From NCBI GenBank assembly GCA_963733195.1, contig CAVTCR010000009.1, forward strand, positions 64,001-128,000: a stretch of DNA of 64,000 bases, read 5' to 3'. Below are positions 1 to 64,000 of this stretch, piece after piece. Below the pieces are notes generated by a model. The model saw only the letters and a list, made by a program, of their open reading frames with translations. It was not told where the DNA came from and made no database searches. The stretch comes from an uncultured delta proteobacterium (lineage in GTDB: Bacteria; Desulfobacterota; Binatia; Bin18). A program made the position numbers and the translations under genes. Numbering within the stretch: position 1 is the stretch's first letter; the number at the start of each line of letters is the position of its first letter.

Positions 1-11
1 ATATCTCGGAG

Positions 12-1472
12 ATGATTTATATCGTTGACGCGACTGGCACACTGACCTACATCAGTCCGGTCGTTATCTCGCTCGGTGGGTATAGACCGGAGGAGATTGT
101 TGGTCGCCCGTTCTCCGAGTTTATTCATCCCAACGATTTGCCTGGGTTGATGGAAAATTTCCAACGAACCATTGCTGGAGAACTCCAACCGAGCGAGTTC
201 CGCGTCCGCAAGAAGTCCGGTGAGTTTTTTTGGGGCCGTAGTGCGAGTCGTCCTATTGTACGGAATGGTGAAGTCGTTGGTCTCCGTGGTGTACTCACGG
301 ACATTTCTGGGAACAAGCGGGTAGAGGAGGCCCTTCGGGAAAGTGAAGCGCGTTATCGGAACCTCTTTGAGAACGCAAATGATGCGATTGCGACGTTTAC
401 GCTGGATTCTGTGTTGACGAGTTTTAACCGTGGCGCAGAGCGTATGCTCGGATGGACTCGCGAGGAGGTGATTGGGCAGCACGCGAGGAAATTAACGACT
501 TCGGCTTCCATGCAGCTAGCGGAAGAGCGGACACGTCGCTTCCTTGCGGGTGATAAACCTCCGTCTTCAACCTTTGAAGCAGAGATCATTCACAAGGATG
601 GGCGTATTATTCCTGTTGAGGCGCGCACTCGTGCTATCCGTGACCGGAAGGGAATACCTGTTGGATTCCAAGGAATTTATCGGGATATCTCCGCGAAGAA
701 AGCACTTGACCGGCAACGCGGTGATTTCTTAGCGATGCTAGCGCATGACGTCAAGAATCCGCTGGCTGCGATCTTAGGTTATGTCGACTTGTTGCAACAC
801 GAAGTGACCACACCGTCGTCATCGCCCGAAGGAGAGTTCGTCCAACGCATTCGAGAGAATGCACAAACCACACTCTCGCTGATTACCAACTATCTTGATC
901 TTGCACGAGTAGAAGCGGGAGCGTTTGTCTTACAGAAGAGCCTATTCCCCATCGACATGATCCTGCAGCGGGTAGTCCAACAGTATGCGGGTGTTGCTCA
1001 ACGCCACCATGTGACCATTACGCTCGATATCGTCGAAAAGCTGCCCTCCTTGACTGCTGATGGGATGGCATTGGAACGGGTCTTTTCTAATCTGGTACGA
1101 AATGCCCTCAAGTTTACCCCGGAAACAGGACACATTACTGTTCGTGCACATCGGCGAGCTAAACACGGGGAGGCAAGTGACGATCGACGCACGCCTCTCC
1201 CTTACCACGTCCACGACGAGGGCGTGGTTGTCGAAGTTATAGACACCGGCCCAGGTATTGCTCCAGGAGACATTCCATTCCTGTTCCAGAAATATCGCCA
1301 CACGACTCCGGCGCGCAACCAGGAGGGAACCGGATTAGGGCTGTTTATCGTGAAAACTTTTGTCGAAGCGCATGGCGGGTCCGTTGAAGTAGAGAGTACT
1401 TTTGGCCGTGGCGTGTGCTTTCGAGTCATCCTGCCGACCGAGTCGTCACCCGAAGGACAGATTCACTCATGA
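12..1472 (+). CDS. PAS/PAS sensor histidine kinase (probably 5'-truncated by the window edge)
   Basis: Two PAS/PAC domains; H-box LAHDVKNPL; N-box NLVRNALKF; G boxes DTGPGI and GTGLGL. The frame is open back to position 3. The 3' end overlaps putA by 10 bp. Confidence 0.93.
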   Translation: MIYIVDATGTLTYISPVVISLGGYRPEEIVGRPFSEFIHPNDLPGLMENFQRTIAGELQPSEFRVRKKSGEFFWGRSASRPIVRNGEVVGLRGVLTDISGNKRVEEALRESEARYRNLFENANDAIATFTLDSVLTSFNRGAERMLGWTREEVIGQHARKLTTSASMQLAEERTRRFLAGDKPPSSTFEAEIIHKDGRIIPVEARTRAIRDRKGIPVGFQGIYRDISAKKALDRQRGDFLAMLAHDVKNPLAAILGYVDLLQHEVTTPSSSPEGEFVQRIRENAQTTLSLITNYLDLARVEAGAFVLQKSLFPIDMILQRVVQQYAGVAQRHHVTITLDIVEKLPSLTADGMALERVFSNLVRNALKFTPETGHITVRAHRRAKHGEASDDRRTPLPYHVHDEGVVVEVIDTGPGIAPGDIPFLFQKYRHTTPARNQEGTGLGLFIVKTFVEAHGGSVEVESTFGRGVCFRVILPTESSPEGQIHS

Positions 1473-4471
1473 CCTTTCGGAGCAAACCCCCGTCGCAGGG
1501 TGTTCTCGGTCACTACGCGCGGTTCAAGGAACTGTAACAGATAGTCAGGCCCTCCAGCTTTTGAACCTATGCCTGAAAGTCCCAAGCCGCCAAATGGCTG
1601 GCGACCCACAATGGCACCAGTGATCTTGCGGTTAATATAGAGGTTACCGACACGGAATTCCTGCCGTGCTCGCTCGATGTGCGCAGGGCTTCGTGAATAT
1701 ATACCTCCAGTAAGAGCATACGGAGTATCGAGCGCAATCGTGAGTGCCTCGTCGAAGTCACGTGCCTTGAGGACAGATAGTACCGGGCCGAAGATCTCCT
1801 CCTGCGCGATAGACGCATGCGGCGGAACGTTAGTGAAGATGACTGGCCCAACATACGTCCCCTGTGCCGGCGTCGGCATCTCCAGCGCAAGTTGGGCCTC
1901 TTGCTTCCCACGCTGGATGGCATGCCGTATCTTGTGTCGTGCGTCTTCATCGATGACAGGCGGGACGAAGGTTCCCGGCTCTTCGGCTGAACCGATACGG
2001 AGACTGCGCGTGGCTTCAACAAGACGTTGCACAAAAACATCGTAGACTTGTTCCACTACGATGACCCGAGAGCAAGCAGAGCACTTTTGGCCGGCATACC
2101 CAAAGGCAGCGGTAACGGTTCCGAGTACCGCTTCATCAAGGTCTGCGTCGTCATCGACGATAATTGCATTCTTCCCGCCGAGTTCGGCGATTACTTTTTT
2201 GATGCCACGCTGCCCTTCACGGGTTTGGGCCGCGACGGCATTGATATGAAGACCTACGGCCTGTGAGCCAGTGAAGGCAATCAGATTGACGTGTGGGTGC
2301 GTAACCAGATGTTCCCCGACCTCCTCTCCAATGCCTGGAAGATAGGAGAGTACTCCTGCAGGGAGTTCAACCCCACGAAAAATCTCCATGAGCTTAGCGG
2401 CGATAACCGGTGTCTGTTCGGCCGGTTTCATAATGACTGTGTTACCAGCCACCAAGGCCGCTGCGGTCATACCGGTGAGAATCGCCAATGGGAAGTTCCA
2501 CGGGGCAATCACAACTGCGACGCCGCGCGCTTGGTAGCGGTATTCGTTGATCTCCCCAGGAAGATCATCAAGTTGACGAGGTGAGGCAAGGCGCAACATC
2601 TCGTGACCATAATACATCAAGTAATCAATCGCCTCGCAGACATCGGCGTCTGCTTCACGCCAGGGCTTGCCGGATTCGAGAATCTCCCACGCAGCCAGTT
2701 CCGCACGACGGGCACGCATGGTTTCTGCAGCACGAAACAAAAAGTCAGCCCGCTGAACGGCACTTGTCTCACGCCAAATTGCGAACGCTTGCTGGGCCGT
2801 CTGTACACTTCGCTCAGCATCAGCAATCGTTGCGCGCGCAACGCGGCCAATGACTTCAGCTGGTTGCGAAGGATTCCGTGAGACGATCTCTGCGGCCGTC
2901 GCGATTTCCTGATCATTGATCACCAACGGATAGGTGTGGCCAAGTTGCCGACGAATCTGCACGAGTGCTTTATGGAACTTGTGGCGTGACTCTTCCTGGG
3001 CAAAGTCGTACTCTGGTTCATTGTGAAAGACTGAGTTCGTTGTGGAGTGAGTTGTGACTTGTACGGGAGCCGCCTGCGTCCCGTTATTATTTTCTCTTTC
3101 TTGCGCAACCTCGAAAGGACTTCGGAGTAGTGCATCTACTGCAGCATTCTCGACAAAGCTCTGGCGAAGGAAGGAATCATTCGACGTGTTTTCTAATAAA
3201 CGTCGAACCAGATAGCCCATGCCGGGAAGGAGTTCACCGAAAGGCGCATATACTCGCACGCGCTGACCGAGCTGGATCAGTGTTGCTTTGATCGCATCAC
3301 CCATGCCGTAGAGCATCTGGAACTCAACCGCACGTTCCGGCAGATCAAGTGCTCGTGAGGTTGCCAACGCATAAGCAATCGAGCGGACGTTATGGGTGGC
3401 GATTGCTGGCCGTAGGAGATGGATGTGTTCTAACAAGAGTGTAACGAGGCGTTCAAAGTTAATGTCTGTCTCCGACTTGCGGGTAAAAACCGGAATTGAC
3501 CAGTGGCGCTGCTGAGCGATGACAGTTTCGTAGTCCCAATAGGCCCCCCGTACAAGGCGGACGCTAATGGGTGTACCTCGAGTCTTCACCCATGCAAGTA
3601 AGTCGTGTACATCTTGTTCCGTCTCGCGTAGATACGCCTGGAGCACGATCCCCACATGTGGCCAGGTGTGGAACTCTTCTTCAGCAAAGATTTCTTTGCA
3701 AACACGCAGCGTGAGATCTTTGTAACGATACTGCTCCATGTCGACAGTAACGAACGCTCCTGCTTCTTTGGCGGCACGCAAAATTGGACGCAATCGTGCT
3801 TTGACCTGCATGGCGCTGTGCTCAGGGTCGATTGCATCAAATTGCGAATACAAAGCCGTCAATTTTACTGAAACATTGATCCGTGGAATTGGTCCCACGT
3901 GATCCGTATCAATGAGGGGAGCCGACTCCCAGTTTCGAGCTGCTTCGGAGAGGGAGCGCAGCAGCATCAGGTACCGATGTTGATATGCTTCTGCCTCCTC
4001 TTCACTGAGTGTTGCCTCGCCAAGCAGATCAAGGGTAAAGGCGAGATTCTGTCGACGTAACTTACGAATAGCGGTGAGTGCCTCAGCGGGAGTCGCACCA
4101 GCGATGAAACGCTGTGCCATGCGTGTGGCATTCCGCCGTACGGCTAGCGCGACAGCACGAGCTGCGGCAGTACTTTGTGTTGCAACATCAAGGCCCCACT
4201 GCACAGCGATCGGAAAGATCTCTTTGTGGTTAAGGAAATACTCTTGCAGATGGCGTGCGACTTGGTCACCGGTCTTCAGCAAAGGAAGTACGTCGATAAA
4301 GCGGAACATCTGTACTTTGAGGGTTTCGTCGTGCATGCACCAATCGAGAATTTTTTCGTCCCACCAGGCGAAATGAAAAACGGACGGGGACTCAGTCTGT
4401 AAGCGCGAAAAAATTTCGCGACCAATCGCTTGTGTTTGTCGTTCGATGTCATCAGATAATGCCACGGCCAT
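1463..4471 (-). CDS. putA: Bifunctional proline dehydrogenase / L-glutamate-gamma-semialdehyde dehydrogenase
   Basis: PRODH motifs [15 protein letters not shown] and RRLLENTSN; ALDH motifs PWNFP, FTGS, ELGGKN, GQKCSA and EIFGP. Confidence 0.97.
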
Positions 4472-4592
4472 CCTCCTTCCTCTGGTTTCCAGTATAACAA
4501 AAGACTCGTAAGTCTCAGGTCAGCCAAAACAGGTTCCGACAAGTCCCGATCGGTCGTGACCTTTTTTGACTTGCATGGATTGAGTCGCTACA

Positions 4593-6203
4593 GTGCAGCA
4601 CGTGTCGGCTTCTCCCGCTATGACTGAGCCTACTGGTCAGACTCCTCCTCCATCTCGGTCTAATCTCGCTCGTAAAGGTCTCCCGATTCTGATAGCAACG
4701 CTCATCAGTCGTCCGTTGGGCTTTGTACGCGAAGCGGTCCAAGCTGCGTTGTTCGGAGCCTCGCGGGTCACTGACATTTTCGTCATTGCCTACAATCTCC
4801 CCGAGATGATCCAGACGCTGTTCTTCAGCGGGGTACTGAGCAATTTCTTTGTACCAGTAATCACTCGCTATCGTGAGCATCGAGACGAACTCAGTACTGT
4901 CTTTAGTGTGACGATGAACGGAGCGATCGCTCTCGCCCTGACTCTTGCCGTAATCTGCTATCTTGCTGCTCCGAGTATCATTACCCTTGCGGCACCTGGT
5001 CTGAGCGAAGCAGACCGCGAACTCGCTATCTTCTTGTTCCGTCTGATGTTGCCGATGCTAGTTCTACACTGTTTGTTATCTGTGATGAAGGGAACACTGA
5101 ACAGTATCGGCCATTATGCGATGCCCGAATATGCGGGTGTGTACTTCAACGTTGTCGTGATTGCGAGCGCGCTGGTACTTGCCGCACAATACGGGATTAT
5201 GAGTCTCGCGATCGGTGTTGTGATAGGTAGTATCGTCCAAGTGGTCATCCAGATTCCTGTACTGCGACAGAAAGGCATTCGCTATCGACCGAGCGTTGGT
5301 TTTACTCATCCAGCACTGCGTGAGATGCAGGGCTTGGTGCTTGGTGCGATCGTGGCGACGGCAGTGGTGCCTGTCAACGCTTTTATCGCACGATCGATGG
5401 CATCTACCCTTCCAGAAGGCAGTGTTTCTGCATTAGCGTATGCGTTTCGTATCTTCATGTTGCCTGTTAGTTTGTTTGCTGTCCCGGTGTACACCGTGTT
5501 GCTAACGGATCTCTCAACCGCGCGCCATTCTGGGACACCGCAACACTTCAAAGAGCAAGCTGCGGCTGGACTGTCGCTCCTTTTTGCAGTTGCGCTGCCG
5601 GCAACCGCAGTTTTGATTGCGCTGGCGACGCCGATTGTTCGTCTCTTATATGAACGAGGTCAGTTTTCCCCTGACGATGTCGTCCTCACAAGCCAAGCGC
5701 TCATGGCATATGGAATTGGTACGTTAGCGTATGGCACCAGCCAAGTGATGGTACGATTGTTCAATGCGCAGAAGGATACGCGAACACCCGCGTGGGTCGG
5801 AGTTGGTTCAATTGCTTTGAGTGCAATAGGGAGTTGGAGTCTGATGCAGATGTGGGGGCATTGGGGAATTGCGTTGGTCACTTCGCTTGTTTCTTACGCT
5901 AACACGTTAGTGCTATATGTAGTCTTCCGACGTCGGCATGGTCCACTCAACGAAGCACTTTTGGGACGACGTTTTCTGATACATTTGTTGTTAGCTATTG
6001 CACTTGGAGTGATTTTATTCTTGCTTAGTCGTCCCCTCGCGACGATGTCGGGTTCTCTGATGGACCCGATGCGCCTGTCGTATTTCGTCGGGATCCTTGT
6101 CGCCGGTGGCGGTGTGTATCTTGTGTTAGGAGTCGTATGTAAGGTTGATGAGATTGCGGCACTCAGCCGGAGAGTAATGCAGCGGTTCTCGCGGGTAGGC
6201 TAA
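4593..6203 (+). CDS. murJ: Lipid II flippase MurJ (MviN)
   Basis: SRPLGFVRE...FGAS N-terminal motif, LYERGQF and DTRTP motifs, about 14 hydrophobic segments. Start may be the ATG at 4620. Confidence 0.93.
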   Translation: MQHVSASPAMTEPTGQTPPPSRSNLARKGLPILIATLISRPLGFVREAVQAALFGASRVTDIFVIAYNLPEMIQTLFFSGVLSNFFVPVITRYREHRDELSTVFSVTMNGAIALALTLAVICYLAAPSIITLAAPGLSEADRELAIFLFRLMLPMLVLHCLLSVMKGTLNSIGHYAMPEYAGVYFNVVVIASALVLAAQYGIMSLAIGVVIGSIVQVVIQIPVLRQKGIRYRPSVGFTHPALREMQGLVLGAIVATAVVPVNAFIARSMASTLPEGSVSALAYAFRIFMLPVSLFAVPVYTVLLTDLSTARHSGTPQHFKEQAAAGLSLLFAVALPATAVLIALATPIVRLLYERGQFSPDDVVLTSQALMAYGIGTLAYGTSQVMVRLFNAQKDTRTPAWVGVGSIALSAIGSWSLMQMWGHWGIALVTSLVSYANTLVLYVVFRRRHGPLNEALLGRRFLIHLLLAIALGVILFLLSRPLATMSGSLMDPMRLSYFVGILVAGGGVYLVLGVVCKVDEIAALSRRVMQRFSRVG

Positions 6204-6260
6204 GGCGGCTCAGCTATTGGTAAGTAACGAAATGCAGCCACAAGGACTGCATCTGAGAGC

Positions 6261-6395
6261 TGTCACCCTGAGTGTAACGAAGGGTCTCTCAGAGAGATTC
6301 TTCGCGGAGTTTATCCTGAGCCCTTCGTCAAGCTCACCTGTGCCTGCGGCACTGGCGCAGGCAGGACAGGCTCCGTCGAAGGGCTCAGAATGACA
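6261..6395. repeat. Nested palindromic REP-like composite element
   Basis: Outer arms TGTCACCCTGAG...CTCAGAATGACA; two nested CCCTTCG..AGCTCAGG-type modules in opposite orientations; innermost 27-bp palindrome at 6337-6363. Confidence 0.85.
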
Positions 6396-6433
6396 AGAAT
6401 ATCGTGAAGTGTACCAATGTCACGCGGTTCGAT

Positions 6434-7979
6434 TTAGTACCGTGCCATCCAACTTGTGACGAGATTTTTTTCCAAGATTTTTGCGCGGCGTGTCCAGCCA
6501 TTGCCTTCCGGTTCGGCTGCGGTGGCTCGTACATCTTGTGTCTCGTCTTGTGCAAGGCGTTGTGGAAAATTGGTTATGAGGACGACGAATCCTAATTGGC
6601 GACCTTGCCTGGTCGTCAAAAACCCTGCCAGCCCATCCGCGTAATTCATGGTCCCAGACTTCGCACGAACTGTGATATGTTCGGGGTCGTTTTTGACACG
6701 TTCCCACATCGGGGGCCACAAGAGTTGTGGAAAAGTGGATTGTCCGACCGGCAGTGACCACCCGACGCGCAGGATTGCCGACATTTGTCTCGGCGTCATG
6801 CGCGTGGCACTACTTAGCCCGGAGTGATTTGCGCAATGAAATCCTTGCCACGGGGCGTCGGGAAATTGTCGCAGGTACCAATTGGTCAGTGTCGCTGCTG
6901 ATTCACGAAGGGAAAGTGGGTGGGTACTTAACTTGCGGGACGCGGTCAGGCCGACCAATTCTGCTGCCAGATTGTTACTAAAGCGCAGGACCTTTGAGAC
7001 GATCTCCGGCAGAGGTTCGCTCCAATGCGTCGCGAGCATTTGTGCCGTAGCTGGTACGGCTGCGGCTTCGGGGAGTGGCAGCTCAATCCCCTTCTGCTTA
7101 CAGATTGTGCGGAACAGCAGGGCGGTGATGCGTCCCGGATCAAGCCTGACAGGTAAACCAATCCAACCTTGCGGCGGAAGCTTCGGCGATAACAACCAAC
7201 GGTCCAATGCGGGTCCGCCGTGGTTGGTTGCTTCATGCAGAAACGCGATGTTGGTGTCGAATTCTTCGGCCTGTCGTCCGACCGTGATCGCTTCCAGCGG
7301 AACCGTTCCTCCTTTGGCATGTGAGTATGCGCCTGGTGCCGCCCTCCCTTTGCGTGGCTTCTGCTCCCAGTGGAGCTGGATGCGGTTATAATTCACTGAC
7401 AATGCACTGAGGCCGGGATTGTACGGGTGCCGTCATTGAAATGTTCCGGTCAATCTGTTCAGTGCGAGTGAGCAGTGTGTCATCAAAAATAAAACTTCCG
7501 GATGACGTTTGTTATCCCGGCGTCCTGCACCGCCACCGCCAGGTTGCGCAGGTCATCTGTAGTCAGGGTAGGATCACCGTCGCCACGTAAATACAGGTTG
7601 CCGTGCAGGGTGCCGTCGATAATCTCGCCGGACGTGAGGACTGAGGTTTGGAAATAATGATCTTCTCCCAAAATCTTCAACGCGGCGATGGCGGTCATCA
7701 CTTTCGTTGTCGAGGCTGGGACGCGAGATTCGTCCGCACGATACTCCTCGATCGCTCGACCATCGGCCGGATCGAATAAGAGATAACTCACGTCCTCCTG
7801 ATGCTAAGCCGGAGCGTTCGAGGAGCACCTCTGGTGACTGTGGCGGTTCTGGCGCTTGTGTAGCTTGTGAGGAGGATGGCAACCGCCCTTTTCTGACCCG
7901 AGCCGAAGACGGAGTGCGGCAAGCCAAGAAAAAGCGCCACCAAGCACAACGACAGGAACAAACGATACTGTTTTTTCAT
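6434..7979 (-). CDS. dacB: D-alanyl-D-alanine carboxypeptidase/endopeptidase (peptidase S13), split by frameshifts
   Basis: Signal peptide MKKQYRLFLSLCLVALFLG; SxxK (PASTTK), GDGDPTL, SxN (FSNNL), HSGLS and KSG (AKSGTM) motifs spread over ORFs 7788-7979, 7483-7791 and 6434-7402. Confidence 0.85.
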
Positions 7980-8154
7980 GGATGAATGTAAGACAGAAAA
8001 AGGCCTCCTCACAACCACACCTCCACCCCGATCTTGTATAGTGTTATTGGTCATACAGTGTAGCAGATAGAACGGGGAGAATTCGAGCGGTGGGGCTTTT
8101 TGTTCAGTGAATAAGCCCGTGTAAGGTAGAGAGTGAGGTGGGAATCGCTCCAGT

Positions 8155-10350
8155 ATGATTGCTCCTATTAGTGCGCATCAGATTTTTCTCTTTCTCGTGC
8201 AATTTGCCGTATTGCTCACCAGTGCGCGTTTGCTCGGCGAGGTGATGAAGCGTTATGGCCAGCCGCCGGTCTTTGGTGAACTGTTGGCTGGTATCGCTCT
8301 TGGCCCGTCGCTCTTTGGCTGGCTCGCTCCGGACCTGTTCGTCGCGCTCTTTCCACGCGAAGCGTTGCAGTACCAGCTCTTGGAATTGATTTCCTGGCTC
8401 GGCATGATTTTTTTGCTGCTGCTGACCGGGCTCGAAACCGATATGGCGGTTCTCCGCAAGCTCGGACGACCTGCGACGTTGGCTTCTTTGCTGGGGATCC
8501 TCTTGCCCTTCACTCTTGGTTATATTCTTGGGGTTGCCATTCCAGAGCGGTTAATTCCTCATCCAGAACAACGCTTGGTGTTTCATCTGTTTATGGGGAC
8601 AGCGATGGCGATTTCGGCAGTCCCAGTCATTGCCAAGATCCTCATGGATTTGAACGTGTTACGACGTAATGTCGGTGCGATCATCATGGGTGCGGCAATC
8701 GTCGATGACATTGCCGGTTGGACGATTCTGTCCATGCTGATCGGCATGACTACGAAAGGGGTGCTTGATCTCCGCGACGTCGCTATTTCGGTCTTCCAGA
8801 CGATTGCGTTTGTGACCGTAGCGCTGTTACTCGGCATACAACTCGTCCGTCGCCTGATGCGATGGGTTGATGAACGCGTGTTAGTCGAAGAAGGGCACAT
8901 CACTGCGGTCATCGTTATTACTCTGATCTGTGCGGCTATTACTGAGGCCATCGGGATTCATGCGGTGTTCGGGGCATTCGTGGCTGGGGTCATTCTTGCC
9001 CAATCTCCACGAGTGCGGGCCAATGCATTAGAGAAGCTTGTGGGCGTGGTGCATGGCGTATTTACGCCAGTCTTTTTCGCGTTTGTCGGCTTGCGGGTGA
9101 ACCTCACACTTTTGAACGATCTGACGTTGGTTGGTGCGGTTGTTGGGGTTGCCTGTGCGGGTAAACTGCTTGGTTGCACTTTGGGTGGAATTCTCGGACG
9201 CCTGCCGTGGTGGGAATCCCTGTCAATTGGTATCGGCATGAACGCACGGGGAGGGATGGAATTAATCGTTGCGCTGATTGGCTTAACGTCAGGGATTCTT
9301 GGACCGGAAGTCTACAGTAGCCTGGTTATTATGGCGATGGTGACATCGCTCATGACCCCGCCGCTCTTGAAATGGTCTCTCCAGCACATTCCCCTCTCGA
9401 GTGAGGAACAGGAACGCCTTGGAATCACAACTGTACAACGGGGGATTTTTGACAAGCGGACGCTGCGCATCTTGATTCCGGCAGCGGGTGGTCCTAACGC
9501 CCAAACTGCTATGCGTATGGCGGCGCCATTGGCGACCAACGCTGACGCACGGATTACGACCTTATTTGTTGGCAGGGAGCCGTCGCGGACTTTTGGCTCG
9601 CTGCGGCGATGGTGGCGAGAAGAGAACACCTTCAAGGAGGGCGATCCACTCCTCGTGCTCCAGGGTATTGCACAGGACTTCGGTGTCTCGATCGAGAAAC
9701 GCGTAGTATCTGCAGATGGTACCCGAGACGGAGAAATCGTGCGCAGAGAGGCACAGCGTGGGTATGATTTGATCTTGCTGGGAGCGTCTGGGTATCAACA
9801 CCCCTTAGGCGGAGAGTTTTTGGGAGAGATACTGAAGGATCCCCCCACGCATGTTGCAATCATTAAGGCACGAGACGAAAAGCCACGCTACGAGCGTATT
9901 CTCGTTCCTACGGCGGATGATGTCTATTCGCAGCTTGCGGTTGAATTCGCCACCATGTATGCCGAGGATGTGGGGGCGCACGTCACCTTGTTGCATGTCC
10001 TGCCGTTGCCGGAACAGCCGCGTTTTCGCTGGTTTCGACGCCGAGATGCTACTCTGGATGAAAGCGTCCTCAAGATGATGTCCGACACCATGCTGTGGGA
10101 AATGCGCCCTACACGGGCCAAATCTGAACTGCGCTTGTCAGCCAAAGTCATTGAGGGCGAGCGACCCACCGAAGAAATTCTACGCGAAGCCCGACGTGGG
10201 AGCTATGACCTCGTCGTTTTAGGGGTGGAGAGTCGTACAGGTCGGGCAGGAACGATGCTGAGCCAAGGCACTGAGCAAATTGTTAATCAAGTTCCCTGTA
10301 CTGTGGTCGTTGTGTTCCCGCGCGGCTTACGTACCGGCCTCATACATTGA
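8155..10350 (+). CDS. CPA2-family cation:proton antiporter with two C-terminal universal-stress (USP) domains
   Basis: GELLAGIALGPS, AISAVPVIAKIL, DDIAGW, IHAVFGAFVAG and MNARG motifs; two ILVP...DLIVLG USP-like repeats. Confidence 0.92.
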   Translation: MIAPISAHQIFLFLVQFAVLLTSARLLGEVMKRYGQPPVFGELLAGIALGPSLFGWLAPDLFVALFPREALQYQLLELISWLGMIFLLLLTGLETDMAVLRKLGRPATLASLLGILLPFTLGYILGVAIPERLIPHPEQRLVFHLFMGTAMAISAVPVIAKILMDLNVLRRNVGAIIMGAAIVDDIAGWTILSMLIGMTTKGVLDLRDVAISVFQTIAFVTVALLLGIQLVRRLMRWVDERVLVEEGHITAVIVITLICAAITEAIGIHAVFGAFVAGVILAQSPRVRANALEKLVGVVHGVFTPVFFAFVGLRVNLTLLNDLTLVGAVVGVACAGKLLGCTLGGILGRLPWWESLSIGIGMNARGGMELIVALIGLTSGILGPEVYSSLVIMAMVTSLMTPPLLKWSLQHIPLSSEEQERLGITTVQRGIFDKRTLRILIPAAGGPNAQTAMRMAAPLATNADARITTLFVGREPSRTFGSLRRWWREENTFKEGDPLLVLQGIAQDFGVSIEKRVVSADGTRDGEIVRREAQRGYDLILLGASGYQHPLGGEFLGEILKDPPTHVAIIKARDEKPRYERILVPTADDVYSQLAVEFATMYAEDVGAHVTLLHVLPLPEQPRFRWFRRRDATLDESVLKMMSDTMLWEMRPTRAKSELRLSAKVIEGERPTEEILREARRGSYDLVVLGVESRTGRAGTMLSQGTEQIVNQVPCTVVVVFPRGLRTGLIH

Positions 10351-10382
10351 CCGTGCATTTCTTGACGTGCTAGGGTTTCTCC

Positions 10383-12167
10383 ATGTTTGTAGAGACAGCC
10401 ACGGCTTTACGCCGTGTCGTTTTTCCCCTCATTGCGAGTCTTCTCTTTTCCGGCTGCGCGGCTCTTCGCCCTGCCCCTCCTCCCGCCCCTCCTGCACCTG
10501 TAGTCCCTCCTGTGTTCAAGATTCCGGGTGAACCCGTCGCCCTAACCCCAACCGACCGAGCCCTTGGGTATTTTCTCAAAGGAAAAGTCGCACTTGATAA
10601 AGGTGACCAAGAGACCGCACTTCCAGCGTTTGAACAAGCGGTGACGAATGACCCTACCAGCACCTTTCTCCGCTTACAGCTTGCGAAGCTCTACGTTCGC
10701 AAAGGAAAACTGGAAGAAGCCTTGGAGCATTGCCGGAAGGTCAGAGAGCAAGACCCCAGCAATGCAGAAGCCGAACTGTTGATGGCTGGATTACTTTCCT
10801 CAATGAATCAGGAGGAAGAAGCAGCCAAACTGTACGAAACTGTGTTGATTCGCTCGCCAAGAAATCAAGAGCCGTATCTCTACCTTGGAACTCTCTATGC
10901 TAAACAAGGGAAGTTTGAGCAGGCGATCGCAGTCCTCAATAAATTGATGGACGTGCATCCGCGGTCAATTCTAGGGTTGTATTACCTTGGCCAAGTGCAT
11001 GCCGCGGCAAATCAGCTTGATAAGGCGGAGTCATATTACCAAAGAGCACTCAAGATGAATCCGCAGTCGGAGCTGGTCATGTTGGATCTGGCACTGGTGT
11101 ACGAGCTGCAAAAAAAGCCAGAAAAGGCAATGGATATCTACCAGAAGGCGTTGGTATTAAATCCGCAGAGTGCGCAAGTCCGCAAGCGCTTAGGTGGATT
11201 TTATGTGGGGCAGAAGAAGCTGGACGATGCACTGCTCCAGTACCGCGAACTAGAGAAAATTGAAGCTGACCCACAGGAAACCAGGATACGAATCAGCCTC
11301 ATTTACCGCGAGAAAGGCGACTATCAAAAGGCGGAGACAGAACTCAGCCTCGCACTAGCGGCTCAGCCAGAAAACGATCGCGCACGCTACTTCCTCGGCG
11401 TCGTCTATACTGAAGGCAAGGAGTACGACAAAGCAATTACGGAACTTTCTCGCATTGCAACAAGCTCGGAATATTATCCCGATGCGCGACTCTACCTCAG
11501 TTATGTCTATCAACGTCAGGGAAAGCTCGATGAGGCGATTGCCGAGGCAGATCGGGCATTAGCGGTGAAAAAGGAAGACGTAGATCTGTTAGGTTTTCTG
11601 GCTTCGTTACACCGAGAAAAAGGAGATCGAGAGAAAGCGATTGATATTCTGAAAAAGATGATCTCCCTGAATCCAGAGAATGATCAATTCTACTTTACTC
11701 TTGGTGCTGTTTACGATGAGGCCAAAGATAAGCAGAATTGCATCACGCACATGGAGAAAGCAATCGAGCTGAATCCAAAGAATGCCGCTGCCTTGAACTA
11801 TCTTGGCTATACGTGGGCCGAACAGGGAATTCGTCTTGACGAGGCCGAGAAACTCATTCGCCAGGCTCTGCAGGTTGAGCCGAACGATGGGTTTTACATC
11901 GACAGCTTAGGCTGGGTTTTTTATCAGCGCGGCGAGTACGCCAAAGCGGTGCAACAGTTAGAGCGGGCAGCGGAACTGGTCGGGCAAGATCCGACAGTAA
12001 ATGAACATTTAGGCGATGCATACGACAAAGTTGGACGCACGATGGATGCTGCACGTGCCTACCGTGAGGCACTCGCGCAGGCAAAGGAAGAAAGCCAGAT
12101 TCAACGTTTGCGCACAAAAATCGACACCCTCACAAGCGATAAAAAAGCGACCAGTGATGGGATCTAA
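10383..12167 (+). CDS. TPR-repeat lipoprotein
   Basis: Lipobox FSGC; many TPR repeats; C-terminal ALNYLGY..A / DSLGWVFY / EHLGDAY signature of the family usually found upstream of lolB. Confidence 0.9.
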   Translation: MFVETATALRRVVFPLIASLLFSGCAALRPAPPPAPPAPVVPPVFKIPGEPVALTPTDRALGYFLKGKVALDKGDQETALPAFEQAVTNDPTSTFLRLQLAKLYVRKGKLEEALEHCRKVREQDPSNAEAELLMAGLLSSMNQEEEAAKLYETVLIRSPRNQEPYLYLGTLYAKQGKFEQAIAVLNKLMDVHPRSILGLYYLGQVHAAANQLDKAESYYQRALKMNPQSELVMLDLALVYELQKKPEKAMDIYQKALVLNPQSAQVRKRLGGFYVGQKKLDDALLQYRELEKIEADPQETRIRISLIYREKGDYQKAETELSLALAAQPENDRARYFLGVVYTEGKEYDKAITELSRIATSSEYYPDARLYLSYVYQRQGKLDEAIAEADRALAVKKEDVDLLGFLASLHREKGDREKAIDILKKMISLNPENDQFYFTLGAVYDEAKDKQNCITHMEKAIELNPKNAAALNYLGYTWAEQGIRLDEAEKLIRQALQVEPNDGFYIDSLGWVFYQRGEYAKAVQQLERAAELVGQDPTVNEHLGDAYDKVGRTMDAARAYREALAQAKEESQIQRLRTKIDTLTSDKKATSDGI

Positions 12168-12189
12168 AAGAACAGTCAGTTGACAGAGA

Positions 12190-13314
12190 TTGAGCTTCTC
12201 AAATTTTCGTTTAGTAAAATGTTTCTTCCCTCAGCGACTGTCTCCAGAATTGGAGAAGCGAGTCACTGCGAGCCCTTTGGCCGGGCTTAGGACAAGTTCC
12301 ACGAAGCAATCTTTGCCCGCAACAGAGATTGTTTCGTCGCCGGAGCCTGCCCTGCCTGCGCCAGTGCCGCAGGCACAGGTGAGCGTAGCGCAGCGAAGTC
12401 GAAGGGCTCCTCGCAATGACAATTCTTGCCCATCTTTAAGACTCACTCTCACACGAGATCTTATACACTCTCTTCATTGCGGACTTCAGGCTGTTACTGC
12501 CATCTGGGTCTGTCTTCTTGTTTTTACCTTGAGTAGCTGTACCCTACGCCAATCACTCCAGCCCACTGTCTCTAGCACTCCACGTGACATATCAAAGGAA
12601 TCCGAGGTGCCAGTAGCAGAGCAGCTGCTCGCCCCACTGCGGGCTCGTGAGCAGCAATTGACTAGCCTTCGTGGCTTAGCTCGTGTGACTTACAACGATA
12701 GTGAAGAAAAGGGAACTGCTCGACAAGCAGTGGCCGTAGTCGCTCCCGATCACTTCCGCGTAGAACTCTTCTCCCCCATTGGCATCGCTGCGCTGGTGAC
12801 GACTGATGGGCAGCGATTGGCAGCCTATTTCCCCAAAGAAAAGACCATCTATCGTGGGGCAGCGAACGCGGAGAACGCTGCGCGATTCCTGCGAATTATG
12901 CTTTCTGCTGGTGATATTGCTAGTCTACTGTTAGGCTTGCCATTCTCCATACCACACGAAGAGAACAGCACCGTCCGCTTTGAGGCTGATCACAACTGGT
13001 ATGTGCTTTCAGTACCGGAGGAAGGAGGGAGTAGCCAAACGCTGATATTCGATGCCCAGAAACGACACCTGCTCAAATGGGAAGCACTAAGCAGTGACGG
13101 AAGCGTACTCGCCCGTATGGCGCTGGCGGAATATCGTGCGGTACAAGGACAGGAATTCCCCTTTGAAATCATATTGACCGATCTCCAGGGAGGGCAAGAA
13201 GCTGGGATCTACTATGAGCGAGTTGAGATCAACCCGACGTTAACGGATACGTTATTCACCCTCGCACCGATCTCCGGCGTTCAAGAGGTTGATCTTGATG
13301 CTTCTCCACCATAA
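12190..13314 (+). CDS. LolB-like / DUF4292-like lipoprotein; true start uncertain because a repeat occupies the 5' region
   Basis: Lipobox LSSC near 12540; PDHFRVELFSPIG LolA/LolB-fold motif; position downstream of the TPR lipoprotein. Confidence 0.75.
   Translation: MSFSNFRLVKCFFPQRLSPELEKRVTASPLAGLRTSSTKQSLPATEIVSSPEPALPAPVPQAQVSVAQRSRRAPRNDNSCPSLRLTLTRDLIHSLHCGLQAVTAIWVCLLVFTLSSCTLRQSLQPTVSSTPRDISKESEVPVAEQLLAPLRAREQQLTSLRGLARVTYNDSEEKGTARQAVAVVAPDHFRVELFSPIGIAALVTTDGQRLAAYFPKEKTIYRGAANAENAARFLRIMLSAGDIASLLLGLPFSIPHEENSTVRFEADHNWYVLSVPEEGGSSQTLIFDAQKRHLLKWEALSSDGSVLARMALAEYRAVQGQEFPFEIILTDLQGGQEAGIYYERVEINPTLTDTLFTLAPISGVQEVDLDASPP
12262..12420. repeat. Nested palindromic element (GTCATTGCGAG...CTCGCAATGAC type) carrying inner modules
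   Basis: Arms GTCACTGCGAG/CTCGCAATGAC and GAAGCAATCT/AGATTGTTTC; inner modules at 12273-12300 and 12342-12406; 12351-12384 is the exact reverse complement of 6332-6365. Confidence 0.88.
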
Positions 13315-13358
13315 GAGGCAGGATAGATGTAACTCTCAAAGAGTTATCCACCGATCGT

Positions 13359-13824
13359 TTACTGTTTCTCCACCGAGGAAGGCTCGCGTTTCCGTACAAG
13401 CGCAATTGCGCGTTGTGCGACAGAATACCGTTTGTCGACCCAGTGTTGAAACCGCTCGCCTTGGCGAGAGTCACTATCAACGACCCAGTCGGGATAGGTT
13501 TCGACAGTATTGACGTGATCGACCTGTCGCACCGGGAAGAGAATAATGGCTTCTGCCCCTTCTTCACAGGCTGTCGCTTTGATTAAGGACTCCATTTTCT
13601 CGGTCATTTCGGCGGAGCCAGCGTACGAGATAATTTGTGCGAATGGTTCATATGATTCTGTCGGTTTACTCGTTAAGACTGTAATCCGGCAATTTCGCGG
13701 TCGCGGTTCAGGATAAATGGTATTCGTACGTTCCGTCATTGCTATCAGGCGGATAGATTTTCCCTGCACAGCTAATTGTCAGAAGCACCCAGAACGATAA
13801 GAGGAAAGAAGAAAAATTCTTCAT
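13359..13824 (-). CDS. Hypothetical lipoprotein with one frameshift near 13715
   Basis: ATG at 13824 gives MKNFSSFLLSFWVLLTISC (lipobox), then the frame shifts into the ORF containing YPEPRP...ACEEGAEAII. Confidence 0.65.
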
Positions 13825-13940
13825 CGTTCAATCCTTACCCTCAGCAAAAATCCGGACCTGACCCGACGTTGAGAAGAACGTTACAATAATTCGTCCGCTC
13901 CTATGGTGCAACCATAAATTAGGCAGATTGTGTCTGTGCA

Positions 13941-13957
13941 GTGCCAAAAATTGACAC
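13941..13957. promoter_or_regulatory. Candidate enhancer-binding-protein (NtrC-family) upstream activation site
   Basis: Imperfect dyad GTGCCAAAAATTGACAC about 100 bp upstream of a sigma54 box, separated from it by an AT-rich tract. Confidence 0.45.
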
Positions 13958-14058
13958 ATCGTTGTCTATTTTTTTATGACTTTAAAGAAACATCGTCTTT
14001 GTCGCTAAAAATTCTCCTTATTTTATGGAGTTTTTTTGCGAAACAAAACGAGGTCTTT

Positions 14059-14074
14059 TGGTATGCGCTTTGCT
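14059..14074 (+). promoter_or_regulatory. Sigma54 (-24/-12) promoter
   Basis: TGGTATGCGCTTTGCT gives GG-N10-GC spacing, about 40 nt upstream of an AAAGGAG RBS and ATG. Confidence 0.7.
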
Positions 14075-14112
14075 GTGGTATAAATATAACAACGGTCGAG
14101 AAAGGAGTTTAT

Positions 14113-14328
14113 ATGATCGATCGGAGCAGAGCTGGGAGGCGGTGCCGGACAAATCAACTCGTTCGGACGGTGGAGGGGGATTTAACAAGAGCCGCAACGG
14201 GGACGGTTCGGTACGAAATGGAGAATCTGGGGCGGAGTCTCGTCATGGTGGATTGGGATAAGGGATTTACTGTCCCAGTTTTCCCACATGAAATCGAGAT
14301 GCTTGTCGAGAAGGAAGCCCACCCGTAA
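14113..14328 (+). CDS. Small hypothetical protein (71 aa, predicted beta-rich, possibly SH3-like)
   Basis: Strong RBS AAAGGAG; hairpin GCCCAC..GTGGGC (14317-14336) over the stop codon. Confidence 0.75.
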   Translation: MIDRSRAGRRCRTNQLVRTVEGDLTRAATGTVRYEMENLGRSLVMVDWDKGFTVPVFPHEIEMLVEKEAHP

Positions 14329-14357
14329 CGGTGGGCGGTACAATAGGCGAGCTGTCT

Positions 14358-14624
14358 TTATCTCACGCTGAAGATCAGCACCCCGACTCCTTGTAGGAGA
14401 CGTCCAACGCCGCTAGCGACGTGCGCTCCAGTGTTCCAGGCTGCAGTGTCCTGCCTGGCAAGGTGATTTTCAAGGCGCATCTTTTCCTGCGGGCTGAGCT
14501 GCTCATAAGGGCGGCCATAATACGTTTGGGCCTGCTGTCGGGCGACACTTTGCGCATTCGAGGCTGTACAGCCTGTGGTGGCGAGTACACCGAGGATTAA
14601 TGCAGTAAGCAACTTTTTTTGCAT
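14358..14624 (-). CDS. Small hypothetical lipoprotein (88 aa)
   Basis: RBS AGAGG; MQKKLLTALILGVLATTGC lipoprotein signal; hydrophobic Gly-rich C-terminus. Confidence 0.75.
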   Translation of the reverse strand: MQKKLLTALILGVLATTGCTASNAQSVARQQAQTYYGRPYEQLSPQEKMRLENHLARQDTAAWNTGAHVASGVGRLLQGVGVLIFSVR

Positions 14625-14718
14625 ACCTGTTCCTCTTGTATAAAAACTCTCTAGTTTAACGTTGTATGCATGCAAAAGTTCCGTGCGTAGGGCTTTCCCT
14701 CTCCGCGAGAGGAGGGCA

Positions 14719-15885
14719 TTAATCCTTTAACAACGAGCGAGCAACGACCCATCGGTGGACTTCAGTTGGTCCTTCAAAAATCCGCATTGGCCGTAAGCGA
14801 CGATATATAAACTCTAACGGCAGATCCTTCGACATGCCCATGCCACCGTGCACCTGCATAGCACGGTCAGCAACACGGGTCGCCATTTCCGTGGCAAAGA
14901 TCTTCAGCATCGACGCTTCTTGGCGAACATCCTCTCCTTGGTCAAATTTCCACGAGCCATGATGCGTCATCAGGCGCGACGCGTAGATGTCGGTCGCCGA
15001 ATCGGCGATAAACCATTGCACGGCTTGCCGGTCGGCGAGACGTTGACCGAATGTCACTCTTTGTTTTGCATAATCGACCATCATATCGAGGCAACGTTGG
15101 GCCATACCGACGCACCAACTACCGATCTCCAAACGCCGAACGGTTAGACGTAATTGCATCGGTGCAAACCCCTGGCCAATTGGACCGAGGACCTGGGATT
15201 CTGGGAGCGTGAGATCCTCGAACACAATCTCCCACGGGGCGTGACCGCCAATCACAGGAATCTGACGCTGAAGAATCAACCCCGGCGTATCTTTATCGAC
15301 AAGAAACGCCGTAATGCCACCACGTGCACGCTTGTCTTTATCCGTGACCGCCATGACGATAATAAAATCTGCAATATGGGCACGAGAGATCCAAATTTTC
15401 CGACCGTTGATGATCCATTGATCTCCTTTTTTGACCGCGGTTGTTTGCATTCCTGCTGGATCTGAGCCTGCTCCTGGTTCGGAAATTGCGATCGCTGAGC
15501 GTTTCGTACCCTGAGCATAAGGTATGAGATATCGTTCACGTTGCTCGGGCGTGCAGGTTTGCATAAGCATGTGCAGATTTGGCGCATCAGGAGGAAAGGT
15601 AAACGGAGTGACGGATTTGTGAAGCTCTTCGTTCGCCAGGCATTTAGGCAGGGCACTGAGGTTGAGGCCGCCAAATTCTTCGGGAACATCAAGTCCCCAC
15701 AGTCCAGCCTCTTGGGCTTTGGCGAGGAGCTTTTCTTCGACATCATTGGGAATGAGGTCCTCTCCTGTGCGTCCTTCTGTGTCACGTTGGAGGACCAGTG
15801 ATTCAAGCGGTAATAACTCCTGGCGCACAAATCTGCGGACCGTGTCCTGCAACATCCGGTGTTCTTCAAGCAGTGAAAAATCCAT
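14719..15885 (-). CDS. Acyl-CoA dehydrogenase
   Basis: AISEPGAGSD, INGRKIWIS, RVTFGQRLAD, QVHGGMG and RIFEGPTEV motifs. Confidence 0.95.
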   Translation of the reverse strand: MDFSLLEEHRMLQDTVRRFVRQELLPLESLVLQRDTEGRTGEDLIPNDVEEKLLAKAQEAGLWGLDVPEEFGGLNLSALPKCLANEELHKSVTPFTFPPDAPNLHMLMQTCTPEQRERYLIPYAQGTKRSAIAISEPGAGSDPAGMQTTAVKKGDQWIINGRKIWISRAHIADFIIVMAVTDKDKRARGGITAFLVDKDTPGLILQRQIPVIGGHAPWEIVFEDLTLPESQVLGPIGQGFAPMQLRLTVRRLEIGSWCVGMAQRCLDMMVDYAKQRVTFGQRLADRQAVQWFIADSATDIYASRLMTHHGSWKFDQGEDVRQEASMLKIFATEMATRVADRAMQVHGGMGMSKDLPLEFIYRRLRPMRIFEGPTEVHRWVVARSLLKD

Positions 15886-16069
15886 AGTTAATTCCTTCCC
15901 TGGAGAAAGTCGCCCGCACTTTACCAAGGTCGGTGAGGGAAAAGAAAGACCGCAGCGTAAAAAGAAAACTCCTAAGGGTGCAAGAAAGAACCCTGGGAGT
16001 GGAATGCTAACATTTCGTCTGAGGATACGGGACGTTACCGTCGTGAGCAGTTATGCAATGAGTGAGGAT

Positions 16070-16513
16070 TTAGAGGTCAGACGTAAACGTACATAACGTA
16101 TCGTCTGCACGGTCACGTCGGACAACGGTTTCGACTTTCCATAGTCCGGGATTTGGAGCGTAGGTGCTTTTGGGAGCATACGATCCTGCAGCTTGAAGGT
16201 TTGGATGGGCGACTAATGTCACCGTATTATTGTCATCCTGGTCCAGAGGAGTAAACGCAAGAATAATCCGCGTAATATTTGGCAATGGTTGCCCAAGCTC
16301 ATCGGTAATATGTAACGAATATGTCGCAGTAGTCTGTGACTTCCGTTCAAAAGCAAATTTGACCTGTAAACCTTTGCATTCCTGTGAAAGGACTACCGGA
16401 GCATAGGATTTCCCGAAGATGTCATAAGAGCGTTGCCCAGTCGTCGGTGTGCAACTCCATAATAGAGAGCAAAGCATAGCAATTGTTGCCCAGTGTTTTA
16501 TCGAGGCTTTCAT
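16070..16513 (-). CDS. Lipoprotein with YtkA/FixH-like Ig fold, currently in frame with trmFO
   Basis: MKASIKHWATIAMLCSLLWSC lipobox; ITDELGQP and GSY...PGLWKVET motifs; its own sigma70-like promoter just upstream. Confidence 0.6.
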   Translation of the reverse strand: MKASIKHWATIAMLCSLLWSCTPTTGQRSYDIFGKSYAPVVLSQECKGLQVKFAFERKSQTTATYSLHITDELGQPLPNITRIILAFTPLDQDDNNTVTLVAHPNLQAAGSYAPKSTYAPNPGLWKVETVVRRDRADDTLCTFTSDL

Positions 16514-16526
16514 ACTGACGGGTTGA

Positions 16527-16555
16527 AGGATGGCCGTATGTGAATGAATCGTCAA
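16527..16555 (-). promoter_or_regulatory. Sigma70-like promoter for the 16513 lipoprotein
   Basis: TTGACG-N17-CATCCT on the minus strand, 13 nt upstream of the ATG. Confidence 0.5.
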
Positions 16556-17857
16556 GGGAAAATACTCTTCATGCGTAGTCTGCCAAATGTTGAGATCCCG
16601 TAAGGCGCGTTCAGCCAATGCAGTCTTCTTTTCTCGCCCCCGTAAACGGTTTTCTAGCGGAGGAAAAAGTCCGTAGTTTGCATTCATCGGTTGAAAATCA
16701 CGCCGTTCATCACTGGAGATGTATGCGATCATCGAACCGAGAGAGGTCGTCGGTGGCGCAGTGAGCAAGGGCAAACCTTGAGCGAGTCTCCCGGCATTAA
16801 GTCCCGCCAGTAACCCGGCTGCGGCAGATTCCAAGTATCCTTCAACGCCGATCATTTGACCAGCAAAGAATAGATTGTGACGATCCTTAAACTGCAACGT
16901 AGGCAACAGCAACCGGGGAGAGTCAATAAACGTATTACGGTGCAGGCTTCCCAAGCGGACAAACTCGGCTTTCTCTAAGCCGGGAACCATGCGAAAGACA
17001 CGACGTTGCTCAGGATAGGTCATCTTGGTTTGAAATCCCACAAGATTCCATAATGTTCCAGCACGATCATCTTGGCGTAATTGCACGACCGCGTATGGCC
17101 GTTCTCCTGTCCGTGGATTAAGGAGTCCGACGGGCTTCATCGGCCCAAAAGCGAGGGTATCTTTCCCGCGGCGTGCCATTTCTTCGATAGGGAGGCAACC
17201 TTCAAAATAAATGGCGCGCTCAAAATCTTTCTCCAGTACTTTTTCGGCAGCCAGCAGTTCCTCGACGAAACGATAATACTCCTCGCGTGAGAGCGGACAG
17301 TTGAAGTAGTCATCACCATGAGCGTAGCGAGACGCACGGAACGCAACTTCAGTGTTAATGGATTCTGTGGTCACCACTGGTGCAATCGCATCGTAGAAAT
17401 AGAGGTATTCACTGCCAAACAGGTTGCGAAGTTGGGATGAGAGGGCGGGAGAAGTGAGTGGTCCGCTGGCAACGATGGTTACTCCATTTGGTAGTTCTCG
17501 CACCTCTTCCCGACAGATCTCGATACTCGGGTGTTTGGTTAATGCCTCGGTGATGTATTGCGAGAAGATCGTCCGATCGACAGCAAGTGCACTCCCAGCC
17601 GGGACGCGCGCGGTATCGGCCGCAGCGATCACCAGCGAATCCAGGTGCCGCATTTCCTCTTTGAGCAGTCCAATCGCGGTATCGAGTGAGGCACTACGCA
17701 AAGAATTTGAGCACACCAACTCCGCAAAGCCATCAGTATGATGCGCTTCGGTTGGTTGCACCGGTCGCATTTCATACAAGCGTACAGGGATGCTACGCCG
17801 TGCAAGTTGCCACGCGGCTTCACTACCGGCCAAGCCGGCACCAATCACAGTAACCAT
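16552..17857 (-). CDS. trmFO: tRNA (uracil-5-)-methyltransferase TrmFO
   Basis: VIGAGLAGSEAA, ELVCSNS, YFYDAIAP, FEGCLPIE, GPMKPVGL, HRNTF and GVEGY motifs. A TGA at 16552-16554 is one base out of frame and would give about 434 aa. Confidence 0.95.
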
Positions 17858-17968
17858 AAGTCAGTAATAAGTAATGAGCTTCTAGTAATGAACACCGAGT
17901 GTCGAATAATGAGGTCGTAGCGACACTGATAACTCGTTACTCTTTACTCGTCACTTGTTACTGACTTA
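17857..17968. repeat. Heptamer-based long hairpin filling the topA-trmFO spacer
   Basis: TAAGTCAGTAATAAGTAATGAG ... CTCGTCACTTGTTACTGACTTA, with inner AGTGTCG/CGACACT. Confidence 0.75.
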
Positions 17969-20278
17969 TCCTGCTTCCGCGATTTGTTCTACCACCTCTT
18001 GATAATCGCATTCTTCACGGAAACAACGCCGTGTCGTACCGGTACGTTTGGTGGTCTTCTCGACGATGAACGGCGCTTGGCACTGTGGACATGGTTCGGC
18101 GATCGGGCGATCCCATAGCGCAAAAGAGCATTTGGGGTAGCGACTACAGCTGTAGAAAATCTTTCCGCGTCGTGAGCGTTTTTGTTGGATGTCACCCTCG
18201 TTACAGTCGGGGCAAGTGACTCCGAGTGATACAGGTGCGGCTGTTCCGGTCTTCTTAATGTTTTTGCAGTCTGGATAGCCGGAACAGCCGAGAAACTTCC
18301 CGTACCGGCTGAACCGTATCTGCATCGGCTTGCCGCACTTCTCGCACACTTCGTTAGTGGCTTCTTCTTCTTCTTTCTGTGGGATGACATTACCTTGATC
18401 ATCACGAGTGAAATTACTGGTCGATTTGCACTCAGGATAGTTTGAACAGGCAAGGAACTCGCCGTTACGGCCCCAGCGAATCGTCATCTTCCCGTTCTCA
18501 CACTTGGGGCAGGCAATGTCAGTTGGTTCTCCAGTGCCTTTGACATCACGCATCTCTTTTTCTGCTCGTTCCAGGTCGGCAGAGAAAGGTTGATAGAAAC
18601 GCTCCATCGCCTTCTTCCAATCTTCTTGCCCGTCCTCGATCTTGTCGAGCACTTCTTCCATCCCCGCTGTGAATTCAGCATTGAGGATATCGGGGAACGA
18701 CTCAACCAGCAGGTCAGTGACAAGCATGCCGAGACTTGTCGGACGTAGCCGGCGTTGTTCGTCTTCTTCGACGTAATCTTTGTTGATAATCGTGCCCATG
18801 ATCGAGGCATAGGTTGAGGGTCGGCCGATGCCCTTTTCTTCTAACTCCTTAATCAGAGTCGCCTGCGTGAAACGTGGTGGTGGCTGGGTAAAGTGCTGGT
18901 TCGGTGTGAGTTGCAACAGTTGGAGTCGATCCCCCTCATTCAAAGGCGGAAGCTGCTTCTCATCGTCGTCATCATCATCTGTTGTTTTATCGTCCTTTCC
19001 CTCCATATACACACGTAGGAAGCCATCAAAACGCATGACTTGCCCGCTCGCGCGAAAGGTGCAGGCATTGGCAGCGATGTCGACACTGGTCTGCTCAAAG
19101 AGGGCAGGGGACATCTGACTGGCCATGAAGCGATTCCAGATCAACGTATAGAGGTTGAGTTCTTCGCGGCTGAGGTACTGCGCGACTTTCTCAGGCGTAT
19201 TGTCTAAAGACGTTGGACGGATGGCTTCATGGGCTTCCTGCGCGGTCTTCGCGGAGCGGTACGTGTTCGGTTTCTCTGGAACGTACTGCTCACCGTATGT
19301 GTCATTGATGTAGGTCCGTGCCGCCGCAGTCATTTCTGGCGAAATGCGGGGCGAATCGGTTCGCATGTAGGTAATCAATCCGACCGCGCCTTCCTCACCT
19401 AACTCGACCCCCATATAGAGTCGTTGGGCGATGCCCATCGTGCGGCTCGGTGCGTAGCCGAGTTTTCGTGAGGCTTCTTGCTGCAAGCGAGAGGTAATAA
19501 AAGGAGGGGTAGGATTCCGTCGTCGGTCGCGTTTTTCGACTTTACTGACAATCCAGTCGGCTTTGTCAAGATGCGCCAGGATTTCTTTGGCTTCGGCTTC
19601 GTTGGCAATGCGAAAGGTTTTGTTGTCAACGCGTTTGTCGGCAACCTTGGCTAAACGTGCTTCGAACGGAGGCGGGATTTGCCCTTCGAGATTGGCAATA
19701 ATCGACCAGTATTCTTCGGGAACGAAGGCTTGAATTTCTCGCTCACGTTCAGTGATAATGCGCACGGCGACGGACTGCACGCGACCCGCCGACAACCCGC
19801 GACGCACTTTCTTCCATAACAATGGACTAATCTGATACCCAACCAGGCGGTCTAAGATACGGCGGGTGGCCTGTGCTTCATAGCGATCGCGATTGAGATC
19901 GGTTGGATTCTTGATCGCTTCTTGTACGGCTTTTTTGGTAATTTCATTCAGCAAAATGCGGTGGACTTTTTTGCCTTTCTTGTCAAGTTTTTCCGCAAGG
20001 TGCCATGCAATCGCTTCTCCTTCACGATCAGGGTCAGACGCGAGATAAATATGTTCTTTATCTTTTGCCGCTTTTTTGAGCTCGTCGATGATTTTCGACT
20101 TGCCTTTGATTATTTGATACTCAGCGGCAAACCCTTTTTCGACATCAACCCCAAGTTTGCTCTTAGGCAAATCAACGACATGACCAACTGAGGCTTTGAC
20201 TTGATAGTTCCGGCCCAAGTATTTGCCAAGCGTCTTTGCTTTGGCCGGAGATTCGACAATCACCAAACTTTTTGCCAT
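17966..20278 (-). CDS. topA: DNA topoisomerase I
   Basis: LVIVESPAKAK, DPDREGE, SAGRVQS and LITYMRTDS motifs; C-terminal zinc ribbons. Confidence 0.98.
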   Translation of the reverse strand: MAKSLVIVESPAKAKTLGKYLGRNYQVKASVGHVVDLPKSKLGVDVEKGFAAEYQIIKGKSKIIDELKKAAKDKEHIYLASDPDREGEAIAWHLAEKLDKKGKKVHRILLNEITKKAVQEAIKNPTDLNRDRYEAQATRRILDRLVGYQISPLLWKKVRRGLSAGRVQSVAVRIITEREREIQAFVPEEYWSIIANLEGQIPPPFEARLAKVADKRVDNKTFRIANEAEAKEILAHLDKADWIVSKVEKRDRRRNPTPPFITSRLQQEASRKLGYAPSRTMGIAQRLYMGVELGEEGAVGLITYMRTDSPRISPEMTAAARTYINDTYGEQYVPEKPNTYRSAKTAQEAHEAIRPTSLDNTPEKVAQYLSREELNLYTLIWNRFMASQMSPALFEQTSVDIAANACTFRASGQVMRFDGFLRVYMEGKDDKTTDDDDDDEKQLPPLNEGDRLQLLQLTPNQHFTQPPPRFTQATLIKELEEKGIGRPSTYASIMGTIINKDYVEEDEQRRLRPTSLGMLVTDLLVESFPDILNAEFTAGMEEVLDKIEDGQEDWKKAMERFYQPFSADLERAEKEMRDVKGTGEPTDIACPKCENGKMTIRWGRNGEFLACSNYPECKSTSNFTRDDQGNVIPQKEEEEATNEVCEKCGKPMQIRFSRYGKFLGCSGYPDCKNIKKTGTAAPVSLGVTCPDCNEGDIQQKRSRRGKIFYSCSRYPKCSFALWDRPIAEPCPQCQAPFIVEKTTKRTGTTRRCFREECDYQEVVEQIAEAG

Positions 20279-20283
20279 TACGA

Positions 20284-21426
20284 CTACCTTTTCCTTCTCG
20301 TACCGAGGGCAGCCCCGGTCAGCGCAAAATGCGTCCCCGGAAGCTGTGTCACTCCACCTTTTAGTTCTAGCCCAAGGAGGATCTCAAGCACACGTGCGGC
20401 ACCTAAGCCGCTTTTCCCAATCAAAACATCTACGTGTATCGGATCATCACTAAATAATGCCACCAATTGTTTTTCGTGTGGTTCAAGGTCAAGCGACGGA
20501 ATGGTTGGAACTGTAGGCGTAGAGACGAGCGTTGGCGCAATCTCATTCAAAATATCCTCTACTCCTTCAACCAGCTTCGCTCCTTCCTTAATCAATCGGT
20601 GCGGACCGCGACTGCGATCTGACGTTACATTCCCTGGTACCGCAAATACTTCACGATTTTGCTCGAGAGCGCAACGGGCGGTAATAAGTGACCCGCTTTT
20701 TTCGTTTGCTTCGACGACCACAGTTCCCAAGGTAAGACCGCTAATCACGCGATTACGATAGGGAAAGTGCATCGCATCGGGTTTGCTGCCGAGCGAGAAC
20801 TCGGACACCAATGCACCATGAGTTGTCACCTCCTGTGCCAAGCTCCGATGTTCACTCGGATAGATCACATCTACGCCTGACCCTAAAACCGCTAGTGTTC
20901 TACCTCCGACGGCAATCGTTGCGCGGTGCGCTTCAGCGTCGACGCCACGAGCTAATCCGCTCACGATGGTGACACCTTTTTCTGCCAAACCGCGAGCAAG
21001 CTCACGAGCCATCGTGCGTCCATACGTGCTCGCCGAACGCGAGCCCACAATAGCAATAGCAAAACGATCCGTCGGGAGTAGGTCTCCGTGGACATACAAA
21101 AACGGTGGTGGATCATGAAGATGGGTGAGATTGATCGGGTAATTGTCATCGGTTCGTGTCACTAGTCGTGCGTGGGTACGTGTAAGTTTTTGCAGCTCCG
21201 TTTCTACCGTTTTCCATTGGTCGAATGCGGCAATAGCCTGAGCAACAGTGGGATGGATTCCGGCATCTACTAACGCTGAAACTGGCGTTTTGAAGATGAC
21301 ATCCGGTGACTGAAAACGTTCAAGAAGTTCACGATACGTGACATTCCCCACCCCGCGCACCAGTCGGAGAGCCAGCCAGTAGCGCCACAGCTCTGGTTGC
21401 CCTTTCCCTGCCTGCATTTCTCCCAT
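20284..21426 (-). CDS. dprA: DNA-protecting protein DprA
   Basis: AIVGSR, IVSGLARGVDAEAH, FPYRNRVISGL and SGSLITA motifs; dprA-topA-trmFO synteny. Confidence 0.96.
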   Translation of the reverse strand: MGEMQAGKGQPELWRYWLALRLVRGVGNVTYRELLERFQSPDVIFKTPVSALVDAGIHPTVAQAIAAFDQWKTVETELQKLTRTHARLVTRTDDNYPINLTHLHDPPPFLYVHGDLLPTDRFAIAIVGSRSASTYGRTMARELARGLAEKGVTIVSGLARGVDAEAHRATIAVGGRTLAVLGSGVDVIYPSEHRSLAQEVTTHGALVSEFSLGSKPDAMHFPYRNRVISGLTLGTVVVEANEKSGSLITARCALEQNREVFAVPGNVTSDRSRGPHRLIKEGAKLVEGVEDILNEIAPTLVSTPTVPTIPSLDLEPHEKQLVALFSDDPIHVDVLIGKSGLGAARVLEILLGLELKGGVTQLPGTHFALTGAALGTRRKR

Positions 21427-21574
21427 CTCGCTTACGCTACCCTTTCTCGGCTCACACTCTTGCCTTTATTTAAACACGAACCAACAGAGTGTCTAGAAAC
21501 AGAAAGATAATCAGCGAAGAAGAGAGACATAAAAATGATGACACAAAGCTGTTGTGGATGCAAAGAAGGCAAAA

Positions 21575-21675
21575 TAATGAACAGTGGAAAATTGAGAATG
21601 AAAAGTTAAGAATTCAGCAATGAGTATTCCCTGTAGCCTTTTCATCATTCTCCACTCTCCATTCTCCATTCTTCC
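21575..21675. repeat. Degenerate heptamer tandem repeats in inverted arrangement
   Basis: GAAAATT GAGAATG AAAAGTT AAGAATT ... CATTCTC CACTCTC CATTCTC CATTCTT. Confidence 0.6.
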
Positions 21676-21752
21676 TTTCCTCCCATCCCTTGACTCCTCC
21701 GGCATTGTCCTGAAAGCTGGAGCTGATCGCTAAAAACTGAGAACCTTGTATC

Positions 21753-23471
21753 ATGCCGACAATTACACAGTTACTCGAAGAAAAAACCTCGCAAGCGCTG
21801 ACTGTTGTGAGTGGCACCCAGGCCCCAGCCTTGGTCCAACCTACAGCAAATCCGCAGTTTGGTGATTATCAAGCGAACGGCGTTATGGCTGTTGCGAAGG
21901 CACAGAAGATGAACCCGCGTGAGCTGGCACTGAAAGTGATTACGCAGTTCAATCCCACTGAACTGCCAGCGACCTGCGAAATCGCCGGTCCTGGGTTCAT
22001 TAACTTTCGCCTTGATCCCAACTGGCTAAGTCGGACCATGTTAGCGACGGCGCTGGACGAACGTCTTGGTGTCGAACGAGCCGCACGACCAGAAACTATT
22101 ATCGTCGATTTTAGCGCCCCCAATACTGCGAAGCCGATGCATGTCGGTCATATTCGTACAACCATTATTGGCGATGCGTTGGCAAAAGTGTTCTCTTTCC
22201 TTGGTCATCGTGTCGTCACAGATAATCATGTTGGCGATTGGGGCACGCAGTTCGGTATGTTGATCGTTGGTTATCGTACGGTTCTCGATCGCGCTGCGTA
22301 CGAGCGTGATCCGATCGCAGAATTAGAACGGGTTTACAAAACTATCCAAGCTCAGGCGAAGGCCAATCCTGCTGTAGGCCAGCAAGCCCGTGAGGAACTC
22401 GCCAAACTTCAGAAGGGCGACCCTGAGAATCTTGCGTTATGGAAAGAATTTACCACTGTCTCGCGTAGAGTATTTGAACGTGTCTATAGTCGCTTACACA
22501 TCCAGTTTGATCACTGGCTGGGTGAAAGTTTTTATAATCCGATGCTGCCTGGCGTTGTCCAAGATTTACGAGAAAAAGGACTCGCTCAGCCAAGCGACGG
22601 GGCGATATGCATCTTTTATGAAGATGATCCTGATTTGAACAGCACTCCGTTTCTGGTTCAGAAACAAGACGGAGCCTTTCTTTACGCGACGACCGACTTG
22701 GCAACGATTAAGTATCGAGTTGAAACCTTTCATCCTGATCGCATCATTTACGTTGTCGACAGCCGCCAGCAGTTACATTTCCGCCAGTTGTTTGCCGCAG
22801 CCCGGCGGTGGGGCTACACGATGACGCTGGAACATGTGGGCTTTGGCACGATCCTCGGTGAGGATGGTAAGCCAATCAAAACCAGAGAAGGGGAGCCGAT
22901 TAAGCTGGAAGCTTTGCTGAATGAAGCCGAAGAACGCGCACGGGCAATCGTACGCGATAAAAATCCGAGTCTGTCAGAGGACGAGCAAGCGCATATTGCC
23001 CGTGTGGTTGGCATCGGTGCGGTAAAGTATGCGGACCTCATGCAGAATCGTACGGCGGATTATCGCTTCAGTTGGGATAAAATGCTCGCCTTTGATGGTA
23101 ATACCGCGCCGTATTTGCAGTACGTCTACGCGCGAATTCGTTCGATCTTTCGCAAAGGTGAGCTTGAACAGTGGAAACCTGAGCCGAATATGGAGGTCCG
23201 ACTGACTGCGCCTGAAGAACTCGATCTGGCGAAGCAGATGCTCCGTTTTGGCGATGTGCTATTGGAAGTCGAGCGTACTTATAAACCGAATATCCTCGCT
23301 GGGTTCTTGTACGATTTGGCTACCAAGTTCAACCTGTTCTATCAGGCACATGCAGTGCTCAAAGCCCCTGAAGAGGTGCGTCGGACGCGATTACTGCTCT
23401 GCGACCTCACCGCTCGTTATATCAAGAAGGGATTAGAGTTGTTGGGGATTGAGACGGTAGAAGCCATGTAA
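21753..23471 (+). CDS. argS: Arginine--tRNA ligase
   Basis: FGDYQAN, GPGFINF, PMHVGHIR (HIGH), GDWGTQFG and GNTAPYLQY motifs; C-terminal EAM. Confidence 0.98.
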   Translation: MPTITQLLEEKTSQALTVVSGTQAPALVQPTANPQFGDYQANGVMAVAKAQKMNPRELALKVITQFNPTELPATCEIAGPGFINFRLDPNWLSRTMLATALDERLGVERAARPETIIVDFSAPNTAKPMHVGHIRTTIIGDALAKVFSFLGHRVVTDNHVGDWGTQFGMLIVGYRTVLDRAAYERDPIAELERVYKTIQAQAKANPAVGQQAREELAKLQKGDPENLALWKEFTTVSRRVFERVYSRLHIQFDHWLGESFYNPMLPGVVQDLREKGLAQPSDGAICIFYEDDPDLNSTPFLVQKQDGAFLYATTDLATIKYRVETFHPDRIIYVVDSRQQLHFRQLFAAARRWGYTMTLEHVGFGTILGEDGKPIKTREGEPIKLEALLNEAEERARAIVRDKNPSLSEDEQAHIARVVGIGAVKYADLMQNRTADYRFSWDKMLAFDGNTAPYLQYVYARIRSIFRKGELEQWKPEPNMEVRLTAPEELDLAKQMLRFGDVLLEVERTYKPNILAGFLYDLATKFNLFYQAHAVLKAPEEVRRTRLLLCDLTARYIKKGLELLGIETVEAM

Positions 23472-23650
23472 GCGTAAAACGTGAAACGTAAGACGTAACC
23501 GCCACATTCCCTCCTTATTGGGCGGCCCGCAGTTGATTCGATTTCGCAGAAGTCGATTGCGATCTAAGTATGCGGCAGCGGAACACGAATTGATTTTGAC
23601 TGTTGTTTCCACGCCGGTGGCTGAAAAAACAGCTGACAGCAGCAGTTTTC

Positions 23651-25401
23651 TCAGCGCCCCGATGCGGCGGCTGCGGCGATCGCCGCGCCCATGCGCGGGT
23701 AGTCGTAGACTTCGACTTCGTCAATCTCGCCACGGAAGGCTTGGTTGGCCTTGTACCAGGTGCCCAGACGCAGCTGCCGCCAGGTCATGTCGGGCGGCGG
23801 AGCGCCCTTGGCACGGTCGGCCAGCATCCCATCGAGGTACAGCGAAAGGGACGCCTCTCCCGGGTCGTGCACAAGCGCCGCGTGGATCCACCGTTCCGCA
23901 GGCACCGAGCCAGGACGGGACAGCGCGTTGGCGCTCTCATTCTCGCCTGCCTCCTTGTTGCGCCGCGACACGGTGCCGTGCAATGCCCAGGGCTTATGCA
24001 GAGGACATCCCGGAGCCGTGATGGACAACGAGGCGTCTGTCGTGAGTGCGGCCAGCGTCTGCCAGCCGGAACCGCCCCGGTACGGGTTCGTCCAGTCGGC
24101 GCGCCTAAACCACAGCTCCAGCGTGAAGCCCTGGTCGAAGGAGGGTGCGTTGCTCAAAGGCAGGTCGATCCAGTCTTCTGTGCCTCCCACGAACAGTGCG
24201 CGCCCACTCATGCCCGGGACGAGACGCACCTCGTCGCCGCTGGCCTTCGCCTGAAGGCGCAGAGGCCCCTCGTCGTTGAAACTCTCGTCGAAGGACAATC
24301 TCAGCACCGGCGACGCCCCGCCGCCCACCGTTGGGCGGGCGGCACGCTGGAAAACGGCGTCTGCAGTCGGCGGCAAAGACGCGCGTGGGACGATGGGCGC
24401 TTCATCGAGAGTCTTGAGTCTCACGCCGCGGATCGCGGGCTTCACGCCAGAAAGCGTCAGGACGGTGGCGCGCTCCGGCTCCGGGACGCTGACGCCGTCG
24501 GAGACGAACCAGGAGTCGTGAAATCCTCCGCGCGCCTCGGCATTGAGGTCGTGCGCGAAGCCGATCGGCTTGGCCACGAGACGGTATTCGCCAGGGCTCA
24601 GGAGTGCGAGGGAAAAGCGGCCCTGATGGTCGGTGCGAACTGAGTATTCCCGCCCTCCGTGCGCTGGCATGGCGAACACCGACGCCATGGGATGCTCCCG
24701 ACCGGACTTGATGACGCCCTCAATCGTGTAGAGACTGGGCGAGCCCGGCGACCACTTGGCGCGCAGGTCGGCGGCGTCCTGTTCGCCCAGCGCGGTGGGG
24801 TTGTCGCCGACAGCGCGTGGCCCACTGAACATGATCGAGCGCGGCGTCGCCGCGTGAGGTAGGCCCAGCGTGTGGCCGATCTCGTGGGCCAGCGTGTCGA
24901 GTTGCATCGCCTTGGAGTTTCCGGCTGACGAAGAAATGGCCGCGCTTGTAGCCGCCAGGGATCGTCCCGCTGAATCCCCCGTGCGCCAGCTCGCCGTGGA
25001 AGTTGCGCTCGCCGTAGAGCACTGCGTGCACGCAGCCATCGTACGGGATTTGCGTCGTGCCGTCGTAGCCCGGGGCGTCGTGTCCCGCGAACTGGAAGCG
25101 CAAGGTACCCGCCGAGGCGTCTTCCCACAGTTTGAAAGCCCGCGCCAGCCGCTCGATGATCTCGGGCGAGGCCGGGACCGCCCGGCCTCTGGGCGGCGTC
25201 CCACATCATAGATGTTGCCTTGTAGCAGATCACGTTCGCCGCGTGCCCTGGGACGGTGACCCCTACCACTAGCGTACCGACGAACGCAAATATTATTATG
25301 AGCTGCGCAAATCCGTCCCGTCTCGCATAGGCATACACAAGGGAGGGGACAAGCACTACGGCCAGCCCACTGAGGCCAATCCGACGAATGAATGATGGCA
25401 T
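23651..25401 (-). CDS. Secreted matrixin-like (M10) metalloprotease with carboxypeptidase-regulatory-like and LamG domains; frameshifted; high GC
   Basis: HEIGHTLGLPH plus SIM Met-turn; LamG motifs FTLELWF, WIHAALV, LYLDG and FRGEIDEV. The N-terminus MPSFIRRIGLSG (ATG 25401, GGGGG RBS) lies in another frame; at least two frameshifts. Confidence 0.75.
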
Positions 25402-25659
25402 GACGAGATCCCCCTGTGTTCGCGATGCCCACCCCTCGCCTGCGGAGCGGGCGCGCACTCTAGAGCAGTGGCATTCGGAGAGATCATCGACCAAACGTAC
25501 ACAGCCTTGAGCATCATACACACGACCACCACAGGAATTGTCTGTCCGCTCATGTGCATCCCCATCTAGAGATATTCCTCTAGACACTTGACCTTCGTCA
25601 GCAGAAACACAACAGTAGCAGATCATGTAACGGGTCGTCTCTCACGAAAGGAGCGTTTC

Positions 25660-25692
25660 ATGAAGTTTTCTCTCTTTGACATCATGCACTGA
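25660..25692 (+). pseudogene. Stub resembling the N-terminus of an LLM-class oxidoreductase
   Basis: AAAGGAG RBS, then MKFSLFDIMH followed by TGA. Confidence 0.4.
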
Positions 25693-25744
25693 CCAGGATG
25701 CACATGAGGTCCCTTATCCTTCCCATCAGAAAAAGGAGATAATT

Positions 25745-26572
25745 ATGCGACAAGTGCAGCGTACTTCAGGTCCCGTATCCATCGCTTACGAAGTGCAAGG
25801 CAGCGGACCACTGGTTGTCTTTCTTCACGGTATTGGTGGGAACCGCACCAATTGGTATGAACAGCTCGATCATTTCGGTGATCGTTTCTGTGCTGTCACG
25901 TGGGATGCACGGGGGTATGGCGCAAGTGATGATTCACCGCAACCGTTGAAATTTAGCGATTATGCTGATGATCTGAATCGTTTGCTCGATCATTTCAAAG
26001 CTGAGCGAGCGCATCTCGTTGGCTTATCGATGGGTGGCATGATTATCCAGGATTTTTACGATCGCTATCCGCAACCGCGTAGCAACATTATCACTAGTTG
26101 ATACTTCAGCAGGCTTCGGTGTCGCTCCGGAAGAAGCAGAGCGGGATTTTTTGCCCGCCGACTCGATCCCTTAGAAAAAGGGTTAACTCCAACAGACATT
26201 GCTCCAGGGGTGGTCGAGGTGTTAGCGGGGAAGAGTGCCTCGGAAGCAATCCGAGCGAAACTGCGAGCGTCTATTTCCGCTTTACGAGTAGAGCCGTACA
26301 AACAAGCGCTTCATGCGATCATCACTACTGATTTTCGCTCGACATTACCAAAAATCGCTGTGCCCACACTTGTTATTGTCGGTGATGAAGATATTGTGAC
26401 TCCACCACCAGCTTCAGATTTTCTAGTCGCGAACATTCCTGGTGCATCGTTAGTCACGATTCCACAAGCTGGACATTTGACCAACATCGAAAAGCCAGAA
26501 GCGTTCAAAGCCGCCCTACGGCCGTTTTTGGAGCAACATGCGCAGCGCGCATCGGTTGTGATCGGAAAGTGA
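25745..26572 (+). CDS. Alpha/beta hydrolase (3-oxoadipate enol-lactonase-like), two frameshifts
   Basis: FLHGIGG, DARGYG, GLSMGG nucleophile, GDED acid and AGHL histidine across three frames. Confidence 0.85.
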
Positions 26573-26717
26573 ACGGGACTTCCGGAAAAGAGAGTGACAG
26601 AGACACCAGTAGTTCAACTGCTTCACCAAACTCCCAAACCGGCTTCACGCAAAACTTGCTAACCGGCAGAGTGCTGATCTCGTGGTTATGAAGGTCAATG
26701 CTTTCACGTTCTCCCTT

Positions 26718-26963
26718 TTACGCAGCAGTCTTCGTAAAATCCCGAACTGGGACGAGGAGTGTTTTTTCTACTGTCCTCTTGCGTCGTGCAATCACTTCCA
26801 TCTTTTCTACGGTCGTCGCGTCATAATATCGCTCCCCGCAGCGCCGACAGACCCGCGCAGGAACATTCTCTATGAGGACAAGCTTACCTTTATGGCGATA
26901 GTGAACTGTCACGGTTTTCATTCGCACCTGTCCATTGCAATACTCACAGATTTCATCTTGCAT
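26718..26963 (-). CDS. YgiT/MqsA-type zinc-finger protein (putative antitoxin)
   Basis: CEYC...ENVPARVCRRCGERY motif; directly downstream of DUF4258. Confidence 0.88.
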   Translation of the reverse strand: MQDEICEYCNGQVRMKTVTVHYRHKGKLVLIENVPARVCRRCGERYYDATTVEKMEVIARRKRTVEKTLLVPVRDFTKTAA

Positions 26964-26964
26964 A

Positions 26965-27252
26965 TTATTCTTCCTCCACGGCATACACCGTCAGAATTCG
27001 TAATTTTCCTGAAGCGAGAAAACGACAGACTACCTCTATCTCTCTTTCATCTTGCGCCTTTCCTCGCACCACATACCGGCTCCCGCGCGGATCATTGGTC
27101 AGAATCTGTACCACCCGCCCAGTCAAGATTGCGTCCCGCAAGTCTGCGACTGACAGATCGTCATCTTCTCGTTCTTCTTCTGCGTGGCCCGTGATCTCGT
27201 AATTCTTTGTTCGTATCCTGTCCCGAATTTCTCGAATGCCTTTTCGTGGCAT
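26965..27252 (-). CDS. DUF4258 protein (putative RelE-like toxin)
   Basis: ITGHAEEE...DDL, DPRGSRYVVRG and RILTVY motifs. Confidence 0.85.
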   Translation of the reverse strand: MPRKGIREIRDRIRTKNYEITGHAEEEREDDDLSVADLRDAILTGRVVQILTNDPRGSRYVVRGKAQDEREIEVVCRFLASGKLRILTVYAVEEE

Positions 27253-27307
27253 GTTGGATTGACCTTCTGTTGCCTCTTTTTCTTATTCTCAATTCTTCAT
27301 TCTCAAT

Positions 27308-29237
27308 TCACTTCAGCCCCGCCTTGCGCAGGGCGGCAGCATAGCGCTCTATGACCGCTGGATCTTTGTAGGAAACTCCTTTGCTTCCACTCTCTCTAGC
27401 GAGAAATTGGGAATGATCCGCAGAATTTCTGCTCCTGCTGCCTTGGCCTCTTCCTCTCGTCCTAACTCACTATAGATGACCGCTAAGCCCCAGTGGGCAG
27501 CCCAATGATCAGGGTTACGCGCAAGGATTTTCTTGAAAATCGCGACTGGCTTCCTCATACTGCCCTGCGAAAACGTAGGCTTGGCCTAATGCGTTCAAGA
27601 CGGGCAAGTGCTGAGGGTCCAGACGCACGGCCTTCTTCGCTGCAGCAATGGCTTCCTGCGGCCTTCCCGCTACTCTGGAGAACAAACGACAGCCCCTGAT
27701 AGCCAAGAGCAGAGTTGGGATTGAGCGTAATGGCCCGCTCCATTTCAGTCTGGGCTTGGTCATGCTGTTTTTCCACAGATAGACAAATCCCAGGACCGCA
27801 TGGGCTAGGGCAGGAGTCATCCAAGGCCACCGCCTTCTGCGCTAACTCAAAAGCCTGCTCTAGGGTCTGATCCGGCCCTCCATACTGGAACCACTCCGTC
27901 CAGTAGGTCTGACTCAGCCCCGCGTACGCTCCCGCATACTGTGGGTCCAGCTCCATGGCTTTCTCAAACATCTGCCGCGCTTGCGCATTCGCTTCTTTCT
28001 TCGCCTCGTAGAATGCACGGAGAATAGACTCCAACCCGCGCAAGTAGAAGTCATAGGCTTCCAGGTTGTTGGTCGGAGCACGCTGAAAACGTGCTTGCTC
28101 CTCTGGCGTCAGCTTCACTTTCAGTGCGAACACGATCTTCTGCCGGATCTCATCCTGCAGGGCGAAGATGTCTGCAAGCGGTCGGTCATAGCGCTCGGAC
28201 CAGAGATGCCCTCCTGTGACAGCATCGATTAACTGTGTCGTGATCCGCACTTGGTCGCCTGCCTTGCGCACACTGCCTTCCAAGACGTACTGCACGCCCA
28301 ACTCTTTACTCACCTCTTGTACCTTCACTGCTTTGCCTTTGTAGGTGAAGGCAGAGTTGCGGGCGATGACGAAGAGACTGGAGATGCGTGGAGAGATCGG
28401 TGGTGATGTCCTCGGTGATACCATCGCTGAAATACTCTTGCTTGGGATCGTCGCTCATGTTGACAAAGGGCAAGCACGACGATGGAGGGTTTGTCCGGTA
28501 ACGGCAGGGACTCTTGCGTGCTGCGTGTTAGGTGTTAGGTGTTCGGAGAAGGAGCAGGAAATATCGCATGGCGATGGAGGTACCGGCAATGAGGAGCCAG
28601 CGCCACTATTGCCACTCAGTAGTGGCCAGGCGCAACCGCTGTGAGAGTTTCAGACGCTGGACTTGCAGGGTCTGCCGCACGCCTGTGGGTGCTCGGGCAA
28701 AGGGCATAGACTTGGAAGCGTTCGGCGATGTTCTTGAGCTTCGGCTTGCCTAGCGAGACTACCGTTCCCAAGTCCAGCTTCTTGACCACATCGCGATAGA
28801 CCACGTCTGAGATACAGATACGTGTCCGGCTCAGCTAGTGCCTGTAAACGTGAGGCAATGTTCACCCCATCACCGAACACATCGCCATCCCGTTGGACGA
28901 CATCGCCCGAATGGATGCCAATGCGCACGTGAATCTGTTCGGCTGCCTCTTTCTCGGCGTTATGCGTCCGCAGCTGGGTGTGAATCGACTGCGCGCACTG
29001 CACGGCATGGACGACGGAAGGAAAATCCACCAGGAAGGCATCGCCCACGGTCTTGATTACCGTCCCATGATGTTCAGCAACCGCCTGTTGGATAATCTGA
29101 TTGTGAACATCCAACAACCGCAGCATACGGGATTCATCCCTGCCCATCTGACGGCTAAAACCGACGATGTCGGTGAACATGATCGCAGCTAATCGCCGAC
29201 TCTCTGCATGTCCCGCGCTGCCGGTCTCTTCCTTCAT
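27308..29237 (-). pseudogene. Class III adenylate/guanylate cyclase - TM - TolB-like - TPR protein, multiply frameshifted
   Basis: RRLAAIMFTDIVGFS, KTVGDAF and GDGVNIASRLQ; LFVIARNSAFTYKGK and VLEGSVRK; TPR repeats; terminal ALRKAGLK. At least five frame changes, from sequencing error or decay. Confidence 0.85.
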
Positions 29238-29369
29238 GGGGGTGGATTATTCTGCTGGTGTTGCCTGGCTGTCAACTGTTTTCCATCTCTTAGGAATCTC
29301 CAAGTATCCAGCTTCTCTCAGCACGTTCCACACGCGACGCGGAAGATTCCTCTCTTTATGCGAGAAAGA

Positions 29370-30521
29370 CTACTCCCACGCCGTCTCGACATCTCCTTTG
29401 CGTAACTGATGGGCAATCACAATTTGTTGTACTTCACTGGAGCCGTCGTAAACACGGGCGACACGGAGATCGCGCCAGATGCGTTCAATCATGTACTCGG
29501 CGCGGATGTAGCCGTTACCGCCGAAGATTTGCAGTGCATCATCAACCGTTTGCCACGCACTTTCGGCGGCAAGGAACTTGGCCGTGGAAGATTCGCGTAG
29601 CGCTTGTTTTCCTTGATCCAGCAACCACGCTGAGCGGTAAACGACCAGTCGTGAGGCGTCGGTGCGGGCACTCATTTGCGCAAAACGAAAGGCGATTGCT
29701 TGATGATCAGCGAGCGGCTGGCCGAAAGTTTTGCGTTCAGCTCCATACTCTAGAGCCAGTTCCATTGCTTTCTGTGCTGCCCCGACACAACGAGAAGCGA
29801 GGGTTGTTCGACCTTCGGCAAGACAACGTTTCGCATAATCAAAGCCTTTGCCTTCTTCGCCGACGAGCGCTTCGACGGGAACCCGACAGTCTTCCAAGAC
29901 GACTTCGGAGAGTGCACCACCGACGTGGCCGATCGTGTCGAAGACCTGGCCAATCGAGAGACCTGGAGAGTCGGCATCGACAATAAACGCAGAAATTCCT
30001 TTGTTGGTGCGCGCAAACAGAAAGAAGTGATGTGCTTTGGGGGCGTTGGTAATGAAAACTTTGCGACCATTGAGGATGTAGTGGTCGCCTTTGCGTTCGG
30101 CTTTACTCTGAATGGCACCGGCATCGGACCCAGCCCCAGGTTCGGTCAACGCGAACGAGCCGATCCATTCACCAGTAGCCATTTTGGGAAGATACTTTTG
30201 TTTCTGGTCCTCATTGGCAAACCGCACGATACCGACACAGCCAATACCAGTGTGGACACTGAGGAAACTTGCCAGTCCCCAGGGCCCACGACCCATCATC
30301 TCGTGGACGAGTGCTTTCTGGACAACCGAAAAGCCCAACCCGCCATAGTCAGGGGGAATGCTCAGTCCGAACAGGCCCAGCTCTTTCATGCCATCGACGA
30401 GATGTTGCGGAATCTCGCCGGTCTTTTCGATTTCTTTCCAGACGGCGTTAGCTTTTTCTTCGACAAAGCTGCGCACCGATTGCTGCAATACGCGGTCCTC
30501 TTCGGAGATAGTGAAGTCCAT
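29370..30521 (-). CDS. Acyl-CoA dehydrogenase
   Basis: FALTEPGAGSD, LNGRKVFITN, QIFGGNGY and RVYDGSSEVQ motifs; AAGGAG RBS. Confidence 0.95.
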   Translation of the reverse strand: MDFTISEEDRVLQQSVRSFVEEKANAVWKEIEKTGEIPQHLVDGMKELGLFGLSIPPDYGGLGFSVVQKALVHEMMGRGPWGLASFLSVHTGIGCVGIVRFANEDQKQKYLPKMATGEWIGSFALTEPGAGSDAGAIQSKAERKGDHYILNGRKVFITNAPKAHHFFLFARTNKGISAFIVDADSPGLSIGQVFDTIGHVGGALSEVVLEDCRVPVEALVGEEGKGFDYAKRCLAEGRTTLASRCVGAAQKAMELALEYGAERKTFGQPLADHQAIAFRFAQMSARTDASRLVVYRSAWLLDQGKQALRESSTAKFLAAESAWQTVDDALQIFGGNGYIRAEYMIERIWRDLRVARVYDGSSEVQQIVIAHQLRKGDVETAWE

Positions 30522-30593
30522 GATCACTCCTTGGATGGAAGCAGAAGGCGACCGAGACGGTCGCGCTCCCAGGTCAAAGAGAACATTACCGAT

Positions 30594-32709
30594 CTACCAG
30601 GTCCTCTTACGCGGCGGTTGCCAGCCGCTACTCGACCGACCCGACCCGAAGCGGTTTGAGCTTCCACTGTTTTCGTAGCGGTTTGAACGCCAGGCATTCT
30701 CGCGGCTATCGTCGTCTTCCATGAGGAAGACTGGCTCGATGATCTTGCGTGAAAGGCCATCAAGAAACCGTGACGGCTTACTCAGTACCATGCCTGTTGC
30801 TCTGTCAAAGACATTGATGGGATAGGAGATGAACAGTTTCTCTTTGGCGCGAGTGACGGCGACGTACATCAAGCGGCGCTCTTCTTCTATCTCATCATCG
30901 TTCTTGTTGTACAGCGACGGGAAACGGCCTTCCGTCGCCCAAATGACAAACACCGAGTGCCATTCAAGCCCTTTGGCCGAGTGGATAGTAGAAAGTGTGA
31001 GCAGTCCTTCTTCTTCCCGATCAGTAGCGAGCACATCGCCGACACTGCTGTTTGGCGGTTCCAGTGCCATATCTGCCAGCAACTTCTCCAGACTGGTATA
31101 ACGTTCAGTGATTACAATAAAGTGTTCAAGATCCTTTTGTCGCTTGGGGTAATCGTCGCGGTGATTACGTTTCAAAATTGGCTGATAGTATTTCACCACT
31201 GCTTCGATTTGCTCTGCCGGCTTCATATCGGGCGTGTTGACCTCAGCCAGCAGCGCGGCGAGCCTCCGTAGCTCGTCGCCGATGACTCCCTTAGCCGAAT
31301 ACTCAGCCAGACGTTGCGCTTGATTCTCTCCAGCCACCACATGTGCCAGAATCTTCTCCGCACCCTTGGGACCAATACCTTCGAGCAACAGAATCACGCG
31401 ATGCCACGACACCGCATCCTGCGGGTTGGCGATAATCCGCAGATGGGCAAGGGTATCTTTCACGTGTGTGGTTTCGATAAACTTGAACCCACCACGTTTG
31501 ATAAAGGGAAGGTTTCGTTTGGCGAGCTCCAATTCAAGGTCGAATGAATGAAAGCTGGAACGAAAGAGGACGGCCATTTCTGTCAACGGAACGCCTTGCT
31601 CGCGCAACTCTAGAATCTTCTGTGCGACAAAGCGTGACTGATAGCGTTCGCTCTCGGCTTCGACAAGGGTAGGCTTTACGCCTTTATCACGACGAGTGAA
31701 AAGATTCTTAGTGTATTGATCCTTGGCATTCACGATAATCTGGTTGGAGAGATCAAGGATCGGCTGTGTACTGCGGTAATTCTCTTCTAGTTTGACGATC
31801 TTGGCACCAGGGAATAACGTGGGAAACTCTAAAATGTTGCGTACAGTGGCACCACGGAAACTGTAGATCGACTGTGCATCGTCGCCTACTGCCATAACAT
31901 TATCATGGGCGTGTGCGAGAGCGCGGATAATATCAGCCTGCAAGCGGTTCGTGTCCTGATACTCATCCACCATAATGTAACGGAAGGTGTGCGAAAGTCG
32001 GTCGGCAACTTCTGTATGATTGCGCAGGAGATCCCGCAGTTTGGTGAGCAGATCATCGTAGTCCAGTAGACTACGCTCATGTTTGTAGTGCCGGTAATAT
32101 TCATCGATGCGCATCAGCTCTTCGAGTTCAGAGAAGAGATGCGGGAATTGGTCATCCAGAACCTCAGCAACACTGCACATTTTGTTGGCTGCGAGACTGA
32201 CGATCTCCATGATCGTCTGCTTCTTTGGGAAATCGTCGTTCTTTCTTATCGAGCCCGAGACGCGCACGGATCAAATTGATGACATCCTCTGAATCGCCAC
32301 GGTCCAGAATAGTGAAAGAATTGGCGAATCCTAGTAACGAAGCGTAGCGGCGCAAGACTGTATTGGCAAACGAGTGAAACGTACCGCCGGTAACACGGTC
32401 ACATTGTGCACCCAGCAGTGCACCTGCCCGTTCAAGCATCTCCTCCGCAGCGCGACGAGTGAATGTCATGAGGAGAATCGACGTCGGATCGATCCCTTCT
32501 TCGACCATCCGTGCCACACGAAAGACGAGGGTACGAGTTTTGCCGCTGCCCGCACCGGCAAGCACTAGCATTGGTCCTTTGTGGGTAATGGCGGCTTCAT
32601 ACTGGGAGGGATTGAGCTCCGCCTGATAATCAATCAGGAACCGCCGAGGTTGCGTCGATTCGGTTTCGGGCTGCAACACATACTTCTGCGGACGTGTATC
32701 TTCGTTCAC
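30594..32709 (-). CDS. UvrD/PcrA-family ATP-dependent DNA helicase, one frameshift near 32225
   Basis: LAGAGSGKT, TFT, GTFHSF, VDEYQDTN, VGDDAQSIYSFRGA, NYRST, STIHSAKGLEW and EERRLMYVAVTRA motifs. Confidence 0.93.
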
Positions 32710-32916
32710 CACACCACTCCGCTGGAAACAGGATGAGGGGAACATAGCGGAAAAGCGTTCAACAGTCAGTAGCAAAGAAGGGGACAGGCCAGGAGTCGGG
32801 AGACGGTTTTTCCATATTCAGTAGTCAATCTTCTTGTCGGTTTTACTGACCCCTGATTCCCGTCCACTGGCTCCAGTTACTGACTACTGACGGCCGCTCT
32901 GCTATGAATTGAAGAT

Positions 32917-33144
32917 ATGAGTGCGAAGACCGAACGTATCAATCTCTATGGCGTGAAGTGTCCACTCAATTGGGCGAAAGCGAAAGTGCGACTTGAAGAT
33001 CTTAATCGCGGTGACATTCTTGATGTGTTGATTGACGATCCCAAAGGCCGACGTGATATTCCTCGTGCCGCAGAAGCTGAAGGGTACGCTATTGCGCATA
33101 TCGATGAAATTCCCGGTGGTTGGTGTATCGCAATTGAAAAATAA
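32917..33144 (+). CDS. TusA/SirA-family sulfur carrier
   Basis: LYGVKCPLN motif, DDP, 75 aa. Confidence 0.9.
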   Translation: MSAKTERINLYGVKCPLNWAKAKVRLEDLNRGDILDVLIDDPKGRRDIPRAAEAEGYAIAHIDEIPGGWCIAIEK

Positions 33145-33168
33145 AGGAACTGCTTCTGTCCATGTCTA

Positions 33169-33190
33169 CCCTTCGACAAGTTCAGGGTGA
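33169..33190. repeat. Stand-alone copy of the CCCTTCGACAAGCTCAGG small repeat
   Basis: CCCTTCGACAAGTTCAGGGTGA matches the modules at 6321, 47942 and 61281. Confidence 0.7.
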
Positions 33191-33217
33191 TTGGCTCCGT
33201 CCGAGAAAGGATTCTCT

Positions 33218-33988
33218 ATGCCTGTTGGTATCGAAAAAAGCGGCCCTGTCACAACCGTGATTATGAACCGGCCTGATGTTCGTAACGCAGTGAATCATGC
33301 CACTGCCCTGGAATTGCAGGAGGCGTTCCGTGCCTTCGATGCTGATCCGGACGCGTTAGTCGGAGTGCTCTGGGGAGACAATGGCACGTTTTGCGCCGGA
33401 TATGATCTAAAGACTGTCTCTTCTGGACAGGGGCTTGGAACGTATGATCCAGAAGGCGATGGCCCGATGGGCCCAAGCAGAATGTTGTTGAGCAAACCTG
33501 TCATTGCCGCAGTGAGTGGGTACGCGGTTGCTGGTGGACTGGAACTTGCCCTCTGGTGTGACATGCGCGTGATGGAAGAAGATGCCCAGGTTGGAGTGTT
33601 CTGTCGTCGTTGGGGGGTACCTCTGATTGACGGTGGCACTGTACGTCTGCCGCGCTTAGTTGGTATGGGGCGTGCGATGGATCTCATTCTCACTGGCCGT
33701 GCAGTTGGTGCGCAGGAAGCACTAGCAATGGGATTGTGTAATCGTGTCGTACCCAAAGGCAAGGCGCGCGAGGAAGCCGAAAGCCTTGCTCACGAGATCG
33801 CCCGGTTTCCGCAGATTTGCATGCGAGCGGATCGCATGTCTGCGTACCAACAATGGGACCTCGACTTGGTGAACGCGCTCAAAAATGAAGCGCGTGGTGG
33901 TATCGAACCACTTCGATATGAAGCTCGTGCAGGTGCAGCTCGCTTTTCCGGCGGCAAAGGACGTGGTGGATCGTTTAAGGAGATATAA
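33218..33988 (+). CDS. Enoyl-CoA hydratase/crotonase family
   Basis: FCAGYDLK, KPVIAAVSGYAVAGGLELAL and RRWGVPLIDGG motifs. Confidence 0.95.
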   Translation: MPVGIEKSGPVTTVIMNRPDVRNAVNHATALELQEAFRAFDADPDALVGVLWGDNGTFCAGYDLKTVSSGQGLGTYDPEGDGPMGPSRMLLSKPVIAAVSGYAVAGGLELALWCDMRVMEEDAQVGVFCRRWGVPLIDGGTVRLPRLVGMGRAMDLILTGRAVGAQEALAMGLCNRVVPKGKAREEAESLAHEIARFPQICMRADRMSAYQQWDLDLVNALKNEARGGIEPLRYEARAGAARFSGGKGRGGSFKEI

Positions 33989-33994
33989 CCCTTC

Positions 33995-35318
33995 TTAATC
34001 GAACACCCGCTCTCCCGTGGCAAACAGCCACCACACGATGAGACCGAATACGTAAATCCCCGCAGAGATCAGGAACACCAACTGCCACGAGCCAGTAGTG
34101 TCGAGAATAACACCAGTGAGAGTCACTCCGATGATGCCAGGGAGTGTCCCCGCGGTATTAGAGAACCCGAGAAGAATGCCCGCGTAACGTGGCCCGATGT
34201 CCAGGTGATTCACGGCAAACCCTGATAAGGCAAACGCACCGAGTCCGAGCGCGCAACACATATAGAAGATCGCGAGCCCGATAGTGTTAACTCCGCTAAG
34301 CAGGGTGAGAAACGTTGCCGCGCCAAGAAAGCCGACGGTTTGCATCAGCTTGCGAACCAACGTGAGAGAGAATTCCTGCCGTCAGGAGTCGATCCGCTGT
34401 CCAACCCGCGACGTTACTCATCAAGAACATGACTAGCCACGGCAGTACGGTGTAGATGCCGACCTTATGGAGTTCGGCGTGCAGCACTTGCGTGAAGTAG
34501 GTCGGTAGCCACGTGAGGATGACATAAAATCCCCAGTTCGAGCAAAAATGGTTGATGATGATCGCCCACACCGGAGCTTTCGAGAGCAACAGACCCCAGG
34601 GGATTTTTTCATTCTTTGCCGGAGCGGGAGTATTGGCGCGGATTGCTTCTACTTCATCGTGGCTAATAGACGAGTGGGTTTCTGGAGAGTCAGACGCAAA
34701 GAAATGCCAGAAAGCGTACCACACGAATCCCAACATGCCGAACGCATAGAAGACGGCAGGCCAGCCCCACTGTGTAACGATGACTGGAGTGAAGAACAGT
34801 GCTGCGACAGTTCCCAATGGAATACCACTGGCATTAAACGCGACTGATCGGGCCCGTTCTTGACGCGGAATCCACTGTGCAAACAGATTGTGAATAGCTG
34901 GAAACGCAACTCCTTCGCCAAAGCCCATACCGACCCGGGCGATAAATAGCCAGGTAAACGAGACAAAGGCTGCTGGTGGTGTAAGTAGTGTGAAGACTGA
35001 CCACCAGAGGACTCCGAAGCCCAGCACAACCTTGCCACCATAGCGATCAGCTAACCAGCCGCCGAGAACTTGTGTAGCGAGATACCCATAAAAGAACGAC
35101 GAGAGGACAATGCCACGCGTGGTTTGATCCCACCCAAACTCCGTGACCATTGGGATCACCGCCACCGACATGTTGACGCGATCGATGTAGCAAATAAACG
35201 TACTGAAAAAACACAAGATGACGAGCGTGAAACGTCGCGGCCAATATTGGCTGAGTGGAACGGTAGAGATCGGCGTTGATGAAAAACTGCTTGGTTCTGG
35301 TGCCGACTGCACAGCCAT
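33995..35318 (-). CDS. ACS-family (SLC17/PHT4-like) MFS transporter, one frameshift near 34372
   Basis: YIDRVNMSVA, SSFFYGY, GGWLADRYGGK, WLPTYF and NHLDIGPRYAG motifs. Confidence 0.9.
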
Positions 35319-35602
35319 GGTGCCCTCCTTATGCCGCTGTTCCCCGTGCGGTCTCCTTCTCTATGCGGAGTGAGGGGCTGCGGTCAACGGGAGGGTGGGA
35401 GCCACAAGGTGCGAAAGTTCTCTTGCTGAACCCTCAAGAGACCATGGTGCCGAATTTCATTTCACTGCTACTCTGATGCCCCGAACTACTATGATGCACA
35501 TTGATGTCTCAGAGCCATGGTTCGGTTTCGTTGACAAAATCGTTTCGTATACTACCGCTGTTTGCTATGATGCCGCGTAAAACTAGTTGATGAGGTCAGC
35601 CA

Positions 35603-35923
35603 ATGAGTACGCATGCAAGCGACCTGGATGTCGCAGTCACGCCACAGTTTGCCGTTCCCACCGCTCACGAGGCAATCGCACGAGTTAATCGTTGGCTGCA
35701 TCGTGAAATTGGAATCGCCATTCATGCGGCGGGAGCGGCCTTTGACCCCGTCACGTTTTATTGGCATGTGCCCATTGAACTGGCCTACGGTGCGACCGGC
35801 CCACTTGGAGTAGTCGGGGACGTATATATACATGCGGCAACAGGCGATTTCGCTGGTCGACCTAATACTGAGGAATTTCGCCAACGTGCGGAAGCGTTAG
35901 CCATCGCGCATGGAATCGAGTGA
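35603..35923 (+). CDS. Hypothetical protein with PepSY-like motif
   Basis: AHEAIARVNRWL helix, WHVP and VYIHAATG; its stop overlaps the next start (GTGATG). Confidence 0.7.
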   Translation: MSTHASDLDVAVTPQFAVPTAHEAIARVNRWLHREIGIAIHAAGAAFDPVTFYWHVPIELAYGATGPLGVVGDVYIHAATGDFAGRPNTEEFRQRAEALAIAHGIE

Positions 35924-36375
35924 TGCTGGTCTGGTACGCCCAGGAACTTCAGTCCTCGTGCGTTGCCGCGTGTGTGCGAATGGTCCTTGGGGGGCTGGGA
36001 ACACAGATTGCCGAATCCCAGGTTCGCCGTCTCGTCGGCCACTCGCGATTAGGGACATCTCTCACTTTAGCCCAGATGCAACTGAGTAAAGCTGGAATAA
36101 CCGTGCGAATGCATACAGACTGGAGTCTTGATGATCTACGCGACGCGTTACGCGCGGGCTACCATCCAATTGTGGGAGTTGAGCGCCATCTGCTGGGATA
36201 CTCGCGCGCTTTTCATGCGGTCGTTTTGGTTGAGATCACCAGCGCGACGGTGACTGCTCTCGATCCTCTCGATGGTCCAGAACCACGGCGCTACGAAGTT
36301 CCAGCTTTCGTATCAGCTTGGGATATGGCTGGACGGGAAGCTTTAGTGATCAACGCAGCACCACTCACTCTGTGA
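35920..36375 (+). CDS. Stand-alone C39-like papain-fold cysteine peptidase
   Basis: Q-x5-C (AQELQSSCVAAC), HAVVLV and DP; no signal peptide or ABC domain. Confidence 0.85.
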   Translation: MMLVWYAQELQSSCVAACVRMVLGGLGTQIAESQVRRLVGHSRLGTSLTLAQMQLSKAGITVRMHTDWSLDDLRDALRAGYHPIVGVERHLLGYSRAFHAVVLVEITSATVTALDPLDGPEPRRYEVPAFVSAWDMAGREALVINAAPLTL

Positions 36376-36395
36376 GCGTTCAGGAGGACTTCACC

Positions 36396-36512
36396 ATGAT
36401 AGATGAGGTGTACATCAATTCGGTCAAACTGAAGACCACATCCTAGGCGATTGAAATCGCTGCGTAAGTCCACCGAGAAATTCAGCAACGCAGTGGAGGG
36501 ACGACCCCATGA
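36396..36512 (+). pseudogene. Collapsed gene remnant (possibly HEPN-like)
   Basis: AGGAGG RBS, MIDEV..., two internal stops, final TGA overlapping the next ATG (ATGA). Confidence 0.4.
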
Positions 36513-36775
36513 GTGGCACTCCATACCGAACCGATCAACAACTCGCTTTTGCGGTCACGCGCTTTATTGAAGAAGTGCATAGGCAGGTGCCGCAGGCACG
36601 ACTTGAACCGATGACGCCGTACGAAAATGAAGACTTCACACTAGCAGTGATTGTTCCTGCTAGCGTAGACGAAGAACGAGTGCTGGATCAATGCTTAGCC
36701 GCGAGCGCTATGATTGAGGACGAAATGGAGATCTACATTCTGCCAAGGGTGCGCGTTGAGGGCCAAAAAACATAA
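36509..36775 (+). CDS. Hypothetical acidic 88-aa protein, possible degenerate minimal nucleotidyltransferase fold
   Basis: GGAGG RBS; EDFTLAVIVP and IEDEMEIYILP resemble MNT strands but the GS and DxD motifs are absent. Confidence 0.6.
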   Translation: MSGTPYRTDQQLAFAVTRFIEEVHRQVPQARLEPMTPYENEDFTLAVIVPASVDEERVLDQCLAASAMIEDEMEIYILPRVRVEGQKT

Positions 36776-36780
36776 CCTCA

Positions 36781-37404
36781 TCACTGAGGCCGCCTCAATG
36801 CCACGCCACTTCCCGATGCTCTCTCGGTTGCCGCATCGAGTTGTAACCCAAACCCATCAGCTAAGCGGGTGAGATAGTTGAAAATCCCGACGACATGAGC
36901 GACTTCGAGGCAGGCTTGGTCGTTAAAGCCGAGACCTCGCAGCGGTTGCCAATCCTCTTCGACCATCTTTGTTGGTGTAGCGCTGAGCTTTTCCGCGACC
37001 GTACACAGCGCTTGCTCACGAGCAGAGAGGTCTGGCACTTCGCGCCAGCACTTTTGCTTGATCGCTTCCACTAGCATTGGATTACCAAGCTCTGCACGCA
37101 GGAACTCTGCGTGAGATTGCGTTCAATAGTGACAGTCTTGCGCAGCCGCGGCGACACCAGCGATCATCTCACGCTCTTGCCGCGAAAGGACACTCTCTGG
37201 TGACCACATAATCTCGCTAAAAAGCTTGCTCCAAGTTTGGGCGATACGTGGATGGGTACGAATGAGTCGCCCCATCGCAGGAAGAAAGCCAAAATCATAT
37301 GGATATCTCGAACCGGGTGGAAGCTGAGCTCGGACGTCTGCCTCGGTCGGGATCGTCACCCACGCTTCTCGCCTTGCCTCAGGCGATTTGCTTGCAGTTG
37401 CCAT
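36781..37404 (-). CDS. AhpD/carboxymuconolactone-decarboxylase-like selenoprotein (C-H-Y-U), 207 aa
   Basis: ORFs 37123-37404 and 36781-37077 share a frame and are separated by one TGA at the second Cys position of the AhpD CxxCxxxH motif; SECIS downstream; LSRQEREMIA and FNYLTRLADGFG motifs; GAGGAG RBS. Confidence 0.9.
37091..37122 (-). promoter_or_regulatory. Bacterial SECIS element
   Basis: UGA-ACGCAAUCU-CACGCAG-AGUUC-CUGCGUG-CAGA: 7-bp perfect stem, G at loop position 2, 16 nt between the UGA and the loop. Confidence 0.8.
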
Positions 37405-37560
37405 AACGTACTCCTCGGAAATCAATTTGTGGGACAGTACCATGTCTACTTGTGAAAGGGCAAGAAAAAGCTGCGGGAGAAAAGCCCCAACTCACTTGCA
37501 AAAGACTGCACCGTAAGGCAGGGTAACCCCCTATCTGCCCGCAGGAGGAATAGGTGAGCC

Positions 37561-40500
37561 ATGGCCCGAGTCTCTCGGACGGTAGTGATACTTTGCTTTT
37601 TAGGATTGCTTGTTGTTCACGTTGCTTCTGCTGATAATCAAAATGCACCGGCGTTTACCGCGCACGGCCATCACGGCCACCATGGCCATCACGGGATGTT
37701 CTTCGATCAAGGCCAGACACGGGAGTCTCGTGAGCAAAGTGCCTCTTCAACGTTCGAGCGCATTCAGAATGAAGTTTTTACCCAAAGTTGCGCCTTGCAA
37801 TCATGCCACGGCTCAAATGCCAAAGCTGGAGATTTAGTGCTTGAAGCTGGGGCGTCGTATAACGCGCTGGTGAACACCTCTCCAGCCAACCCCATTGCGA
37901 ATGGTGCTGGAAAAAAACGCATTCTTCCCGGAGATCTTGATCGTAGCTTTCTGTGGAACAAGATTAGTGCTCCGCTTGCGAGTGGTGAAGGGGCTTCGAT
38001 GCCTCTCGGGTCAAACGGATTCATCAACCTGAACCCCGAACTGACAGAAGTGATCCGCAAGTGGATTCTCGCTGGTGCTCCCAAAGAAGGAATTGTCGAG
38101 GGAACGGGTGGCAGCGGCGGTAGTTCGTCTCAGCAACAGCCACCGATTGAGCCGTTGGCTCCGCCTGCTGCGGGGCAAGGGTTCCAGGTGAAGATTCCTG
38201 CTTTTGGACTCAACAATCAGCCAGAGCGTGAAGGCTGCCTCTTTGTGCGGTTGCCGAATACGGAACCAATTTACATGTCTGGGTATGAAATCCACATGCG
38301 TCCCGGAAGCCACCATTTCATTGTCTACAGTTACAATGGTGAAGCCTGCGACAAAGACAGTGACAACGATGGGACACCCAACTGCCTGGACCAAGATTCC
38401 GGCGAGGCATTCCCCCCTGAGTTTATCGATGACATCGGCTGTAACGACAAAGGGCCGCGTGACAGTTTCCAGAAGTCGTTCATTGCCGGTGCACAGACGC
38501 CAACCTCAAAAGTCTTCTATCCACAAGGCATCGCTCTTAAACTAGAACCGCACCAAGGTCTGCTCCTTAATGCCCATTACATTAACTACTATCAGAACAC
38601 CCAAGGCGAAGTGCTGCTGAATATCAACACCGTGCCAGCCAGTGCCGTGCAGTATGAGGCGAAGATTATTTTCGATGTCATTGCCAATTCGTTTATTTCC
38701 GTTCCCCCACAAGCAGTGAAAGAATCACGCTGGGCGTGGTCACCGAGTAAACGCTCTGCAATTTTAGGTTTGACCTCGCATATGCATAAGCGCGGGACAC
38801 AGTTTACTATTGACCACTTTGGTGCTGATGGGGCCGACAAAAATCCGGCCAACGGACCAATGGATGACCAAGGAAAGCGGCATCTATATGTGAATAATGA
38901 CTACGCCGACCCGGCCAATCTGAATTTTGCCTCACCGCTCATTCTCGAACCTGGCGAACTGCTGTCCTACACGTGTCGACATGACAACGGTATGTCCCGT
39001 CCAATCAAGATGGGATGTGAAGAGACGGCTGGTGTTGCTCCTGGACGTCCGCTCGAAGCTGCTCGCCGCTGTCAGAGTGACACTGAGTGTACGGGTTTTG
39101 GTACTGGGCGCTGTGTGCCTGCAAACTTGGTGTTTGGCTATACCTCAGACGACGAGATGTGCATCATGCCTGGAGTCTACTACGAGTTAGAAGCCAATAC
39201 TGGTGGTGGTGGATCGTCTTCTTTTGCGATGACCCAGGTGACACGCAGCACTGATAACCCAGCAAGTGCGCTCGCGGAAGAAAGTTTTACGACCTCGCTC
39301 AGTGGAGATGGAACTCGCTTGGCGTTTACTTCTAGCGCCGATCTCGTGGGACAGAATGCCGATGGATCGCTAGAGGTGTTTACTGCTGACCTTGCGACCG
39401 CACCACCGACTGTACGCCAATTGACGTCGGCAAGCGGGGGAACGCTTGCAAGTGCTTTCCCTGCCCTCAGCAATGATGGAACAACGGTTGCGTTTACCTC
39501 AAACGTGGACCTGTTGAAGAACGGGACGAACGGAGATGGCAATGTGGAAATCTTCGTTGCCGATTTCGACGGGGGGAATCTGCGCCAACTGACAAATACA
39601 TCAACTGGCGCCAATGGTCCGTTCTTGAGCAGTACGGGTGAGTTGCTGAACCTGTTAGGGCTCGCGATTAATGGCAATGGCAGTGTCGTTGCGTTTACCT
39701 CTACAGCGCCGTTAGGTGGACGGAGTAGCACCTCACAAGAGGTTTTTATTCTTGGTACGAACGGGAGTGGGCTCCGTCAACTCACGAGTGGGACGGTTGG
39801 CAACAGCACAAACCCCAATTTAGCGATTAACGGAGTAACGATCACTGAAGATGGCTCTCGGATCGCGTTCTCCTCGACCGGCGACTACTTGAGCAGCAAT
39901 AGTTTCCAGATTCCTCAGATATTCACCATTGCCAGCGACGGCTCTGGGTTACGGCAACTGACCGTTTTCAGTCAGGGCTCCTGTGAAGAAAGTGGTGGGA
40001 CCGTGTGTGTCGGCACCTTTGTTACCCCGACCTTTAGTGACGATGGCAGTCGTATTGGTTTCTTGCGATTACTGGTGAACCTCGACAACCTCACTTCGCC
40101 GAAGTTGCTCAATACCGAGCCGTTTATTATGAATGCAGACGGAACTGGGCGACAGCAGCTTTTCGATGCGCCTTCTGCGCAGGTGAACTGTTCTCCAGTC
40201 GCGTTAAGTCGGAACGGAAGCCAAACTTCCTTCATCTGTACCGACGACGCTGTGCAGCAAGGAAAACTGTACGTGAATAGCTCCGGAGGCGGGTCACTAC
40301 AAACGGTGATTGGCCCCTTCCCGAACTCCGGTTTAACTGCACCGCCGGCGCTCAGTGATGCCGGTAGCACGATTGCATTTCCCGCTAAAGCCAATCCCAG
40401 CGGACAGAATGGTGATGGGAATGCTGAGGTTTTTGTTGCTGCTCAGAGTGGAGGTGGAACGGCATCTGCGCTAGAGAACCCTCGTGCAGGTTCAACTCAG

Positions 40501-41322
40501 AGCGGTATCGGCATTATTAGTGGCTGGGCGTGTCGCGCCAATCGCATTGATATTGTGATCGACGATACGCACCAGCTGCAAGCAGTGTATGGAACAGGTC
40601 GAGAAGACACGCGCTCAATGTGTAACGATACCGATAATGGATTTTCACTCTTGGTGAACTGGAACCTCTTACCCAGTGGAACTCACACTGCTCGCGTGTT
40701 AGCCGACGGAGTAGAAATTGCACGAACGACTTTTAACGTGAGTTCCTTAGGGTCGGAGTTCCTCAAAGGTCTTAGTGGGGAATGTACCGTACCGAACTTC
40801 CCACAGTCAGGAACCACTACTCCAGTACATTGGGATGAAAGTCTACAAAACTTTGTCCTTGGCCCGAATCAGAACAGTGGTGGAAACACTGGAGTCGATG
40901 GCAACGCTACTGCGAAACTCGAAAATCCTGCTAGTGGGTCGACGCAAAGTGGCATCAGCGTGGTGAGTGGGTGGGCGTGTCAAGCTGGGAAAGTGGAACT
41001 TGTCATTGATGGTACGATTCGCTTACCCGCCGACTACGGTTCAGACCGTGAAGATACACGTCAGATCTGTAATGATACGAACAATGGCTTTGCCCTCTTG
41101 GTAAACTGGAACCTCCTTCCGAAGGGGCCGCACACGCTAGCGGTTGTTATTGATGGAACCGAAGTTGCCAACGTCCCGTTTACCGTGACAAATCTTGGTT
41201 CGGAATTTCTGACTGGTGTGAGCGGCGAATGTTCAGTGTCAAACTTCCCGCAGTCGGGGAAGACAACGAAAGTCCGTTGGGATGAAGGCTTGCAGCGTTT
41301 CGGAATTGTTGAGGTGGAGTGA
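37561..41322 (+). CDS. Secreted multidomain protein: His-rich tag, c-type cytochrome, copper type II (PHM/DBM-like) monooxygenase, TolB-like propeller, two C-terminal repeats
   Basis: Sec signal ending ASA; HGHHGHHGHHG; CALQSCH...MP...WILAGAP; SHHF, AHY, SHMH and DEMC; PD40-like repeats; two LENP..SGI..SGWAC repeats. Confidence 0.85.
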   Translation: MARVSRTVVILCFLGLLVVHVASADNQNAPAFTAHGHHGHHGHHGMFFDQGQTRESREQSASSTFERIQNEVFTQSCALQSCHGSNAKAGDLVLEAGASYNALVNTSPANPIANGAGKKRILPGDLDRSFLWNKISAPLASGEGASMPLGSNGFINLNPELTEVIRKWILAGAPKEGIVEGTGGSGGSSSQQQPPIEPLAPPAAGQGFQVKIPAFGLNNQPEREGCLFVRLPNTEPIYMSGYEIHMRPGSHHFIVYSYNGEACDKDSDNDGTPNCLDQDSGEAFPPEFIDDIGCNDKGPRDSFQKSFIAGAQTPTSKVFYPQGIALKLEPHQGLLLNAHYINYYQNTQGEVLLNINTVPASAVQYEAKIIFDVIANSFISVPPQAVKESRWAWSPSKRSAILGLTSHMHKRGTQFTIDHFGADGADKNPANGPMDDQGKRHLYVNNDYADPANLNFASPLILEPGELLSYTCRHDNGMSRPIKMGCEETAGVAPGRPLEAARRCQSDTECTGFGTGRCVPANLVFGYTSDDEMCIMPGVYYELEANTGGGGSSSFAMTQVTRSTDNPASALAEESFTTSLSGDGTRLAFTSSADLVGQNADGSLEVFTADLATAPPTVRQLTSASGGTLASAFPALSNDGTTVAFTSNVDLLKNGTNGDGNVEIFVADFDGGNLRQLTNTSTGANGPFLSSTGELLNLLGLAINGNGSVVAFTSTAPLGGRSSTSQEVFILGTNGSGLRQLTSGTVGNSTNPNLAINGVTITEDGSRIAFSSTGDYLSSNSFQIPQIFTIASDGSGLRQLTVFSQGSCEESGGTVCVGTFVTPTFSDDGSRIGFLRLLVNLDNLTSPKLLNTEPFIMNADGTGRQQLFDAPSAQVNCSPVALSRNGSQTSFICTDDAVQQGKLYVNSSGGGSLQTVIGPFPNSGLTAPPALSDAGSTIAFPAKANPSGQNGDGNAEVFVAAQSGGGTASALENPRAGSTQSGIGIISGWACRANRIDIVIDDTHQLQAVYGTGREDTRSMCNDTDNGFSLLVNWNLLPSGTHTARVLADGVEIARTTFNVSSLGSEFLKGLSGECTVPNFPQSGTTTPVHWDESLQNFVLGPNQNSGGNTGVDGNATAKLENPASGSTQSGISVVSGWACQAGKVELVIDGTIRLPADYGSDREDTRQICNDTNNGFALLVNWNLLPKGPHTLAVVIDGTEVANVPFTVTNLGSEFLTGVSGECSVSNFPQSGKTTKVRWDEGLQRFGIVEVE

Positions 41323-41364
41323 GTTCTGTCAAAAGATCGGGGCGTACGGATACGCTCCGATAAA

Positions 41365-41790
41365 CTACCCCTCTTCGCCGTGAACGCGGTTCACCGTTCC
41401 ATCCGCAAACTCAAAATAGATCGCGACTCGTTCTTCAGGTGCTAGGGCGGGGAGGCGTAGCTGTGCAGGTTGTGCTTCATAATAGAGCTGCTCTGCTTGC
41501 TGACACAACGACAATAAGATGGTGACGCGTGCGCGGTACGTGTAATCTGAAGCACCAAGCTGCCGCAATCGAAAGAGTTCATCGTCTTCTTGGCGAATCA
41601 GTTGCCAGAGATGCGGTGCATGTTCAGCCAGCCAAGCATCAATCTCAGAGAAGTGTTCGGACAGCAGGATTGTTGCTGTCTCGTAACGCTGTTGGAGGGA
41701 TAGTGCTGAGGAAGTAGCACGCCTCGCCGTTGACGTGGATCGCGTTCCCCTTTTGGGAAGGGCGTTTGCCTGTGTTTGTGATAATGCCAT
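41365..41790 (-). CDS. Hypothetical protein (141 aa)
   Basis: GAAAGG RBS, intact helical ORF, no recognised motif. Confidence 0.6.
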   Translation of the reverse strand: MALSQTQANALPKRGTRSTSTARRATSSALSLQQRYETATILLSEHFSEIDAWLAEHAPHLWQLIRQEDDELFRLRQLGASDYTYRARVTILLSLCQQAEQLYYEAQPAQLRLPALAPEERVAIYFEFADGTVNRVHGEEG

Positions 41791-41967
41791 GCGACAACCT
41801 TTCTCTCGGTAGATCGGTCACCGTCGCCCGGCCTTAATTTTCAACCTCCGCTGTTCCTGATTCCTCCTCCTTCTCCTCAGATCAAGGCTCCGGAACGCCT
41901 TATTTTTGACTACTCTGAGAGGAGATGCAATACCAAAAAGCGAAAAAAAAGCGAAAAAGTTAAAAGT

Positions 41968-42999
41968 TCACAATTGAGGGTGTACGTCAAATTGGCTGAG
42001 GGAGTTTGGTCCGAGCAATTGTTCACCGACTTTGCGGCCCGGTCCCCCGCGATCAATCATCGCTTGCGCGTCTCGACGCAAATGCGCCCAACACAGCTGG
42101 CGTTGGCGGAGCGGAGAACAGTCATACGCTTTGGCCCGATCACTCCCAATTATTCCGGCGTAGTCCTTTCCTAACAACTCGTGGAGGACTTTTGCTCCAC
42201 GCGAGCGCCGAATCGCATACACACTGGCCTGCGGTGTTACCACGGTCCATAAGTGCACCCGGCGATTCTGCTCCCGCCATCGCGTTTCATCTACATTCGT
42301 ATCGCTCCACCGCACACAATCTCGGACATCGTCGACGGGGTCGCTCACCGCACGCCTCACCACCTGTTCTAACCCACAGACTTCGCCAAGCGAGAGCGGA
42401 ATGCCCCACACTTCACGGCTGAAGTGCGCAATCATACGCTTGCTCATCCGGTACGCCCCACTACATAAGGCCACAATACTGGTGAAGCATGGCCCATAGC
42501 CCGTCGTGGGAACGCCTTGCGGTAATTCTCCACACGTCGTGATCCCACAGTGATCGCAGGACAACCGGTGTTGTTGATACTCCGTCACGTGCGGCAGCGG
42601 CGGCGGCAATTCCACTACTTGATGCCGATGGGGTTGCGGATCGCTCCCGTGCAACCCTTGGCCACACCGCCGACAGTGGGTCGGGGTACAGACAATCACT
42701 TCATTGACCTGCTCCACGGGCACTAACGTGCGGTGATGCGCGGGATGGCCTGGTTGTCCGCCTCGTTTACGGCCTGAGGAGGGACACGGTGGCTTGCGCT
42801 TCACGTGCGGCCCATCACTCAAGGGTGGTTTGGAGGAGTTCTGGGAATTCTGGTTGCGCTGTGCTTTCAACTCGGCCACTTCGGCTTCAAGTTTGGTAAT
42901 CCGCGCTTCCTGACGATCGAACACCTCCCACAACACCGCTTGCACATGCAGTGGAATCTGCTCCCATAACTCGACCGGTATTGGCGGCGTGCGTTCCAT
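41968..42999 (-). mobile_element. IS66-family transposase (single-ORF type), 3'-truncated
   Basis: NSQNSSKPP, GGQPGH, CxxC zinc finger, VDET, GSDR and QLCWAHLRR motifs; the C-terminal TNN..ER region is missing. Confidence 0.9.
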
Positions 43000-43069
43000 C
43001 TGCGCGCTCTCTTACCCTAAACAACTTCTGTTTCTTTTTGCTCCTAGTAGTAAACACTTGTCCCTATCC

Positions 43070-44380
43070 CTATTTGCCCTTGCGCAAAATCTCCATCAAC
43101 TCGAACCGTTGCGCTGCGAGTGGAGCGTTGTAGGTCATCGAGTCACCTACCGTGAAGAGTGTCGCGCGATCTTTTACATAGTTGATCCATGATGAACCGA
43201 CAAAGACGGGCAGCGGAAGGCCGTTACTCCCTGGGTGAGCCGTTGGGTGCGTATGCGCCGTGAGTACAAGCCGGACGAAAGCTCCCTCTGTATTATATGT
43301 GAGAATCATCAGCGGAGTATAAGTTTGCTGATCAAGCACGAACACACGCTTGCCGAATGGATGGGACCGACGTGGAGTGCATTCGAGCAGGAGCACATGC
43401 CGAAGCTCCCATGGCACCTGTAGATACCAATTGTTCTTGCCGCCAAAGTTGAGTTCTGTGGTCTTGAGAAACCCAGGAACGAGTAGAAGACGGGAACCAC
43501 CATATGCCCAGGTATACTCATGGAGATACCCTTGGAAGAAAAACGGCGGTTGCTCTTCTTGCAGCATTTCATAGTAGCCACCAATGGGAGTGACGAAATT
43601 CACATGATCCTTACGAGTGCGGCGATTGTGTGGGGAATAACGCCACTGCTCGGTCGCACGCTGATCATTCGCGTAGAACGTACGTAGGTTCATGACTCCC
43701 TCTTGGTCGGACGGGGCGAGCAGTTCGAAGGAGTTCTTCAAATAGATGCCTTGCGCCTGCCACTGTGGGTCATTGTCGGTCGGATTTGGACGATACATGC
43801 CGAAACGAATACGCATATGCCCACGGTTGCTGTGCTCGACTCCGCCTGAGGCGTTGACCTGGCGCGGATTGGCACGGAGTTCGAATGTTTCCCCCATATC
43901 GCGATGGCGCAGGTTCCAGGCCAATTTTTCTCCGGCTTGTGGATCTGCGGAATCAAGGAGAGGGAATGGCGTACCAGCGAGATAATTGACCGGAGGACCC
44001 CCACCATCCAGCGAGACGGTATGGGAGTGCTGGATCGTAGCATCAAGATAAGCTTGGCGAGGTGGGAGGTCAGTGGTTTCCTGAATAGCAACTTCGAGGG
44101 CTCCGGATTCAATCAGTTGTAGAATCTCTGGCGGTAGCATTTCCTTGGCAGAGTGGACATTGTTGCGAGAGAGGATGACCCCAGGTTCAAGACCAGGAAT
44201 ACGTGGCGTACCTTGGCTATAGGGACGAAAATGCGTCAGAATAGCAGACTCATCCGCCCACAATGACCGACATTGCAGCATGCTAAGAACCAAAGATGCC
44301 ACGGTGGTATACAGCAGGAATATGACAGCGGAAGAACCGCCGCTATTTCTGTCACGAGCGAGGTTACGCTGCCGTTTCAC
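43070..44380 (-). CDS. DUF1329 domain protein (exported, LolA-like fold)
   Basis: AAGGAGG RBS and GTG start; GTPFP..D..DPQAGEKLAWN, WRYSP..RRTR, WELR and HPFGKR motifs. Confidence 0.82.
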   Translation of the reverse strand: MKRQRNLARDRNSGGSSAVIFLLYTTVASLVLSMLQCRSLWADESAILTHFRPYSQGTPRIPGLEPGVILSRNNVHSAKEMLPPEILQLIESGALEVAIQETTDLPPRQAYLDATIQHSHTVSLDGGGPPVNYLAGTPFPLLDSADPQAGEKLAWNLRHRDMGETFELRANPRQVNASGGVEHSNRGHMRIRFGMYRPNPTDNDPQWQAQGIYLKNSFELLAPSDQEGVMNLRTFYANDQRATEQWRYSPHNRRTRKDHVNFVTPIGGYYEMLQEEQPPFFFQGYLHEYTWAYGGSRLLLVPGFLKTTELNFGGKNNWYLQVPWELRHVLLLECTPRRSHPFGKRVFVLDQQTYTPLMILTYNTEGAFVRLVLTAHTHPTAHPGSNGLPLPVFVGSSWINYVKDRATLFTVGDSMTYNAPLAAQRFELMEILRKGK

Positions 44381-44493
44381 AGACCCCTCCTTTGACGATG
44401 ATCGAGTCAGAATGTTATCAAGGAACATACTATGGGCATGGATGATGGGACAATCAAGCTGGATAGAGAGAAAGGACAACCGCGAGTAAGCGT

Positions 44494-45003
44494 ATGAAGA
44501 TACTGACGAGCCTGATACTGACAGCCGGGTTGTCTGCCATCGGGACGGTGGCAGGAGCGGAGATGTTCACCGATGAGGTTACCAATGCGCTGAAGACCGA
44601 GAGTTACATTTATGTGGCGACGCGACGCCTGAATGGCCAATGGAGTACCGCCGCGCCAGTGTGGTTCATGTACGATGGTGAAGAACTCTATTTCACAACC
44701 GCGCCGAGCAGTCACAAAGCCCACCGCATCCATCGTGGGAGCCCAGTCAAGATTTGGGTGGGAACGAAAGATGGCCCATCATTTGAAGGAAAAGCCCAGT
44801 TTGTGAAAGGTGGCGTATTAGCGGAACGCATGGGAAAAGCGTACAGCGACAAATACTGGGTCGCCTGGCTGGGATTTTTCAAACCCCGACCCGCACGAGT
44901 TGGATCGGGGAAGACCCTTATTGTGAAGGTCACGCCAAAGGTGCAACCCTCTACGCAAGAGGCAACCAAAGAGGTCACCCCAACAGACACGAGTCAAAAG
45001 TGA
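44494..45003 (+). CDS. Pyridoxamine 5'-phosphate oxidase-like split-barrel protein with N-terminal signal peptide
   Basis: YVATRRLNG...PVWF...K..RI and Y..KY motifs; signal peptide ending AGA. Confidence 0.8.
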   Translation: MKILTSLILTAGLSAIGTVAGAEMFTDEVTNALKTESYIYVATRRLNGQWSTAAPVWFMYDGEELYFTTAPSSHKAHRIHRGSPVKIWVGTKDGPSFEGKAQFVKGGVLAERMGKAYSDKYWVAWLGFFKPRPARVGSGKTLIVKVTPKVQPSTQEATKEVTPTDTSQK

Positions 45004-45038
45004 GGGCACGTGTCAACATGCCCTTCTCTGCTTAATGA

Positions 45039-45827
45039 CTATTTGTTAGTAAATTTTCCTGTCCGCTTTTCGAGAAATGCGGTGATCCCTTCCTTTCCAT
45101 CGGCGGTGCGGGCTCGTGCCGCGATGACTTGCGATTCCAGTTCCATCTGTGTCTCCAGCGTTTCGCTAAAACCACTATGGAGCAGTCGTTTCGCCCCACC
45201 AAATGCGCCGGTCGCTCCGGCGGCGAGTTGCGCAGCGAGGGTGTCGGCCTCTGCTTGCAGATTGGCATCAGGCACGACCTTGGTAACAATGCCCCACTCC
45301 AGAGCCTCCTGGGCGGACAGTACACGATTGGTGAGTGTCAGTTCTAACGCACGTTTGAGGCCAACGATGCGCGGTAGGAAGTACGTGGAAGACCCGTCCG
45401 GAGTCAGGCCCACGCGCGTATAGGCCATGGTAAATTTTGCTGATTCGGCGGCAAGCACGAGATCGCAGAAGCAGCACAAACTCATCCCCGCTCCTCCCGC
45501 AGTGCCGTTGACCGCGGCAATGAGCGGAGCATCCATGCGCGTGAAACGGGATACGGCAGCATGCAGATAGGTCGTCACTTCTTTGAGGTGGTACGCTATG
45601 TTCTCATCCTGAGCGGCAAAACTTTTCAAGTCACCGCCGCCGGAGAATAAACGCCCGGCGCCGGTCAGAATGACGGCACGAATTTCGGGGTCTTCACTGC
45701 ACCTGAGTGCAGCGTGCATGAGATCTTTGCCCATCTCCGCATTGAGTGCATTGGCTGCCTCTGGACGATTCATGGTAATCCGAGCAACGTTGTTCTTTAC
45801 CTCGAATAAAATGGTGGAATATTGCAT
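45039..45827 (-). CDS. Enoyl-CoA hydratase/isomerase (PaaG-like)
   Basis: FSGGGDLK, AAVNGTAGGAG, GLTPDGSST and EGITAFLEKR motifs. Confidence 0.94.
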   Translation of the reverse strand: MQYSTILFEVKNNVARITMNRPEAANALNAEMGKDLMHAALRCSEDPEIRAVILTGAGRLFSGGGDLKSFAAQDENIAYHLKEVTTYLHAAVSRFTRMDAPLIAAVNGTAGGAGMSLCCFCDLVLAAESAKFTMAYTRVGLTPDGSSTYFLPRIVGLKRALELTLTNRVLSAQEALEWGIVTKVVPDANLQAEADTLAAQLAAGATGAFGGAKRLLHSGFSETLETQMELESQVIAARARTADGKEGITAFLEKRTGKFTNK

Positions 45828-45937
45828 ATAGCTCCTCCGTATCGATGTTGAGTAGAAACACCTATGGAAATTACAGAAGACGTAATACGTAAAACGTAAA
45901 AGGAGAGGAGAGGGGGTTACGTATTACGTCTTACGCT

Positions 45938-46813
45938 TTACGTCTTCAGAAACTTCGCCACTGCCTGTCCAATCTCAGCCGGTGAATCTTCTTGAATAAA
46001 GTGCAACCCTTTCACCGTCACTTCTTGTTGGTTCGGCCAGGTGCGACAGAAATCCCGCGCTTTTCCCGCGAGAATCATTCCTGGGTCAGCATTGATAAAG
46101 AGTTTAGGGATGTTGCTGGCAGAAAGCCATTGGCCATAGCGATCGACGATTTCAACGACGTCGGCTGGCTCGCCTGCCAGTGGAATCTGCCGTGGCCAGG
46201 TCAACATCGGGCGTCGAACCTCGCCAGCTTCCAGATACGGGCGGCGATAGACTGCCATCTCTTCTTCGGTTAGACCACGTTGCACGCTGGCAGGCAGAAT
46301 ACGTTCGATAAAAATGTTCTTCTGTAACACGACTTCTTCACCGGCCGGCGAACGCATGAGTTGAAAAATTTTCGTTGCTGACTCTGGCCAGTCGCCCCAC
46401 CCCAACGACTGCACAATCGCCTCCATATACACAAGCCCTTTGACTCGGTCAGGATGACGCTGGGCCCAATGAAATCCCAACGCTGATCCCCAATCATGAA
46501 TAACAAGCGTGACATTCTTGGTGAGGCTCATCGTGTCGAACCATGCATCGAGATACCGTGCATGGTCGACGAAACGATACGAACCGTCAGGTGCTTTGCC
46601 GGAATCGCCCATACCGATGAGGTCTGGTGCGAGACAGCGACCGAAGCGTTCGACATGTGGGATGATATTCCGCCATAGGTACGACGAGGTCGGATTGCCG
46701 TGCAGGAACACAATTGGATCACCGACGCCGACATCGACATAGGCCATGTCTGAGTCGAGAACTTTAACGCGATGGCGGGTGTAAGGGTCGTGTGGGGAAG
46801 TCGTTCGGCTCAT
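45938..46813 (-). CDS. Haloalkane dehalogenase (DhaA/LinB subfamily)
   Basis: HGNPTSSYLWRN, HDWGS, YMEA, WPRQIP and GLHFIQEDSP motifs. Confidence 0.93.
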   Translation of the reverse strand: MSRTTSPHDPYTRHRVKVLDSDMAYVDVGVGDPIVFLHGNPTSSYLWRNIIPHVERFGRCLAPDLIGMGDSGKAPDGSYRFVDHARYLDAWFDTMSLTKNVTLVIHDWGSALGFHWAQRHPDRVKGLVYMEAIVQSLGWGDWPESATKIFQLMRSPAGEEVVLQKNIFIERILPASVQRGLTEEEMAVYRRPYLEAGEVRRPMLTWPRQIPLAGEPADVVEIVDRYGQWLSASNIPKLFINADPGMILAGKARDFCRTWPNQQEVTVKGLHFIQEDSPAEIGQAVAKFLKT

Positions 46814-46874
46814 AATTCCCTCCGAGACGAGTGCAAAATGCAAGTCTACAGCGACACGTATTACGCATCACGCA

Positions 46875-47912
46875 TTACGTACTCGCCCCCACAATCCCCG
46901 CCATCAGTTTGAACGCCTGCGGCTGACTCGACTGCACCAGCATCGTGGAAACGCCAGCGTCCTCCCATGTTTTGAAGCGTTGACGAATACGCGACTCAGG
47001 ACCGCACAACGACATTTCATCACAGAGTTCATCTGGGACGAGTGCTGTCGCTTCTTGTTTACGACCGGAGAGATAGAGGTCCTGAATTTTCGCTGCGACG
47101 TCACCATAACCGTACCGCGAAACCATCTCGTTATGGAAATTTTTGTTCTTCGCCCCCATACCGCCGACATAGAGTGCGAGCGTCGGCTTTAGCTGCGCCA
47201 GGCAGGCTTTGACATCATCACCGATGACAACGGTGCAACCAGCGGCAACGTCAAAATCTTTCCATGACTTGCTGTTACCTGCACGTTGGAAACCTTCTTC
47301 GATAGCCGGTTTGAACATGCCCATGCGTTGCGGTGAGAACCAGATTGGTAGCCAGCCATCAGCGACTTCGGCGGTAAGTCGAATACTCTGGGGCTGCATC
47401 GTTGCGAGATAGATTGGCAACTGTCGTCCATGCAGGATCGACTTCAACGGCTTGCCGAGACCCGTAGCATCAGCACCACGATAAGGTACCTGATAGGCTT
47501 TGCCTTCGAGGACAACCGGTTTCTCTCGTGCCCAGATTTGTCGCAGGATATTCACGTATTCGCGCAACCGAGCGACCGGCTTGTCATAGGGTTGCCCGTG
47601 CCAACCTTCGACTACTTGCGGGCCAGAGAGACCGAGACCGACCAGCACGCGCCCACCGCCAGCAAGGGCATCAAGCGTAGACATCGTCATGGCACACATT
47701 GCTGGCGTACGACCTGCAAGTTGCATGATACCAGTGCCGAACTTGATGCGTGAGGTTTTGGCTGCGAGATATGCCAACGGCGTCACTGCATCCGATCCGT
47801 AGGCTTCCGCGGTCCACACCGAATCATAGCCAAGTCGTTCTGCTTCGAGCACGAAATCGACCGGCAGTTTAACCTCACTACCAGTATAGCCAATGCTGAT
47901 GCCGAGTTTCAT
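46875..47912 (-). CDS. LLM-class probable F420-dependent oxidoreductase
   Basis: WTAEAYGSDA, SGPQVVEGWHG, LYVGGMGA..KNFH motifs. Confidence 0.92.
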   Translation of the reverse strand: MKLGISIGYTGSEVKLPVDFVLEAERLGYDSVWTAEAYGSDAVTPLAYLAAKTSRIKFGTGIMQLAGRTPAMCAMTMSTLDALAGGGRVLVGLGLSGPQVVEGWHGQPYDKPVARLREYVNILRQIWAREKPVVLEGKAYQVPYRGADATGLGKPLKSILHGRQLPIYLATMQPQSIRLTAEVADGWLPIWFSPQRMGMFKPAIEEGFQRAGNSKSWKDFDVAAGCTVVIGDDVKACLAQLKPTLALYVGGMGAKNKNFHNEMVSRYGYGDVAAKIQDLYLSGRKQEATALVPDELCDEMSLCGPESRIRQRFKTWEDAGVSTMLVQSSQPQAFKLMAGIVGAST

Positions 47913-47922
47913 GTATGCCTCC

Positions 47923-47990
47923 TAATCCGTTCGTCCTGAGCGTACCCTGAGCTTGTCGAAGGGGAAGTCGAAGGATGAACAGGGGATTAT
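47923..47990. repeat. Self-nested small repeat
   Basis: CCGTTCGTCCTGAGC[GTACCCTGAGCTTGTCGAAGGG]GAAGTCGAAGGATGAAC. Confidence 0.8.
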
Positions 47991-48085
47991 TGCTCGTGCC
48001 GAGAATGACCCCGGCCCACTGCTACCCGTGCAGCAGCGGTACGTCAATCGGGGATCAGAAACGGGGTAGCTAGCGTCCGTCCTAT

Positions 48086-48197
48086 GGTAGTGCTATCCAG
48101 GTAATGCTCTGCTGAGAGCATACTGCAAAAAAGCTCTGCTGATTCACTCCGGTGCAGAGTAGTATTTGCTTGCTGGCATTACTTGGATACCACTACC
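48086..48197. mobile_element. 112-bp MITE-like element with 22-bp terminal inverted repeats
   Basis: GGTAGTGCTATCCAGGTAATGC and GCATTACTTGGATACCACTACC match at 20/22; IS1-like GGTAGTG ends; no target duplication seen. Confidence 0.7.
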
Positions 48198-48238
48198 CAA
48201 ATGTTGTCCTTCAACGGCATCCAGGAACTGACACCTGA

Positions 48239-49095
48239 GAGGCTGTCTGAGAAGTTCAAACCGGTGCCAACCGTCTGAGCATCAAGCGAATCATCGCGAT
48301 GTAAATCATGGCTTCACTGCTAGCGGGTAACACCTCATAGTCTTTGCTCAAGCGACGATACTGATTGAGCCAGGCCCAAGTCCGCTCCACGATCCAGCGG
48401 CGCGGGAGGACCACGAACCCCTTCTGTGCGTCGGACCGAAGCACGGGCTGTAAGCGAAACCAAAAGTGCGTAGCTCCCACCCGACCAACTGGCCCCGATA
48501 GGCCCCATCCACCCATATCACCCGCAGCTTCTTGCACGCCCCACCCACGCGGCGCAACAAGCACCGCGCCCCGGCGGGGTCCGAGCACGACGCGACCGTC
48601 ACGACTACCACCATCACCAACCCCAAAGTATCGACGAGCAGATGCCGCTTCCGCCCTTTGACCTGTTTGCCCGCATCATAGCCCCGCACGCCCTCGATCT
48701 CCGTCGTCTTGACACTTTGACTGTCCAGACACCCGGCTGTCGGATGTTTATGCCGCCCGGCTTGCTGCCGGACCCGCGCTCGTAGCGTGTCGTGCAGCCG
48801 CTGCCACGTGCCGTTGTCCCTCCACTGGCGAAAATAATGGTACACACTCTTCCAGTTCGGATATTCGCGAGGTAACATCCGCCACTTGATCCCCCCGACC
48901 ACAACATACAGAATCGCGTTCAGGACTTGGCGCATGTCCAGGGTCCGCGGTCGCCCGCCCGGCTTTGCGGGCGGAATCAATTCTTTGCTAATGTCCCATT
49001 GACTGTCGGTTAAATCCGTTGGGTATAATTGGTTATGCATTCTCCAACGATACCCACCTGAGCCGATCGACAGTCAACCCTTCTCAGACAGCCTC
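48239..49095 (-). mobile_element. IS5 family (IS1031-like group) element, 857 bp; transposase 48256-49040 has one frameshift
   Basis: Perfect 16-bp TIRs GAGGCTGTCTGAGAAG; 3-bp TGA duplication on both sides; YPTDLTD.QW, DSQSVK, KGRKRH and RWIVERT motifs. Confidence 0.95.
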
Positions 49096-49103
49096 TGAGA
49101 CGC

Positions 49104-49219
49104 TCACTTGGGAAAGAGGAACTGAATTGGGACGCGTAGTTGCCAATCCGGTCCGAACTCGGGCTTCTCGGCGTTGTAGAATGCCTGAATCTGTGTGTTG
49201 ACCGGCAGCCCAACTTTGC
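49104..49219 (-). pseudogene. C-terminal remnant of an outer-membrane beta-barrel-like gene
   Basis: KVGLPVNTQIQAFYNAEKPEFGPDWQLRV..QFLFPK, cut exactly at the IS1 end. Confidence 0.55.
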
Positions 49220-50063
49220 GGTCGTGTCTCCCCTTTGTTGATAGGAGAAAAGACAGGTATCGTGTGGTCAGAAGGAGAAACAACCGATGGCTGAGGCAGC
49301 AGTAAAGTGTCCCCATTGTCAGAGTAAGGCGGTCGTGAAGTATGGCAAGACGAGCAATGGCAAGGAGCGGTGTCGCTGTCAGCAAAGCGCGGCGTGTGGG
49401 CGGACATTTTTACGCAGCTCTGCCTCTCCCGGCTGTTTGCCGACAGTGAAGCAGCAGAGCGTGGACCTGACACTCAAGGGGAGGGGGATCCGCGATAGTG
49501 CCCGCGTCCTGCAGGTCGGGTCCAACCCGGGCTTCGCGAATTAAAAAAAAGCCGCCGGGCTGTCCCAGGTCAACACGAGCGGCGGGCGAGGGCTGTTGTC
49601 CGGAGGCGCTCACGGTCGAAGTGCGGCGCGTCGAAGCCGCAGAGGGCGATGAGAGGTGGAGTTTCGTGCAAAGCAAAGCCCCCCAGCGCTGGTTGTGGCA
49701 GGCGATTGATCATGTGAGCGGCGTGGTCCTGGCGTCTGTCTTCGGCAGTCGAGCGGACTCAGTCTTCATCGAGTTGCAGAAGTTGCTCAAGCCTTTTGGC
49801 CTGGAGCCCTTCTACACGGCTGCGGCGGGCGTCTCTGCGCGGCCCCTTCCCACAGCCGCGCACACCATGGGCAAAATCAACCCCCAGCAGCTCGAACGCA
49901 AACATCTCACGCGACGGACCCGAATCAAGCGCTTAGCTCGCAAAACAATTTGGTTCTCGAAATCCGGGTTCATGCACGATACCGTCATAGGACTCTTTGT
50001 GCATCGCTATGAATTTGGCACACTCGTCTAAACTTCACGAACCAACAATTCGAGAACACGACC
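49220..50063 (+). mobile_element. IS1-family element (insA 49287; insB to 50031), degenerate
   Basis: TIRs GGTCGTGT...TTGTTG; InsA CPHC..C..C zinc finger; A8 slippery run at 49543-49550; DERWSFV and ERKH..RTRIKRL.RKT motifs; the YTD Asp is replaced by Ala. Confidence 0.9.
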
Positions 50064-50802
50064 GCAGGAGGTGGTCCTGCCCGCCTGGGGTAAGAAAGTG
50101 GTAGTGGTAGCGGATGCGGCCTATCCCGCGCGCGCGAATCTGCAAGCGATTCAAGCCCGCGGCTGGTACTTTGTGATCGCCTTTCCGCGCACCTGGCAGC
50201 TGGCCAACGGCCAATAGCTGCGCGATCTTGTGCCCCATTTGCCGATCCCTCATTATCGTCAAGTCCGCGTCCCCTTGGTGGTCCCTAACACCCAGCGCCG
50301 GGTCTTCTGGACGTTTGCCCAGCAGGCACAGTGGGCGCACGTGGGAGAGGTCACCGTGGTGCTCAGTCGCCGGCGGCGTAACGAGAGCCCCAAACACACC
50401 AAACTGCTCGTGACCAATCTACCGCACGCGACCGCGCCCCTGACCGTGGCACTCTATCTGCGACGCTGGCCGGTGGAACTCTGTATCAAAGAACTCAAGA
50501 GCGTTGTGGGGTTGGGACAACATCCAGTCACCAAGGACGTGGCCCGGGTGGAGCGTTCGGTCGCAGTAGCGGTGATGGCGTACCTGCTGTTGCTGCGGCT
50601 GCGAGCGAAGCAGATCAAGCCAGGAACAATCCTGGAGTGCGTTCACGCTCAAGCAAGAGTTGGCGTGGGAGTGGGGCATGGACCACCTGCATCGGACGGT
50701 CCGGCAAGAAGCCCGCAAGGAGATCCGTCGGCAACGGACAGCTGAACCGCCCCCATTGCGGCTGGCAGCGTAAGCACCTCGCTCAACCTGTCAACTTTGA
50801 GT
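50064..50802 (+). mobile_element. IS701/IS4-like DDE transposase fragment
   Basis: VVADAAY, LLVTNL and Y.RRW.VE..IKELKS motifs; in-frame TAG at 50215; 5' part removed at the IS1 end; candidate terminus TGTCAACTTTGAGT. Confidence 0.75.
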
Positions 50803-50826
50803 AAATAAGGAATCCCGCTCTTTCTT

Positions 50827-50999
50827 CCCCTCATCCTGACCTTCTCCCGAAGGGAGAAGGAACCTCAGGTCGTACTTGCCTAAAGAGTGCCGAACAGTAT
50901 TGCATCGACAGCCCCGCTGAGGCTGAGATCCAAATCCATGGATACGAGGAACGCCCCAGACGGGGCGCTTGAGGATAGCCGGGGAATTCATTCCCCGGC
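50827..50999. repeat. Cluster of REP-like palindromes
   Basis: CCTTCTCCCGAAGGGAGAAGG; CGCCCCAGACGGGGCG; GCCGGGGAATTCATTCCCCGGC. Confidence 0.65.
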
Positions 51000-51010
51000 A
51001 CGCTTTCTCG

Positions 51011-52144
51011 TTACTTGCCAGCCCGAGTCGTTGCTGACGTGCTCACATCCACCGCCGTGCGACGCGGTTGCGGCGACGGCTTCCAGCTCTTAATCTCGGG
51101 GCCGACTTCTTTGGCGAATAGCTTCATGCACTGTTCGACTTGGTCATACGGTATGCTTTGGTAGCTGAACGCACCGTTGACTTCAAAGTCACCAATCAGT
51201 TCGCGACGTTTGCGCAATTTGGCAAGGATCATGTCAGGCGTTCCCCACAGGTTCGCACTGAGGAAATCTTCCACGACTGCATCTTGACCCGCAGTCTTCA
51301 TTGCTTCCGATGCCTTGGCGTAATGCTGATACGAATTACCAGTGCCAGCAAAATGGTCGCCGAGCATTTCGTAGTGCTCCATCACACTAAAGTAGTAGCC
51401 GACTATGTTCTTATGCGCGACTTCTTCAGCTTTCTTCTGGTCAGGATAGCAAGCAACGAAGTCAGCAATGTGGATCGGTGGTGCTTCCTCTCCGTTATTC
51501 TTCTGGCGATATTCTTCACGATACGCCCAGATGACATCAGCGACCTTCTCCCATGACATTTGCGAGAACAACATCGCGCCAAGTCCGAGAGATGCTGCCA
51601 CTGAGAATGACTCAGGCGACATACACACCATATAACGGCGGCCTTTGAAACTCTTGATCGGGCGCGGACGCACTTCGATACGACTCTGTGGATAGTATTT
51701 ACCGTTGCCTTCGACGAAACCGGTTTCCAGACCTTTGACGATCATCTCAGAGGCTTCGTTAAAACGATCGCGCGCTTCGGACATGTCAACGCCCATCCCA
51801 CGATATTCCCGACGTGCGAGCCCACGTCCAAGGCCAAGTACAGCACGACCATCAGACAGATGATCAAGCAGCACCATTTTTTCTACCATACGCATTGGAT
51901 TGTTCCACGGAACAATAATCGCGCCAGTTGCCAGCTCGATGCGCTCGGTCCGTGCCGCAACATAACTGAGATACTGCATATTGTCCGGGCAGATCGAATA
52001 GTCGAAGAAGTGATGTTCTACTGGCCACAGGATGTCGTATCCCCAGCCCTCTGCTTCAATCGCCAGACGCAATTCGTGTTTGTACATCTCGCGGTCGGAG
52101 TAATCTTTATGGTTCTGAATGACCATCTGAATGCCAACTCTCAT
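51011..52144 (-). CDS. LLM-class flavin-dependent oxidoreductase
   Basis: WPVEHHFFDY, LDHLSDGR..LGLGRG and VRPRP motifs; AAAGGAG RBS. Confidence 0.92.
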   Translation of the reverse strand: MRVGIQMVIQNHKDYSDREMYKHELRLAIEAEGWGYDILWPVEHHFFDYSICPDNMQYLSYVAARTERIELATGAIIVPWNNPMRMVEKMVLLDHLSDGRAVLGLGRGLARREYRGMGVDMSEARDRFNEASEMIVKGLETGFVEGNGKYYPQSRIEVRPRPIKSFKGRRYMVCMSPESFSVAASLGLGAMLFSQMSWEKVADVIWAYREEYRQKNNGEEAPPIHIADFVACYPDQKKAEEVAHKNIVGYYFSVMEHYEMLGDHFAGTGNSYQHYAKASEAMKTAGQDAVVEDFLSANLWGTPDMILAKLRKRRELIGDFEVNGAFSYQSIPYDQVEQCMKLFAKEVGPEIKSWKPSPQPRRTAVDVSTSATTRAGK

Positions 52145-52265
52145 GTCGACTCCTTTCGTGTCACTCCGCACGAGGCTTTCCAGGGCATCGGGCAGGAGCA
52201 GGAAGAATTTGTGCGGTACGCTACCTTAATCAGATAGAGAGGGCAAGAAGAAGCGCTCACACAAC

Positions 52266-53144
52266 TCAATACAGCTCCCCATCCTGGACCACTCTCTCCT
52301 CCTGAATGAGTTTCCCGAGGTGAAATTGCATCGAGTTCTTTTCGACTGCATCAATCCAGACGAGGTTGTCGTAGTCTTTACGATACACAATCCGCTTCTT
52401 AATGATGTCAGTTAAAGTGCGGGGATGAGCAAGAAACTCTAACAGCAACTCCTCACGCTCATAGACGATATCGAGGTAACGCTGGACCACCGCTTCTTGA
52501 TCCTTCTCGCAAATGCCTACGTGGTGGAAACTGACCAGCGTATTGCTACTCAACGCCCGAATCTGCTCCAGCGACGTGATAGTAGAAACAAGATCAGAGG
52601 TGGCATCTCCATAAACCGGCCCGAACCTGGTGAGATCCCAATCGCCTAAGAACAAGAGTCCTTCATTTTCAAAGAAGAAACAGCAATGTCCGCCGGTGTG
52701 TCCAGGCATATGCAGCACCCGCATACGGGTATGGCCGAAGTCGAACACTTGGCCATCCTGAAGCTCAATGATCTGTTCGCGTGGCTGATAGTGATATTTC
52801 TCGACCAGGACAGGTTTCCAGATTTCGTTGGCAGCTTCATTCATACCGTAATAATCAAAGAGGGTATCGAGCGAGCGCATCGCCGGGGCGTCGAGTGCGT
52901 GGATATGTAATGGCACCTCAGGAAACCAATGATTCCCGATCCAGTGATCTTCGTGGTAATGACTATTGATCAGCATATCCACAGGTCGGTCTGTCACCTC
53001 CCCTCGCATTTCGTACACCGTCTGTGAAGAGTCAATCAGTGCGGTAATGTCATCCTCAATCAGGATCGAGTTCCCATGCGGGTACTTACCGTTTCTTTCA
53101 CCGAGGATGACTTTGACTCGACCAAAACTGCGAATTTCTGCCAT
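52266..53144 (-). CDS. MBL-fold metallo-hydrolase
   Basis: SHYHEDH (HxHxDH), PGHTGGH, GD and distal H. Confidence 0.92.
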   Translation of the reverse strand: MAEIRSFGRVKVILGERNGKYPHGNSILIEDDITALIDSSQTVYEMRGEVTDRPVDMLINSHYHEDHWIGNHWFPEVPLHIHALDAPAMRSLDTLFDYYGMNEAANEIWKPVLVEKYHYQPREQIIELQDGQVFDFGHTRMRVLHMPGHTGGHCCFFFENEGLLFLGDWDLTRFGPVYGDATSDLVSTITSLEQIRALSSNTLVSFHHVGICEKDQEAVVQRYLDIVYEREELLLEFLAHPRTLTDIIKKRIVYRKDYDNLVWIDAVEKNSMQFHLGKLIQEERVVQDGELY

Positions 53145-53187
53145 GAAACCTCCATGACGCGATTGCTCTCGTTGAGGGCAGGATTAT

Positions 53188-54216
53188 ATGTTGAACTTCA
53201 TGAATCAAGAAGGTGGGACCGATTCCATATCAGCAATGTATGATCTCAATCGGCTTTTTGCTTTGCACCAAGCCGTGGAAACCTTCGACCTTTCTGCTCC
53301 GCCAACAGTGCGCCTTGTCTCTCCTGACACCGTACTGCCGCTCCGTCGTGTCGGAATTCTGTGTGGGTCATTTAACCCGCTGACGTTTGCCCATACCGAA
53401 CTTGCCAACCAAGCGATCGAGGTATTCGGACTTGATCACGTATTCTTTACGCTTGCCAAAGTCACAGTCGATAAAGAACAGGTGACCGGCATGAGCATAG
53501 AGGATCGCTTGTTGTCACTGTCTCTTTATGCCGAACAGCACACGAGGCTTGGAGTTGCGCTCGTTAATCGCGGACTGTATTTCGAGCAAGCCCAGGCATT
53601 TCACTCGTTGTTTGGAGACCAGACTGAGTTGAACTTTCTCATTGGCATGGACAAACTGCTGCAAATCTTCGATGCACGGTATTATCACGATCGGGACGCG
53701 GCGCTGAGGCAGCTCTTTAGTCTTGCCTCACTGATTGTTGCGAATCGCGGAGATATGGATGAGCAAAGTTTTACCCAATTACTCGATCGCCCAGAGAATC
53801 AACCGTTCCGACAACATATTCGCTTCTTTACTCTTCCGGAAAGCATCACCGATCTGTCCGCAACCCAAGTTCGCCAGAACCTCGCTGCAGCGCAGCCAAT
53901 CTCAGCGTATGTCCCTCCAGAAGTAGAAACATTCATCAGCGAAACCCGTGCCTATCAACCGCCGCTTCACTTCGACAATGAAGTAATCGACGCTTATGCT
54001 GTTCGCCAGACCTTGCTTGCCTCGTTGTACGTCGATCGTTCCTGGGTGGAGCAGGAAGTGGATTTTCACCGTCTTGTAACCGTCGCGCTCTCATCAGATG
54101 CACAAGGTCAAGCATTACGTCATACCGCCGACAGTAAAGACCTTGCGCGCTTGGTTCGCTCTCTCTCCCTCAAGCCTACAGCCTTGCGTTCTTTTTCTCC
54201 CCCCCGTGACAACTAA
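53188..54216 (+). CDS. Nicotinate/nicotinamide-nucleotide adenylyltransferase-like (cytidylyltransferase fold)
   Basis: GSFNPLTFAH (TxAH variant of HxGH), IGMDK..IFD.RYY and LSATQVR motifs. Confidence 0.8.
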   Translation: MLNFMNQEGGTDSISAMYDLNRLFALHQAVETFDLSAPPTVRLVSPDTVLPLRRVGILCGSFNPLTFAHTELANQAIEVFGLDHVFFTLAKVTVDKEQVTGMSIEDRLLSLSLYAEQHTRLGVALVNRGLYFEQAQAFHSLFGDQTELNFLIGMDKLLQIFDARYYHDRDAALRQLFSLASLIVANRGDMDEQSFTQLLDRPENQPFRQHIRFFTLPESITDLSATQVRQNLAAAQPISAYVPPEVETFISETRAYQPPLHFDNEVIDAYAVRQTLLASLYVDRSWVEQEVDFHRLVTVALSSDAQGQALRHTADSKDLARLVRSLSLKPTALRSFSPPRDN

Positions 54217-54307
54217 AAGCAGGGGTGCTTCGTTCTTTACTCTCCGGTTTCCTCATCTTACAGGCACCATAGCCCTTGAACCACGAAGTTTATATAATGT
54301 AGGAGTC

Positions 54308-55204
54308 ATGGAGCAGCCAACTACAACTCTTGTCATCCTCTTCGCCGACATTAGTGGGAGTACCCGCCTGTACGAAACCCTCGGTGATGCACTTGCTCGG
54401 CAGCGGGTTGCCGATTGTCTGTCGGTACTCACCGAAGCGATTCAGCAATGTGGGGGAACAGTCATCAAAACTATCGGCGATGAGGTGATGAGTACGTTCC
54501 CGAGTGCCGAAGTTGGGGTTCGGGCTGCCTGTGCCATGCAGGAGGCCCTGGCTGAGCGTGCTGCGCTCAGTAAAACCCCGCTCACCATTCGGGTCGGTTT
54601 GCACTATGGCCCTGCCCTGATCGAAGCTGGCGACGTTTTTGGTGATGTCGTCAATTTGGCGGCCCGGATTGTGGGTCTCGCAAAGGCGAATCAGATTCTC
54701 ACCTCACGCCAAACTGTTGACAGCCTTCCAGAAACAATGCGCACGATGACCCGTCACGTTGATCGCGCGCCACTCAAAGGGAAGCAAGAGGAAACCGATA
54801 TTTATGAAGTGATTTGGCGCGAGGACGAACTCACGCGCATGGAAGGCCCAAGCCTCTCTCCGCTCCCGACCACTTCAGGGACCCGGCTCAGTTTGCGCTT
54901 TCGCGGTAAAGAACTGGAAGTCAACCAAAATCACTCCGCGATCACCCTTGGTCGTGGGCAAGAGAATGACTTGGTGATTGCTGACGAATTCGCTTCACGG
55001 TTACATGCCCGTATTGAGTTTCGCCGCGGCAAATTCGTCCTCCTCGATCAAAGTACCAACGGCACCTTCGTCGCCACCCATGGAGAGAAGCCGTTGTACC
55101 TGCATCGTGAGGAATACCTGCTCCAGGGCACAGGAGCCATCAGTCTTGGACGTCCACTCGAAGGCGAGCCTCCAACCGTTATTCATTTTACTTGTGAACC
55201 GTAA
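54308..55204 (+). CDS. Class III adenylate cyclase with C-terminal FHA domain
   Basis: FADISGST, KTIGDEVM and DVFGDVVNLAAR; FHA motifs LGR, SRLHA and STNGTF; AGGAG RBS. Confidence 0.92.
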   Translation: MEQPTTTLVILFADISGSTRLYETLGDALARQRVADCLSVLTEAIQQCGGTVIKTIGDEVMSTFPSAEVGVRAACAMQEALAERAALSKTPLTIRVGLHYGPALIEAGDVFGDVVNLAARIVGLAKANQILTSRQTVDSLPETMRTMTRHVDRAPLKGKQEETDIYEVIWREDELTRMEGPSLSPLPTTSGTRLSLRFRGKELEVNQNHSAITLGRGQENDLVIADEFASRLHARIEFRRGKFVLLDQSTNGTFVATHGEKPLYLHREEYLLQGTGAISLGRPLEGEPPTVIHFTCEP

Positions 55205-55281
55205 GCTCGCAGAATTCTCACTGTTCTTCTTTGTCCAGGCCTCTCTTTTTTTCTTTTTCCTTCTCTTTCTGTGGAAAAGAT

Positions 55282-55311
55282 TTGACATTACAAAGTAGGG
55301 TTTAGTAGGCT
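55282..55311 (+). promoter_or_regulatory. Sigma70-like promoter of the pentose-phosphate operon
   Basis: TTGACA-N18-TAGGCT upstream of the transketolase gene. Confidence 0.5.
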
Positions 55312-55419
55312 GACAAAGGGACACCCAACACCCTCTTTCTCCTCCTCCTTGGTCCCTCAGCTGCGGTTACTATCTACACTCACCGTAACGGCATAACGGT
55401 CAGGAACGAGGAGAAACGT

Positions 55420-56253
55420 ATGAGTGACAATCAGGAACTCGATCGTCTCCGGGAAAAGGCCCAGCACATCCGTCGGTATATTATTGAGATGCTGGCAGCC
55501 GCAGGATCAGGTCACCCAGGTGGCAGCCTCTCGGCTGCTGACCTCGTCACCTGTCTGTATTTTAAGGTAATGCGCCATAAACCAGACGATCCAACCTGGC
55601 AGGATCGTGACCGTTTTATTCTGTCGAAAGGACATGCGTGTCCGGTGCTGTACGCGGCGCTGGCCGAGGCAGGATACATTACTCCAGACTTGTTGACCTC
55701 CTTGCGTCGCTTCGGCAGCCCGCTACAAGGACATCCCGACCGTCGCAAGTTTGGCCTCATGGAAGCGTCAACTGGTTCGCTGGGGATTGGTTTATCACTC
55801 GGCGTTGGTATGGCCCTCGCCGCTCGTCTACGGAACAGCCCTTCCCGTACCTACATCATGCTTGGGGATGGCGAGTGTGAAGAAGGACAGATTTGGGAAG
55901 CCGCGATGTGGGCGGCTCACCAGAAACTCGACAACCTCTGTGCTATCGTCGATTACAATCGCCTGCAACTTGACGCCAGTGTCGAGGAAATTACCAGCCT
56001 TGAACCACTGGCCGACAAATGGCGTGCGTTTCAGTGGAACGTACAGGAAATCGACGGCCATAATTACGAACACATCTTGAGCGCATTCACCCAAGCCCAA
56101 CAGACCAAAGGGAAACCCACGGTCTTGGTGGCCACGACGGTGAAAGGCAAAGGGGTGTCGTATATGGAGAATCAGATCAAATTTCATGGCAGTGTTCCCG
56201 AGAAAGCCGAACAAATCCAACAAGCCTTGCAGGAAATCACCACCGGGAGGTAA
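55420..56253 (+). CDS. Transketolase, N-terminal subunit
   Basis: SGHPGG, DRFILSKGH, LQGHP and GDGE..EG motifs. Confidence 0.95.
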   Translation: MSDNQELDRLREKAQHIRRYIIEMLAAAGSGHPGGSLSAADLVTCLYFKVMRHKPDDPTWQDRDRFILSKGHACPVLYAALAEAGYITPDLLTSLRRFGSPLQGHPDRRKFGLMEASTGSLGIGLSLGVGMALAARLRNSPSRTYIMLGDGECEEGQIWEAAMWAAHQKLDNLCAIVDYNRLQLDASVEEITSLEPLADKWRAFQWNVQEIDGHNYEHILSAFTQAQQTKGKPTVLVATTVKGKGVSYMENQIKFHGSVPEKAEQIQQALQEITTGR

Positions 56254-56258
56254 GCGCC

Positions 56259-57248
56259 ATGATCAAACGCTGGCCGACACAATGGGACATGGGCATGGCG
56301 ACGCGTGAGGCATATGGCCATGCGTTAGCACAACTAGGAGAAGAAAACCCCAAGGTCGTGGTCCTTGATGCCGACCTGTCAAAGTCGACCTACACATCTC
56401 TATTCGGCAAAAAATATCCAACTCGCTTCTTTGATGTTGGGATCGCTGAAGCCAATATGTGCGCCGTCGCCGCCGGGCTTGCCTCCGGTGGCTTCATCCC
56501 GTTCGCATCGAGTTTCGCTTCGTTTCTCTTGTGCAAAGGCTATGAACAACTGCGCATTTGTTGTTCATACATGGAAATGAACGTCAACTTTGTCGGCTCG
56601 CATGGCGGCATCAGCTTGGGTGAAGACGGCCCATCACAGCAATCGATTGAAGACATTACTCTTGCTTGTTGCCTCCCAGGTTTTACCGTAGCTATGCCTG
56701 CAGATGAGGTAGCAACGCGCGAATTGGTGCGTGCCGCCGCTGATCACTATGGGCCAGTCTATCTGCGTGTGAGTCGCCCACGCGCTGCGAAAATTTATCC
56801 TGCCGGAGAGCGCTTTGCCTTTGGTCGTGCGAAGACGCTTTCAGATGGTGAGGATGTCACCGTGATCGCCAATGGACTGATGGTTGCCCTGGCCTGCCAA
56901 GCAGCGGAATTGGCGGAGCGCAAAGGGATTCATACCCGAGTGATCGATTTACATACGGCCAAGCCACTTGATGAAGCCACTATCGAGATTGCGGCACGTG
57001 ATACTGGAGCGATTGTGATTGTCGAGGAGCATCTGAGCCGACCAGGACTCGGGTCACTCGTCGCTCAAGTCGTTGCCAATCGTTGTCCGGTGCCGATGGA
57101 GTTTGTCGGTCTGCCTGACAGTTTCGCTGAGTCTGGAACGCCACAAGAACTCTTTCGCGCGTATGGTCTGACGGTCGAACATGTTCTCGGTGCCATCCAG
57201 CAGGTCGTTCGGCGGAAAGATAAACGGCAACCAGTCGTAGTACGCTAG
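56259..57248 (+). CDS. Transketolase, C-terminal subunit
   Basis: DADLSKST, GIAEANM and GEDGPS motifs. Confidence 0.95.
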   Translation: MIKRWPTQWDMGMATREAYGHALAQLGEENPKVVVLDADLSKSTYTSLFGKKYPTRFFDVGIAEANMCAVAAGLASGGFIPFASSFASFLLCKGYEQLRICCSYMEMNVNFVGSHGGISLGEDGPSQQSIEDITLACCLPGFTVAMPADEVATRELVRAAADHYGPVYLRVSRPRAAKIYPAGERFAFGRAKTLSDGEDVTVIANGLMVALACQAAELAERKGIHTRVIDLHTAKPLDEATIEIAARDTGAIVIVEEHLSRPGLGSLVAQVVANRCPVPMEFVGLPDSFAESGTPQELFRAYGLTVEHVLGAIQQVVRRKDKRQPVVVR

Positions 57249-57259
57249 GAGGAGCGACG

Positions 57260-60154
57260 ATGGCAAATCAATTACTCGACCTGCGTCAGTATGGCCAAAG
57301 TGTGTGGTATGACTTCATCAGTCGCCAGCTCCTCGCGTCGGGAGAGTTGCTGCGCATCATCACCCGTGATGGGGTTGCAGGGGTCACCTCCAACCCAACC
57401 ATTCTTGAGCAGGCAATCAACAAAACCGATGCCTACGACGAAGAAATTGCCATCCTCGCCCGGCACGGTTTGTCTGCCGAAGACATCTACACCCGCATCG
57501 CCGTGCAAGATATCACCGAAGCTGCAGATATTTTGCAGACTGTGTATGCAGCGACCAACGGTGGCGATGGTTATGTCAGCCTCGAAGTCTCTCCACGTCT
57601 GGCGGATGACACCGAGGGCACCATCGTAGAAGCGCATCGCTTGTGGCAACAGCTCAAGCGCGACAATGTAATGATTAAAGTCCCTGGTACGCCAGCCGGG
57701 TTTAGCGCCGTGCGGAGGCTCATCGGTGACGGCATCAATGTGAACATCACCTTGCTTTTCTCGCTCGCAGATTATGAGGCTGCCGCACGGGCGTATATCG
57801 CTGGGATTTCCGATCGGCTCAATAACGGTGGTGATGTGAGTCGTGTTGCATCAGTCGCCAGCGTCTTCGTCAGTCGTATTGATACCCTGGCTGACAAAGT
57901 GCTTGATCAAACATTGTCGGCAACCCGTGACGGCGAAGCCCGACAAGCAATCGACAACTTGAAAGGGAAAGCTGCCGTTGCCAACGCCAAGCTGGTCTAC
58001 CAGTGTTTCAAAATCCTCTTCTCCAGTAGTGAATGGAAAACCTTAGAGGAACACGGAGCGCGTCGTCAGCGCCCGCTGTGGGCATCGACTGGAACCAAAA
58101 ATCCTAAGTACAGTGATGTCCTCTATATCGAAGAGTTGGTCGGTCCAGATACGGTGAACACTGTTCCTCCCGGTGCACTCGCAGCGTTTCGTGATCACGG
58201 GCGAGCGCGCCCAACGATCGAGTTGAACAGCGTAGAAGCTCAGAACACATTTGATCGCCTTGGATCGCTTGGGATCGATATGCCCAAACTCTGTGGGCAG
58301 CTCAAAGAAGAAGGACTGCAAGCGTTCGCTGATTCGTTTGACACACTCCTCTTAGGTGTGGATACCAAGCGCAAAGCCGCACTCCTGAAGGGACGCTATC
58401 AGATTGCTGGGGCCAAGCTGGGCGAGGCCCTCGACCGCTACAACATCGAGCTTCAACTGCAAGACTATGTCGAAGGAATGTGGAGTAAACGAGCTGATCT
58501 CTGGTCAGATGATCCCGCCGAGCAGAAGCGCGTAGCCAACCGTCTTGGATGGCTAGAATCACCCGAAGTGATGGCGAAAGCGCTTCCGCGACTGAAACGT
58601 TTTGCTGCAACTGTCCGTCGGGACGGAATCAAGCACGTCGTTTTGCTTGGCATGGGCGGCTCAAGTCTTGCGCCAGAAGTGATGCGGGCGATTCTTGGCG
58701 TCCAGTCTGGAGCACCAACGTTCACGATGCTTGACTCCACCGATCCTGGGACAATCAAAGCAGTTGCCGATCGCGTATCGTTGAAAGACACACTCTTTAT
58801 CATCGCCAGCAAGTCAGGCACGACGATTGAACCCAACGCGCTTTCGTCTTACTTCTGTCAGCTTCTGAAAAACGCTGGGGTCACTAACCCCACACGTCAT
58901 CTCGTCGCCATTACCGACGAAGGCACGGCGCTACACGAATTAGCCCAACACGATCATTATCGCGAAGTCTTCGTGAACCCGTCTGACATTGGCGGCCGTT
59001 ACTCTGCCCTCTCTTTCTTCGGGCTTGTGCCCGCAGCCCTCATGGGCATCGATATCGTCGACTTACTCGCCTGGGGACGTGGGATGGCGTTGCTGTGTGG
59101 TCCGACAAACGCCATCGCCCAGAATCCTGGAGTCGCTTTAGGGATCGCTATGGGTGCAGCAGCTCGCACTGGTCGAGACAAGCTCACCCTTGTCACTGGC
59201 CCACGCCTACGTTCGTTTGGCTTGTGGATTGAGCAACTCATTGCCGAATCCACGGGGAAGAAAGGGACAGGGATCGTCCCGATCGTCGGCGAACCACTCG
59301 GGCTGCCAGAGGTATACGGCGATGACCGACTGTTTGTCCGCCTCCGATTGCATGGGGGCGACCCGGAAGAACACGATCGGGACGGCAAGATGGAGCAGCT
59401 TCGCGCCGCGGGGTTTCCGATCATCACTATCAGTTTACAATCTCCTACTGCAATCGGTGCCGAGTTCGTGCGCTGGGAAATCGCAACTGCGACGGCTGGC
59501 GCTATTCTCGATATTAATCCATTCGATGAGCCCAACGTACAGCAAGCAAAGGATGCAACGAAGGCACTGCTCCAACGGTTTACATCTGAAGGACATCTTC
59601 CTATTCCTGCAGCGCAGGTGCAAATCCATGGCACCTCGTTGACCTGTGATCGTGCCAGTTGGGACAAGATTCAAGCGCGCGGCAGTGATGTATCCCGTCC
59701 GCTGAGTGCGCTTGCAGAGTTCCTACGCACTGTGGAGAAAGGCGATTACCTTGGACTGCTCGCCTATCTCCCGATCAACGACGCTATTGAGGCATCGCTG
59801 CAGCGCGTACGCGCCCAGCTCCGTGATCGTTGTCGGGTGGCAACGATGTTCGGGTATGGCCCACGGTATCTCCACTCTACAGGGCAGTTACACAAAGGCG
59901 GTCCAAACAGTGGTGTGTTTATAATGCTCACCGCAACACCACAGGAAGATCTGGTCATTCCTGGTGAGCAATTTTCCTTTGGTACGCTAGAACTGGCACA
60001 AGCGTTAGGCGACTTTGCCTCACTTGAGGCGACTGGACGCCGCGTCGTACGTTTGCATCTGGACTCGCCGGAACCAGGGCATGTCGAACGTGTATGTGAT
60101 TTGATTGCAGGAGCAGCAACCATAAAAAATGAAGAATGCATGAATGATGAATGA
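57260..60154 (+). CDS. Bifunctional transaldolase / phosphoglucose isomerase
   Basis: GVTSNPTI, VMIKVP and RPLWASTGTK; GMGGSSL, SKSGTT, GGRYSALS, EQLIAESTGK and GPRYLHSTGQ. Confidence 0.96.
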   Translation: MANQLLDLRQYGQSVWYDFISRQLLASGELLRIITRDGVAGVTSNPTILEQAINKTDAYDEEIAILARHGLSAEDIYTRIAVQDITEAADILQTVYAATNGGDGYVSLEVSPRLADDTEGTIVEAHRLWQQLKRDNVMIKVPGTPAGFSAVRRLIGDGINVNITLLFSLADYEAAARAYIAGISDRLNNGGDVSRVASVASVFVSRIDTLADKVLDQTLSATRDGEARQAIDNLKGKAAVANAKLVYQCFKILFSSSEWKTLEEHGARRQRPLWASTGTKNPKYSDVLYIEELVGPDTVNTVPPGALAAFRDHGRARPTIELNSVEAQNTFDRLGSLGIDMPKLCGQLKEEGLQAFADSFDTLLLGVDTKRKAALLKGRYQIAGAKLGEALDRYNIELQLQDYVEGMWSKRADLWSDDPAEQKRVANRLGWLESPEVMAKALPRLKRFAATVRRDGIKHVVLLGMGGSSLAPEVMRAILGVQSGAPTFTMLDSTDPGTIKAVADRVSLKDTLFIIASKSGTTIEPNALSSYFCQLLKNAGVTNPTRHLVAITDEGTALHELAQHDHYREVFVNPSDIGGRYSALSFFGLVPAALMGIDIVDLLAWGRGMALLCGPTNAIAQNPGVALGIAMGAAARTGRDKLTLVTGPRLRSFGLWIEQLIAESTGKKGTGIVPIVGEPLGLPEVYGDDRLFVRLRLHGGDPEEHDRDGKMEQLRAAGFPIITISLQSPTAIGAEFVRWEIATATAGAILDINPFDEPNVQQAKDATKALLQRFTSEGHLPIPAAQVQIHGTSLTCDRASWDKIQARGSDVSRPLSALAEFLRTVEKGDYLGLLAYLPINDAIEASLQRVRAQLRDRCRVATMFGYGPRYLHSTGQLHKGGPNSGVFIMLTATPQEDLVIPGEQFSFGTLELAQALGDFASLEATGRRVVRLHLDSPEPGHVERVCDLIAGAATIKNEECMNDE

Positions 60155-60272
60155 TGAATGAGAGAAGAGAGAACGAAGACATCAGAGCTAAAAGGTCTCT
60201 CATCCCCACAGCCTATAGCCTGAAGCCTTCAGCCTCATCTTCATCATTCATCATTCTACATTTTGCATTTCT
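60125..60272. repeat. Heptamer (GAATGAT) hairpin repeat with a nested second heptamer type
   Basis: GAATGAT GAATGAT GAATG ... TCATCAT TCATCAT TCT; inner CAGCCTA TAGCCTG AAGCCTT CAGCCT; overlaps the tal-pgi stop. Confidence 0.7.
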
Positions 60273-60287
60273 TAGAGGAGGCATAGT

Positions 60288-61184
60288 ATGCAACTAGGAT
60301 TTAGTGGTTTAGGTCGTATGGGTGGAAACATGGTCCGGCGTTTACTGCAAGGTGGGCATCAGATTGTCGCCTACAACCGTAGTCCGGAACCGACCCGCGA
60401 AGTTGAGAAACTTGGGGCAACTGCCACCTACTCACTCGAAGAGCTGGTCAAAAAGCTCCCTGCCCCTCGCACTGTGTGGGTGATGGTTCCCTCAGGAAAG
60501 CCAACGGCTGAAAATATTACCACTTTGTCAAATCTCCTCAGTGCCGGGGACACCATTATTGAGGGTGGGAATTCCCACTACAAAGATGATGCCGTCAACG
60601 CAGCAATGCTCAAGAAGAAAGGTATTCACTATCTTGATGCTGGCACCAGTGGTGGCATTTGGGGTCTGAAGATCGGCTACTGTATGATGGTGGGCGGTGA
60701 CCGCGAGGTGTTTACAAAACACGAGCCAATTTTCAAAACCCTCGCTCCTGAGAACGGCTATGGCTACATGGGCGGGCACGGTGCTGGACATTACGTCAAA
60801 ATGATCCATAACGGCATCGAATACGGCATGATGCAAGCGTATGCTGAGGGGTTCGAGCTGATGCAGAAAAGTGATTTCAAACTCGATCTGCCTGCCATTG
60901 CCAACCTGTGGATGCAAGGAAGCGTCGTACGCTCGTGGCTGTTAGACCTTGCAGCGAGCGCATTAAGTAAAGACCCGCAACTCGCTCGTATTCAAGGATA
61001 CGTAGAAGACTCGGGGGAAGGTCGTTGGACGATTCTCGATGCGATCGAGAAAGATGTCCCGGCTCCGGTAATCACACAGTCGTTATATACGCGTTTCCGC
61101 TCGCGCCAATCTGAATCCTTTGGTGAGAAAGTGCTCGCCGCGTTGCGGAATGAATTTGGTGGACATGCGGTGAAGGCGAAGTAA
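60288..61184 (+). CDS. gnd: 6-phosphogluconate dehydrogenase (decarboxylating, short type)
   Basis: GLGRMG, GTSGG, GHYVKMIHNGIEY, DSGEGRW and RNEFGGH motifs. Confidence 0.96.
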   Translation: MQLGFSGLGRMGGNMVRRLLQGGHQIVAYNRSPEPTREVEKLGATATYSLEELVKKLPAPRTVWVMVPSGKPTAENITTLSNLLSAGDTIIEGGNSHYKDDAVNAAMLKKKGIHYLDAGTSGGIWGLKIGYCMMVGGDREVFTKHEPIFKTLAPENGYGYMGGHGAGHYVKMIHNGIEYGMMQAYAEGFELMQKSDFKLDLPAIANLWMQGSVVRSWLLDLAASALSKDPQLARIQGYVEDSGEGRWTILDAIEKDVPAPVITQSLYTRFRSRQSESFGEKVLAALRNEFGGHAVKAK

Positions 61185-61223
61185 CTCGGACTTTCCGCCC
61201 GGCCATAAAGTGACTTTGTTGCT

Positions 61224-61331
61224 AAATCCCCCGAGCCCCCTTTTTCTAAGGAGGGAATCTGAACGCCCCATTTGGCAAAACCTGTCCTGAGCTTTGTCGA
61301 AGGAGGGGCCGCGCGGCGCGCGGGGGGATTT
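61224..61331. repeat. AAATCCCCC...GGGGGATTT palindromic repeat carrying a nested small module
   Basis: Inner CCTGTCCTGAGCTTTGTCGAAGG (61281-61303) interrupts a CCCC..TTT..AAA..GGGG hairpin. Confidence 0.75.
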
Positions 61332-61406
61332 GAGCCGTAATGGTAAGGCACCGGGGCTTGCAACAGTGTCGTTGCTCGCTGGGAAAAGCGAATCAGAGGA
61401 TACACT

Positions 61407-63008
61407 ATGGATAGTGCAGGTGAAGTCAAAACTTCCGTTGCCGGTAATCGTGGAACAGGAACCGACGTAAGTGACGAATTCTTCCGCGCAAAAGATCCAG
61501 TCACAGTTGTGATCTTTGGTGCCTCCGGCGATCTCAGTAAGCGCAAGCTCATCCCAGCGCTCTATCAACTGCAAATGGCCGGCTATCTACCGGATCGGTA
61601 TGCCGTTGTGGGGTTCTCGCGCACACCAATGAGCGACGAGGTGTACCGCGAAAGCATGCGCGCAGTCTTGCAAGAACAACTCGCAAGCGAAGGTCATACA
61701 GTGACCGCCGATAATCAGCTTGTGCAAGCCTTGCACTACCACGCTGGGAATAACGATGACCTTACCTCGTTCAAAACTCTGAAAGAGAAACTTGAACAAC
61801 TGGACCGTGAGCGCAATCTCCCAGGAAACAGATTGTTCTACCTGTCCGTCGCACCCGAATTCTTCACTGTTATCATCCAGAATCTCTGTAGCGCAGGATT
61901 AATTTGCGGACGCCAAGAGAAGACCTGGTCTCGGGTTATTATCGAAAAGCCTTTTGGGAGGGACCTCACCAGCGCACGGCAACTGAATAATGATGTCACG
62001 AGCCTCCTTGATGAGAGCCAAATCTACCGTATCGATCACTATCTCGGAAAAGAAACCGTCCAGAATATTTTGAGCTTCCGTTTTGGTAACTCAATCTTTG
62101 AACCACTGTTCAACCAAAAATACGTCGATAACGTACAGATCACTGTCGCTGAAACCCTCGGCATGGAAGGACGACGGGGTGCCTATTACGACACCGCCGG
62201 GGCGATGCGTGACATCGTGCAGAATCACATGCTCCAGTTGCTGTGCTTGATCGCGATGGAACCACCGGCAGCACTAGAAGCTCAGGCAATTCGCGACGAG
62301 AAGGTAAAAGTGTTGCGCGCAGTCTTACCGCTCTCGCGTGAAGAAGTTGCAGCCAGCACTGTACGCGGGCAGTACGGCGTGGGAGAAATTAATGGCACGA
62401 TTGTCAAAGGCTACCGCCAAGAAGAAGGGGTGAATCCCAAGTCGATCACCGAAACCTATGTCGCTATGCGTCTTAAGATCGACAATTGGCGTTGGGCTGG
62501 TGTGCCGTTCTTTTTGCGTACCGGCAAGCGGTTGAGGAAGCGGGTCTCTGAAATTGCCGTGGAGTTTAAGCAACCGCCGCTCCATTTGTTTGGGCAGTTA
62601 GAACATCATGACGACAGTGAGCCTCCTCGTCCCAAATCTAATATCCTCGTCATGCGCATTCAGCCGGATGAAGGCATTAATCTGTCGTTTGCCTGTAAGC
62701 AGCCGGGCATGCGGGTGCATCTTAAAGATGTTCAGATGGATTTCTTTTACGGCGAAGCGTTTCAACAACGTTCACCGGAAGCGTACGAGCGACTGTTGCT
62801 CGACGCGTTACGTGGTGATGCCTCGCTATTCACCCGCTCAGATGAAGTTGAGTATGCATGGCGGTTTATCTCGTCGATTCATGAAGGCTGGGCGAACCTG
62901 CCATCACCAACCTTTCCCAATTACTATCCATTCACCGACGGCCCGGATGATGCGCAACGGCTCCTCGAAGGAACGCAAGCGCAGTGGCGATCAGTGAGCG
63001 ATATGTAA
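61407..63008 (+). CDS. zwf: Glucose-6-phosphate 1-dehydrogenase
   Basis: FGASGDL, EKPFG, RIDHYLGKE, RDIVQNH and RTGK motifs. Confidence 0.97.
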   Translation: MDSAGEVKTSVAGNRGTGTDVSDEFFRAKDPVTVVIFGASGDLSKRKLIPALYQLQMAGYLPDRYAVVGFSRTPMSDEVYRESMRAVLQEQLASEGHTVTADNQLVQALHYHAGNNDDLTSFKTLKEKLEQLDRERNLPGNRLFYLSVAPEFFTVIIQNLCSAGLICGRQEKTWSRVIIEKPFGRDLTSARQLNNDVTSLLDESQIYRIDHYLGKETVQNILSFRFGNSIFEPLFNQKYVDNVQITVAETLGMEGRRGAYYDTAGAMRDIVQNHMLQLLCLIAMEPPAALEAQAIRDEKVKVLRAVLPLSREEVAASTVRGQYGVGEINGTIVKGYRQEEGVNPKSITETYVAMRLKIDNWRWAGVPFFLRTGKRLRKRVSEIAVEFKQPPLHLFGQLEHHDDSEPPRPKSNILVMRIQPDEGINLSFACKQPGMRVHLKDVQMDFFYGEAFQQRSPEAYERLLLDALRGDASLFTRSDEVEYAWRFISSIHEGWANLPSPTFPNYYPFTDGPDDAQRLLEGTQAQWRSVSDM

Positions 63009-63041
63009 GTCACCCATAGTGATAAATAATGCGGGACGCCT

Positions 63042-64000
63042 ATGATACAATATATTTTGGCCGGTGATATCGGCGGTACCAAAACCAATCTCGCACTTTA
63101 CGTGGTCGAGCGCTCTACCCATGTCACGCTCCTGCGAGAGTCCTCCTTCGCTAGCAAGCAATATGATGGGCTGGAAACCGTGATCCGAGAGTTTCTCCAG
63201 TCTGATCATGAACAGGTGTCCGCCGCCGCTTTTGGCATCGCGGGACCGGTCCTCGACGGTGTAGTCCTTGCCACCAACCTGCCGTGGAAAGTCGAGATTG
63301 ATAGCATCGCCAGTGTCCTCGGGTGTTCGCAGATTCGGATCATGAACGATCTGGAAACAACGGCCTACGGTTCGCTATTCTTGCTACCGCATGAGATTCA
63401 GGTCCTCCAGGAGGGAAAAACGCGCTACGGCCATCGGGTCGTCGTCGCCGCTGGCACTGGCCTTGGACAAGCATTTTTGATTTGGGATGGCGCCCGCTAC
63501 CGGCCCGTCGCTACAGAAGGGGGGCATGCCGATTTTGCTCCGACCAACGAAAAAGAGATTGAACTGTTGCAGTTTCTCAAACGCAAATATCCGCGCGTCT
63601 CTTACGAGCGTGTCCTCTCTGGTCCTGGGCTTGTCAACATCTTCAATTTTCTCGACCAACATCTGCATCGACCCGTGGCTCCGATCGTTCGCCAACGGAT
63701 CGTCAATGAAGATCCAGCCGCAGTGATCGGACAAGCGGGTACCGAAGATCTGTGCCCCACTTGCACTGAAGCCGTAGATATTTTTCTCAGTCTTTATGGC
63801 GCCCAGGCTGGCAATCTTGCCCTTGCAATCATGGGGCTGGGCGGTGTGTATATCGGTGGTGGGATCATTGTGAAAATGTTGCCAAAAGTCACTTCTAGTG
63901 CGTTCATGAACAGTTACCTCGCCAAAGGACGCTACACTCAGTTTATGGCCGATATTCCTGTTCGCATTATTCTGAACGCCAAGACCTCGCAATTTGGCGC
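63042..64000 (+). CDS. glk: Glucokinase (runs off the window; absent from the ORF track)
   Basis: Translated by hand: MIQYILAGDIGGTKTNL, FGIAGPV, TNLPW, MNDLE, AGTGLG, TEGGHADF, ERVLSGPGL and GGVYIGGGI. Confidence 0.95.
   Translation, partial: MIQYILAGDIGGTKTNLALYVVERSTHVTLLRESSFASKQYDGLETVIREFLQSDHEQVSAAAFGIAGPVLDGVVLATNLPWKVEIDSIASVLGCSQIRIMNDLETTAYGSLFLLPHEIQVLQEGKTRYGHRVVVAAGTGLGQAFLIWDGARYRPVATEGGHADFAPTNEKEIELLQFLKRKYPRVSYERVLSGPGLVNIFNFLDQHLHRPVAPIVRQRIVNEDPAAVIGQAGTEDLCPTCTEAVDIFLSLYGAQAGNLALAIMGLGGVYIGGGIIVKMLPKVTSSAFMNSYLAKGRYTQFMADIPVRIILNAKTSQFG

Follow-up and report, generated by a model that had tools for sequence, protein, structure and literature searches.

A predicted exported protein joining a cytochrome c to a two-copper domain of the PHM/DBH type in an uncultured Binatia bacterium

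Copper oxygenases of the PHM/DBH type are used by animals to make noradrenaline and amidated peptide hormones. PHM and DBH are the textbook ‘non-coupled binuclear copper’ enzymes, and both the delivery of electrons to the first copper site, CuH, and the long-range transfer from CuH to the second, CuM, are still debated. The animal enzymes take their electrons from ascorbate, and one study argues for an ascorbate-triggered conformational change (PMC9064607). A gene in a 64,000-nucleotide stretch of DNA from an uncultured Binatia bacterium (contig CAVTCR010000009.1; hereafter the window) raises the question of whether a PHM-like domain could instead be supplied by a cytochrome c built into the same chain. 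The preliminary description of this locus had proposed an extracytoplasmic fusion of cytochrome c and a PHM/DBM-type domain. Ligand conservation, profile matches and fold comparison support this reading, in which a c-type cytochrome domain shares one chain with a two-copper domain of the PHM/DBH type; export is predicted from the signal peptide. The system had also been called undescribed, and the literature searched (subscription journals were outside its scope) yielded no description of a PHM-like enzyme from bacteria or of a PHM domain joined to a cytochrome. A term search of the paper on Binatota genomes (PMC8262859) likewise found none of the words peptidylglycine, dopamine and ascorbate in its main text.

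The open reading frame occupies 37561..41322 on the forward strand, as do all features given below, and encodes 1253 amino acids plus stop, so it does not end at 39190 as the span first given for it (37561..39190) had implied; residues are numbered here as (coordinate - 37561)/3 + 1. A Shine-Dalgarno-like AGGAGG can be read from the sequence 12 nt 5' of the ATG (37543..37548). On inspection of the translation, residues 1-24 (37561..37632) form a predicted Sec-type signal peptide, with two Arg, a hydrophobic core and ...VASA followed by DNQ, and this region is without a lipobox. The modules that follow are, in order, a His-rich tract (HGHHGHHGHHG, residues 35-45, 37663..37695), the cytochrome c domain, the PHM/DBH-fold domain, a PD40 propeller and two Ig-like repeats. 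When the translation was checked, every feature position reported earlier proved correct to the base. A database record identical to the protein exists, without a name. Sites found in a promoter and terminator scan were no more numerous than in shuffles. One soil metatranscriptome has four 151-nt RNA contigs that match the gene, with 95-99% likeness for three of them and 90-95% for the fourth. This is a weak sign of transcription that DNA carry-over could account for, and the uncovered stretches of the gene carry no information either way.

The copper domain and its relatives

The copper domain comprises two PHM-like beta-sandwiches, an N-terminal one with the CuH site (approximately residues 206-357, 38176..38631) and a C-terminal one with the CuM site (approximately residues 358-545, 38632..39195), both placed by the structure model and by fold and profile matches; for the second, the Pfam Cu2_monoox_C cut-off is passed by relatives. 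All six copper ligands that had been noticed at the outset are present in the order HH, H, HxH, M, and they are conserved beyond chance. The predicted CuH ligands are H251 and H252 (38311..38316; PHM H107/H108), which fall on HHM of PHM, and H339 (38575..38577; PHM H172), which falls on QVHY, and these three are invariant (108/108) in an alignment of 108 sequences. For CuM, the predicted ligands are H407 and H409 in H407-M-H409 (38779..38787; PHM H242/H244), which lie on HTH of PHM, and M533 (39157..39159; PHM M314) in DDEMC, which lies on DEMC of PHM; the E532-M533-C534 motif itself is found at 39154-39162. Each of the CuM ligands is at least 90% conserved in the same 108 sequences, and all six ligands are invariant in 23/23 aligned relatives, down to 27% identity.

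The several Cys pairs reported earlier are borne out in that the copper domain holds 10 Cys, several of them in common with PHM. An Asp-rich DKDSDNDG loop was likewise found again, within residues 263-275 (CDKDSDNDGTPNC, running from C263 to C275, 38347..38385), and is an insertion relative to PHM between HH and H339. Its DxDxDG-type loop is kept within the close subfamily and gives a weak TSP_3 match (E 0.0032, 17.6 bits versus a cut-off of 25); judged from these residues, it may possibly bind Ca2+.

A check against three Pfam models, proposed in the preliminary description, was only partly favourable. On the haem side PSCyt1 was reached, also by the domain scanned by itself, although borderline (22.1-22.3 bits versus a cut-off of 22), whereas Cu2_monoox_C scored 7.2 bits on the window protein versus a cut-off of 23 and Cu2_monooxygen had no match in it in the Pfam scan. 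At E <= 1e-4 the Pfam copper-monooxygenase domains (PF01082 and PF03712) had no match in the fused proteins from 35 loci, residues 195-545 alone gave 0 phmmer matches in the PDB, and an NCBIfam search with the single sequence returned propeller matches only, far below threshold. A PF03712 search of the host genome was likewise without a match, but its controls stayed silent too, so that it carries no weight. Among 60 relatives scanned, Cu2_monoox_C was matched at E <= 0.01 in 25 and above its cut-off in 13. The family profile matched 13 PHM sequences, ligand on ligand and with rat PHM best (E 1.9e-15), and also human DBH (PDB 4ZEL) at E 7.4e-12. With an AlphaFold2 model (pLDDT 90.1, pTM 0.74), Foldseek ranks 1-31 were all PHM or DBH, at E 1.6e-13 to 2e-10. 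The model has the two-beta-sandwich fold of the rat PAM core (PDB 1PHM, 1SDW, 1OPM; best Foldseek E 1.6e-13), and VIA-align superposed it on PHM at Z 20.5 (rmsd 3.5 A over 266 aa) and on DBH at Z 13.8. The three His of CuH and the two His and Met of CuM align one to one with those of PHM, although identity is just 13-14% and the window protein stays below the Pfam cut-offs. Given the family profile match to PHM and the 13/60 relatives above the Pfam cut-off, the window protein is a distant member of the PHM/DBH superfamily, not a Pfam-defined one.

Beyond the catalytic core and ligand set, the window protein resembles DBH, which counts tyramine beta-monooxygenase and MOXD1 among its kin, in being multidomain with an extra N-terminal domain. 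The added parts are different, given that DBH has DOMON and dimerisation domains and uses ascorbate, whereas the window protein has a haem c cytochrome at its N-terminus and a propeller and Ig-like repeats at its C-terminus. Compared with PHM, it is predicted to be exported, is fused to a cytochrome and is without PAL, and its reductant is presumably haem, not ascorbate. Standalone bacterial PHM-like proteins match the window copper domain with phmmer at E 1e-14 to 1e-28. Those of Sorangium, named ‘Copper type II ascorbate-dependent monooxygenase C-terminal domain-containing protein’ in UniRef, belong to the same copper-domain family but are without a cytochrome, and the window protein further adds the PD40 propeller and two Ig-like repeats in cis.

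The predicted haem domain and its fusion

The c-type cytochrome domain (PSCyt1/FoxE-like, residues 59-180, 37735..38100) was delimited by Pfam, profile and fold matches; it has a single His, two Cys and a single Met. The CX4CH motif and distal MP of the preliminary description are both where it had placed them. The former is a candidate haem c attachment motif (C77, C82, H83; 37789..37809) and the latter a candidate distal haem ligand (M147-P148, 37999..38004) that aligns with RMPL of FoxE; C77, C82, H83 and M147 are invariant in 43/43 haem-domain sequences, in which mean column identity is 41%. The spacing is CX4CH in 42 of these sequences and CX5CH in one, the paralogue L002. In relatives, the motif at the same site is CX4CH in 70, CXXCH in 19, CX3CH in 1 and CX5CH in 1, and CXnCH was missing by regular expression in 10/101 detected cytochrome domains. 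Some of these 10 are truncated, and in P0024 the first Cys is replaced by Arg. The CX4CH spacing is documented as a haem c motif in part of PMC11492766, and the section of PMC6469936 on haem 3 of hydrazine dehydrogenase, a solved enzyme with the same motif, describes covalent haem binding.

Pfam matches among the 43 members are to PSCyt1 (8), CTI (6), Cytochrome_CBB3 (3) and Cytochrom_C (1). The haem-domain profile matches cytochromes only, with CH on CH, namely FoxE (PDB 5MAB) at E 2.3e-4 and hydrazine synthase alpha at 3.9e-3. FoxE is the nearest; of its haem motifs, the profile alignment takes in just the CH of one. By VIA-align it superposes over 92 aa with 25% identity and an rmsd of 3.1 A, at Z 7.4, in a Z range that can be common. 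FoxE and PSCyt1 (PF07635) cytochromes use CXXCH, whereas the window domain has CX4 (CX5 in L002) and a single haem motif ahead of a copper enzyme. The host genome encodes CcmE (85.8 bits), a CcmF-like ORF of 674 aa and CcmC-like ORFs. The assignment of residues 59-180 as a c-type cytochrome is supported, probably a class-I-like one, with haem binding predicted from the sequence.

Between the two domains lies a linker that is rich in Gly, Ser, Pro and Gln by composition (residues 181-205, 38101..38175), with lower pLDDT blocks of 79 and 67. Among 191 relatives, 100 have a cytochrome (98 before the copper domain and 2 after it) and 56 are standalone. The haem His and the first CuH His are 150-200 residues apart in 87/88 (median 163, window protein 168). 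In the copper-domain tree the window protein belongs to a 20-row clade with a cytochrome in every row (support 98), and cytochrome presence has switched at least 7 times on this tree, 4 of which are forced by well-supported branches. Recurrent fusion, in both domain orders and at a tight spacing, fits a haem that would feed CuH. Given that 56/191 relatives are without a cytochrome domain, the copper core itself can run on another reductant.

Direction of electron flow

We put the probability at about 0.6 that the protein is an exported modular haem-copper monooxygenase, its activity being predicted. From the architecture we infer, with similar confidence, that the electrons reaching CuH would come from haem c and not from ascorbate. 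Haem c would be attached in the periplasm by the Ccm system, an outside donor (a periplasmic cytochrome or other redox protein) would give the haem single electrons, and the haem would hand these to CuH, which is the job of ascorbate in the animal enzymes. With O2 on CuM, a C-H bond would then be hydroxylated in a substrate other than a peptide with a C-terminal glycine, and the propeller and Ig-like repeats would keep the enzyme attached to a macromolecular or envelope-associated substrate, or let such a substrate in. To call such an enzyme self-reducing, as the preliminary description tentatively did, is an overstatement, given that a haem c takes up a single electron, which has to be supplied from outside. 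The suggestion that the His tract loads copper is unsupported as well, given that the tract is lineage-specific and limited to the closest relatives (shorter in P0003 and absent in P0005, 62-64% identity).

The arrangement has a counterpart in three-domain copper nitrite reductases, in which the tethered cytochrome c is, according to part of PMC13324648, a built-in cognate electron donor. The likeness lies in joining a cytochrome c to a copper enzyme and is one of design principle only, not of family membership, as the nitrite reductases have a non-homologous cupredoxin fold with type 1 and type 2 copper, and reduce nitrite with no O2 activation. Docking of the cytochrome against the copper domain with the haem along gave a score of 0.00, without controls, and carries no weight for or against binding. 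For gene context we used 45 loci from a related-locus search with the 23-row alignment as query. No neighbour gene is conserved across the 45 loci, where the best clusters occur in 3/45 and are all generic (alpha/beta hydrolase, amidohydrolase, ADH, amine oxidase, SDR and histidine kinase), and this context holds no clue to electron donor or substrate.

That no reductant-supplying partner is conserved nearby would also suit the reverse flow, in which the copper domain would act as an oxidase or dehydrogenase on its substrate (organic, or else a reduced metal) and haem c would pass the electrons to the respiratory chain. The electron direction is not fixed by sequence, and FoxE, to which the haem domain is closest among solved structures, is a putative iron oxidase by its PDB title. 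However, the likeness to FoxE (Z 7.4) is that of the general class-I cytochrome fold, and the Met ligand of CuM, typical of an O2-binding site, is conserved. To our knowledge, every PHM/DBH-fold protein with these ligands is a monooxygenase that activates O2 and uses up two electrons, in keeping with PDB titles, and we regard the reverse direction as unlikely.

We also find it quite unlikely that the domain holds no haem at all, with its two Cys forming a disulfide in a degenerate domain and the copper being reduced by a small molecule or a separate protein. The rare CX4CH in place of CXXCH, the borderline PSCyt1 score (22.1 bits versus 22), the poorly modelled loop around M147 (model residues 101-110, pLDDT 55) and the standalone copper domains (56/191) would all be accommodated in this way, but invariance of Cys, Cys, His and Met in 43/43 sequences despite a mean column identity of 41% speaks against it. 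Moreover, 19 relatives have CXXCH in this place and one each has CX3CH or CX5CH, the profile and Pfam matches of the domain are all haem c proteins, the host genome has Ccm genes, and CX4CH is a proven haem site elsewhere (in the part of PMC6469936 cited above).

Propeller, substrate and family spread

The PD40/TolB-like beta-propeller (approximately residues 561-990, 39241..40530; PD40 E 1.3e-15) is modelled in blocks mostly at pLDDT 70-90, matches S9-peptidase propellers and TolB at E ~1e-12, and possibly binds substrate. It is followed by Ig-like repeat 1 (residues 991-1120, 40531..40920), with sub-threshold Filamin and Big_7 matches and a low-confidence model, and by Ig-like repeat 2 (residues 1121-1253, 40921..41319), recognised by Pfam matches and repeat comparison; the two repeats are 63% identical over 114 aa. 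Surface proteins are typically long and modular in this way, with a propeller and repeats of Ig type, and this build could, together with the His-rich tract and the lack of an operon context, point to a non-catalytic surface or periplasmic protein that serves copper binding, copper buffering or adhesion and keeps an old fold. We consider this very improbable, given that both copper sites are conserved across a family of at least 820 sequence clusters at E <= 1e-3, which argues for selection on catalysis, and that the link to a redox domain is conserved.

The propeller had been likened to the lyase of PAM, and a bacterial PAM, in which the PHM-like domain hydroxylates a C-terminal glycine and the propeller is an amide-releasing lyase, would recall the PHM-PAL order and the resemblance to peptide-handling S9-peptidase and TolB propellers, but it deserves almost no credence, given that the PAL propeller has a His-bound Zn site, which is impossible in a PD40-type propeller with 0 His in 430 residues (561-990), that Thr405 takes the position of PHM Arg240 and that most relatives are without the propeller. 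A PAL-like lyase reading of the propeller is rejected for its lack of any His; PAL is not among the Foldseek matches listed for the propeller, an absence that alone carries no weight. PHM N316 and Y318 align to I535 and P537. As described in PMC9064607, Arg240 of PHM salt-bridges the C-terminal carboxylate of the peptide substrate. In the family profile its position is taken by Thr, which is T405 of the window protein, so the Gly-extended peptides that had been proposed for screening look unlikely as substrates.

Copper-domain relatives carry T9SS, PEP-CTERM and dockerin modules, and uncultured Binatia-related soil bacteria have multiple copies of these genes. Multiple copies in soil bacteria together with surface and secretion modules suggest a possible role in the oxidative turnover of extracellular organic matter. 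More tentatively, these proteins may represent an unrecognised, widespread class of extracytoplasmic haem-copper monooxygenases, in which a built-in cytochrome c would wire PHM-type CuH/CuM sites to respiratory or extracellular carriers and variable modules (PD40 here; Cys-rich DUF4215, DUF7450, dockerin, FG-GAP and T9SS tails elsewhere) would aim them at insoluble or polymeric extracellular substrates, with several copies per genome in Binatia-type soil bacteria. Such a class would be, by analogy, a bacterial, ascorbate-independent counterpart of the cellobiose dehydrogenase-LPMO pairing. If the haem is truly a tethered donor, one could inject electrons one step at a time and use the haem as an optical reporter of their passage, and the natural fusion would show a bacterial substitute for ascorbate. 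It would also open a family of at least 820 sequence clusters to the study of chemistry and substrate, for which cultured Sorangium strains with standalone relatives offer an experimental way in.

A recurring propeller neighbour was considered and is weak: in 35/45 loci scanned (10 were dropped, either for an antisense ORF called across the match or for a gene truncated at the end of its contig), propeller genes adjoin 4/35, and these come from three different propeller families. The scan took in 83 of 126 prepared references. Within its own family, the combination of a PD40 propeller and two Ig-like repeats in cis is found in its own genus only, and this form also occurs at L004, on one Binatia chromosome, at 63% identity. 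A module related to Ig-like repeat 2 lies before the cytochrome domain in ORF L002:871-1851 (E 1e-5).

The copper domain

The fused gene is a 1253-aa open reading frame on the forward strand (37561-41322), preceded by an AGGAGG 12 nt 5' of the ATG. A preliminary description had placed here a secreted, possibly "self-reducing" fusion of cytochrome c with a copper monooxygenase resembling peptidylglycine alpha-hydroxylating monooxygenase (PHM) and dopamine beta-hydroxylase (DBH). Its motif coordinates agree exactly with the translation, but the end that it gave, 39190, falls 2.1 kb short. In order along the forward strand, the translation contains a His tract (residues 35-45), C77-x4-C82-H83 (CX4CH, 37789-37809), M147-P148 (37999), H251-H252 (38311-38316), an Asp-rich loop (CDKDSDNDGTPNC, residues 263-275), H339 (38575), H407-x-H409 (38779-38787) and E532-M533-C534 (39154-39162).

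Standard annotation recovers little of this. Across the whole protein, Pfam reports PD40 repeats (E 5.3e-13), PSCyt1 at E 0.037 and nothing else, no NCBIfam match exceeds its threshold, and phmmer finds no match among PDB sequences. Of the Pfam families proposed earlier for confirming the fusion, PSCyt1 barely reaches its cut-off when the N-terminal piece is scanned alone (22.1 bits vs 22), whereas Cu2_monoox_C, located at the EMC region of the middle piece, stays far below its own (7.2 bits vs 23). An identical sequence is already on record without a name, and fused relatives are recorded as 'hypothetical protein', 'Tol biopolymer transport system component' or 'DUF4215 domain-containing protein'. 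Close full-length relatives (P0002-P0008 and P0042) are also assigned to PF26549.1, a precomputed Pfam family that is absent from the output of our Pfam copy for this protein; judged by which proteins carry it, it probably covers the stretch that follows the copper domain.

Residues 46-545, used as the query of a word-indexed search, retrieved 44 proteins, about 30 of which are ~700 aa long and span both domains at 38-42% identity. The six proposed copper ligands are invariant in an alignment of 23 of the 44, with identities down to 27%. Exhaustive phmmer with residues 195-545 as query, run over 1.84 billion cluster representatives, gave 820 clusters at E <= 1e-3, of which 242 reach <= 1e-10 and 26 reach <= 1e-30. 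Pfam scans of 60 such relatives place Cu2_monoox_C in 25 at E <= 0.01 (13 above the cut-off, at most 44.6 bits), and one weakly matches Cu2_monooxygen. When the alignment is extended to 108 sequences, the ligands of the predicted CuH site (H251, H252 and H339) remain invariant, and those of CuM (H407, H409 and M533) show a conservation of 90% or more.

Run against the PDB, the profile of these 108 sequences matches human DBH (E 7.4e-12) and 13 distinct PHM/PAM sequences (best E 1.9e-15; PAM being PHM joined to the lyase PAL). It pairs SHHf with vHHM, NsHY with QVHY, SHmHkrG with VHTHHLG and seDEMc with SSDEMC, thereby setting the family's ligands on PHM H107/H108, H172, H242/H244 and M314. PDB titles among the structural (Foldseek) matches name the PHM mutants H107A, H108A, H172A and M314I, and two of them state loss of CuH, for H107A and H172A. 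An AlphaFold2 model of residues 46-550, built on the same alignment (mean pLDDT 90.1, pTM 0.74), retrieves only PHM or DBH at Foldseek ranks 1-31 (E 1.6e-13 to 2e-10, probability 1.00, TM ~0.6 on the target), followed by double-jelly-roll capsid proteins at E ~4e-5. An independent structure search ranks PHM at Z 20.5 (rmsd 3.5 A, 266 aa) and DBH at Z 13.8, with all others at Z <= 8.0. Profile and predicted fold both mark the copper domain as a genuine relative of PHM and DBH, and the alignments bear out the six predicted ligands first read from the sequence.

The cytochrome domain and its fusion to the copper domain

The window protein's cytochrome domain has a single His, a single Met and just two Cys, exactly the set that a His/Met-ligated haem c would require. 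We cut this domain by coordinate from 41 fetched loci and added two paralogues; across the 43 sequences (mean column identity 41%) C77, C82, H83, M147, P123, S129, W168 and I169 are invariant, in keeping with the originally suggested haem motif and a candidate distal MP. Against the PDB, the haem-domain profile matched haem c proteins only, namely FoxE (E 2.3e-4) and hydrazine synthase alpha through its haem domain (3.9e-3); CH aligns on CH in both, and PMP...WIxAGAP aligns with RMPL...WILAGAP of FoxE. Pfam assigns individual members to PSCyt1 (8 of 43), CTI (6), Cytochrome_CBB3 (3) or Cytochrom_C (1), all of them cytochrome c families. Model residues 18-131 superpose on FoxE with a Z of 7.4, modest taken alone (rmsd 3.1 A, 92 aa, 25% identity).

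At the haem position, family members carry CX4CH (70), CXXCH (19), CX3CH (1) or CX5CH (1); another 10, some of them truncated, have no CXnCH by regular expression. CX4CH is a rare yet real haem motif: a solved structure of hydrazine dehydrogenase shows it binding haem 3 (PMC6469936), and another paper lists it among known haem motifs (PMC11492766). In the host genome (6.95 Mb in 87 contigs, 93% complete) there is a gene for CcmE (85.8 bits), together with a CcmF-like ORF of 674 aa and CcmC-like ORFs. Alignment and model together mark the N-terminal domain as a predicted c-type cytochrome.

With one local HMM per domain run over 191 retrieved relatives, the cytochrome precedes the copper domain in 98 and follows it in two (P0132 and P0187); 56 have a standalone copper domain, 32 are N-truncated fragments and three carry other N-terminal extensions. 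In all but one of 88 fused proteins the haem-ligand His lies 150-200 residues from the first CuH His (median 163; 168 here). A FastTree phylogeny built from 108 rows and 293 columns of the copper domain, for which the supports are local only, places the window protein in a 20-row clade (support 98), every row of which has the cytochrome. Cytochrome presence changes at least 7 times across the tree, 4 of these forced by well-supported branches, as compared with a shuffled mean of 29.7; mis-called starts may underlie some rows lacking a cytochrome, so these counts are possibly inflated. CX4CH and CXXCH have been exchanged several times on this tree. Judged by their joint occurrence, the two domains belong together. 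In one ESM Atlas cluster of relatives, Cu2_monoox_C occurs in 100% of members and Cytochrom_C in 12%, so that Pfam sees the two together in a minority of members. Searches of full texts outside subscription journals turned up no account of a PHM-like enzyme in bacteria or of a cytochrome-PHM fusion.

Two further ORFs on other contigs of the same genome, L002:871-1851 (326 aa) and L003:1204-1812 (202 aa), carry this cytochrome module at their C-terminal end and lack a copper domain; one has CX5CH and the other CX4CH. The N-terminus of the first is similar to the C-terminal repeat of the window protein (32% over 87 aa, E 1e-5), a likeness not found in the second. Both may serve this system as free-standing electron carriers.

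Proposed electron path, substrate and propeller

We infer a path in which Ccm would attach haem c to the cytochrome domain, the haem would take single electrons from an outside donor and reduce CuH in place of ascorbate, and CuM would activate O2 and hydroxylate the substrate. "Self-reducing" is too strong, because the haem still requires a donor.

In PHM, Arg240 forms a salt bridge with the peptide carboxylate (PMC9064607). The profile aligns Arg240 with Thr405 of the window protein, and a glycine-extended peptide is for this reason probably not the substrate. N316 and Y318 of PHM align with Ile535 and Pro537. The accessory modules of the relatives, namely DUF4215, DUF7450, FG-GAP, dockerin, a T9SS tail, PEP-CTERM and collagen-like repeats, point to enzymes that may act on large substrates at the cell surface or outside the cell. 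A distant PHM-like domain in a Thermodesulfobacteriota MAG (L047:5994-9350, 23% identity, no cytochrome part matched) is followed by a C-terminal stretch matching Ald_deCOase, a long-chain fatty aldehyde decarbonylase (34.7 bits vs cut-off 28); this fusion hints that some family members may target lipids or hydrocarbons.

Residues ~561-990 form a predicted PD40 propeller (Pfam E 1.3e-15). Residues 546-1253 were modelled with only moderate confidence: mean pLDDT is 66.9, with most propeller blocks at 70-90 and the repeats at the end at ~50-65. In Foldseek this model matches best the propellers of S9 peptidases and TolB (E ~1e-12). PAL, the lyase of PAM, has a zinc site bound by His. The propeller contains no histidine and therefore no such site, which makes a PAL-type lyase role as in PAM very unlikely. 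The last 263 residues hold two Ig-like repeats, 63% identical to each other over 114 aa, with sub-threshold Filamin and Big_7 matches.

Propeller proteins of three families adjoin the fused gene in four of 35 loci (L021:7626-10154, L045:3045-5594, L011:3760-6204 and L044:1994-4171; PQQ_2 twice, FG-GAP/ASPIC and BNR/Sortilin), and a PD40 propeller is fused in cis here and in L004. A loose, recurrent association is possible.

Genomic setting and distribution

The fused gene stands alone among its neighbors. Upstream, on the opposite strand, lies a CMD/AhpD-like gene read as two ORFs (36781-37443); downstream are an unknown 141-aa ORF, a DUF1329 gene and, just 3' of the fused gene, a truncated IS66-family transposase (41968-42999, reverse strand), with an IS4/5-type transposase 7 kb farther along (48348-49040, reverse strand). 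Across 45 loci of public genomes, no neighbor family recurs in more than three. A UvrD-like helicase (30594-32775), an MFS transporter (33995-35318) and the CMD/AhpD-like gene are each split into two adjacent or overlapping ORFs on a single strand, being either pseudogenes or assembly frameshift errors. A 151-aa ORF at 35920-36375 (forward strand) matches Peptidase_C39 (E 1.6e-7, 31.7 bits); it has no ABC transporter domain attached and is flanked by short unknown ORFs.

Most carriers among the 45 loci are MAGs under the label Candidatus Binatia or Deltaproteobacteria; the others include some Myxococcota, Limnocylindria and Gemmatimonadaceae. A Binatia chromosome gives the best match (63%). 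Some match occurs in 23 of 41 related genomes. Within the window's own family, both domains match only in its genus (G000 and G002); the remaining matches cover the cytochrome domain only, except in G017 and G021, where they comprise the last profile columns. Six genomes from other families of the class have 6 to 19 matches each. Lateral acquisition could account for this distribution and the flanking IS remnant. In four related genomes (G028, G030, G031 and G038) many matches include a single in-frame stop codon (TGA or TAG), which may mark a gene boundary, a pseudogene or some other feature.

Soil and sediment metagenomes from several studies contain this gene or one closely related to it. 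In one soil RNA library, four short contigs fall on the gene, three of them with 95-99% likeness and the fourth with 90-95%, a weak hint that it is transcribed.
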